A DNA stretch of 21,614 nucleotides, taken from assembly GCA_038143065.1 (NCBI GenBank), contig JAYQLI010000040.1, forward strand, positions 1 through 21,614, read 5' to 3'. The stretch's first letter is position 1. The number at the start of each line of letters is the position of its first letter. Below the pieces are notes generated by a model, which was given only the letters and a program-made list of their open reading frames with translations, ran no database searches and was not told the DNA's origin. This document shows, piece by piece, positions 1 to 21,614 of this stretch. Both the position numbers and the translations under genes were made by a program. The stretch comes from Rhodospirillales bacterium (lineage in GTDB: Bacteria > Pseudomonadota > Alphaproteobacteria > Bin95).

Positions 1-135
1 ACATGGATGGAAAGAACCCTGCTTTGTGCACCGTAGACAGAGAACTGCGATGCTTGAATTATTTACCCCTTTGCCCATCTCCGTGTGGCATTACGGTAGG
101 AGATTTCAGCAAGGCGGCAGGGGAAAGGCAAAACC

Positions 136-809
136 ATGTTGGGTAACTCAATCAGCGGAGTGATATTTGATCTCGACGGCACACTTGCCGACACGTCTCC
201 CGATATAGCAGCGGCATTGAACGCAGCACTGCGCGACACCGGGCAGACGCCGTTGCCAGTGCCGGACGTCATCAGCATGATCGGTGACGGCATCCCAACG
301 CTGGTCGAGCGCGCGATCGCTCGTCTGGGAGCGAGTGGGTCGCTTCAGGATGTCATGGTTGAACGTATGCTTCACCATTATGATCGGGATTTTGTGTCCA
401 TTCCGAACTGATGGTTGGTGTGGCCGATTGCCTTGATGCGCTGCGGGATCTTGGCCTGCCGATGGCAGTGTGCACAAACAAGGATCAGGTTATCGCCCGC
501 AAGATCATCACGGCGCTTGGGATAGAGCCCTATGTTACGGTGACGGTTGGGCGGCAGCCGGACATTTCAAAGAAGCCCGACCCAGCGATGCTGAAGTTTG
601 CGGCTCAAGAGATCGGATGTGTCGTTAGTTCAATTGTGATGGTTGGTGACTCTGATGTCGACGCGGCGACGGCACGGGCCAGCGGCGCGCCCTCGGTAAT
701 TGTGCGGAACGGGTATTTTTCTGGAGATTACGAAACTATTGGCGCCGATTTTCTAATTGAGGACATGACCGGTTTCATGCCGTTGATGTCGAAACCGGCC
801 AGCGCCTGA
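136..809 (+). CDS. gph: HAD-superfamily phosphoglycolate phosphatase-like protein (subfamily IA), split by a single -1 frameshift near 395-410
   Basis: ORF 136..411 has HAD motif I (IFDLDGTLADT) and the Gph cap motif (MIGDGIPTLVERA); ORF 411..809 has CTNK, KKPDP and MVGDSDVD. Adding one base in gtgtccattcc (e.g. CC->CCC) joins them as ...FVSHSELMVGV..., giving ~224 aa. GAAAGG RBS-like sequence upstream of ATG 136. Confidence 0.8.
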
Positions 810-830
810 TGTTACGGAACGCCGGATACA

Positions 831-974
831 GGCCACATCGCCGCCATACATTTCGCCTTCATAGGGGATGTTCCCGTCACTCAGAGCTGTAACCTGTAAC
901 GCTCCGAAAAAGGAACGAACCTCGGTGGGTCCGGCCTTGCCACCAAGCCTGGTGGTCAAAATCGCGCCGACATC
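831..974 (-). pseudogene. Remnant resembling the C-terminal part of an MlrC / M81-family metallopeptidase
   Basis: Minus-strand translation DVGAILTTRLGGKAGP...QVTALSDGNIPYEGEMYGGDVA resembles the recalled M81 pattern VGA-x5-LGGK...V-x-ALSDG-x3-Y-x-GPMYGG. Preceded by an in-frame stop; no start or catalytic N-terminal domain. Confidence 0.5.
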
Positions 975-1125
975 TCATACGTGATATCAGCTGGTCTGCT
1001 AGTCATATCATGGCAGACATTATAGTACAGAGGTCATCAGGCCTGTTTATGACCCGAAGGTGACCAATGCGCCAACGATCTGGAATACCTAATATCCTTG
1101 ATTTCGAGGGCATGCGGTGCCTTTT

Positions 1126-1141
1126 GAGTCAAAAATGACCC
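1126..1141. promoter_or_regulatory. Palindromic operator candidate GAGTCA-N4-TGACCC upstream of the pgtC-like gene
   Basis: gagtca aaaa tgaccc, matching the two palindromes at 5601-5616 and 5624-5639; ~60 bp upstream of ATG 1202. Confidence 0.6.
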
Positions 1142-1201
1142 ATAAACTTAATCCGAGAGTTCGAAATTTGAACTCAAGAGAAATATGTGCGTTACTAGGC
1201 T

Positions 1202-2431
1202 ATGTTCCGCACCTTGATTTTTCTGCTTTGGTTGTGTTCTACGCAAGCGCACGCGCATGAACTGCGCATCATAACGTCGTTTCCTCCCTCAGTTTCAGAC
1301 GCTTACGTTGCGCTTTGGAAGTCACAAAACCCTGAAACCGATGTTCTGGTTCTCAACAAGAACACGGTCGCTGCTATCGATGAGATCGCGCGCGGCAACG
1401 GTCGAGGCTTCGACGTTTTCATGGCGTCGTCGCCTGAAGCATTCGAGTTGTTGTCTGAAAATGGTTCGTTCATCTCGGCGCCTTCATGTGGCCTAGAGTC
1501 GGAGGATGCCGTTAAACCTTTCGCACTCTCGTCTGTCGGTTGGACCCGGCGCAAAGAGAGCGCCGTTTTCATGCCGGGCACTTTGAACGATCTGCTAAAG
1601 CCCTTGTATCGAGGCAAGATCGCTATGGCACGGCCTGCCCGATCGGGCTCAAGTCATCTGATGGTTGAACAGCTCCTTCAGACCCGCGGATGGCAGGACG
1701 GATGGACCTATCTTCTGAGTTTAGCCGGTAATTTATCCACGCTGACCGCGCGCAGCTTTGCGGTTCCAAATGGCTTGATCCAGGGTAGGTTCGACATCGG
1801 GTTGACCATCGACTTCCTGGCGCAGTCAAAATCGAAACAACTCAATTTTACATACGGTCGCCCGATTATGCTTACGGCGGCCCATGTTGGCTTGTTGACT
1901 GGCGGATTGGCCCAGGATCATGCTTGCGACTTCCTGCGGATGGTTTTGTCCGAGATTGGTCAACGCTTGCTCCTGACGCCGGAAATTTCCCGTATTCCGA
2001 TTAGTTCAAAAGTCCGTGAATCAGCCGATAGTGTCCCGATTGACGTTATTGATGCGGTGCGGCTGGAGTGGATCCTTTACGATGCACGGCTGTCTGCGCA
2101 CCGGTACTGGGCAGTCAACGCGCTGTTTGATGTCATGATCACAGAAACGCTGGCAAAACGGAAATCGCTGTGGGCGCGTCTGGATCAGTTACGCGGGGTC
2201 GCCGATCCAACGCAACTCGAAGAGATTAGAAGCCTCCTGACAAAACCCGTGGCGAGTGAGGTCGAGATTACAACGTTGTCCGAAGCAATCTCCTCAGGCC
2301 TGCGCACAACGCGGCTGACCGGCATAAGCGATGACAAACGCAACGCTATGGATACTTGGCGAGCCGCAACTGCGGCACAGATTCAAACCGTCGAGAAGCA
2401 AATTCTTTTTCTGGAACAGGACCTGCCGTGA
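1202..2431 (+). CDS. pgtC: PgtC-like periplasmic ligand-binding accessory sensor protein
   Basis: 409 aa; signal peptide (AHA-HE); motifs IITSFP, VLNKNT, DVFMASSPEAF, PARSGSSHLMVE, GW..GW, RSFAVP, GLTIDF typical of PgtC-type binding proteins; stop overlaps start of the kinase gene (GTGATG). Confidence 0.75.
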   Translation: MFRTLIFLLWLCSTQAHAHELRIITSFPPSVSDAYVALWKSQNPETDVLVLNKNTVAAIDEIARGNGRGFDVFMASSPEAFELLSENGSFISAPSCGLESEDAVKPFALSSVGWTRRKESAVFMPGTLNDLLKPLYRGKIAMARPARSGSSHLMVEQLLQTRGWQDGWTYLLSLAGNLSTLTARSFAVPNGLIQGRFDIGLTIDFLAQSKSKQLNFTYGRPIMLTAAHVGLLTGGLAQDHACDFLRMVLSEIGQRLLLTPEISRIPISSKVRESADSVPIDVIDAVRLEWILYDARLSAHRYWAVNALFDVMITETLAKRKSLWARLDQLRGVADPTQLEEIRSLLTKPVASEVEITTLSEAISSGLRTTRLTGISDDKRNAMDTWRAATAAQIQTVEKQILFLEQDLP

Positions 2432-4382
2432 TGCACCTTTGGGCAAATCTGTTTCCACGAATGTGGATGCGATTCTTCTTGCTCATTATGTCGGTGATTG
2501 CGGTCAGTTGGATCATCGCGGGAATGGTGATCTTGCTTTTGGGCAATGCTCGGGAAACCGTCGACGATTTCGTAAAGAACGATGTCCCGCGTGTCGTTGA
2601 AACGGCGCGTTTGTCGGTGCTGTCATCGGAACTCGTTCTGCTCAGTAATCGGCTAGCCCGCACGGAGAGCACGGCCTTGACTCTTGTTGAGCAAGATCTT
2701 CGCCGAACGCTGCTGCAGATCGAAGAAATGGCAGGTGACAGCATCGCCCGAGACATCGGCGCCGATGGTCTGGCGCTTTTGCGGGAACGCATTGATGCGG
2801 TGATTGCGCGTCTAGAAATCACTGAACGAGCAGAGGATCGTGTCAGGCAGAAGATCGACACTCTGCGGTGGCTTCATGTCGACATCGAAGACGAGGCGAG
2901 CGCCATGGTTGCGGATTTCGCTTTCAATGCAGACACACTGACCGGGCGACTCGTGCGGGCGGTTGATCAAACCGAACGCGCCCAATTGGCGGAGCGGATC
3001 CAAAGCGAACAGACGCGACAGAAAGTGTTTATCAAACTCGACGCCGAGGCGTCGGCTGCAGCTGCACTTGGTATTCAGGCCGCCACGTCGGCAACTGAAA
3101 CCGAACTGGATCAGTTTGAAGACAGCCTTGGCGACACGCTTTCTCGGATTGCTGTGGTCGAGTGGTGATCTTCCACAAGCGGCGGAGTTCGCGTCAGTTT
3201 TGCAGGGTCTCGCGCAGTTGAACGGGCTCTTGCTGGGCCGAGAAAGTTTGGTTGCCGCCCGTCGAAACTGGTTCGCGGAGCGAAGGAAGCTCGAGACCAG
3301 TTTAGATGCATTGTTCATCCAACTCAAAGGTGTGCAGCGGAGCATGGCCGAGGCCACCGATCAACAGAGTACAGCGATCATCAGCAAAGGGGGCGGCATT
3401 TGCCGAGTCGGCACAAAATTGGGCGTTGAATCTCGTGATGGTCACCGTCATCGCCAGCTTAGCTGGACTGCTGCTTCTGTTCTTCTACATACGCCCGTCA
3501 ATCATCCTCCCGCTCCGACAATTGACCCGCGCAATGCGAGACATTTCGGCAGGTCAACCTGCCAATCTTCCCGACATGTCCGGGAAAGGGAGAGAGTTGA
3601 TGGCGCTAGCAAATGCCGTGAGCACGTTCGAGGACGCCGTGACCGGGCGAGAGCGCGCTATTGAGACGCTGAAGGAAACTCAGAACGAACTCATCCAAGC
3701 TGGGAAGATGGCTGCACTGGGAACCCTCTCGGCAGGACTGGCGCATGAACTGAACCAGCCGCTGGGCGCCATTCAACAACGCATCTATCTCGTCCAGCAA
3801 GCGATTGAGCGAGATAACAAAGAGGAGGTTTCAAGGCAGATCGGAAAGATCAGCGAGCTTGTCGAGCGAATGGACATGATCATCAAGCACCTGCGCCGTT
3901 TCGCAAGGAAATCGAAGTACCTACGGGAAAAAGTCCGCTTGGGTGACTCCATCGATGGTGCAAGCGCGCTGCTTACCGGGGCCTTTCGAGAGAACAGCGT
4001 CGAACTCGAGGTCGAACCGAGAGCCCGCGAGTCGATTGTCCGCGCCGATCCCGTATTGTTGGAGCAAGTGTTGGTGAATGTGCTGAGCAACGCAGTAGAT
4101 GCAATCGCTCAGGGTGGAAAACCGGGACGCGTTACGATTGCCGATGAATCCGACGGCAATGGTAAAACGGTGTTTTCCGTAACGGACAACGGAGCCGGTT
4201 TTTCGGTTATCGAGCCTGATACCGCTCTCGATCCTTTCGTCACCTCAAAGGACGTCGGAGACGGCATCGGTCTGGGGCTCTCAATTTCATACAATATCAT
4301 GACGGGCATGGGCGGCTCGCTGAGGCTTGAGCATGGCATAGGCTCCGGCGCTCGTGTCATTGCGTCCCTTCCGGAGGGCTAA
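2428..4382 (+). CDS. pgtB: PgtB/DctB-like membrane sensor histidine kinase, interrupted by two +1 frameshifts (~3156 and G5 run 3389-3393)
   Basis: Pieces in ORFs 2356..3168 (TM1 + helical periplasmic domain), 2963..3664 (SGDLPQAAEF...IISK) and 3306..4382 (TM2, HAMP PLRQLTRAM, H-box QAGKMAALGTLSAGLAHELNQPL, N-box EQVLVNVLSNAVDA, DNGAG, PFVTSK, GIGLGLSIS). Removing one G at each junction gives ~650 aa. Confidence 0.8.
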
Positions 4383-4386
4383 TCAA

Positions 4387-5613
4387 ATGTCAACTGAACC
4401 TGATGTGATGGTTGTCGATGACGATGAGGATTTTCGCGAGGCGACCTACGAACTTCTGGTGGACACTGGAATTAAAGTGGAGAAATTTTCGAACGCAGAC
4501 CCGATGTTGGCAGCGCTCGACCCTGAATGGCCGGGTGTCGTTCTTTGTGACGTGCGAATGGCCGGCAGGGACGGATTCCAAGCCCTTAAAGAGGCTCGAG
4601 AACGCGCACCAGATGTGCCGTTCATCATGATCACGGGCTATGGCGACGTTCGGATGGCTGTTTCTGCGATCCGGGCGGGGGCTTTTGACTTCGTCGAGAA
4701 GACCGCGCAACCAGAGTTTATTAAGAGCGCCATCGACCGAGCGCTGGTTGCTCGCCGGATGCAACTGGAAAACAGAAAACTTCGAATGCGCGTTAGCCGA
4801 AGGGGCGGTATGCGTAGCCGCTTTCTAGGTCGCTCGGCCGCTATTAAGCGGGCCCGCAAATTGATGCATGACCTAGCCCAGCTTCCGATCACAGTCCTTG
4901 TGACCGGTGAACCAGGTACGGGGAAGTCTCTTGCCGCTGAAACAATGCATGAGTTCGGTTCCGGGCCTGGGGATTTTCGGACGGTTTCTTGTCTGACGGC
5001 GAACCCGCAGAGTTTTGCTGAAGAGATTACGGCGTTCGAGTCTGCCAGTACGGTCCTGTTCCGTAACGTCGATCGGTTGCGCCCTGATGTACAAGAGCAA
5101 CTCGTAGAGTTTCTTCACCGCGACCGGCGACCACGCGCAATTCTGTCAGCTAATGACAAGCAGTCGTTGCTAGACGCGCTCTACTACATGGCGTCAGGTG
5201 CGGTCATCGAGTTGCCGCCGCTCGCTGATCGGAGACAGGATATCTTCATTCTGTTCGAGCATTTCGTGAGGGAGGCTGCGGCTCGGTATGGCAAACGCTT
5301 GCCGATGGTGACCAAGGAGTTGTTGAAACCCTTTTCTCGACACCCTTGGCGCGGGAATGCGCGTGAGCTTCGTACTGTAGCGGAACGTATGGTTCTTGGA
5401 TTGCCACCTGGATTGGAAACGCGCGGCGCAACCGACATCGGTAGTCTGACATACGATGCTGCTATGGCTGAGTTCGAACGCAATCTTTTGGATCAGGCGC
5501 TCCGCGAAACTGGCGGTCGAAAGGGTGATGCTGCGACCCTATTGTCGATTCCGCGAAAGCGACTGTATCTCCGAATGAAGGCTGTGGGATTGCTCAAATC
5601 GGGTCAAGAATGA
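4387..5613 (+). CDS. pgtA: PgtA-like response regulator (receiver + degenerate AAA+ + Fis-type HTH)
   Basis: ATG 4387 with GGAGGG RBS, in frame with ORF 4354..5613; receiver VVDDD, LCDVRM, ITGYG, EK; Walker A GEPGTGKS; WRGNAREL; C-terminal AATLLSIPRKRLYLRMK HTH; no GAFTGA loop. Confidence 0.8.
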   Translation: MSTEPDVMVVDDDEDFREATYELLVDTGIKVEKFSNADPMLAALDPEWPGVVLCDVRMAGRDGFQALKEARERAPDVPFIMITGYGDVRMAVSAIRAGAFDFVEKTAQPEFIKSAIDRALVARRMQLENRKLRMRVSRRGGMRSRFLGRSAAIKRARKLMHDLAQLPITVLVTGEPGTGKSLAAETMHEFGSGPGDFRTVSCLTANPQSFAEEITAFESASTVLFRNVDRLRPDVQEQLVEFLHRDRRPRAILSANDKQSLLDALYYMASGAVIELPPLADRRQDIFILFEHFVREAAARYGKRLPMVTKELLKPFSRHPWRGNARELRTVAERMVLGLPPGLETRGATDIGSLTYDAAMAEFERNLLDQALRETGGRKGDAATLLSIPRKRLYLRMKAVGLLKSGQE

Positions 5614-5639
5614 CCCAATCGGCGGGTCAACATTGACCT
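5601..5639. promoter_or_regulatory. Tandem palindromic operator candidates GGGTCA-N4-TGACC(C/T)
   Basis: gggtca agaa tgaccc (5601-5616, contains the regulator's stop codon) and gggtca acat tgacct (5624-5639), 23 bp apart, ~110 bp upstream of the ABC operon. Confidence 0.7.
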
Positions 5640-5751
5640 GAAACAGTTCATTTTTATCCATTAATATTAATGAGTTGCGCGTGGACGCGACGATGGGCTT
5701 GTATTCTCCCAGCGCCATTTATGAGCGCACAAACTTACGGGAGGGTAAGAC

Positions 5752-7074
5752 ATGAAAACCAAATTAATGGCAAGCTTGGTCGTCTGTGCGCTAAGCGCGG
5801 GCGCGGCGAGCGCAAATGAGAAGATTATGGTCATCACATCGTTCCCCGATAGTATGACTGGACCCATCGAAGCTGGGTTCGAGGCGGCTAACCCGCAGTT
5901 CGATCTTGAAGTTCTCAACAAAAAAACCTCTGCGGGCATCAAGTTCATTCAGGAAATCGCAGGCGCCAATACGGCAGATATCTTCTGGGCCTCCGCGCCT
6001 GACGCTTTCGAAGTGCTCAAGAGTGACGGATTGTTGGCCGATGTAACGATTAAGTCCGAGGGCATTCCAGATAAGATTGGCGCGTATCCGATGAACGACC
6101 CGGATGGCAAATATTACGGTTTTGCGGGTGCTGGTTATGGCATCATGTGGAACGAGCGTTACTTGAAGGCAAACGGTCTTGAGCCGGCCGCCGAGTGGGA
6201 TGATTTAGCGAAACCCGAATATCACGGCCATGTCGGCATGTCGGCGCCATCCCGTTCCGGCACGACGCACCTGACGGTCGAAACCGTCTTACAAGGCGAT
6301 GGTTGGGATGCCGGCTGGGCAAAATGGAAGCGGATTGCGGGCAATTTCTCGACCGTAACCGAACGATCATTCGGGGTGCCGGATGGCGTGAACACAGGTA
6401 ACTTTGGCCTTGGCATCGTCATTGACTTTTTCGGGTTCTCATCGAAAGCGTCAGGTTTCCCGGTCGACTTTCAATATCCGACCATCACGGCACTGGTTCC
6501 GGCCAATGTCGCCGTGGTCGAGAATGCGCCCAACGAAGCAGGGGCAATTGCCTTCATTGAGTACCTGCTGACGCCTGAGGGTCAGGAGGTTCTTCTGGAT
6601 CCGGCCATTATGCGTCTGCCGATCAACCCCGCGACCTATGCGAACGCGCCTGAAGGCTTCCCCAATCCGTTTGAAGACAGCACCATAGGTGCGACGGTCA
6701 AGTTCGATGTTGCCAAGTCGGGCGCACGTTACAACCTCGTAAACTCCATGTTCGATGTGATGATCACCTACCGACTAGATGACCTACGTGATACCGTTGC
6801 GGCCATCCAAAAAGCGGAGGCAATTCACGCTGACGGTAACAACGCAGCGGCAAAGGCGAAGATCGCTGAAGCGCGGGCTCTGGTAGACGCCAATCCGATC
6901 GATGAGGCCAAGAGTTTGGATGCGGAATTCGCGGCAATCTTCACCAAGAAGCGCAAAAAGGCTACCGACAAGGTCGGCGAGCGCCAGGCTGAGGTTGAGG
7001 CCCGTTGGGACGCTATGGTCGTTGAAAACTACGCGAAGGCCAAGGCTCTGGCGGTGGAAGCCGCCGGAATGTGA
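5752..7074 (+). CDS. ABC transporter substrate-binding protein, PgtC-like (probably phosphorylated organic acid ligand)
   Basis: 440 aa, signal peptide (ASA-NE), GGAGGG RBS; VITSFP, VLNKKT, DIFWASAPDAFE, PSRSGTTHLTVE, RSFGVP, GIVIDFF; first gene of SBP-permease-ATPase operon. Confidence 0.85.
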   Translation: MKTKLMASLVVCALSAGAASANEKIMVITSFPDSMTGPIEAGFEAANPQFDLEVLNKKTSAGIKFIQEIAGANTADIFWASAPDAFEVLKSDGLLADVTIKSEGIPDKIGAYPMNDPDGKYYGFAGAGYGIMWNERYLKANGLEPAAEWDDLAKPEYHGHVGMSAPSRSGTTHLTVETVLQGDGWDAGWAKWKRIAGNFSTVTERSFGVPDGVNTGNFGLGIVIDFFGFSSKASGFPVDFQYPTITALVPANVAVVENAPNEAGAIAFIEYLLTPEGQEVLLDPAIMRLPINPATYANAPEGFPNPFEDSTIGATVKFDVAKSGARYNLVNSMFDVMITYRLDDLRDTVAAIQKAEAIHADGNNAAAKAKIAEARALVDANPIDEAKSLDAEFAAIFTKKRKKATDKVGERQAEVEARWDAMVVENYAKAKALAVEAAGM

Positions 7075-7084
7075 GTGCCGCAGC

Positions 7085-7151
7085 GGGCGAAACTTCGCCC
7101 AGTTCCTCTCCTGCTGCCGCCCCAATCATCACTAACGGGGCGGCAGCGCTT
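7085..7151 (+). terminator. Intercistronic hairpins after the SBP gene (mRNA stabiliser / partial terminator)
   Basis: gggcgaa/ttcgccc (7085-7100) and an 11-bp perfect stem gctgccgcccc (7113-7123) / ggggcggcagc (7137-7147) followed by gctttt. Confidence 0.6.
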
Positions 7152-7168
7152 TTCGCGGAAACCTCAAT

Positions 7169-8911
7169 ATGACAACAACCCCTTCCCATGAGACTGGCTC
7201 CGCCTTGGCGGGGCGCTTGCAGAATACCTTTATCCCTCGCTTGAGCAATCTGCACGTCGTCGCCGTTCTGATCGCACTCCTCCTATTCGGATTGCTGGTC
7301 GTACCCGTTACACAAGTCATCTTTGTGGCTTTCCAGGACCCAGCCACAGGTGCAGCGACGCTACAGAACTTCGCCGATTTCTTTGCAACATCTCTATTCC
7401 GCGAGAGCTTCTGGAACTCCTTCTACGTGTCGGCCATGTCGGTGGTTGTCGCCACGGTTATCGCTCTACCGTTGGCCTACATAACAACTCGATTTAACTT
7501 TTCGGGTTCAATCCTGATCCAGTCTCTGGGTTTCATACCGCTGATCATGCCGCCGTTTGTTGGTGCTGTCGCCATGCAGCTCATATTTGGCCGCAACGGT
7601 ACCATCAACCTGCTTTTGCGAGACCACGTCGGGATTTCGATTCCCTTTATGGACGGGTTGAATGGCGTGATCCTCGTTCAGTCAATCCATTACTTCCCAT
7701 TCATCCTGATCAACCTTTCTGCTTCGCTCCGCAACATCGACCGGTCAATGGAGGAAGCAGCCCAGAATCTCGGCAGTTATGGATTGCGGCTCTTTCGGCG
7801 CATCGTTTTCCCGCTGGCAATGCCAGGATATATCGCCGGCGCTGCGTTGGTGTTCATCAAGGTTTTTGACGACCTGGGCACACCGCTGTTGTTGAACGTA
7901 AACAACATGCTCGCCCCGCAGGCATTCTTGCGAATTTCGAGTATAGGGATCAGTGATCCCATGGGATACGTGATTTCCTGCATCCTTGTTGTGTTCTCCA
8001 TTCTCTCGCTTTGGGCATCTTTCCTGGTTATGCGGGGCAAAGACTACGCGACCGTCCAGAAAGGCGGTGGCGGCATGGCCAAGCGCGATCTTAAACCTGC
8101 CGAGAAGACGTTGGCCTACGGCGTGGTCATCTTCATACTGCTCGTCGTTCTGAGCCCACACATTGGCTTGTTGCTGCTTTCCTTTGGCACGATCTGGAGC
8201 TTCGCTCCATTGCCAGATGGCTACACCGTCGAGAACTATTTGACCATGTGGGAAGGCTCCAAGACCTTCATCTTCAATACAGTCCTTTATGCCGGAATTG
8301 CGGCGACGCTGGACGTGATCATCGGTACCGCAATCGCCTATATCGTTATCCGCACCGGTATCGTTGGCCGCAAATGGCTGGACTACCTGGCGACGGCGGC
8401 TTTGGCTGTGCCCGGTGTTGTACTGGGAATCGGCTACCTCCGGACCTTCCATGGCGTCGATGTGCCGTTCACGGACGAGTCGCTGGCGAGCTGGTGGGTA
8501 ATCATCGCCCTGGCTCTTATGATCAGACGTCTGCCCTATGCCCTGCGAGCCTGCACTGCGGCCCTGCAGCAAGTCAGTCTTGCCTTGGAGGAGGCAGCGG
8601 AAAGCCTGGGCGCAACCAAACGGCGGACCATCCAGAAGATTGTGGTGCCCTTGATGACGGGCGGTATTCTGGCGGGTTTCGTTACCAGCTTTGCCACGGC
8701 AGCAGTCGAGCTTTCAGCAACGATTATGCTGGTCTCCAGCAACAATGACGCGCCGCTTGCCTATGGCATTTACCTCTTCATGCAGACTCCTTCGGGACGT
8801 GGCGCTGGGGCGGCGCTGGGTATCGTCGCCGTGATCGTGGTCGCCATTGGCACCGTCGCAAGCCAGATCATTATTGAGCGCGACAAGAAACTTAAAGAAT
8901 TCGGTGATTGA
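7169..8911 (+). CDS. ABC transporter permease, FbpB/AfuB/ThiP type (two fused TM domains)
   Basis: 580 aa, highly hydrophobic, two EAA loops (MEEAAQNLGS, LEEAAESLGA). Confidence 0.9.
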   Translation: MTTTPSHETGSALAGRLQNTFIPRLSNLHVVAVLIALLLFGLLVVPVTQVIFVAFQDPATGAATLQNFADFFATSLFRESFWNSFYVSAMSVVVATVIALPLAYITTRFNFSGSILIQSLGFIPLIMPPFVGAVAMQLIFGRNGTINLLLRDHVGISIPFMDGLNGVILVQSIHYFPFILINLSASLRNIDRSMEEAAQNLGSYGLRLFRRIVFPLAMPGYIAGAALVFIKVFDDLGTPLLLNVNNMLAPQAFLRISSIGISDPMGYVISCILVVFSILSLWASFLVMRGKDYATVQKGGGGMAKRDLKPAEKTLAYGVVIFILLVVLSPHIGLLLLSFGTIWSFAPLPDGYTVENYLTMWEGSKTFIFNTVLYAGIAATLDVIIGTAIAYIVIRTGIVGRKWLDYLATAALAVPGVVLGIGYLRTFHGVDVPFTDESLASWWVIIALALMIRRLPYALRACTAALQQVSLALEEAAESLGATKRRTIQKIVVPLMTGGILAGFVTSFATAAVELSATIMLVSSNNDAPLAYGIYLFMQTPSGRGAGAALGIVAVIVVAIGTVASQIIIERDKKLKEFGD

Positions 8912-8930
8912 CACTAGGGGAGCGAAAACC

Positions 8931-9980
8931 ATGGCGAAAGCAGGCATAAAGATCGAAAATGTCCATTTGTCCTTTGGCAAGACCAAGGTCTTGAAAGGAG
9001 TCGACCTTGAGATCCAACCTGGAGAATTTTTCGCCTTCTTGGGGCCGTCGGGTTCAGGAAAATCCACGCTACTTCGGGCCATCGCAGGTTTCGGACCGAC
9101 ACCGAAAGGGCGGATCCTGATTGGCGAGCGCGATGTCGTTGGATTGAACCCTTGGTCGCGCAATGTGGGAATGGTCTTCCAGAGCTATGCTTTGTGGCCG
9201 CACATGTCAGTGCGCGACAATGTGGCATTTGGTCTGCGGGAACGCCGAGTACCGACTGCCGATGCGAAACGGAGGGTTAGCGAAGTGCTCGATCTTGTTG
9301 GTCTAGCGCACTTGGCCGAGCGTATGCCAAACCAGCTGTCTGGCGGACAGCAACAGCGGATTGCCCTGGCGCGGACCATTATCGTCGAACCCGAGGTTCT
9401 ACTTCTCGACGAGCCACTATCCAACCTCGATGCGGGCTTACGCGTACAGATGCGCAGAGAGCTGCTACGTCTTCAACGTCAGTTGGGTCTGACAACGATT
9501 TTCGTCACCCACGACCAAGAAGAAGCTAACACGACATCGGACCGGATGGCGGTACTCGATGGGGGCGTAATCCAACAGGTTGGAAGCCCGCAGGAACTCT
9601 ATGACAGACCTGCAAACCTGTTTGTTGCGAATTTTCTTGGAACCGCCAACATCTTGAAAGGAAAAGTCGAGATCGACGGCGACGAAATGCGGTTCGTGAC
9701 TGAAACGGGGGACACACTTGGCCTGCCTAGCGTTATTGGTTCTGGAACCAACGTCGTTCTTAGGCCCCAAAACATCACCATTCAACAAACCGAGAGCAAA
9801 GACACATTCCAAGGTGAAATCTTGCATCGAGAGTTCCTAGGTAGTCAGGTTCGCTACTTGGTGCGCGCTGCAGGTGCTGAGATTGTCGTTGATCAGAGTC
9901 ACGTGCCCGAACATTCTTGGTTCGAGAATGGAGCAACAGTGCACCTTCGGGCAAACACCGCTGGCGCGGTGTTGCTTTGA
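8931..9980 (+). CDS. ABC transporter ATP-binding protein, FbpC/PotA type with TOBE domain
   Basis: ATG 8931 with AGGGGAG RBS (in frame with ORF 8847..9980); GPSGSGKS, VFQSYALWPH, LSGGQQQR, LLLDEPLSNLD, VTHDQEEA. Confidence 0.92.
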   Translation: MAKAGIKIENVHLSFGKTKVLKGVDLEIQPGEFFAFLGPSGSGKSTLLRAIAGFGPTPKGRILIGERDVVGLNPWSRNVGMVFQSYALWPHMSVRDNVAFGLRERRVPTADAKRRVSEVLDLVGLAHLAERMPNQLSGGQQQRIALARTIIVEPEVLLLDEPLSNLDAGLRVQMRRELLRLQRQLGLTTIFVTHDQEEANTTSDRMAVLDGGVIQQVGSPQELYDRPANLFVANFLGTANILKGKVEIDGDEMRFVTETGDTLGLPSVIGSGTNVVLRPQNITIQQTESKDTFQGEILHREFLGSQVRYLVRAAGAEIVVDQSHVPEHSWFENGATVHLRANTAGAVLL

Positions 9981-10051
9981 GTAGCACTCTGCGGGTGCCC
10001 GCAAAGACTGCGCCGCCTGAACAATAACCGTACCCAAAGCTGACCATTGCT

Positions 10052-10183
10052 TGTGACGAAGAAGCTCTTAGACCCAGATGGAGCGACCACAACGCCTAAT
10101 CCACGGCATACAGATTGAGTGTCACGTAATCGATAGACCGTAGCCCGTGGCTCTGCGTCCCGGATTTGTTTGTCTGTCAACAT
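10052..10183 (-). pseudogene. Truncated tyrosine integrase: N-terminal arm-DNA-binding domain only (P4-like, DUF4102/Arm-DNA-bind_3)
   Basis: MLTDKQIRDAEPRATVYRLRD...RGLGVVVAPSGSKSFFV matches the MLT-x3-I-x4-P...Y-x-L-x-D...GL-x-V-x-V-x-PSG-x-KSF pattern; similarity ends after ~44 codons; gene points away from the att core ~150 bp downstream. Confidence 0.8.
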
Positions 10184-10203
10184 ATTGCCGCGTTATTGCC
10201 ACT
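10183..10203 (+). repeat. Arm-type direct repeat pair TATTGCC(G/A)C, 11-bp period (family A)
   Basis: tattgccgcgt tattgccact abutting the integrase start codon; related copy ttattgccacgt...attgccc at 14715-14737. Confidence 0.6.
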
Positions 10204-10336
10204 TTCAGGATGTTACATGATGATATATCAAGAGATTCCATTGAGCAACAAGCTCGATCATATTACATTGTAAATAATGATAAATACACAGATTTTGTTA
10301 CTTTATGAGATGTGATGAAACATATTTACCACCTCA

Positions 10337-10381
10337 CTCATAACCTGAAGGTCGCAGGTTTCAAAATCCTGCCCACAACCA
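10337..10381 (+). repeat. att core 1: degenerate 3' half of tRNA-fMet(CAT)
   Basis: ctcataacctgaaggtcgcaggtttcaaaatcctgcccacaacca: anticodon loop CTCATAA through T-arm and ACCA, with small indels; no 5' half upstream. Confidence 0.88.
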
Positions 10382-10409
10382 AATATTTATATAAATTAAT
10401 TATTTGTCA

Positions 10410-10443
10410 GGCCACAATCCTTTGTGGTTACGGTCTTCTTTTT
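10410..10443 (+). terminator. Hairpin downstream of att core 1
   Basis: ggccacaa-tcct-ttgtggtt stem followed by acggtcttcttttt; same relative position as the hairpin after core 2. Confidence 0.45.
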
Positions 10444-10461
10444 GCGTTTGGCTTGCTGCTT

Positions 10462-10481
10462 TCTGTCCACAATCTGTCCAC
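10462..10481 (+). repeat. Arm-type direct repeat pair TCTGTCCAC x2, 11-bp period (family B, left end)
   Basis: tctgtccac aa tctgtccac. Confidence 0.65.
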
Positions 10482-10704
10482 TGCCCTTCAGGTTCAAACA
10501 AGGTTGAGTGGTAAAATTCCACACTTTCGCGAAACAAATCTGCTGTGCAAAACTGTTGTTTAGATTTTCAGATAGTTTTGGTCAGCTTTATCCGGTGAAC
10601 AATTGCGTCTGTCAGAATTTAAATCATGATTTATCGACCCATCTGTTATACGGATTGTGTTCGTTCAATTCTGTCACACGAATTACAAAGAAGAGTAGGG
10701 TTTG

Positions 10705-11499
10705 ATGAAAGCCATTATTTTTACAGATTTAGACGCAAGCCTACTGCATGAAGAAACTTTTTCGTGCGCTGAAATAATTGATGTTTTGAACACGCTGTTG
10801 GCTGATGGTGTTTTGATTATTCCCAACACCAGTAAAACCGAAGTTGAAACACGAAATGTTTTGGAGTCTCTGAATCTCAAAACACCTTTCATTGTCGAAA
10901 ACGGTGCCAAATTGTGTGATATGCAATGTATTTTCCAATCTATTGGTGAAACAGATAAAGAGTTTGGGATAGATGCGTCAGAGTTGGGCGCCAGACTCGA
11001 AAAGCTTGGTGATTTATCTTTCGTGAGTGATTTTCAGCCAATTACAAAATTGAAACCAGAAAAAGCCTCCCAAATTTTGGGATTAACTGGGGCAGAGTTA
11101 GAGGAAGCCCTCGAACGCAGATATAGCGCTTTATACCAATATATTGGTCCAAAATCTAAAATTCCCTTTTGGCAAAAAAATTTATTAAAGGTTGGTTTAA
11201 ACCTCTCACAAGGTGGGAGGGCTTTTGCTATCTCAGGTTGCCATGATAAGGCAACCCCGATGAAGTGGCTGTCAGAAAAACTTGTTTCAATGGGCCAGAG
11301 GCTTCCAAAAATCATTGCGATTGGTGATAGCAATAATGATAAACCAATGATGCTGGCGTCCGCTGTCGCTTGTGTTATACCTCACCTAAACGGCTCTCGT
11401 TTGACCTTGCCTGAGCACCCCTGTGTTGTTTTTGCGGATGAGCCAGCACCTTTTGGTTGGCAGCATGGTGCAAAAAAAGCACTAGAGATATTGTTGTGA
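10705..11499 (+). CDS. gpgP: Glucosyl-/mannosyl-3-phosphoglycerate phosphatase (HAD subfamily IIB, GpgP/MpgP/YedP type)
   Basis: IIFTDLDASLL, NTSKT, PFIVENGA, QGGR, DKA, AIGDSNNDKPM, PAPFGW; first gene of operon with gpgS. Confidence 0.82.
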   Translation: MKAIIFTDLDASLLHEETFSCAEIIDVLNTLLADGVLIIPNTSKTEVETRNVLESLNLKTPFIVENGAKLCDMQCIFQSIGETDKEFGIDASELGARLEKLGDLSFVSDFQPITKLKPEKASQILGLTGAELEEALERRYSALYQYIGPKSKIPFWQKNLLKVGLNLSQGGRAFAISGCHDKATPMKWLSEKLVSMGQRLPKIIAIGDSNNDKPMMLASAVACVIPHLNGSRLTLPEHPCVVFADEPAPFGWQHGAKKALEILL

Positions 11500-11516
11500 A
11501 TGCATAATATGCACTC

Positions 11517-12746
11517 ATGGATTTTCAACAGAACCGCTCCATAACTACGCTTCACAACTTAGGCTTGCGCTCTCTTGAGCAGAAAGAGGCCAAGTTACAA
11601 TTGTTCTCTGGCTATCGTCCGATGGAGCTCATCTTACCCTGCCTGTACAGTGAGATTGATGGGCCCGCGCTTGAGCCTATTGTGGAGCACTTGTCATCAG
11701 TCAAGTACATAAGCCACATTACGATCGGTTTGGACAAGGCGACAAAGGCTGAGTTTGAAGACGCTAAAAGGTTCTTCAATCGATTACAATCGCCACACTC
11801 TGTAATATGGAATGATGGCCCAAAACTCACCCGATTGAGACAATCTCTCGAAAACGTTGGTTTGGAAATGGGGGATCAGGGTAAAGGTAGAAATGTTTGG
11901 ACGTGTGTTGGCCATGTGATTTCCAGAGGTAAAGCTGAGGTTGTTGGCTTTCATGACTGTGATATCTTAACATATGATCGCGATTTGCTTGCAAACTTGT
12001 TTTTGCCTCTGGCGAATCCTGATTTTGAATTTGAATTTTGTAAGGGATATTACGCTCGTGTTGCCGACGGTAAATTAAACGGGCGAGTCGTTCGCCTGCT
12101 AATGGGACCACTCTTGGCCTCGTTCAGAGCTACACTTGGAGCAAATGAATATTTAGATTACATGGAGTCTTTCAGGTATCCGCTGTCTGGAGAATTTTCC
12201 GTTCGTAAAAGTCTGCTTCGTGACCTGCGGGTGCCTTTCGACTGGGGCTTGGAGGTGGGTTTGTTGTCTGAGGTCTTTCGGAATCAGGCAACCAACCGGA
12301 TATGCCAAGCTGAAATTTGTGACATTTATGATCACAAACATCAACCTTTGTCGACTGAGAATGCCGATAGTGGTTTGTCTAAAATGTCGACGGACATAAT
12401 CAAATCTCTCATTCGAAAATTGGCTATACAGGGATATTCGTTCAGCAATGAAACTATGCGTTCCATCAAAGCCTCGTATTATCGCTTTGCCCTGGACGCT
12501 ATCGATAAGTATAAAGCTGACGCAGCATACAATGCTCTGGAAATTGATCTGAATTCTGAGGAGAAGGCTGTTGAACTATTTGCCGAGAACGTGATGAGAG
12601 CTGGTGAGAGTTTTGCTTACGAACCAATGGCGATACCATTCATGCCTACTTGGTCCAGAGTTTCTTCGGCCTACCCAGACTTTCTCTACCAGCTACGTGT
12701 TGCAATAGAGGAAGATAATGGTCTCCAGAGCTATAGAGCAGCATAG
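11517..12746 (+). CDS. gpgS: Glucosyl-3-phosphoglycerate synthase (long cyanobacterial/proteobacterial GpgS-type glycosyltransferase)
   Basis: 409 aa; MDFQQ..ITTLHNL, LILPCLYSE, GKGRNVW, HDCDI, FCKGYYAR, GRVVRL, FRYPLSGEF, DWGLEVG, YDHKHQ, PTWSRV; flanked by cognate phosphatase. Confidence 0.82.
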   Translation: MDFQQNRSITTLHNLGLRSLEQKEAKLQLFSGYRPMELILPCLYSEIDGPALEPIVEHLSSVKYISHITIGLDKATKAEFEDAKRFFNRLQSPHSVIWNDGPKLTRLRQSLENVGLEMGDQGKGRNVWTCVGHVISRGKAEVVGFHDCDILTYDRDLLANLFLPLANPDFEFEFCKGYYARVADGKLNGRVVRLLMGPLLASFRATLGANEYLDYMESFRYPLSGEFSVRKSLLRDLRVPFDWGLEVGLLSEVFRNQATNRICQAEICDIYDHKHQPLSTENADSGLSKMSTDIIKSLIRKLAIQGYSFSNETMRSIKASYYRFALDAIDKYKADAAYNALEIDLNSEEKAVELFAENVMRAGESFAYEPMAIPFMPTWSRVSSAYPDFLYQLRVAIEEDNGLQSYRAA

Positions 12747-14496
12747 TGAGCTGAAGCAAAATTTATTTTGTATTTTGAACGACATATACCCAGAAATGTG
12801 CTCCTCTCTTCTGGATAATTTTGCCGAAGACCTTGCTAATTTAGCATCAGAAAATCAATCACCAGATGAGTTCAAAAATCGTTCGTTATGGTCTGCAAAT
12901 GACGTTCTATTAATTTCGTATCCCGACAACATAATCAGCCAAAACACACCACCGCTCCAGTCATTACAAAAATTCTTGGCCAAATATTTTTCTGACACGA
13001 TAAGCATCGTACATGTTTTGCCGTTTTTCCCTTCTACTGGCGATGATGGGTTCTCCGTTCAAAACTACTTTGAAGTTGATGAGAAATTGGGGGATTGGAT
13101 TGATGTTGGTGAGATCGTTAAACACACAACTCTAATGGCGGATGTAGTTTTAAATCATTGTTCTGTAGAAAGTTCATGGTTCATTGGTTACCAAAACGGC
13201 GACCCATTGTATGAAAACTTTTTTTGCACTGTCCCCGAAGACTTTGATACCTCAAACATTGTGCGTCCGAGAAGCTCTTCTTTAGAAGAAAAGTTTTTGG
13301 TTAATGGTGAGGAGAGGAATATCTGGTGCACGTTCAGTAGTGATCAAGCTGATCTAAATTTCAAAAACCCAGCAGTTCTTCGCAAACTTATAGATGTGAT
13401 ATTTTGGTATATTCAGAAGGGCGTGCGAGTTTTTAGATTAGATGCAGTTGCGTTTATCTGGAAAAATTCTGGCACTACAGGTTTAAATGCTCCTCAAGCT
13501 CATTTGATAGTCAGGTTGTTGAGGGTTTTGGTTGATTATGTTGATCTTGGAATAATTTTAATTACTGAAACAAATCTTCCGGTTGACGAAAACTTATCAT
13601 ATTTTGGAAACGGTAATGAAGCACATTGGATATATAACTTTACCCTACCGCCCCTGAGTATTTTTACTCTGATGTTCGGCGATGCCACCCAGATTCGCAA
13701 ATGGAGCATAGGAATGCCGCCTGCTCTTCCCAACACTGCTTATTTGAATTTTCTGAGCTCGCATGATGGTATTGGGTTGCGACCAGTTGAGGGTGTTTTA
13801 ACAGATCAGCAATTGGACCAGATGGTGAGCCAATTAGAGACAAATGGCTCGCTTTTCTCTTGGCGCAATATTTCGCAGAGCGAACAAAAAATTTATGAGG
13901 CAAACATCACTATTTTTAACTCCTTACGGCAGACACCATCTGATCCTACTGGAGAATTCAAAATACAGAGGTATCTGGCTGCAAATTGTATAATGTTGGG
14001 CTTCGAAGGTGTGCCTGCTTTTTATTTAAATGCATTTTTTGCGACATGTAACGACACTGATGCTGTAAATAAAAAACGCTCAAATCGCGCGATAAATCGC
14101 CACAAGTGGTCCAAAATAGAGCTTGAAAAGCGCCTAAAATCCTCAAAAAATATTGAGAGCTTAGTTTTCAATTCATTGAAGAGGCTCATATCCATCAGAA
14201 AATGCCAGCCCGCTTTTCATCCCAACGCGACACAGTTTACATTGCAATTAGATAGTTGTTTTTTTGGTATTTGGAGGCAGTCAATTGATCTTTCGCAGAA
14301 TATTTATGCAATAACAAATGTAACTCACTTAGAGCAAAGTTTGCGCTTAAGTAATTTAAATTTGGCATTTTCAGATAGATGGTTTGATTTGATCTCCGGC
14401 GATGAAATATCAAATTCTGCGAACGTGTTGTCCTTTAATCGTTATCAAACCTATTGGATCTCCAACGAGCGGCTTTGCATCTCTAAATCGACCTGA
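12718..14496 (+). CDS. GH13_18 sucrose-phosphorylase-family enzyme, probably glucosylglycerate phosphorylase (YcjM-like)
   Basis: 592 aa; HVLPFFP, DDGFSV, DVVLNH, WCTFSSDQADLNF, RLDAV (nucleophile), ITETN (acid/base), SHDGIG, YEANIT loop; GAGGAAG RBS; overlaps gpgS end. Confidence 0.82.
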   Translation: MVSRAIEQHSELKQNLFCILNDIYPEMCSSLLDNFAEDLANLASENQSPDEFKNRSLWSANDVLLISYPDNIISQNTPPLQSLQKFLAKYFSDTISIVHVLPFFPSTGDDGFSVQNYFEVDEKLGDWIDVGEIVKHTTLMADVVLNHCSVESSWFIGYQNGDPLYENFFCTVPEDFDTSNIVRPRSSSLEEKFLVNGEERNIWCTFSSDQADLNFKNPAVLRKLIDVIFWYIQKGVRVFRLDAVAFIWKNSGTTGLNAPQAHLIVRLLRVLVDYVDLGIILITETNLPVDENLSYFGNGNEAHWIYNFTLPPLSIFTLMFGDATQIRKWSIGMPPALPNTAYLNFLSSHDGIGLRPVEGVLTDQQLDQMVSQLETNGSLFSWRNISQSEQKIYEANITIFNSLRQTPSDPTGEFKIQRYLAANCIMLGFEGVPAFYLNAFFATCNDTDAVNKKRSNRAINRHKWSKIELEKRLKSSKNIESLVFNSLKRLISIRKCQPAFHPNATQFTLQLDSCFFGIWRQSIDLSQNIYAITNVTHLEQSLRLSNLNLAFSDRWFDLISGDEISNSANVLSFNRYQTYWISNERLCISKST

Positions 14497-14545
14497 TAAC
14501 TTTGACTTGCTGCATGCGGTTGGTCTAAGCAATTTAGCACCTTGC

Positions 14546-14565
14546 TCTATCCACCAGCTATCTAC
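14546..14565 (+). repeat. Arm-type direct repeat pair CTATC(C/T)AC x2, 11-bp period (family B, right end)
   Basis: tctatccac ca gctatctac; related to 10462-10481. Confidence 0.55.
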
Positions 14566-14602
14566 TACTCTGATATTTGTCAGAAAACCGGGAATTTTTG
14601 TT

Positions 14603-14650
14603 AGGCTCATAACCTGAAGGTCGCAGGTTCAAATCCTGCCCCCGGAACCA
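14603..14650 (+). repeat. att core 2: 3' half of tRNA-fMet(CAT)
   Basis: aggctcataacctgaaggtcgcaggttcaaatcctgcccccggaacca: anticodon arm, T-arm GGTTCAAATCC and ACCA; no acceptor-stem 5' strand upstream so not an intact tRNA. Confidence 0.9.
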
Positions 14651-14676
14651 AAAAGTATAGATTATTACAATATTTC

Positions 14677-14704
14677 AGCCACTTCATTTTTGAGGTGGCT
14701 TTTT
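14677..14704 (+). terminator. Rho-independent terminator after att core 2
   Basis: agccacttca-tttt-tgaggtggct stem (10 bp, one G-U) followed by tttt. Confidence 0.75.
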
Positions 14705-14714
14705 GTATTCAAAA

Positions 14715-14737
14715 TTATTGCCACGTTTAGATTGCCC
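14715..14737 (+). repeat. Arm-type repeat, family A (TATTGCCAC / ATTGCCC)
   Basis: ttattgccacgt ttag attgccc; same motif as 10183-10203 although spacing is not 11 bp. Confidence 0.5.
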
Positions 14738-15042
14738 ATGAAGCCTTTTACACGAAATGTTGACCAAGGACCCAGGTTAATGAAGCGATTTGTGCATCAG
14801 ATTTGGATGTTTGCACTGGTGGGCCTTGGTTGTGCTAGGCGTTATGTCGCGGACAATGGACCTTGACCCTTAAGGTTTAGTTTCCGATGGGGCCTCCAAA
14901 CTCTTTGGTTCCACCAAACTGATGTCTCTTGTGCTATTAAAGCTGATACAAACCGGATTTTAAAAATACGGACGCTTTATAGATATGCCGTTAAAGTCAA
15001 GGGCACTTCTAGGATCGTGGCATTAAAAATGAGGAAGAAATT

Positions 15043-15804
15043 GTGGATTTTGGAATAATTTTGCCAAATGATATAGCACCGTCCATTGTCATATTTTTGG
15101 TATTTATGAGTTTTGTAACATCTTTCATCACGGCCGCCTTTGGCATTGGTGGCGGAGCCATTATTCTGGCGGTTTTGGCGGTCAGCATACCGGCGGCGGC
15201 GCTGATTCCGGTCCATGGGGTGGTGCAACTAGGCTCGAACGCTGGCCGCGTCGGGCTGATGCTCAAGGACGTAGTATGGCGTCCGGCCTTGCCATTTATT
15301 GCGGGAAGTCTGGTCGGTGCAAGTATTGGCGGTGCTGTAGCGGTGCAGATACCGACAGCGATTGTGCAAATCGCCGTTGGTTTTTTTATTGTGTTTGTTG
15401 TGCTTGTCAAGCTGCCTCCAATCGCTATGCGCTATATTTTTGCAGGGGGATTGGTTTCAAGTTTTCTGACCATGTTCTTTGGTGCCACTGGCAATTTTAT
15501 TGCCGCCATGGTCAAAAGCATGCAGCTTGACCCGCTACCGCATGTGGCAACACATTCCGTGATGATGACGATTCAGCATCTGCTTAACGTGATTGTTTTC
15601 GGCATCGTTGGGTTTAACTTTGCCGCTTATCTACCAATTATCGTATGGATGCTCATTAGCGGGTTTGCCGGCACATTCATCGGCAAACAATTTCTGGTCA
15701 AATCCGGGCATGCTTATTTCAAACCCATATTAAACGGCGTGTTGTTGTTTGTGGCGGCTCACTTGATATGGACTGGTGCCAGTTTGATGCTCGCACCAGC
15801 ATAA
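15043..15804 (+). CDS. TSUP / TauE-SafE family membrane exporter
   Basis: 253 aa, ~8 TM; AAFGIGGG, LIPVHGVVQLGSN, FFGATG; GTG start with GAGGAAG RBS. Confidence 0.85.
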   Translation: MDFGIILPNDIAPSIVIFLVFMSFVTSFITAAFGIGGGAIILAVLAVSIPAAALIPVHGVVQLGSNAGRVGLMLKDVVWRPALPFIAGSLVGASIGGAVAVQIPTAIVQIAVGFFIVFVVLVKLPPIAMRYIFAGGLVSSFLTMFFGATGNFIAAMVKSMQLDPLPHVATHSVMMTIQHLLNVIVFGIVGFNFAAYLPIIVWMLISGFAGTFIGKQFLVKSGHAYFKPILNGVLLFVAAHLIWTGASLMLAPA

Positions 15805-16155
15805 CGGAGTATTAAAATTTAATTATTTGTAAACCGGCGGTGTGCGATCTAGAAATGTCGCCCATAGACCATCGCATAGTTCTTCGGCTGGATAGGGGGT
15901 TTTTGATTTCGTGAAGACACAAGCTTTGACATTCTTTCGAGTACCTTTAAAAGCTGGCCATTATGTGCCCTAGCTTCTAACCCGTCATAACAGTGTTTCT
16001 GTTGTTTATGAATGGTCAGATAATGCTTGATGTTCCATCGGGTTTGTTCTGCAAATGCTAAGTTAATGGCTCACAGGCAACGAAAACGTTTTAATGGTAT
16101 AGATTTCCAATATGCCAAGAAAGCCTGACAGCTCTGTTTTTCACATTCGTGACAA

Positions 16156-16995
16156 CTAGAGTTCGAAGCCATGCTTTCGCACATAGTTGCTAAAGGATAT
16201 ACGGTCTGTATTCGAAGTTTGGCGAGCCTTGTCAAGTGACCAGCCATAGTCTTCTAAAATACCGTATCTGTCTGATTGGCGCTGATTTTTATATGAGTTT
16301 TTTTTCTGGCGTCGCCGATCATATTCGGCGACCTCATCCGCCAAAGACGATGCGTCATATCTATTTTTATGCACCACGACCCTTGCTGGTAATCGGACGC
16401 TGATAGGGGGGTCATCTTCAGCGTAGCCCAGACATAAACCGGCAAAGGGAAAGACGCTATCAGGTAGGGCGCAGAATTCTGAGAGGCTATCAGTGATTTC
16501 ACGCACTGCACTGACCGGACAGCAGCCCAGCCCTTCTGCTTCAGCGGCAATTATAAAATTCTGCAAAACAATCGCAGTGTCCGCCACAGCATTTACAAGC
16601 GCATCCACCGGATCATGTGCAAAGCTGGCATTATGAAACTCACAAATATCCCGAATACGCCGACTGTCCCCACAAAACAAAAGAAATACTGGCGCTGAGG
16701 AAATCCATGGCATTGATGGAATGTTACGCTGGATAAAGTCCCGTGCGACAGGCTCCTCTAGGTGGATGATCGCAGTTTGCTGCAGGTCAGATTTGCTAGG
16801 TGCTGATAGGGCGCAAGCATACAAAAGCTGCAGGGTTTCTTCTGTAACCGGAGTATTTTTGAAACGACGGTGAGAGCGATGTTCAAGCTGTGTTGCATGA
16901 GTTCCAATTGGAAAACGGTCTTTGCCAATGTTGCTTGGCTCGGCAAATCGTTCACGAATGAGATCAGATAATTTTCGTGTTTCTTTTTCTACCAC
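16156..16995 (-). CDS. Nitroreductase family, NfsA/FRP-like NADPH-dependent flavin oxidoreductase
   Basis: HRSHRRF, SAPSKSDLQ, LLFCGD, DTAIVLQN, AAEAEGLGCCPVSAVR, VFPFAGLCLGY, RLP..VVVH. Confidence 0.88.
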   Translation of the reverse strand: MVEKETRKLSDLIRERFAEPSNIGKDRFPIGTHATQLEHRSHRRFKNTPVTEETLQLLYACALSAPSKSDLQQTAIIHLEEPVARDFIQRNIPSMPWISSAPVFLLFCGDSRRIRDICEFHNASFAHDPVDALVNAVADTAIVLQNFIIAAEAEGLGCCPVSAVREITDSLSEFCALPDSVFPFAGLCLGYAEDDPPISVRLPARVVVHKNRYDASSLADEVAEYDRRRQKKNSYKNQRQSDRYGILEDYGWSLDKARQTSNTDRISFSNYVRKHGFEL

Positions 16996-17129
16996 CTCGA
17001 CTATCCTTCTTTCAGTTGGATTCTATACCGATAGTTTAATTAACAGGACTGCTAACAATGCTAAAAGAATTGTCATAAGTCCAATTTGCAGCGCGGTTAT
17101 TTGATGATACGGCCAAACAAAAAGGAAGA

Positions 17130-17810
17130 GTGAGGTTGACAATGACGGTCGAACACGCCTTACAGTACCGCAAATCCTGCCGCTCTTTTCTGGACCGACC
17201 AGTGGATAGTCAATTGTTGCGGAGCATTATTCGACAGGCGTCTCGAGCGCCGTCTAATGGCAATTTGCAGCCGTGGCAGCTATTTGTATTGACGGGGGAC
17301 GCACTGGCTAGCCTGAAGGCCGCTACCCGTGACGCTATTGCCCAAAATCAGCCTCTGTCGACGCCTGAATATGCGGTTTATCCAAAACCACTCAAAACTG
17401 AATTTGATGCGCGGCGCTTTGCAATCGGCGAGGATATTTACCGCGTTCTTGGGATCGCACGAGAAGACAAGGCCGCCCGGCGCGCACAATTTGCCAAAAA
17501 TGCAATGATGTTTAATGCTCCGGTTGGTGTGTTTGCTTATATTGACCGGTCGCTAAGTTATGGCCAGTGGATGGATCTTGGCATGTTCTTACAAAGCCTG
17601 ATGCTGTTATGTGAAGACCATGGTCTTGCCAGCTGCGCCCAGGGCTATTGGACGTTCTTTCACGACAACGTGCGCGCTGTGACTAGCGCGCCAGACGATT
17701 TGATGCTTGCATGTGGCCTTGCTATTGGCTTTGAGGATACTGAGGCCCCGATCAATCGAGTGCATTCGGCGCGGGTGTCGATAGATGAATTTGCCACCTT
17801 CATTGACTAA
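17130..17810 (+). CDS. Nitroreductase family protein (second subfamily)
   Basis: RKSCRSFL, RAPSNGNLQPW, FNAPV, DLGMFLQSLML, GLASCAQ, GLAIGF; AGGAAG RBS. Confidence 0.88.
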   Translation: MRLTMTVEHALQYRKSCRSFLDRPVDSQLLRSIIRQASRAPSNGNLQPWQLFVLTGDALASLKAATRDAIAQNQPLSTPEYAVYPKPLKTEFDARRFAIGEDIYRVLGIAREDKAARRAQFAKNAMMFNAPVGVFAYIDRSLSYGQWMDLGMFLQSLMLLCEDHGLASCAQGYWTFFHDNVRAVTSAPDDLMLACGLAIGFEDTEAPINRVHSARVSIDEFATFID

Positions 17811-17910
17811 ACGATTGAGCGGGTGGCCGTTAAATAGCTAATTCAATCACTACATAATTAAGGTGCAAGTAACGGCGGTTGCCTGGTGACCAAAAGACAA
17901 GAGAATTAAG

Positions 17911-19236
17911 ATGAAAAGTCAGTTTGTTTTTCAACGCAATAGTCGAACCAGCCTTCCTGTTGTCAAGGCTGGGGATGGGTGTTTTCTTTTTGACGAAACT
18001 GGTAACGCCTATCTTGATGGCTCAGGTGGCGCGGCAGTGTCTTGTCTTGGCCATTCTGATCTTCATGTGAAAAATGCCATTATTAAACAGGCTGAAAACA
18101 TCGCTTATGCCCACACATCTTTTTTCACCAGTTCGCCAGCAGAAGAGCTAGCGGCACGTTTGGCCGCATATGCGCCGGGAGATATCAATAGGGCTTATTT
18201 GGTATCAAGCGGGTCTGAGGCGATGGAAGCTGCAATTAAATTGGCCCGCCAATATTTTATTGAGACCGGTCAGCCAAACCGCCAGCATATCATTGCTCGA
18301 AAACAAAGTTATCATGGCAATACTCTTGGTGCTTTGGCAGCAGGGGGAAATCAGTGGCGCCGCCGTCAGTTTGAACCTTTGCTGGTTCAAACCAGTCTTA
18401 TTTCTCCTTGTTATGCATGGCGTTATAAGCGCGACTATGAAAGCGAAGAAGATTATGGTCTTCGGGTCGCCAATGAGTTGGAAGAAGAAATCTTACGAGT
18501 TGGCCCAGAACAGGTAATGGCATTTTTGGCTGAACCTGTGGTTGGCGCAACGGCAGGCGCGCTTTGCCCTGTCCCGGGATATTTAGCCCGAATCAGAGAG
18601 ATTTGCGATCAATATGGTGTCTTACTTATTTTTGACGAAGTCATGTGTGGCATGGGACGGACAGGGGCGCTGTTTGCCGGTGACGTTGATGGCGTCACCC
18701 CTGATATTGTGGCGATTGCCAAAGGCCTAGGGGCAGGCTATCAGCCGATTGGGGCGATGTTGTGCCAAGATTATATTCATGATGCTATTGAACATGGATC
18801 AGGGTTTTTTCAGCATGGTCATACCTATCTTGGTCATCCGATTGCCACAGCGGCGGCGAATGCTGTTTTGGATCGTTTGGTGGTTGATGGCCTTGTTGAT
18901 GAAGTGGCACAAAAAGGCGAATATTTAAAATTGTGTTTAGAGGCAAAACTGGCACAACACCCCCATATCGGCAATATTAGAGGCCGAGGGTTGTTTATTG
19001 GCATTGAATTTGTCGCATCACAGGATGGCAAAACGCCCTTTGACCCTGCTTTGAATGTGGCAGGCAATTTGAAAAAGAATGCCTTTCAATCGGGGCTGGC
19101 ATGCTATCCAGCTCAGGGGACAATTGATGGCAAATCAGGAGACCATGTCTTGCTAGCACCGCCATTTATTATCACCAATGATGAAATGGATATGCTGGTG
19201 GATCGGCTGGCTTTGGCGATAGATATGACCATGTGA
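17911..19236 (+). CDS. Class III PLP-dependent aminotransferase
   Basis: YLDGSGG, SGSEA, SYHGNT, EPVVG, DEVMCGMGRTG, AKGLGAGY (PLP lysine), HGHTY, RGRGL, LAPPFI. Confidence 0.92.
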   Translation: MKSQFVFQRNSRTSLPVVKAGDGCFLFDETGNAYLDGSGGAAVSCLGHSDLHVKNAIIKQAENIAYAHTSFFTSSPAEELAARLAAYAPGDINRAYLVSSGSEAMEAAIKLARQYFIETGQPNRQHIIARKQSYHGNTLGALAAGGNQWRRRQFEPLLVQTSLISPCYAWRYKRDYESEEDYGLRVANELEEEILRVGPEQVMAFLAEPVVGATAGALCPVPGYLARIREICDQYGVLLIFDEVMCGMGRTGALFAGDVDGVTPDIVAIAKGLGAGYQPIGAMLCQDYIHDAIEHGSGFFQHGHTYLGHPIATAAANAVLDRLVVDGLVDEVAQKGEYLKLCLEAKLAQHPHIGNIRGRGLFIGIEFVASQDGKTPFDPALNVAGNLKKNAFQSGLACYPAQGTIDGKSGDHVLLAPPFIITNDEMDMLVDRLALAIDMTM

Positions 19237-19278
19237 TTGGTCATCGAAGGTTCAACCATTGCTCCCGCAACCAATTTT

Positions 19279-19312
19279 ACAAATGCTCGTGATTTCACGA
19301 GCATTTGTTTTG
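19279..19312 (+). terminator. Terminator-like hairpin after the aminotransferase
   Basis: Perfect inverted repeat acaaatgctcgtga (19279-19292) / tcacgagcatttgt (19295-19308) followed by a T run. Confidence 0.7.
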
Positions 19313-19508
19313 CCGCGCAAATAACTTTATTCGGCAATATATCAATATCACCTTATGCAAACGCTTCGACATGGCGGGCGATTCAGTCGCAACATTAAAT
19401 CTCTTTGAGTCGCCTCGACCAATCTTGTCAGAAAATAGCTTTTGACCAATAGGAATATTGCGGCTTTTGCAATGCCAGACGTTTATTGCAACTTGAAAAT
19501 TTTGTGTA

Positions 19509-21129
19509 ATGCTTAATACTGGTTTTATGAACGGTGGTCTTCATTCAATTGTCCAAGGTCTTTGCGAACTGCCAAAGCAGCTACGCTGGAGCTATCTTCC
19601 ACCCCTTATGGTTTATCTCGCAGCTGGTGTGTCTGGACTAACGGCAATTGTTGGCACTTTTTTTATCAAAGATTATCTGAATTTATCGGCTGCATTTCTG
19701 GCTAGTCTTGGCTTTTGGGCGGGTTTGCCATGGGCGTTAAAAATGCCGCTTGGGCATCTAGTCGATTTGATTTGGAAATATAAGGCTTACCTTGTCGGCC
19801 TTGGTGCGGTGGTAATTGCCGCCAGCCTCTTGATCATGTACGGGCTGATTGGCCATACCGAATTCATGGCCAACATCATGCCTGTTGAAACATGGTTTGT
19901 AACCAGCGTTATTTTAGGGCCTGTCGGTTATGTCATTCAGGATGTTGTGGCCGATGCAATGACGGTTGAGGCGGTTCCCGAACAGGATGAAAATGGCGAT
20001 GATATCGACCCAGACCAGCTAAAAATCATGCATACCACGATGCAAACCCTTGGCCGATTTGCCATTATTGGTGGCACAGTTTTGGTTTCACTTACCAATG
20101 TGATTTTGTTTAGTGGTGTTGATAGTCTTGATACCACTGCCCGCATCGATCTTTATGCGAATATCTATCTTTATGCGTTGATCATTCCGGCCATCTCGAT
20201 TGCTGGGGTCATTCTCGCACGCCTCCAACAGTCTTATCGCAACGCCCGTATTGGACAATTATATCACACCCCAACAAGCCCGCATCAACGGCCTGAAATC
20301 AACTGGTCAATTCTGCTTGGCAGTCTGGTCTTTGTGGTGTTTTCCCTGAGCGTTGGCACATCGGATATCGGCTATGCACAGGAAATTGTCTTTGCTGGAT
20401 CGGTTGGTATTATCTTGTTTTTAATGAAACGGCTGGATGCGCTTTCTTTCGGCTGAAAAACGTCTAATGATTGTTGGAACCGCGATTATTATTTTCACCT
20501 TCGGGCAATGCAAGCCGGGGCCGGGGTTAACATGGTTCGAAATTGACCAGCTTTTATTCAATGAGCAATTCCTGTCCATTCTTTCGCTTATTGCATCAAT
20601 TCTGACCCTTGTTGGCATTATCTTGTTGCGACCATTTATGGCGAATAATTCGATTGCGCGCATTGTTGTTATTTTATCCATTGCTGGTGCTGTGCTGTTT
20701 CTGCCGAGTATTGGTATGTATTATGGCCTGCATGAATGGACCGCTGCCTATAGTGGCGGGATTGTTGATGCGAAATTTATTGCGATTATCAATACCGCGG
20801 TCGAATCCCCACTTGGCCAGGTGTCGATGATACCTCTTCTGGCCTGGATTGCTCGCAATGCGCCGGCCCATATGAAGGCAACATTTTTTGCTGTTTTTGC
20901 GTCATTTACCAATCTGGCACTGTCGGCAAGCGCACTTGGCACCAAATATCTTAATGAGGCCTTTATCGTCACACGCGAGGTGAAGGACAAGTTAAGTGAT
21001 GCCATTGTCACCACGGCCGATTATTCCGAATTAGGGATGCTGCTCATCACCGTTTTGCTGATCACCCTTGTGATGCCGATTGGCATGGTCATTATCGTCC
21101 AGAATAGCCGTTTTAAAACAGTTGATTAG
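19509..21129 (+). CDS. BT1 / folate-biopterin-transporter-like MFS membrane protein, split by a +1 frameshift at ~20436
   Basis: ORFs 19509..20456 and 20437..21129; LPWALKMPLGHLVD, QDVVADAMTVE, ARNAPAHMKATFFAVFASFTNL resemble BT1-family motifs; deleting one G from ctgg atg gives ...MKRLMRFLSAEK..., ~540 aa. Confidence 0.7.
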
Positions 21130-21225
21130 TCGTCTCGGATTTGAGCTGGCTTTGTGTTTAGGGTTTTCTTGCAGGGCTTTCTTATGGGCGCTGTTTGGTC
21201 GCGCCTGCTGGGTGAATATTTTGCC

Positions 21226-21545
21226 CGTATCATCTTGATCAAACCGCATCACGCTTAACATCGGTCTGAACACTTCGTGCCGAGCGATGCTATTATCTGG
21301 CTCGCAGTCAATGATGGTTGGTTCAAAAAATGCCCCATCGCGGTTTAGGGGTCGTCCACCAGCAATGATTTTTCCGCCTTCGGCAACCGCATCCGTCACC
21401 ATTGATACGGCGCGGTCACGCTGCGGTATTGATACCATCGACCCCATATTCGCGCCAAACTTAGACAGGTTGATGCCATCATCAAAGTGCCGTCTTGATT
21501 GTTTTTTTTTGATCAATAATATAATCGCCTGGCCTGCATGGCCTG
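21226..21545 (-). pseudogene. Aldehyde dehydrogenase remnant
   Basis: MGSMVS..QRDR...AVAEGGKIIAGG...GAFFEPTII...IARHEVFRPMLSVMRFD corresponds to the ALDH MGPLI...EGA...GG...GxFxEPT...EEIFGPVL region; similarity stops abruptly near 21226, C-terminus missing, and the AGQ motif lacks the following catalytic Cys. Confidence 0.75.
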
Positions 21546-21614
21546 TGATATGTCTTGACATGGCCTTCGATCATGAGATGGGCATGTTTTGTCAAGGTTA
21601 AGTCTATGTTTTAA

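Follow-up and report, generated by a model that had tools for sequence, protein, structure and literature searches.

In lambda-type attP sites, arm-type sites are bound by the N-terminal domain of the integrase, and P4-like integrases carry the arm-binding domain PF13356. The locus described here shares with such sites short direct repeats in each arm, placed at set distances from the core, and, in one of its two repeat families (family A), an N-terminal arm-binding domain (PF13356 in contig C44), the repeats being predicted binding sites. It differs in the strict 11-bp period of its repeat pairs and in the swapping of the motif between closely related integrases.

Passages of PMC5704250 define CIMEs and describe tandem accretion; as in the ICESt1/ICESt3-family islands of Streptococcus treated there, mostly decayed elements stand in tandem at the 3' end of a target gene, and mobility would need the integrase of a related element. 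Like a CIME, the block between the two cores studied here (island B) is flanked by direct repeats of the target-gene 3' end with no integrase inside, and its arms are homologous to those of integrase-encoding autonomous phages. Unlike CIMEs, it has arms from a temperate phage family instead of an ICE, a metabolic operon as cargo, and no accretion partner carrying a working cognate integrase. For marine genomes, parts of 10.1101/2020.12.28.424599 describe tandem elements split by partial tRNAs, with degenerate remnants; the tycheposons of that work resemble the present locus in their marine hosts, nutrient or stress cargo, fragmented integrases, extra partial tRNAs and older elements pushed inward by successive tRNA integrations, whereas the borders of island B are those of lysozyme-encoding phages. 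With integrons, to which the first-pass annotation had likened the locus, only the notion of recombinase-less units in an array is shared: IntI, attI, attC hairpin sites and a cassette promoter are absent, island B is a three-gene operon and not one of the mostly single promoterless ORF cassettes, and the boundaries are direct tRNA 3' repeats with direct, lambda-style arm repeats instead of the imperfect inverted repeats of attC. The label is not supported. Probably, integrative elements have accumulated in tandem at a tRNA-fMet hotspot, and island B is a phage-derived, integrase-less and CIME-like member of the array.

Layout of the locus and cargo of island B

The window (the whole stretch of 21,614 nucleotides that was analysed, on contig C40) holds the features below, in which the short repeats are putative arm-type integrase binding sites.

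10052-10183, minus strand: family A, P4-like tyrosine integrase, 5' remnant of 43-44 codons, starting at 10183
10183-10202, plus strand: putative arm A, P side, TATTGCCGCGT-TATTGCCAC, with TATTGCC at 10183 and 10194, period 11
10337-10381, plus strand: core1, a degenerate partial tRNA-fMet (positions 33-77)
10410-10429, plus strand: hairpin after core1, weak (fold -10.2 kcal/mol, z -1.8)
10462-10481, plus strand: putative arm B, P' side (L arm), TCTGTCCAC twice, at 10462 and 10473, period 11
10702-11499, plus strand: gpgP-like HAD-IIB phosphatase (TIGR01486, 137 bits, below cut-off; PF08282)
11517-12746, plus strand: gpgS-like, glucosyl-3-phosphoglycerate synthase-like (NF040724 GpgS_Meth, full length, 347 bits, below the equivalog cut-off of 700)
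12718-14496, plus strand: GH13 sucrose-/glucosylglycerol-phosphorylase-like (PF00128; TIGR03852, 176 bits, below cut-off)
14547-14565, plus strand: putative arm B, P side (R arm), CTATCCAC/CTATCTAC at 14547 and 14558, period 11
14603-14650, plus strand: core2, tRNA-fMet positions 30-77 with one mismatch (C>G)
14651-14813, plus strand: module with terminator hairpin (14677-14700, strong, z -5.0), ATTGCC at 14717 and 14731, and GGACC repeats
14851-14961, plus strand: segment X, 78% identical to L012 7034-7145

This order of parts, including the hairpins after both cores, is the one given by the first-pass annotation, and its two arm-repeat families around the same tRNA-fMet core were borne out. 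Three of the four repeat pairs (10183/10194, 10462/10473 and 14547/14558) do have the 11-bp period it reported; the fourth, the ATTGCC pair of the module, has period 14 and on its own carries little weight (the window contains 6 such 6-mer events). Across the 4.63-Mb assembly, exact 7-mers repeated at period 11 occur at 0.063 per kb, and exact 9-mers 34 times in total.

The 22-mer CTCATAACCTGAAGGTCGCAGG matches exactly at 10337 and 14606, both on the plus strand (two occurrences in the window; expected count 0 in 100 shuffles), and the two cores are direct repeats in one orientation that bracket block B. ARAGORN found no intact tRNA in the window, so both tRNA-fMet copies are partial, and none on the contig, which places the tRNA-proximal end of the array out of view. 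Both annotated cores are real, with sizes that need a small correction: core2 covers positions 30-77 with one mismatch, and core1 matches cleanly over positions 33-56 only (10337-10360), its 3' part being degenerate (GGTTTCAAAATCCTGCCCACAACCA). The identity block of core2 (AGG...CCA) is the same as in phage attP sites. Core1 has two roles, attR for island A and attL for island B, and core2 is attR of island B. The flank TTACCACCTCA with core1 is common to the window and contig C44. The stem of the hairpin after core1 is kept, with differing letters, in L026, L027 and the phage attP sites, and is an element-supplied, terminator-like stem. GC content across the region steps from 55% to 41% to 47%; the first step coincides with the integrase break, where there is no core, and the second with core2. 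Same-orientation partial tRNA copies separate blocks that differ in composition or arm type.

Island B (4269 bp, 4.27 kb; 41% GC) contains three metabolic ORFs, preceded by 320 bp of upstream DNA, and two small ORFs without matches. By its profile matches, the product of 10702-11499 belongs to the mannosyl-/glucosyl-3-phosphoglycerate phosphatase family; PDB GpgS matches of the gpgS-like protein are weak, and the top PDB match of the 12718-14496 product is glucosylglycerol phosphorylase 7xdq (1.8e-45). The cargo is thus a candidate glucosylglycerate-type sugar-osmolyte operon. Searches of the ORF list, Pfam and NCBIfam found no recombinase, integrase, excisionase or transfer gene in island B, in agreement with the earlier description of a block with att-type borders and no recombinase, and PF00589 had no match on contig C40.

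Two arm families on one core

The integrase remnant annotated left of core1 is present, as merely the first 43-44 codons, and is the sole recombinase trace in the window. It is truncated where the 55% GC block begins, beside an ABC ATPase ORF that ends at 9980, and is 76.7% identical over 43 aa to C44:24261-24133 (tblastn; 75% across residues 1-44). Its match to PF13356 (Arm-DNA-bind_3) is weak and under the cut-off; that of the C44 integrase has an E of 1.2e-20. The arm A pair abuts the integrase start codon in the window, in C44 and in the unrelated genome G415, and in all three the family A motif ATTGCCGCGT lies at the start of a P4-like integrase, in the same layout of integrase start, arm pair, about 135 bp and core. 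In G415, CAT-aata-ATTGCCGCGTAATTGCCGCGTT stands beside a full-length integrase (433 aa, 47% identical). The arm-A pattern had six matches in other genomes of the class, of which five (all except G415) are chance matches within coding DNA.

The module is 76% and 68-74% identical to two copies on C39, and occurs also in C36 (with four tandem ATTGCCGCGTTC), in L012 and in the viral contig L197. The 10-nt motif of family A is found one to four times in the post-core module of C39 (two copies), C36, the window and L197; the L012 copy has single ATTGCCAC/ATTGTCC motifs instead of the 10-mer. On the basis of this shared motif, the module is read as the putative P' arm of family A or of a close analogue. 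In L197 it follows a core whose P arm bears a different motif, and in G005, of the same genus, a module-like start lies directly after tRNA-fMet, so that some of the module may be native DNA downstream of the tRNA. A complete A element (tRNA-module ... int-arm-core) was not found. In L012, the homologue of segment X has the module on one side and the same three-gene operon on the other.

The family B motif in the window is CTGTCCAC, with period 11. Over both strands of the 4.63-Mb assembly, its degenerate pair pattern has just two matches, the two borders of island B; since the pattern was derived from these very sites, independent support comes from comparison. Among 80 fetched IMG/VR loci bearing the arm-B pair, three had a contiguous P arm, core, hairpin and P' arm; a phage lysozyme is encoded upstream of these, and about 1.3 kb downstream lies a 399-aa open frame for a tyrosine integrase. 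The L arm of the window aligns with the P' arm of phage contigs L079, L084 and L090 and lies 80 nt past CCA, within the phage range of 78-94 nt, and the R arm aligns with the phage P arm, including GCAGAAAACCG...TTAGG. In the R arm, two of four repeats are lost and the remaining two mutated: L020 retains all four, and the window is short of 29 bp.

Relatives of this tyrosine integrase (383 aa) are encoded at 46 IMG/VR loci, 29 of which have the same tRNA-fMet core upstream of the integrase and on its strand. All 29 had a period-11 8-mer pair 78-94 nt past CCA, and the pair motif recurred in the P arm in 28 (in at least two copies in 27). The arm motifs fall into at least seven classes that track integrase clades. 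With one mismatch allowed, YTGTCCAC-type arms were present on both sides in six of the nine core-bearing loci whose integrase was at least 69% identical, and in none of the 20 with integrases 48-59% identical, which bear CATAGCAC, AGTGGCAA, GTGGCGAT or GGTGACTT. A stretch around residues 20-35 of the integrase is variable and changes along with the arm motif; the N-terminus of the family B integrase had no Pfam arm-domain match. These sequence comparisons show that the borders of island B are homologous to attP arms of a marine temperate phage family, and that each arm motif is linked to its own integrase family. The two integrase specificities on one core proposed earlier thus found their counterparts, each family having its own integrase elsewhere (A in C44 and, at full length, in G415; B in the IMG/VR phage contigs).

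Relatives, rival explanations and mobility

Most of the closer metagenome copies of the operon stand at tRNA-fMet cores. In L027, the place of core1 is taken by a tRNA-fMet that is unbroken up to the contig start (positions 4-77); the L arm and the operon come directly after it, at 93% identity, and L026 has a 60-nt partial tRNA there. In L020, operon, R arm and core stand in this order, and the R arm has four repeats of the CTGTCCAC type. L012 carries the operon at 95% identity in a different att context, and in L022 and L038 the cores preceding the operon have P arms of other clades upstream. No integrase was found among 24 flanking ORFs scanned in 7 of 19 metagenome loci. In a single-cell genome the operon is 95% identical, and the only other matches between that genome and this assembly stand at about 70% identity; the L arm was found in none of 400 other genomes of the class. 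On C39, in the same assembly, tRNA-fMet is the last gene of the rRNA operon and heads a comparable array: the next 20 kb or so contain two modules, a fragment of a module and, at the end, a mini-core, after which comes a differing, native-looking terminator; this contig had no tyrosine-recombinase match. The bin is mixed, its 16S copies being 84-88% identical, and many genes in the assembly are split.

The first-pass annotation saw an integron-like, additive array, in which arm-bearing cassettes are routinely captured and released in trans and B sits inside an attP-like junction of A. The two arms and absent recombinase of island B, the several integrase-less segments among core and module repeats on C39, and the changing att contexts of the operon in L012, L022 and L038 are in keeping with this, but we consider it unlikely: a dedicated array integrase is absent along with attI and attC, the arms belong to complete phages that encode their own integrase, those of B are eroding in the window, and successive integration and decay, as set out for CIMEs in passages of PMC5704250, explains the whole pattern. 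A receiving attP-like junction is likewise unneeded, as P(A)-core-P'(B)...P(B)-core-P'(A) is the ordinary outcome of tandem accretion.

That the nested order is unreal, with a contig joining different organisms or loci at tRNA-fMet repeats, is very unlikely. The bin is mixed with split genes, it is conceivable that pieces were wrongly joined at a tRNA repeat or that core1 contains homopolymer errors, GC changes from 41% to 47% at core2, the tRNA part is common to very many metagenome organisms (depth in the thousands at 14598-14771), and no independent sequence confirms the joins P(A)-core1-L and R-core2-module. Against this, core1 and core2 share just 24 exact bases and the degenerate 3' part of core1 is unique, the 55-to-41% GC step sits off any core, the core-L-operon (L026, L027) and operon-R-core (L020) junctions recur in other assemblies, and core-module junctions are found in C39 and L012. 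We give hardly any credence to a third reading, in which the repeats are chance repeats, or operator or promoter elements of flanking genes, with no role in recombination; the arm-A pair, which lies over the start of integrase translation, could be an operator only, and the weak period-14 pair and the five chance matches of the arm-A pattern point the same way, but that pair is conserved beside integrases just 47% identical, the arm-B pattern is confined to the borders of B, and in the phage attP sites the pair keeps a fixed offset (29/29) and its motif flanks the core on both sides (28/29) and varies with the integrase clade.

As a tandem array of integrative elements, the locus would begin on the left with the attR end of a decayed island A (integrase remnant, two ATTGCCGCGT, about 135 bp and core1). 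Island B would follow with its P' arm (hairpin and two CTGTCCAC) and its P arm (two eroded repeats of an original four), everything once between them having been swapped for the three-gene glucosylglycerate-type operon, and then core2 with the P'-type ATTGCC module of family A or a close analogue. Such an order would arise by successive site-specific integrations into a regenerated tRNA, the newest element adjoining the tRNA. Because its borders are marine temperate phage att arms, island B is probably a stranded or hitch-hiking remnant within an ordinary tandem array and no integron-like system.

From the geometry, as had been proposed, recombination between core1 and core2 would release a circle of 4269 bp that carries armB-core-armB, and armA-core-armA would stay behind. 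Excision in trans is plausible, and B would be excisable only with the integrase of a CTGTCCAC-clade phage (and presumably an excisionase) supplied in trans, or would move with a neighbour. The earlier claim that B is mobilised in trans was not upheld: no B-type integrase is encoded in the assembly (tblastn, E<=1e-5), the right arm is eroded, no empty site for island B was found, and in the short unitigs of four metagenome runs the joints were ambiguous and explainable by variant arms, none of them being a clean circle or empty-site joint. In this genome, island B is more likely to be a remnant that is fixed and decaying.

Significance for metabolic cargo between phage-type att arms

The known picture of tandem accretion is unchanged, and a clear marine example is added to it, which illustrates a travel route for a glucosylglycerate-type compatible-solute operon and connects an island that lacks an integrase with a concrete helper, namely phages of one family whose attP can be recognised. 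Of the by-products, the most interesting is that the arm repeats are specific to each clade on a core that all share. The phage set is a natural covariation series, in which core and geometry are constant and the arm motif and integrase residues around 20-35 vary, and it is usable to learn how arm-binding domains read their sites. More speculatively, and with more doubt than confidence, a radiating phage family may have kept one 48-nt core and one attP layout at the rrn-distal tRNA-fMet of marine Alphaproteobacteria (the hosts we presume from the rrn-tRNA-fMet layout), swapping its arm 'address' at least seven times, with cargo-only derivatives bearing matched arms moved between lineages by the matching phage clade. 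If true, such address-coded arms would constitute a natural trans-mobilisation system for metabolic cassettes.

Cores and repeat pairs around island B

Two exact copies of the core 22-mer reported in the first-pass annotation are present in the window, starting at 10337 and 14606 (both + strand; 0 expected in shuffles), and no intact tRNA was found in the window by ARAGORN. Core1 and core2, the two partial tRNA copies that border island B, were compared to the tRNA-Met(CAT) encoded on C39, another contig of the assembly; its C1/A72 ends and its position as the last gene of an rRNA operon lead us to take it as a tRNA-fMet. The starts of the two cores are 4269 bp apart, and the GC content is about 55% up to ~10000, about 41% on to 14600 and about 47% beyond. 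The four repeat pairs were recovered at their reported positions, the first three with period 11 and the last with period 14.

Cores, repeat pairs and cargo genes of island B and its borders
10183 and 10194: TATTGCC pair, period 11
10337-10381, + strand: core1, clean match only to tRNA positions 33-56, 3' part with small indels and one substitution
10462 and 10473: TCTGTCCAC pair, period 11
Between the cores: HAD-IIB phosphatase, mannosyl/glucosyl-3-phosphoglycerate phosphatase family
Between the cores: glucosyl-3-phosphoglycerate-synthase-like protein, NF040724 at full length, 347 bits, under the equivalog cut-off
Between the cores: GH13 enzyme, nearest to glucosylglycerol and sucrose phosphorylases
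14547 and 14558: CTATCCAC/CTATCTAC pair, period 11
14603-14650, + strand: core2, tRNA positions 30-77, single C>G change
14717 and 14731: ATTGCC pair, period 14

As background, exact 7-mers at period 11 occur at 0.063 per kb in the assembly, and 9-mers at this period 34 times in its 4.63 Mb. A degenerate pattern of the arm-B pair (the pair bordering island B) matched the whole assembly only at the two island borders; as it was written from those two sites, it is the comparisons with other loci that constitute a real test. Each core is followed by a hairpin, weak in the case of core1 (z -1.8) and strong and terminator-like in that of core2 (z -5.0).

The assembly comprises 52 contigs, the window being the whole of contig C40, and contains rRNA operons of three kinds (the 16S of C39, 28712-30198, has 88% identity with both copies on C35, a contig of 2.86 Mb, and 84% with the C49 copy), which indicates a mixed bin. 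Many genes are split (in the window a HAD gene at 136-411/411-809 and BT1 at 19509-20456/20437-21129; in C39 an M24 peptidase and a dimethylglycine-dehydrogenase-like gene), and for both reasons the homopolymer differences of core1 and single frameshifts need cautious reading.

Putative arm repeats of phage and P4-like integrases

The IMG/VR viral contigs were scanned with the arm-B pair, which gave at least 120 stretches, 80 of which were fetched; among the matches listed, most were due to chance. In three of the fetched contigs (L079, L084, L090), a four-repeat P arm, a 48-nt core, a hairpin and a two-repeat P' arm are contiguous. Upstream of them is a phage lysozyme, and an open frame of 399 aa whose domains are Phage_integrase, Phage_int_M and SAM-like is located about 1.3 kb downstream. 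Two small ORFs between the P' arm and the integrase gene of L079/L084 are excisionase candidates. Both the left end of island B (core1 to ~10500) and its right end (~14545-14605) align to the arms of these contigs.

A search with the phage integrase gave 46 IMG/VR loci, 29 of them with the core upstream on the same strand. The integrases of the 17 core-less loci were 49-100% identical to the query in ten and only 27-44% in seven; nine of the former ten had less than 900 bp available upstream of the match, and the tenth, L211, lacked a core despite 2255 bp of upstream sequence. All 29 core-bearing loci contained a period-11 pair of 8-mers 78-94 nt past the CCA (in the window, the pair lies 80 nt past the CCA, also at period 11), and the same motif, with one mismatch allowed, was also found in the P arm of 28 of them, in at least two copies in 27. 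The motif varies with the integrase: TGTCCAC-type, GTGTTGCC and TGTCGCCA at 69-100% identity to the query, CATAGCAC at 57-59%, and AGTGGCAA, GTGGCGAT and GGTGACTT at 48-51%. Among the core-bearing loci, YTGTCCAC-type arms on both sides (one mismatch allowed) were present in six of the nine whose integrase is at least 69% identical and in none of the 20 with 48-59% identity. This is strong comparative evidence that the repeat pairs are arm-type sites of the phage integrases, and it shows that the borders of island B are the putative attL and attR left by a phage of the CTGTCCAC clade, with the operon in place of the phage genome. A B-type integrase was not found in this assembly, and the left arm as a DNA query matched none of 400 other genomes of the class.

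Within the set of integrases with 69-100% identity (from loci L205-L243), N-terminal residues ~20-35 differ with the arm motif (TT.V.RP.... in the TGTCCAC class, TIVKKRADRS.EH.GEQ with an insertion in the GTGTTGCC class, TITKKRNKDEV in the TGTCGCCA class), and are a candidate specificity loop.

The TATTGCC pair belongs to another family, that of a P4-like integrase (family A). On the - strand, an ORF that starts at 10183 has integrase homology in its first 43-44 codons only (77% identity to C44:24261-24133), the remainder being replaced by a block of 55% GC whose ABC ATPase gene ends at 9980. The ABC-transporter part of this block (7873-9857) has a 74% identical paralogue at C52:2469-4450, on another GC-rich contig. 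The layout of contig C44 matches that of the window: the integrase N-terminus with a clear PF13356 arm-binding domain (the gene is broken into several frames), TTATTGCCGCtTTATTGCtAC at the start codon, ~135 bp, and TTACCACCTCA with a perfect 45-nt core. Immediately to the right of this attR core lie fragments of a large serine recombinase (C44:24416-25917; L009 10417-11917) with Recombinase and Zn_ribbon_recom domains, reading towards the core; to its left are the split gene of the P4-like integrase and part of a DNA polymerase A gene.

When the C44 N-terminus was used as a query against the 400 other class genomes, one close relative was found, a 433-aa open frame with 47% identity in G415, upstream of which CAT-aata-ATTGCCGCGTAATTGCCGCGTT, ~135 bp, TCA with a 45-nt core, and a terminator follow one another. 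The layout shared by C44, the window and G415 thus links the ATTGCCGCGT pair to this integrase family across deep divergence. The pattern ATTGCCRCGT-N1-2-ATTGCC was present in six of the 400 genomes, core-linked only in G415 and a chance match in coding DNA in the other five; a match to G001 in the search for the arm-A order was coding DNA, too. In viral contigs, the period-11 pattern of arm A gave a single match, by chance, and the period-12 pattern ten loci, with a core only in L197, where the P arm has another motif. G415 contains two more partial tRNA-fMet cores with flanks of their own (C120:16518 and C144:2511; L053, L054), and this bearer of a full-length family-A integrase may carry arrays as well.

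The 163 bp after core2 (the module, 14651-14813) consist of the hairpin, ATTGCC repeats and GGACC repeats. Copies with one to four 12-bp repeats were found in C39 (after the intact tRNA-fMet and again 10 kb on, behind a mini-core of 7-10 nt), in C36 (15440-15660, behind a mini-core, with four tandem ATTGCCGCGTTC repeats), in the single-cell genome contig L012 and at the end of the viral contig L197, and a 28-nt fragment at C39:9725. We infer that the module is the P' arm of family A, since its motif equals the integrase-proximal motif. The end of L197 (IMGVR_UViG_3300033273_000287), in which three GGTGTGAC P-arm repeats, a tRNA-fMet core, a hairpin and ATTGCCGCGTTC repeats follow one another, counts against this assignment because its P-arm motif differs from the module motif; it looks like the attR junction of a GGTGACTT-clade prophage abutting a module. 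No complete family-A element was found. The module might instead be native sequence downstream of the tRNA. This was rejected because the last parts of the C39 array, 20 kb away from the tRNA, are a mini-core and a different terminator like those after the C44 and G415 attR sites; G005, a genome of the same genus with a module-like start right after the orthologous tRNA, counts against an element rather than host origin and keeps the native reading partly open. The GGACC-repeat half occurs alone at C36:7010-7070, with a tyrosine recombinase ORF (7413-8297) ~340 bp downstream of it, and may be an arm of yet another integrase.

The cargo operon in other att contexts

The three genes between the cores have the same orientation and are read as a putative glucosylglycerate-type compatible-solute operon. 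Neither the ORF list nor profile searches revealed a recombinase, excisionase or transfer gene inside island B, and PF00589 had no match on the entire contig C40. Close relatives of the GpgS-like protein are encoded on 19 metagenome contigs; among 24 flanking ORFs scanned from seven of these loci, no integrase was found. In L027, tRNA-fMet positions 4-77 begin at the contig's first base and are followed by the same left region and operon (93% identity); in L026, the tRNA at this position is a partial copy of 60 nt. L020 has the operon, a right region with four CTGTCCAC-type repeats and a core at the contig end; compared to it, 29 bp are missing from the window, where the two repeats that are left carry mutations. 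In L038 and L022, cores preceding the operon have P arms of other clades upstream (GGCGATAC-type and GGCGATAA, respectively), so that such arrays are common. A reading of L038 as a circle junction was rejected, as its core is not preceded by the end of the GH13 gene. Remoter copies of the operon (75-80%) in L023, L024, L029 and L032 lie in ordinary contexts with no core. Of the papers listed on glucosylglycerate and genomic islands, none is about such an island, judging from titles and the openings of abstracts.

The single-cell genome contig L012 (CACHXC010000015.1) carries the same three-gene operon with 95.4% DNA identity (window 10660-14514, L012 7144-10998), and all its other matches to the assembly are only ~70% identical. 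In L012 (6902-10998), a 17-21-nt tRNA-fMet end, the module and a homologue of window segment 14851-14961 are followed directly by the operon, an order circularly permuted with respect to that of the window. Window and L012 thus have the operon behind two different P'-type arms, and the segment that they share ends inside both arms of island B. This speaks for an exchange of the operon between putative att contexts within such arrays, rather than for island B moving as a fixed unit. The layout of L012 and a short repeat, ATACGGA, at 10645 and 14967 had prompted the idea of a permuted circle (operon, right end, core2, module and segment 14851-14961 inserted 280 bp downstream of core1); it was dropped because the left end aligns to a phage P' arm and because tRNA, left region and operon are continuous in L026 and L027.

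Proposed formation of the array and possible mobility of island B

C39 (4781-25227; L007, L008) carries an array of ~20 kb behind an rrn-distal tRNA-fMet. From the tRNA, it consists of a module and 9.7 kb (EF-hand, ECF sigma, MTTB, DMGDH-like, M24); the mini-core CAACCAAAAA with a module and 5.4 kb (OsmC, ABC transporter); and a truncated nitroreductase joined to a 28-nt ATTGCC fragment, 4.9 kb, and GGCGGTTGTGTG with a mini-core of 12 nt before a different terminator. C39 gave no match to a tyrosine recombinase. The nitroreductase gene to the right of island B (17107-17712) has a 91% identical truncated copy inside this array (9747-10356).

Integration into a tRNA gene leaves tRNA-P'...P-core, and the next arrival takes the restored tRNA, displacing the older element from it, as described in 10.1101/2020.12.28.424599 and, for CIMEs and accretion, in PMC5704250. 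The window order P(A)-core1-P'(B)...P(B)-core2-P'(A-type) is the exact outcome of three successive integrations, in which the module side would be the oldest, followed by B and then by the A island, whose integrase would have been truncated later. The arrangement would look no different if B had integrated into an internal A-A junction, and the two courses are indistinguishable.

Island B cannot move by itself. Core1 and core2 have 24 exact bases in common, spanning the anticodon stem-loop, and a CTGTCCAC-clade integrase from an incoming phage could in principle recombine them; the product would be a 4269-bp circle. The circle and empty-site joints envisaged in the first-pass annotation were looked for in Logan contigs from four metagenome runs, each of a different study, over 9900-15100 and in short unitigs only, and no clean one appeared: two joints, 14652>10456 and 14639>10798, were each present in a single contig and are compatible with an intact core and a variant left arm after it, and joint 10481>14596 has 30 letters in between that resemble a phage-type P arm. 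These four runs, the eroded P arm, the degenerate core1 and the lack of a cognate integrase in the bin argue against current activity, and we consider it less likely than not that the window's copy of B is still excisable in trans. No synteny of the right flank was found in the other relatives searched (40 for 14640-16100 and 36 for 15000-21614; the only matches were an aminotransferase paralogue of ~65% and the 91% nitroreductase gene copy in C39), so that no B-less allele can be defined in relatives. Being non-syntenic in 36 other family genomes, the right flank may be island DNA itself.

Among known systems, the lambda/P4 paradigm of arm-type sites is one of the closest. The others are CIMEs and their tandem accretion, a concept set out in PMC5704250, and the tandem or degenerate elements parted by partial tRNAs in marine genomes, described in 10.1101/2020.12.28.424599. 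The likeness to integrons put forward in the first-pass annotation fails on every defining feature; its observation of nested repeats around two cores was confirmed, and its interpretation is supported in part only. A useful by-product is the occurrence of clade-specific arm repeats on one shared tRNA-fMet core.
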